This document shows, piece by piece, positions 1 through 64,000 of a stretch of DNA of 64,000 nucleotides. The stretch lies in assembly GCF_003018235.1 (NCBI RefSeq), contig NZ_CP027438.1; one strand, 5' to 3'. The position numbers and the translations under genes were made by a program. The notes beneath the pieces were generated by a model. The model did not search any database. It saw nothing but the letters and a program-made list of their open reading frames with translations, and was not told the origin of the DNA. Position 1 is the stretch's first letter, and the number at the start of each line of letters is the position of its first letter. This DNA is from Escherichia coli. Lineage in GTDB: Bacteria > Pseudomonadota > Gammaproteobacteria > Enterobacterales > Enterobacteriaceae.

Positions 1-81
1 GCGACCTCGTAATTTTCTCGTTCAAGACAGTTGCTTATATCTGAAATTATTTATTTGGGTGATTTATATAATTGATAAATA

Positions 82-870
82 TTAGATATCGGAACTTTCT
101 AATCGGATGCGTTTCTCTTTCTGTCTGGTGAGGAATTTTTTCGGTGTCAACCCATAATATAAATTAAACACCTTGATGAAGTGAGAAACACTTGATATTC
201 CTACCATACAAGATATTTTGCTCATTTGCAATTCATTTCTTAATATTAACATCGCTGCCTTTTTCATCCTCACTTCAAGAAGAATCTGGCAAAAACTGGT
301 ATTCTCGGCACTCAGTTTTTTACGTATAGATATTTCAGACAAGCAGATTTCTTTTGCAATAGTTGATAACTTCCATTTTTTAGATGTGTCAAGCTCAATA
401 ATCCTACGTATTCTGTCACTAAATAAATTTGTTGTTGATGTTATTAATGCGTCAAATATCCTTTGAGGATCTTGTCCTTTAGATAAAAAGCATGCTAATT
501 TATACAGTTTGAGCCTGTAGTTATTCGTTGATTTTATTGCTTTATATAACTCATTGGATAACTTATCTTTTTCTATTAAAAATATATAATTTTCTGTCTT
601 ATTTTTTTTTGTATGACCTAGGGATTTAAGCTTACCATCATAAAAAAATGGGGACATTATCTTAATTACATTATTAATATCGCCTTGGTTTAATTCGATG
701 CAATCATATGGGGCAGTAGTTAGCAATCTTCTCTTTTCTATAAGAAGAAAGCAATTGCTTTTAATAGTGATTGCTTTTATCCCATTGGTAATGCTTATAT
801 GACAGCCATTTGAATTTATCAAAATGTAGTCATTGGTATGGAGTTTTTTTCTTGTCTCTATCGTTTTCAT
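82..870 (-). CDS. AraC-family transcriptional regulator (Rns/AggR/PerA-like virulence regulator type)
   Basis: 262-aa ORF; C-terminal twin HTH region (KKWKLSTIAKEICLSEISIRKKL...ISCMVGISSVSHFIKVFNLYYGLTPKKF) typical of AraC/XylS activators of fimbrial and virulence operons; AT-rich; divergent from the Lnt-like gene at 979. Confidence 0.8.
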   Translation of the reverse strand: MKTIETRKKLHTNDYILINSNGCHISITNGIKAITIKSNCFLLIEKRRLLTTAPYDCIELNQGDINNVIKIMSPFFYDGKLKSLGHTKKNKTENYIFLIEKDKLSNELYKAIKSTNNYRLKLYKLACFLSKGQDPQRIFDALITSTTNLFSDRIRRIIELDTSKKWKLSTIAKEICLSEISIRKKLSAENTSFCQILLEVRMKKAAMLILRNELQMSKISCMVGISSVSHFIKVFNLYYGLTPKKFLTRQKEKRIRLESSDI

Positions 871-978
871 ATAAAAATATATATACCGATTTTATGATTC
901 TAGAATGCATTATTATACTTATATTTTCATCATGATATGTTATATTTTTCAATATTCGGCTACTCAAAGTGAAGTTTA

Positions 979-2445
979 TTGGTCCCTTTTTTGTTTCTTG
1001 TAGGAGGATATTTCAATTTATTAATTTCACTGGCTTTAGATACGTTGCTGATCAGTTCTTCAACATGGTTAAGTAAATCGGCTTTGTGTTTAATATCGAA
1101 GTTGGCTGTATTCCAAAATACAGCAAAGAACCTTGCGAAGAAGTTCGAGAGCTATATAGCCTTACATGAACGATTACCAATTCTGATAGGTCGCTTAGGC
1201 ATAACAATAAAATTATACGGAAAAATGATTATAGATTTCCTCATGATATTATATTTGTTTTTTTTGCTCAAGTATGTGACTAAAGGAAAATTTACCATCG
1301 CATTATTATTCTTGCTATTTTTTAATGTTTTATTTTTCGTCTTTATTTTTGATAATAGTTCTTGGGATGTTATTAAATCTAGTTATGGGATGGCACCATT
1401 TGCTTTGTCATCTATAATAAATGCGCAGGTTATACTAGTATTTTTTTTGCGCAATAAAGGCGCTTATAAAATTGGACTGTCATCTTTTATCCCTCCAATT
1501 TTGTTTTCTTTCTGGGACTTTAATTTTATCTTTCCCGCTCATCCGTTGATGACTTTATATCAATATGATATCTTTTATAAGTTTCTTCCCAGATTTCACA
1601 TAAATTTGATTAATGTAATTATATTATATACAATTCCGTTTTGTTTTTTGTTACCATTAAAAAGAATTATTTTAATTTTATTAATCGCATGTCTATCATT
1701 TTTTACTAACTGGAATTTATCTGAACATAAAAAATTAGGTATAAAAGTTCTTATTGTACAGACGGGGATGTATGCATCAACACATGGCAGAATGGCTGAC
1801 TTAAGGGATGAAGTTTTTAAGTACAGAGATGCTGACATTGTCATTTTTTCAGAATCACCAATTGTTGGATTTAAAGATGGTAGCCGGACTGCATTTAGCC
1901 GTGAATTTCTTGATGAGATAAAAAGAAAACGTGACGGGAAACTTTATATTCTTAATAGTTATGGGTTTATTGATGATGAAAGACACAATAACAATTTAAG
2001 CTTATATGTTTTAGATGGAAAAACCTTTGTTAAATATAAAAGTAAACTTGTACCTTTTTGGGAGACACCTGGTCTATTTTATAGAGATGTTGACTGGGAA
2101 TCACCATATTTTTCCATTCCATCCACAAATAACAATGATAAATATAAATTCAGAAATATATATATAAACTCATATATTTGTTATGAGGCAATGTTTGTTA
2201 ATCACTTCAACAAGTTAAGTGATTTAACAATAATACAATCAAATTATGAATCATTTAGTAAAGGTTATGATAGCGTAGTGAAGAATGGTAATGTTCTGGC
2301 TTATGTGAATAAATCATATAGTTTTAAAAATTTCATATCTGTGCAAAATATGGGGGGGACTATATTTGTCGATAGCTCAGGAAGGTTTCATTGGGATGTA
2401 TATAAAAAGTCCAAAGAAAAATCTGTATTTCTTTTGGAAATTTAA
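979..2445 (+). CDS. Lnt-like apolipoprotein N-acyltransferase homologue (AatD-like)
   Basis: 488 aa; very hydrophobic multi-TM N-terminal half, C-terminal nitrilase/CN-hydrolase-like half with ICYE motif (predicted catalytic Cys); plasmid-borne, AT-rich, beside an AraC regulator and upstream of Aat-like transporter genes. Confidence 0.6.
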   Translation: MVPFLFLVGGYFNLLISLALDTLLISSSTWLSKSALCLISKLAVFQNTAKNLAKKFESYIALHERLPILIGRLGITIKLYGKMIIDFLMILYLFFLLKYVTKGKFTIALLFLLFFNVLFFVFIFDNSSWDVIKSSYGMAPFALSSIINAQVILVFFLRNKGAYKIGLSSFIPPILFSFWDFNFIFPAHPLMTLYQYDIFYKFLPRFHINLINVIILYTIPFCFLLPLKRIILILLIACLSFFTNWNLSEHKKLGIKVLIVQTGMYASTHGRMADLRDEVFKYRDADIVIFSESPIVGFKDGSRTAFSREFLDEIKRKRDGKLYILNSYGFIDDERHNNNLSLYVLDGKTFVKYKSKLVPFWETPGLFYRDVDWESPYFSIPSTNNNDKYKFRNIYINSYICYEAMFVNHFNKLSDLTIIQSNYESFSKGYDSVVKNGNVLAYVNKSYSFKNFISVQNMGGTIFVDSSGRFHWDVYKKSKEKSVFLLEI

Positions 2446-2689
2446 TTTTACATTTAATCCAGATGAAAATATATATGTGGTGTGGAACAGGCTTCGGTTG
2501 TCGAATAATGATTATTATTTCACAAATTATGAGAGACTTAGGAAGTAATAGAGTCATACCTATAGTTATTGATAATGAGCAATCAAATGTGCTGACATTT
2601 GTAGCAACATGTTTATGGTTAGATTTTTATCAGAAATTACGAACAACGCTATAGATAACCTGTAAGTATCCTGCATAATTGTGGTATTC

Positions 2690-3800
2690 ATATTTAGAGA
2701 TCATACGGCATAATCAATCTATCAACGAAGGAGATCGCTATGCATAAACCTGTTGTACTGGGCATCAGATCATCGCTGTGATTAAGTCAGTTGAAGCCAG
2801 ACGAACCGCTAAAGATGTCTGCCGGAAGGTCGGTATCTCTGAAGCCACCTACTAAACAGATGTTTGCTGACCTGAGTCTGGAGAACCGGGCGCTGAAAGA
2901 CGTTATCGAAAAAAGCATTAAAACAAGCCTTTAAGCGTGAGCTGGTCACTCATCTGATAACGACATTCGGACTCAGTATCCGTCAGGCCTGCCGGAGTCT
3001 GAACCTGAGCAGAACGGTTTACCATTACCGCTGTCAACGCCACGATTTTGACCGTCCTGAAAGGTTAGATAAGCACGTTCTACACGGCCTTTTGCCTGAC
3101 TGGTTTCTGCGCACAGCAGTGTGATATTGAGGGAGCGCATGACCCTGGCAAACTGAGCTTCACCGGGACCGGTGGTAGCATGCTTATTGTTTACCCGGAA
3201 GACACTGGCTTTGTCGCTGTAGAGGAACATGGGCTTACCATGTTTTCCGATATAGCTACGGGTCGCTTCAAAATAGGTAAATGTGGATTCAGATTTCACA
3301 AACAGCAAGTGCATCAGGCGACTGGTGGCATCGTCAACATAGACAAGAGCTGTACAGGGTCGACCCCGGTTTTCAAACCAGTGGTGGTCACAGCCATCAA
3401 TTTGTATCAGCTCGCCAGCACAAGGCCGCGGTAATGAGGCTGATGAATTTTAGGTGCGCGCTGTCCGCGTGGGGCCAAAATCACGGTATTGCTCCCTGAT
3501 TATACTGAGTGCCTGATCTGTCAGTGACGCTGGCAACAGACGGTTACCAGTGCGGCCACGACTCTGGTTGTTCATGCCAAGCGGTCCGAGTTGACGATGG
3601 CGTTTCAGCAGTCGGCTGCAATGACGTGGTGTAATGCCGAGCATCTCCGCAGCCTGGCCAGGACGCAGATTGCGATCGATGACATCCTGAAGGATTTTGA
3701 GGCGGTTGATTTCTTTCACGTTAAACATCCCGGCGTCATGTATAGCCATAGAAAACTCCTCATCAGGAAAAGTGAGTCGTTGTCTAGACATACAGATCTG
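2690..3800 (-). mobile_element. IS debris: frameshifted rve-domain transposase (ORFs 3450..3791 and 2973..3314, minus) plus short IS3-family fragment on plus strand
   Basis: HTH N-terminus (MSRQRLTFPDEEF...GITPRHCSRLLKRHRQLG) and DDE/rve-like C-part in different frames; no intact ORF. Confidence 0.45.
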
Positions 3801-3977
3801 AGAACTATCGCCTGGACATCCCTAATTGGGTAATTGGAGCCACAAAAGACATTAGCAGTGAGCCTCTACAATCTTGATGCGCACAATCTATCTTATGTTA
3901 AATCTAGACAAAATAACGTCTAAAAGCGATACCTTATACAAATAACAACACTAAATTTTTACGCCAGTAGCCCGAAC

Positions 3978-5224
3978 TAGACTGGCCCCCTGAATCTCCA
4001 GACAACCAGTATCACTTAAATAAGTGATAGTCTTAATACTAGTTTTTAGACTAGTCATTGGAGAACAGATGATTGATGTATTAGGGTCGGAGAAACGCAG
4101 ACGGCGTACCACACAGGAAAAGATCGCTATTGTGTCAGCGCCAGTGATATAAGACGGTAATTCACCATTTGGATTGTCCGCTCCACCCAACATGTTGTTT
4201 CCTTAAGGTTCTCACACCAGGAAGGAAGTCTTACTGCTGTGGCCGCCGGAGAACAGGTTGTTCCTGCCTCTGAACTTGCTGCCGCCATGAAGCAGATTAA
4301 AGAACTCCAGCGCCTGCTCGGCAAGAAAACGATGGAAAATGAATTCCTCAAAGAAGCCGTTGAATATGGACGGGCAAAAAAGTGGATAGCGCATGCGCCC
4401 TTATTGCACGGGGATGGGGAGTAAGCTTCGTCAGCCGTTGTCTCCGGGTGTCGCATGCGCAGTTGCACGTCATTCTCAGACAAACCGATGACTGGAAGGA
4501 TGGCCGCCGCAGTCGTTATACTGATGATACGGATCCATGTTATCGGAGAGCTGCCCACGTATGGTTATCGTCGGGTATGGGCGCTGCTTCGCAGACAGGC
4601 AGAATTTGATGGTATGCCTGCGATCAATGCCAAACGTGTTTACCGGATCATGCACCAGAATGCGGAAAAACCTGCTGTACCGCCATCGAAACGGGCACAT
4701 ACAGGCAGAGTGGCCGTTAAAGAAAGCAATCAGCGATGGTGCTCTGACGGGTTCGAGTTCTGCTGTGATCGTGAGGCACTGCACTGGGCGGTGACTACCG
4801 GCGGCTTCAACAGTGAAACAGTACAGGACGTCATGTTGGGAGCGGTGGAACGCCGTTTCGGCAACGATCTTCCGTCGTCTCCAGTGGAGTGGCTGACGGA
4901 TAATGGTTCATGCTACCGGGCTAATGAAACACGCCAGTTCGCCCGGATGTTGGGACTTGAACCGAAGAACACGGCGGTGCGGAGTCCGGAGAGTAACGGA
5001 ATAGCAGAGAGCTTCGTGAAAACGATAAAGCGTGACTACATCAGTATCATGCCCAAACCAGACGGGTTAACGGCAGCAAAGAACCTTGCAGAGGCGTTCG
5101 AGCATTATAACGAATGGCATCCGCATAGTGCGCTGGGTTATCGCTCGCCACGGGAATATCTGCGGCAGCGGGTCTGTAATGGGGTAAGTGATAACAGATG
5201 TCTGGAAATATAGGGGCAAATCCA
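3978..5224 (+). mobile_element. IS2 (defective: insC region scrambled) flanked by 5-bp direct repeat CGAAC
   Basis: Ends TAGACTGGCCCCCTGAATCTCC ... GGAAATATAGGGGCAAATCCA; InsC C-terminus (ORF 4239..4424) and InsD-like ORF 4455..5213 recognisable; CGAAC at 3973-3977 and 5225-5229; element about 84 bp shorter than canonical 1331 bp. Confidence 0.85.
4455..5213 (+). CDS. insD: IS2 transposase InsD (OrfB)
   Basis: 252-aa ORF with IS2 InsD sequence ([20 protein letters not shown]...[28 protein letters not shown]...[12 protein letters not shown]). Confidence 0.8.
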
Positions 5225-5764
5225 CGAACCCAAAGTGGGTTATGTACAGATGAAGGCTGACAGTGTCATATACAGTCACGTGCTATTATTGGTTGGGCTA
5301 TGTTGCCATGTCTGGAGGCGTTATGTCCCCCACAGGGCATTATCGTTCGCTTAGCATAGTTCAATATTACAAATGGTAGAATCACTTTTTAAATAACATC
5401 CTATATATGCAGAGCTGCTGCACTATAACTTTGGTATCATCTATGGGGTAAGTGTAAAATATCAATAATGGCTCAAGTTACTTTCGTTATTATGTAAGGT
5501 ATATATTCATGCATATTTATACGGTAGCCTATTATGTAGAGGATATACAATAGCTATGGTTTATTTTCCTTTGCTAGGATTTGTATGATTTTTTACTCAT
5601 TTACAGCATTGACATCAGTAGACTGTGATTCTAGGTGTGTAACCCGAAGATGTTATTTTTTATATCTAGTCAGTATACAGCCAAATAGAGTGCAGGTGTT
5701 TTTTGTTGCTATAAAAATCGTTGGAATAATTAAATGGTATTATCAATGAACCATCAGCAATAAT

Positions 5765-6892
5765 ATGTATATATATATAGTTGAAGCAATATTAAATCTC
5801 AAAGAAAACATCAAATACACATTAACATTTATATTATTTTTATCACTTAGTTTTCTTGGAGTTATTATTACAGATTCTTTAATTTATAGCGTATCAATAC
5901 AGGCTGAAAAAGAATTAAAGTCTAATGGAAACAATATTATGTCTATTGATTTACATACCCCTACATCAGCAGATAGGATAAAGAAAGTATTAAGTAAATG
6001 TTGTACAGAGCTATCTTTTTCACAACATTCTTTTCTGAATGGAGGGAAATCACCTTATTCCAGTGACGGATTGCCCGTAATAGCTGTAGATAAAAAAGGG
6101 ATTAGTCTTATTATGGATGAAAAAATTGGAAAAAAATTCGAAGGTAATGTGGCGGTTTACAATAATAATAAACAAACAGAGTCAATTAATCCAGAATCTA
6201 TATTCCTAAATGGCTTGCCTTTTCAAATTATTGGCATAAAGAATAAATCCAAAACAGAGTTTCTTGATAGTCTTGGGTTATCCACGAACAGTTCAAACGA
6301 GAAATATTATATCCCTCTAGAGACTCTGTTTAGGTTTAATCTATCTAATGAGATCGATAATGTAAAAATAATAATGAATAGAGATGTAACCTCTGACATG
6401 ATAACAATGATAGAACATACACTAAATGAAAACAATATAAATAGATACACAATAACGACATCTTTAGATGCAAGAGAAATTGTGGATAAGGTATTAAACA
6501 GATTCTCTATTCTTACAAATTCAATATATATATTATTAACTACTACAGCTATTTTTAGTAGCATAACTGTATGTAAAAGAAATTTCTTTTCCAGAACAAC
6601 AGAGTACTCATTAAAATTAATACATGGTATATCTTATAGCTCTATAAGAACAATATTAATAATAGAGACCATTTTTACTGTTGCTGTAAGTCTATTATTT
6701 TCCATTCTAATTTCGGCATTAACAATAATATCAATGTCGGGATTGCTATCTATTGATATAAGCATAAGATGGTTTATGATAATAATATCTTTAACTATTG
6801 TACTATTAACTTGTTTTAGTGCTAACTTCTATTACAGCAATAAGACCTTTAAAATAAACCCTATCGAGCTAATAAGATTAAGAGCAAAATGA
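5765..6892 (+). CDS. ABC transporter permease, FtsX/MacB-type (AatP-like)
   Basis: 375 aa; N-terminal TM, large periplasmic domain, C-terminal cluster of TM helices; first gene of a 4-gene AT-rich operon. Confidence 0.65.
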   Translation: MYIYIVEAILNLKENIKYTLTFILFLSLSFLGVIITDSLIYSVSIQAEKELKSNGNNIMSIDLHTPTSADRIKKVLSKCCTELSFSQHSFLNGGKSPYSSDGLPVIAVDKKGISLIMDEKIGKKFEGNVAVYNNNKQTESINPESIFLNGLPFQIIGIKNKSKTEFLDSLGLSTNSSNEKYYIPLETLFRFNLSNEIDNVKIIMNRDVTSDMITMIEHTLNENNINRYTITTSLDAREIVDKVLNRFSILTNSIYILLTTTAIFSSITVCKRNFFSRTTEYSLKLIHGISYSSIRTILIIETIFTVAVSLLFSILISALTIISMSGLLSIDISIRWFMIIISLTIVLLTCFSANFYYSNKTFKINPIELIRLRAK

Positions 6893-8100
6893 AATATTTC
6901 AAAAATTTGTCACTCATAGTCTTTGTTAATTTTTGCTTTTGTAGTAATGCCTTGTCCTCATGCAGTCTTGATGTATATTTGATGAAATCGAAAACATATA
7001 GATCATTCAATATAGAGCAAGAAGAAACAAGCATACAAAATAAGCATTTTTCTTCGTCGTATTTACCAAGTATATCTGTAGGAATGGGGCAATATATTAA
7101 TAATGACAAAGGGTTCGTAGACCTTGGAAAGACTTCTTTTTATATTTCAGCGTCACAACTTATCTTTTCAGGTGAAAGTTTAGGATATAATAATAAAAAA
7201 AATGAAATTGATGATAATAGAAGGCATATTTCATTCGAAAAAGAAAAAAATGATATGTTACTGAAAATATATGAAGATACAATACAACATAAATATTTAA
7301 GTGAAAATATAAAACTAACATTAAATCAACTAAATAAAGTTCAGGCTGAGTATCAAAAATCACTATTGGATTTAAAGTCTGGTAATATACCATCACTAGA
7401 AGTAGATGTTAAGTCATTAAATGTTTCAAAAATGAAAAATACTCTTAATACACTTTACGATGACTTAAAATTACTTGAGGAAAAATTTATTGCTGATTAT
7501 TCAATACCTCCTGAAAATATATCTAAAATTACTGACAGTGATATTATATCATGTAAGTCAATGGGATATCGCGAGCTGCTCGAAACAAACAAACAGAATA
7601 AACTACAACAAGCAGATGTTGAACTTGATATCAATAAGTCGGCACTACTTCCGTCTGTATATTTATCTGTTGGGTTGACACCAAAAAATGAGGGAACACT
7701 CAGAGACTTGAATCTTCGGACAATGAACTATAATGGTGGGATAAGTGTTAGCATTCCATTAACGAATATTTTTAATTCTTTCGCTAACCAAGAAAAATTT
7801 GCACTTAGTGTTACTAAAGCTAATCTGGAGTCAGACGATGAGAAAAAAAAACTGCTTATAATGAAGAAGAATATTCTTAATAAATACTCGAACATTAAAA
7901 ATGACATACCCATTTTGGAAAAAGAAGTTGAATTAAAAAGAAAAAAAATAGAATACCTGCAGTGGATGGTAAAAGATAAAAAAGAAAATGTGCTTTCATA
8001 CCTTAACTCACAGGATGAATTATATGACTCAACAATTAAACTTAACAAATATAAGCGCGATCTCAAATATTACAAGCTTTATCTTGATTTTATTAATTAA
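6889..8100 (+). CDS. TolC-like outer membrane efflux protein (AatA-like)
   Basis: 403 aa; signal peptide (MKYFKNLSLIVFVNFCFCSNALS), coiled-coil-rich sequence typical of OEP family; start overlaps permease stop (ATGA). Confidence 0.6.
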   Translation: MKYFKNLSLIVFVNFCFCSNALSSCSLDVYLMKSKTYRSFNIEQEETSIQNKHFSSSYLPSISVGMGQYINNDKGFVDLGKTSFYISASQLIFSGESLGYNNKKNEIDDNRRHISFEKEKNDMLLKIYEDTIQHKYLSENIKLTLNQLNKVQAEYQKSLLDLKSGNIPSLEVDVKSLNVSKMKNTLNTLYDDLKLLEEKFIADYSIPPENISKITDSDIISCKSMGYRELLETNKQNKLQQADVELDINKSALLPSVYLSVGLTPKNEGTLRDLNLRTMNYNGGISVSIPLTNIFNSFANQEKFALSVTKANLESDDEKKKLLIMKKNILNKYSNIKNDIPILEKEVELKRKKIEYLQWMVKDKKENVLSYLNSQDELYDSTIKLNKYKRDLKYYKLYLDFIN

Positions 8101-8836
8101 TTTATTTCCATGTGCCTTGCATGCCGAAGTCTATTATGGCATTTTAAGAGGAAGTGAGTCTATTTTATACAAAAGTCCATATTCCGGATTTATTGATATA
8201 AATAATTTAAAAGAAGGTGATATCCTAGAAAATGAAAATATTTTCACCATTCATAATTATGAGTATGACAATAAGAAAAAAATTCTTTCATTACAGATAA
8301 AAAAAGAAGAAAAGCAGAGGAAAAGATTAAAAAGGCAATTGAAAGACTCTTTTTTGGCCTATCAAAATGGATTTTTGTCCCATAATGACTTGGCTAATTA
8401 TGAAGACAAATTGGATGATATAGAGCTTTCATTGATAGGTTTACGTTCTGATTTAAATACTTTGGATAATGTATTGCAGTTAGGTAAAGTGAATATAGAT
8501 AGACCTTTTATTGTAAGAGATATTGGTGTTACAAATCGACAATATGTTAATTCTGGAGATTCATTAATAAACATTGAATTATTAGATAATTTCTTCGTTG
8601 ATATAAAAATTGATCCAGTTGTGTTTAAAGGTAATATAAAGAATAAAAACGTAAATTATGTGTCCATGGTTGGGAACGTAACTGGAAAGGCTTCTGTTGT
8701 AAGAATCTCTAGTGTCATTGATAACGCAGGTTCTAAAGCATCAGGAATGAGGATGGTCACTCTACTCATACATGGCGAGAGAAACACTCTGCAGTCTCTA
8801 TTAGACACAGCATTTAAGATTGAATTTAATGATTAG
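8024..8836 (+). CDS. periplasmic adaptor-like protein (AatB-like); start uncertain
   Basis: ORF 7988..8836 overlaps 3' end of the OMP gene; first ATG followed by a TM/signal segment (ISAISNITSFILILLINLFPCALHA) at 8024. Confidence 0.5.
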   Translation: MTQQLNLTNISAISNITSFILILLINLFPCALHAEVYYGILRGSESILYKSPYSGFIDINNLKEGDILENENIFTIHNYEYDNKKKILSLQIKKEEKQRKRLKRQLKDSFLAYQNGFLSHNDLANYEDKLDDIELSLIGLRSDLNTLDNVLQLGKVNIDRPFIVRDIGVTNRQYVNSGDSLINIELLDNFFVDIKIDPVVFKGNIKNKNVNYVSMVGNVTGKASVVRISSVIDNAGSKASGMRMVTLLIHGERNTLQSLLDTAFKIEFND

Positions 8837-9458
8837 CTTATATATAAACAAAAAAGAATTCAGAGATAAGACAATACTCTCTGACACATGCATTGAGATT
8901 ATTGAAGGCGGTTTTTATGTAATAACCGGTCCCTCGGGTGTCGGTAAAAGTTCATTGCTTAATATAATTGGTTTATTAGATGGAGATTTTGATGGAAACT
9001 ATATTTTCTATGATAAAAAGATAAGTTTCAGTAACTACAATAGTACGCAAGAGCTAAGGAGGTTGTATTTTGGATATATATTCCAAGACTCATTGATTAA
9101 TGAGAGGCAAGATCTTATTCGTAATATTCTTTGTTCTGTTGATTATTCCCTGCAGAACAACAGGAGGCATCTTGTTAATCATTTTTTGTCAGTTGTTGGA
9201 TTATCTTCAAGGACAGAGAGTGCTTCTGTTTTATCAGGGGGGGAAAAACAAAGGCTCGCTCTAGCTAGAGCACTAATAAAAAAACCCAAAATATTATTAG
9301 CAGATGAGCCAACGGCTAGTCTTGACAGAGAAAATAAAGAAAAAATAATGGATATATTCAAAAAATTCACTAATGAAGGAGGTACTGTAGTAATGGTGAC
9401 TCATGATTTGGAATTAATAGATGAAAAAATTCAAGTAATAAGACTTAATAATCATTAA
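8820..9458 (+). CDS. ABC transporter ATP-binding protein (AatC-like)
   Basis: 212 aa; Walker A GPSGVGKSS, ABC signature LSGGEKQR, Walker B LLADEP. Confidence 0.8.
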   Translation: MNLMISLYINKKEFRDKTILSDTCIEIIEGGFYVITGPSGVGKSSLLNIIGLLDGDFDGNYIFYDKKISFSNYNSTQELRRLYFGYIFQDSLINERQDLIRNILCSVDYSLQNNRRHLVNHFLSVVGLSSRTESASVLSGGEKQRLALARALIKKPKILLADEPTASLDRENKEKIMDIFKKFTNEGGTVVMVTHDLELIDEKIQVIRLNNH

Positions 9459-9479
9459 GAATCGATAAGCTATTTTTAT

Positions 9480-9754
9480 CATCGGGCGGCACTGTAAGCC
9501 AGCGATAAATACGCAACGAAACGTACCATGCTGACAGATATCTTTAACAGTAACTACCAGTATTATGGCTATCGTCGCCTGCATGCGATGCTCAGATATG
9601 AGGGGCTATGATTCTCAGAAAAATCTGAACGCAGACTTATGGTTACACGCCCCGACGCTGAACATGGTCAACACCATGTTGGATAACGCTGTCGAAACGT
9701 TAAATACAGACGACTGACTGATGATACACAGCGATAATATTAGATTTACTAAGG
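9480..9754 (+). mobile_element. IS3-family transposase OrfB fragment (remnant)
   Basis: Translation contains YGYRRLHAMLRYEGL-type OrfB N-region motif; no intact ORF. Confidence 0.35.
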
Positions 9755-12198
<2,444 letters not shown>

Positions 12199-12209
<11 letters not shown>

Positions 12210-13011
12210 CTACATGCAGGCCTACCGAGCATCCGGTCTTTTGCCCGACATGGCGAACAATAACGCGGTGCATGTTAACGAAAAAATCATACCGAATGTG
12301 GCCGCCGGTCTGATAAAAGTTAAACCCCTGGCAGAGCGTTTCACCGGAGAAGGCGCTATTAAGTTCGTCGACGCATCTCAGGAAAAATATGATGTAATCA
12401 TAACCTGTACAGGCTATGAAATGCCTGATTACTTGTTCATTCAGGGATTTGACAGAACACAGCTCTATGAGCACTTTTTCTGGACAGAGGACCCTTCTCT
12501 GGCCGTCATTAATCCCCCGGTGGATACCGCCGGTTTCGGGGCTGCGTTTCCCTATTTTGATATCATCAGCCAGTGGGTAATGAACGTATTCTCCGGGAAG
12601 ACTTCCCTTCCGGAAAAAGAAGCTATGCGCAAATGGTGTGCTGAGCACATGGCTTCACTTCATGTTAAGCGATTTTATGACAGCTGGCTGGAAACCATCC
12701 GGATTGGGTTGCTGTCAGGTCTTCTCCCGGACCCGGCCCGCGACTTTTCCCGATACTGGAACATCATCAGCAGTATGGTCAAACCTGCCTATCTGGCCAC
12801 TCCTCCCGCATTTCCGGAGCATGGTATGATGGACAGCCTGTTTGATTTCCGGATCGCCAAAATACGCATACTGTCAGGGCTGGGAAACGATGCTCTCGGT
12901 TATTTACTGAAAAAAGGTGATATCACTGACGCAGAATACCGGGCGGCCCTGGAAATCGATCCCCGGCAGTCGATTTCTGTACACCTGCCGTATTCACAGA
13001 CCTACCTCTGA
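12199..13011 (+). CDS. flavin-dependent monooxygenase-like protein, probably a C-terminal fragment
   Basis: 270-aa ORF with ITCTGY motif typical of FMO/N-hydroxylase C-terminal regions; no N-terminal FAD-binding fingerprint seen. Confidence 0.3.
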
Positions 13012-13016
13012 TAAAA

Positions 13017-13050
13017 AGGGCCAGTAACGGCCCTTTTCTTTTTCATAATA
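13017..13050. terminator. bidirectional rho-independent terminator between convergent genes
   Basis: AAAAGGGCC-agtaac-GGCCCTTTTCTTTTT hairpin with flanking T/A runs. Confidence 0.55.
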
Positions 13051-13525
13051 TTCTGAGCAGTCTTGCCGGGTTTCCTGCATAAATGCCTTTGTTCTCAATC
13101 GGTTTTACCACAACTGAACCCGCACCAATAACAGTTCCGCTGCATATATACGGAGACAGAATAATGGCTCCACTGCCAACAGTAACCGAATCCCCCAGGG
13201 TAATGCTGATCCAGTTATCCGGTGACGGATCTGGTGCTCCTGAACGAAACAGATCGTTGGCGAACGTCACGTTATGACCAATGAAGCAGTTCTCCCCCAG
13301 TGTTACGTTCTCACAAATAAACGTGTGCGACTGTATCCGGCTTCCACTACCAATGACACAGCCTTTCTGTATCTCAACGAAGGGGCCGACAAACACGTTG
13401 TCCCTGAGTTCACATTCATAAATGTTGACCGGTTTGACAATACGGACATTGGTCCCATAAATCACATCCCGGACAGCACATTCCATAAATTTCATACTCA
13501 CACGTCCTTTAAATACAGATGACAC
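13043..13525 (-). CDS. hexapeptide-repeat (LbH) acetyltransferase
   Basis: 160 aa; repeated [LIV]-G-x4 hexapeptide pattern (IGHNVTFAN, LGDSVTVGSGAIIL, VIGAGSVVV). Confidence 0.65.
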   Translation of the reverse strand: MSSVFKGRVSMKFMECAVRDVIYGTNVRIVKPVNIYECELRDNVFVGPFVEIQKGCVIGSGSRIQSHTFICENVTLGENCFIGHNVTFANDLFRSGAPDPSPDNWISITLGDSVTVGSGAIILSPYICSGTVIGAGSVVVKPIENKGIYAGNPARLLRIL

Positions 13526-13822
13526 TTGCCGGAATTATACAGCCCAGATTCACTTGCCATGTTTCAGAATAGCTTATAAGCCGCACTTTTACCGATACTC
13601 AGCAACAAATCAGGTCTGGATCCACTTCAGCCGGAAACCGGATCTGCGCGGCAGAAAAGACGCAAATAATATGATAATAAACAATACACATAAAATCATA
13701 TCAGATATGATTTTCATCATTAATTATGAAACCATATCTGATATTATTAATAATCAATAACACACAAATCATTCAGGATATGATTTTTACCTGTCAGAAC
13801 ATTATCAGATGGAGCGTGCAGG

Positions 13823-64000: not shown

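Follow-up and report, generated by a model that had tools for sequence, protein, structure and literature searches.

Is an acyltransferase gene that lies apart from its putative transporter genes still part of the same secretion system, and was it separated from them by recent operon breakage? The Aat pathway, a composite of Lol-like and type 1 secretion, exports lipoproteins of the Aap/CexE family that are acylated on glycine, and contributes to virulence and colonisation in EAEC, ETEC and C. rodentium. To our knowledge, it is the sole route by which glycine is N-acylated and the resulting lipoprotein exported. Its mechanism has an experimental basis in EAEC and ETEC (PMC7943197, PMC7478709). 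The question arises from the window, by which we mean the whole 64,000-nucleotide stretch of Escherichia coli contig NZ_CP027438.1 analysed here (Table 1). A preliminary description of this DNA had proposed an Aat-like system with an uncoupled Lnt-like gene and left two explanations side by side, rearrangement of the operon by IS activity or an architecture native to the lineage. Judged from sequence and comparative contexts, the window very probably holds a complete, intact but sequence-divergent Aat system in which the detached aatD is native and presumably forms a transcription unit of its own.

Table 1. Features of the Aat locus and of associated genes in the window (a slash marks the predicted signal peptide cleavage site).
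Feature	Position	Strand	Basis
AraC1, AggR-like AraC/XylS regulator, divergent from aatD	82..870	-	40.5% identity to AggR over 158 aa, E 2e-37
AraC1/aatD divergent intergenic region, presumed promoters	871..1224		read from sequence
aatD, Lnt-like N-acyltransferase (by homology), 406 aa, stand-alone gene	1225..2445	+	BLASTP, catalytic residues, AF2 model
IS3-family left-end fragment, OrfA remnant	2660..3031	+	82-94% identity to the same element in L008 and L009
ISNCY-family transposase fragment	3054..3904	-	megablast, 88-95% identity to annotated ISNCY transposases; minus-strand ORFs
Decayed IS2	3978..5224	+	CGAAC 5-bp direct repeats at 3973-3977 and 5225-5229
Unique, mostly AT-rich region 5' of aatP, presumed aatPABC promoter	5230..5764		genome search
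aatP, FtsX-type ABC permease	5765..6892	+	41-45% identity to AatP proteins, full length, E 1e-94 to 5e-101 (BLASTP)
aatA, TolC-like outer-membrane protein	6889..8100	+	29-36% identity to AatA proteins, E 4e-59 to 6e-77
aatB, periplasmic adaptor (probable start)	8024..8836	+	38-45% identity to AatB proteins, E 3e-64 to 2e-79
aatC, ABC ATPase (probable start)	8829..9458	+	57-60% identity to AatC, E 4e-81 to 3e-85
AraC2, second AraC/XylS regulator, divergent from cargo gene 2	48330..49139	-	30% identity to AggR
Candidate cargo 2, CexE/Aap family, 135 aa, signal peptide ...SFNSFA/GSH	50074..50481	+	BLASTP
Candidate cargo 1, CexE/Aap family, 121 aa, signal peptide ...SVSAFA/GSQ	51554..51919	-	BLASTP

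All six open reading frames named in the preliminary description are present as described, apart from the start of aatD, and its reading of an AatPABC-like composition and gene order at 5765-9458 is borne out by BLASTP matches to the AatP, AatA, AatB and AatC proteins of EAEC, ETEC and STEC. The proposed comparison with AatPABCD was run, and all five products match Aat proteins. As also noted there, the genes are AT-rich (26-33% GC, as against 45-55% in the IS-derived DNA) and far from known proteins, with 28-60% identity to EAEC AatPABCD. The aatP product is 64% identical to AatP of L009, one of the comparative contexts (L-numbers), and matches Pfam FtsX at 3.7e-6, while the products of aatA and aatB match the NCBIfam TolC family (3e-9) and RND_mfp (4e-6), respectively. 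The aatP/aatA overlap of 4 bp and the aatB/aatC overlap of 8 bp are the same as in EAEC. On alignment with the EAEC and L009 proteins, aatB probably starts at 8024; the start of aatC is probably ATG 8829, and its translation contains a readable Walker A motif (GPSGVGKS), signature (LSGGEKQR) and Walker B motif (LLADEPT).

MacAB is characterised by a fused MacB ATPase-permease with the MacA adaptor, and LolCDE by the LolC/LolE permease pair without an outer-membrane channel. When LolCDE and MacAB were added to the BLASTP comparison, the clustering with these systems that had been named as grounds for refutation was not seen. AatP and AatB have no match to LolC, LolE, MacB or MacA at E<=0.01, and AatC shares 34-35% identity with MacB and LolD, below its identity to AatC proteins. 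Moreover, ATPase and permease are encoded separately, and the operon includes a TolC-like gene. We therefore rejected a MacAB-TolC or LolCDE identity; the sequence comparisons support an Aat/Cex-like one.

The acyltransferase gene had been given a TTG start at 979. We place its start at ATG 1225, since N-terminally complete relatives (58-74% identity) are all 406-408 aa long and align from that Met. The open in-frame stretch at 973-1224 is not kept in relatives, and the frame is lost in one that is 91% identical. Over its full length, the product matches EAEC AatD with an E value of 1e-28 (BLASTP), and residues E210, K272, E280 and C319 are invariant among 31 sequences. They correspond to E267, K335, E343 and C387 of Lnt and to the Glu-Lys-Glu-Cys site of AatD, described as E217/K278/E286/C325 (PMC7943197). 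An AF2 model (pLDDT 86, pTM 0.87) was compared with the PDB using Foldseek, and the best 24 matches were all Lnt, with E values of about 1e-10.

Chromosomal Lnt is an essential protein of about 512 aa that acts on diacylglyceryl-Cys lipoproteins. A housekeeping Lnt orthologue was considered for the window gene and rejected. The product is 406 aa long and plasmid-borne, and in a neighbour-joining tree its clade is the sister group of canonical AatD, and Lnt branches outside both; hhalign to Lnt gave an E value of only 0.023. The earlier view that the Lnt-like product is AatD-like thus holds in both BLASTP and the tree. AatD had no BLASTP match to K-12 Lnt at E<=0.01, and neither the single sequence nor a clade profile found Lnt by sequence (BLASTP, phmmer, Pfam); the link between the window protein and Lnt runs through canonical AatD and the predicted fold. 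By sequence, the protein belongs to a deep AatD subclade that escapes sequence searches of Pfam, NCBIfam and the PDB; among 5,426 complete E. coli genomes, 2 carry it. AatD of C. rodentium did not complement an EAEC aatD mutant (PMC7478709), which indicates that divergent AatDs are not interchangeable.

Divergent from aatD, on the minus strand, lies the AraC gene already reported at 82-870. NCBIfam detects only a generic AraC HTH in its product, AraC1, and orthologues (52-62% identity) are found 0.5-4 kb from aatD in L008/L025, L012, L016 and L019. The second regulator, AraC2, is 68% identical to the product of the AraC gene beside aatC in L016 and 80% identical to that beside aatC in plasmid p2 of E. 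coli cM8a. Scans of the AT-rich window DNA for promoters and AggR-type sites gave nothing above the expectation for chance or AT-rich DNA.

Two candidate cargo genes encode CexE/Aap-family proteins. Cargo 1 matches the CexE-like protein of ETEC E7476 (E 3e-15) and Aap (1e-6) and is 83% identical to a protein of cM8a p2; cargo 2 matches the same two proteins (E 2e-11 and 5e-7) and the protein encoded upstream of aatD in L007 (E 2e-22). In both, two Cys and the FA/G motif with Gly at +1 are conserved in the alignment from which the cleavage site was deduced. Because these genes lie approximately 40 kb from the aat genes in the window, or approximately 17 kb if measured in the other direction on the circle of roughly 69 kb, they are assigned as cargo by family membership.

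On the model of the homologous EAEC and ETEC systems, the two CexE-like proteins would cross the inner membrane via Sec, and cleavage after ...FA would expose an N-terminal glycine. The membrane enzyme AatD may then transfer an acyl chain to this glycine through a Cys319 thioester at its Glu-Lys-Glu-Cys site. AatP and AatC would extract the acylated protein, and AatB and the TolC-like AatA would hand it on to the cell surface. The likely switches are the two AraC/XylS activators, AraC1 beside aatD and AraC2 beside a cargo gene.

The stop of aatD (2445) and the start of aatP (5765) are separated by 3,319 bp, in line with the distance of 3.3 kb given before. The IS2 and the further IS debris reported in this gap were also found, the latter consisting of the IS3-family left-end fragment and the ISNCY fragment. 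The IS2 copy is decayed, with broken ORFs and matches to other IS2 copies in 4-5 pieces (91-97% identity), but both CGAAC repeats can be read, and this intact target duplication indicates a simple insertion. In L008 and L009, too, the IS3-family end follows aatD, at a distance of 175-350 bp. Its presence directly 3' of aatD in three lineages shows that IS-mediated events did contribute to the module boundaries. Among the 5,426 complete genomes, the sibling record of this plasmid gives the only match to region 5230..5764, which does not align with the regions upstream in L009 or L012. The gap consists of three IS relics and unique AT-rich DNA, and it very probably does not mark a recent break in an aatPABCD operon.

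Contiguity of aatD with aatC is the majority layout of Aat systems and not a defining feature; in 25% of 826 systems the distance between aatD and aatPABC exceeds 1 kb (Icke et al., 2021, PMC7943197). The window departs from this majority layout, which accordingly does not exclude it from the Aat systems, and the novelty implied for an uncoupled acyltransferase does not stand, as detached aatD had been reported in the same study. Within the subclade, aatD is detached in every context with a readable upstream side, in several geometries. In L009, L010 and L011, the order is cargo, aatD, 2.2 kb of IS debris and aatPABC; L009 thus shares with the window the order aatD, IS debris, aatPABC at only 59% AatD identity. 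L016-L018 carry aatPABC, followed after about 8 kb by aatD and AraC1. In L012, aatP is divergent from aatD at a distance of 8.4 kb, and in cM8a p2, aatD lies 8.8 kb from aatCBAP on the opposite strand. L007 and L023 have a cargo gene followed by aatD and no aatPABC in the flanks covered (21 kb of a 95-kb contig and a 9-kb contig, respectively). The deep-branching relative P0019 keeps aatC followed by aatD, which indicates that detachment is derived within the clade. Neither an aatD remnant, after aatC or elsewhere, nor a second AatD-like sequence was found in the window. Together with the detachment in all readable contexts, the lack of a remnant after aatC argues for a layout native to the lineage, with the IS relics as filler. 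In the subclade, aatD would thus be natively separate from the aatPABC transcription unit and would usually adjoin a cargo gene or AraC1.

A stronger proposal is that the acyltransferase of the subclade is an autonomous, separately regulated module that has been moved independently of aatPABC by IS-mediated exchange. We consider this unlikely, although aatD is paired with a CexE-like gene in L007, L009 and L023 and with its own AggR-like activator in the window, L008/L025, L012, L016 and L019. If it were true, glycine acylation could be switched on separately from export, and AatD could serve several cargo paralogues or anchor proteins in transporter-less cells.

That the detached AatD works independently of AatPABC, acylating proteins that remain anchored in the membrane or are released by a different route, appears improbable. 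AraC1 accompanies aatD rather than aatPABC, for acylation of CexE in E. coli BL21 ETEC AatD is sufficient by itself (PMC7943197), and L007 and L023 carry the cargo-aatD pair on its own in the sequence covered, but aatPABC may lie elsewhere in these two genomes. Against independence, aatD, aatPABC and cargo share one replicon or contig in the window, cM8a p2, L009 and L016, identity to the canonical proteins is lowered in D and PABC alike, as would be expected of partners inherited together, and in ETEC the secretion of CexE is limited to the acylated form (PMC7943197).

Less probable again is that a canonical aatPABCD operon was recently broken by IS-mediated rearrangement, moving aatD from 3' of aatC to 5' of aatP. 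The three relics in the gap, an IS100 approximately 0.6 kb downstream of aatC, the many IS copies on the plasmid and the end of homology to relatives at gene borders would fit such an event. However, the simple IS2 insertion, the missing aatD fragment, the varied geometries of the other detached contexts and the order shared with the distant L009 all speak against it. Of the two explanations offered in the preliminary description, the native architecture is thus favoured over the rearranged operon. Least probable of all is a decaying, non-functional remnant, as the surrounding IS relics, the rarity of the lineage and the fragmented or unannotated state of most of these genes in the public sibling record NZ_CP076711.1 might imply, since none of the five aat ORFs, the two cargo genes or the two regulators in the window is truncated, catalytic and ATPase motifs and the operon overlaps are preserved, and 60 of the 89 differences from that record are indels, nearly all deletions there and mostly in A/T homopolymer runs, a signature of assembly error rather than decay.

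An intact Aat system with a natively detached aatD adds a rare and very divergent branch whose AatD is only approximately 28% identical to the studied enzymes. This branch could help to define which residues glycine acylation and cargo recognition really require, and it offers a natural case of enzyme and transporter under presumably separate promoters. The general picture of Aat function is unchanged, and the detached layout had been catalogued before.

Compared with the EAEC AatPABCD/dispersin (Aap) system of the pAA plasmids (042, O104:H4), the window has five homologous components with the PABC order and overlaps, the AatD E-K-E-C site, small secreted-type cargo with Gly after the signal peptide and an AggR-class AraC regulator on the same plasmid. 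Identities are 28% (D), 29% (A), 38% (B), 41% (P) and 60% (C). Unlike in EAEC, aatD is not the fifth operon gene but lies upstream beside a regulator, and the window has a pair of cargo paralogues as well as two AraC regulators; an Aar homologue was not found there. In ETEC, the E7476 plasmid carries contiguous aatPABCD, and the window cargo is closer to its CexE-like protein than to Aap. On the E1441 plasmid, aatD is convergent and about 1 kb after aatC, so that detachment from aatC also occurs in annotated ETEC plasmids, but this gene differs from that of the window in position and orientation, and AatD of the ETEC plasmids, with 28% identity to window AatD, falls in the canonical clade.

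The O158:H23 plasmid NZ_CP076711.1 is of the same type as the window plasmid, with 99% identity; in this public record the Aat branch is mis-annotated or unannotated. The nearest distinct relative is cM8a p2 (NZ_JBYTPC010000003.1), with identities of 86% (C), 78% (P), 76% (B), 75% (A), 69% (D), 80% (AraC2) and 83% (cargo 1). It shares the modules of the window plasmid, among them an operon for a type IVb pilus, whereas its AraC1 is co-oriented with aatD, which is on the strand opposite to aatCBAP, and a PI-PLC gene, absent from the window, lies between AraC1 and aatD. Finally, Lnt of E. coli and P. aeruginosa (PDB 5N6H, 5VRG, 5XHQ and others) resembles AatD in the predicted helical membrane and nitrilase-like domains, but it is 512 aa long, as against 406 aa for the plasmid-borne, AT-rich aatD product, with which it shares about 16-22% identity, and it acts on diacylglyceryl-cysteine, whereas the substrate of the window enzyme would, by homology to AatD, be an N-terminal glycine.

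All open reading frames listed in the preliminary description were found intact in the window, and its remark on AT-richness was borne out as well, the genes lying in DNA of 26-33% GC that is broken up by IS-derived stretches of 45-55% GC. The proposed Aat/Cex-like nature of the transporter aatPABC was assessed by BLASTP against Aat reference proteins (aatPABCD) from three annotated records (O104:H4 pAA plasmid, ETEC E7476, marmot STEC299). All four products matched these references, P at 41-45% identity (E 1e-94 to 5e-101), A at 29-36% (E 4e-59 to 6e-77), B at 38-45% (E 3e-64 to 2e-79) and C at 57-60% (E about 1e-81 to 1e-85). No match of P or B to the K-12 controls LolC, LolE, MacB and MacA was obtained by BLASTP, and C was only 34-35% identical to K-12 MacB and LolD. 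FtsX was detected in P with Pfam; with NCBIfam, A was assigned to the TolC family and B to an adaptor family. Adjacent genes overlap as in the EAEC operon, by 4 bp at P/A, over a long stretch at A/B and by 8 bp at B/C; aatB and aatC likely start at 8024 and 8829. A lipobox (LSSC) was considered in AatA, where a Cys near the end of the signal peptide is conserved, and was dropped because AKDC, the sequence in EAEC and ETEC, is not compatible with one.

The first 9.6 kb of the window are 99.1% identical to the O158:H23 plasmid NZ_CP076711.1 (L001), a 69-kb IncF plasmid. Among the 89 differences between window 1-9600 and L001 are 60 indels, nearly all of them deletions in L001 and mainly within A/T homopolymer runs, because of which the aat genes are fragmented or unannotated in the public record. 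The pattern resembles errors of long-read assembly and not decay, and of the two copies the window is the cleaner, with all genes intact.

Features of the window and of compared loci (window coordinates unless a record is named; a slash marks the putative end of the signal peptide)
Feature	Position	Strand	Details
AraC1	82-870		AraC/XylS gene beside aatD
aatD	1225-2445		Lnt-like N-acyltransferase gene
Gap, AT-rich DNA			214 bp
Gap, IS3-family left-end fragment	2660-3031		
Gap, ISNCY fragment	3054-3904		
Gap, decayed IS2	3978-5224		CGAAC target duplication
Gap, remaining DNA			about 540 bp; absent from complete E. coli genomes except the sibling plasmid record
WWWWWWWTATC site	5656-5666		100 bp 5' of aatP; excess of the motif reflects AT-rich islands
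aatPABC	5765-9458		permease, TolC-like OMP, adaptor, ABC ATPase
IS100, first copy	10081-11882	+	
Second export system	22442-25866	-	ABC exporter of 714 aa, peptidase-type (HlyB/bacteriocin-export families at E 4e-108), plus HlyD-type adaptor of 427 aa
AraC2	48330-49139		AraC/XylS gene divergent from cargo 2
Cargo 2	50074-50481		135 aa; ...SFNSFA/GSH; E 2e-11 to E7476 CexE-like protein
Cargo 1	51554-51919		121 aa; ...SVSAFA/GSQ; E 3e-15 to E7476 CexE-like protein
IS3-family, first copy	53588-54738	+	
IS100, second copy	55509-57311	-	
IS3-family, second copy	59784-60934	-	identical to the first, inverted
Type IVb pilus operon	61294-64000, then L001 1-10796		pilin-like gene, secretin, ATPases, prepilin peptidase
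IS3-family end near aatD, locus L009	11576-12031		
IS3-family end near aatD, locus L008	11397-11565		
CexE-like gene, locus L023	5261-5629		...SSAMA/AQK
AatD homologue, ETEC E1441 plasmid 3 (L026)	11256-12500	-	annotated as 414-aa 'hypothetical protein'

The Lnt-like gene, placed at 979-2445 in the preliminary description, proved to be an AatD homologue with a different start. The alignment with EAEC AatD covers residues 90-488 of the 979-2445 product, and the N-terminally complete relatives at 58-74% identity, all 406-408 aa long, begin with the Met whose codon lies at 1225. The 84 in-frame open codons 5' of this ATG (973-1224) are unusual at roughly 30% GC; a relative at 91% identity differs by 1 nt in an A run immediately 5' of the ATG, which shifts the frame, and hence the upstream extension is not conserved. 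The TTG start at 979 was therefore ruled out and aatD assigned to 1225-2445, and the public 484-aa models of the protein (P0001) are probably over-extended.

The window AatD matched EAEC AatD over its full length (BLASTP, E 1e-28), and no match to K-12 Lnt was obtained at E<=0.01. In a neighbour-joining tree its clade was the sister group of canonical AatD, and Lnt branched outside the two, so that the phylogeny groups this product with AatD and not with housekeeping Lnt. Residues E210, K272, E280 and C319 are invariant in an alignment of 31 sequences and correspond to the four residues that mutagenesis has shown to be required in AatD and Lnt (PMC7943197). Sequence searches of NCBIfam, Pfam and PDB (phmmer/hmmsearch) with the protein alone or with a 12-sequence clade profile gave nothing meaningful, the only PDB match, a resolvase at E 0.007, being spurious, and hhalign against K-12 Lnt found the correct register at a non-significant E of 0.023. 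The AlphaFold model is confident (pLDDT 86, pTM 0.87), and Lnt structures account for all of its 24 best PDB matches, with alignments that span the membrane and nitrilase-like domains. The relationship to Lnt is established by way of canonical AatD and this predicted fold. When 1.84 billion representatives were searched exhaustively with a profile, only 28 clusters were recovered; the AatD family is therefore small.

As described before, aatD lies about 3.3 kb 5' of the permease gene, with the IS2 copy and other IS pieces in between; the gap measures 3,319 bp and consists of five pieces. Two explanations had been offered for this arrangement, namely breakage of an operon by IS activity and a different native architecture. 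A break would suit the IS content of the gap. However, tblastn revealed no aatD remnant 3' of aatC, and aatD is detached in the readable contexts of its subclade, the deep AatD branch that includes the window protein, both of which favour a different native architecture. In loci L009, L010 and L011 (59% AatD identity), a cargo gene precedes aatD, 2.2 kb of IS debris and aatPABC, which follow one another as in the window, and L016-L018 carry aatPABC, AraC2, two cargo genes, aatD and AraC1. In L012, aatP is divergent from aatD and 8.4 kb away; in plasmid cM8a p2 (L025), aatD and aatCBAP are on opposite strands and 8.8 kb apart. In L007 and L023 a cargo gene is followed by aatD, the transporter being absent from the flanks covered, and the upstream sequence of the Yersinia contig L019 is too short to judge the layout. 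Since the deep-branching relative P0019 keeps aatC and aatD directly contiguous, detachment is a derived trait of the subclade. The IS relics in the window are thus filler between two separate units, aatD and aatPABC.

When the sequences following aatD and preceding aatP were aligned with their counterparts in L008, L009 and L012 in search of a shared ancestral spacer, only an IS3-family end was common. Three lineages (window, L008, L009) carry this left end in the same orientation 175-350 bp downstream of aatD; their IS3-family pieces are 82-94% identical and their aatD DNA is only 71-77% identical. This suggests that IS-mediated exchange sets the edge of the aatD module; the common end may go back to one shared old insertion or to several, or may mark a hot spot or the limit of a recombination event. 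Elsewhere on the plasmid, segments are enclosed by the IS3-family pair and the IS100 pair, the two copies of each facing opposite ways, and each pair is a substrate for inversion or rearrangement.

CexE-like queries against the six-frame translation identified two cargo candidates far from the aat genes. Both match Aap at E about 1e-6, and their alignment shows two Cys and a GYA(S/K)GV motif in common, as well as Gly in the position that follows the signal peptide. A Pfam search did not recognize either candidate; evidently the profile set searched lacks the Dispersin family (PF28204), which is precomputed for relatives, or that family does not match them. In L023, the gene just 5' of one for a remote AatD relative (36% identity) encodes a CexE-like protein in which Ala, and not the Gly that AatD is known to acylate, follows the predicted signal peptide. 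The second export system of the window lies in an AT-rich island (31-35% GC). The type IVb pilus operon, which reaches AraC1 on the circular plasmid, also accompanies Aat modules in cM8a p2 and L008.

AraC1 shares 40% identity with AggR (E 2e-37), and four further lineages have orthologues of it within 0.5-4 kb of aatD, in differing orientations. That an AggR-like regulator travels with the enzyme may be modestly new. AraC2 is 68-80% identical to the AraC gene adjoining aatC in L016 and cM8a p2. Identities between the window and cM8a p2 are uneven (AraC2 80%, cargo 1 83%, PABC 75-86%, AatD 69%, AraC1 59%), which hints at a history of the aatD-AraC1 pair different from that of the transporter-cargo set. 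Scans for sigma-70 promoters and terminators were near chance level (48 sites against 43.5 expected), and the excess of the AggR-type motif WWWWWWWTATC (37 sites against 11) reflects the AT-rich islands. On the aatD strand, the stretch between AraC1 and aatD has no copy of this motif, and no homologue of Aar (ANR) or PI-PLC was found in the window.

The preliminary description had implied that an uncoupled acyltransferase is novel, which does not hold. Icke et al. (eLife 2021, PMC7943197) distinguished six layouts among 826 Aat systems and found aatD more than 1 kb from aatPABC in 25% of the systems (aatD alone, 11.9%; adjoining a cargo gene, 9.0%; all three apart, 4.1%). In ETEC E1441, a protein homologous to EAEC AatD (34% identity, E 2e-73) is encoded convergent to aatC and about 1 kb downstream, with an msbB-like pseudogene fragment in between. 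Detachment of aatD is therefore already documented. The subclade is rare (2 of 5,426 complete E. coli genomes), and that the detached layout tracks this deep, poorly annotated branch may be modestly new. By homology to the EAEC and ETEC systems, the proteins would function in acylation and export, and the window system is a new divergent member of the Aat family with a layout of an already known class.
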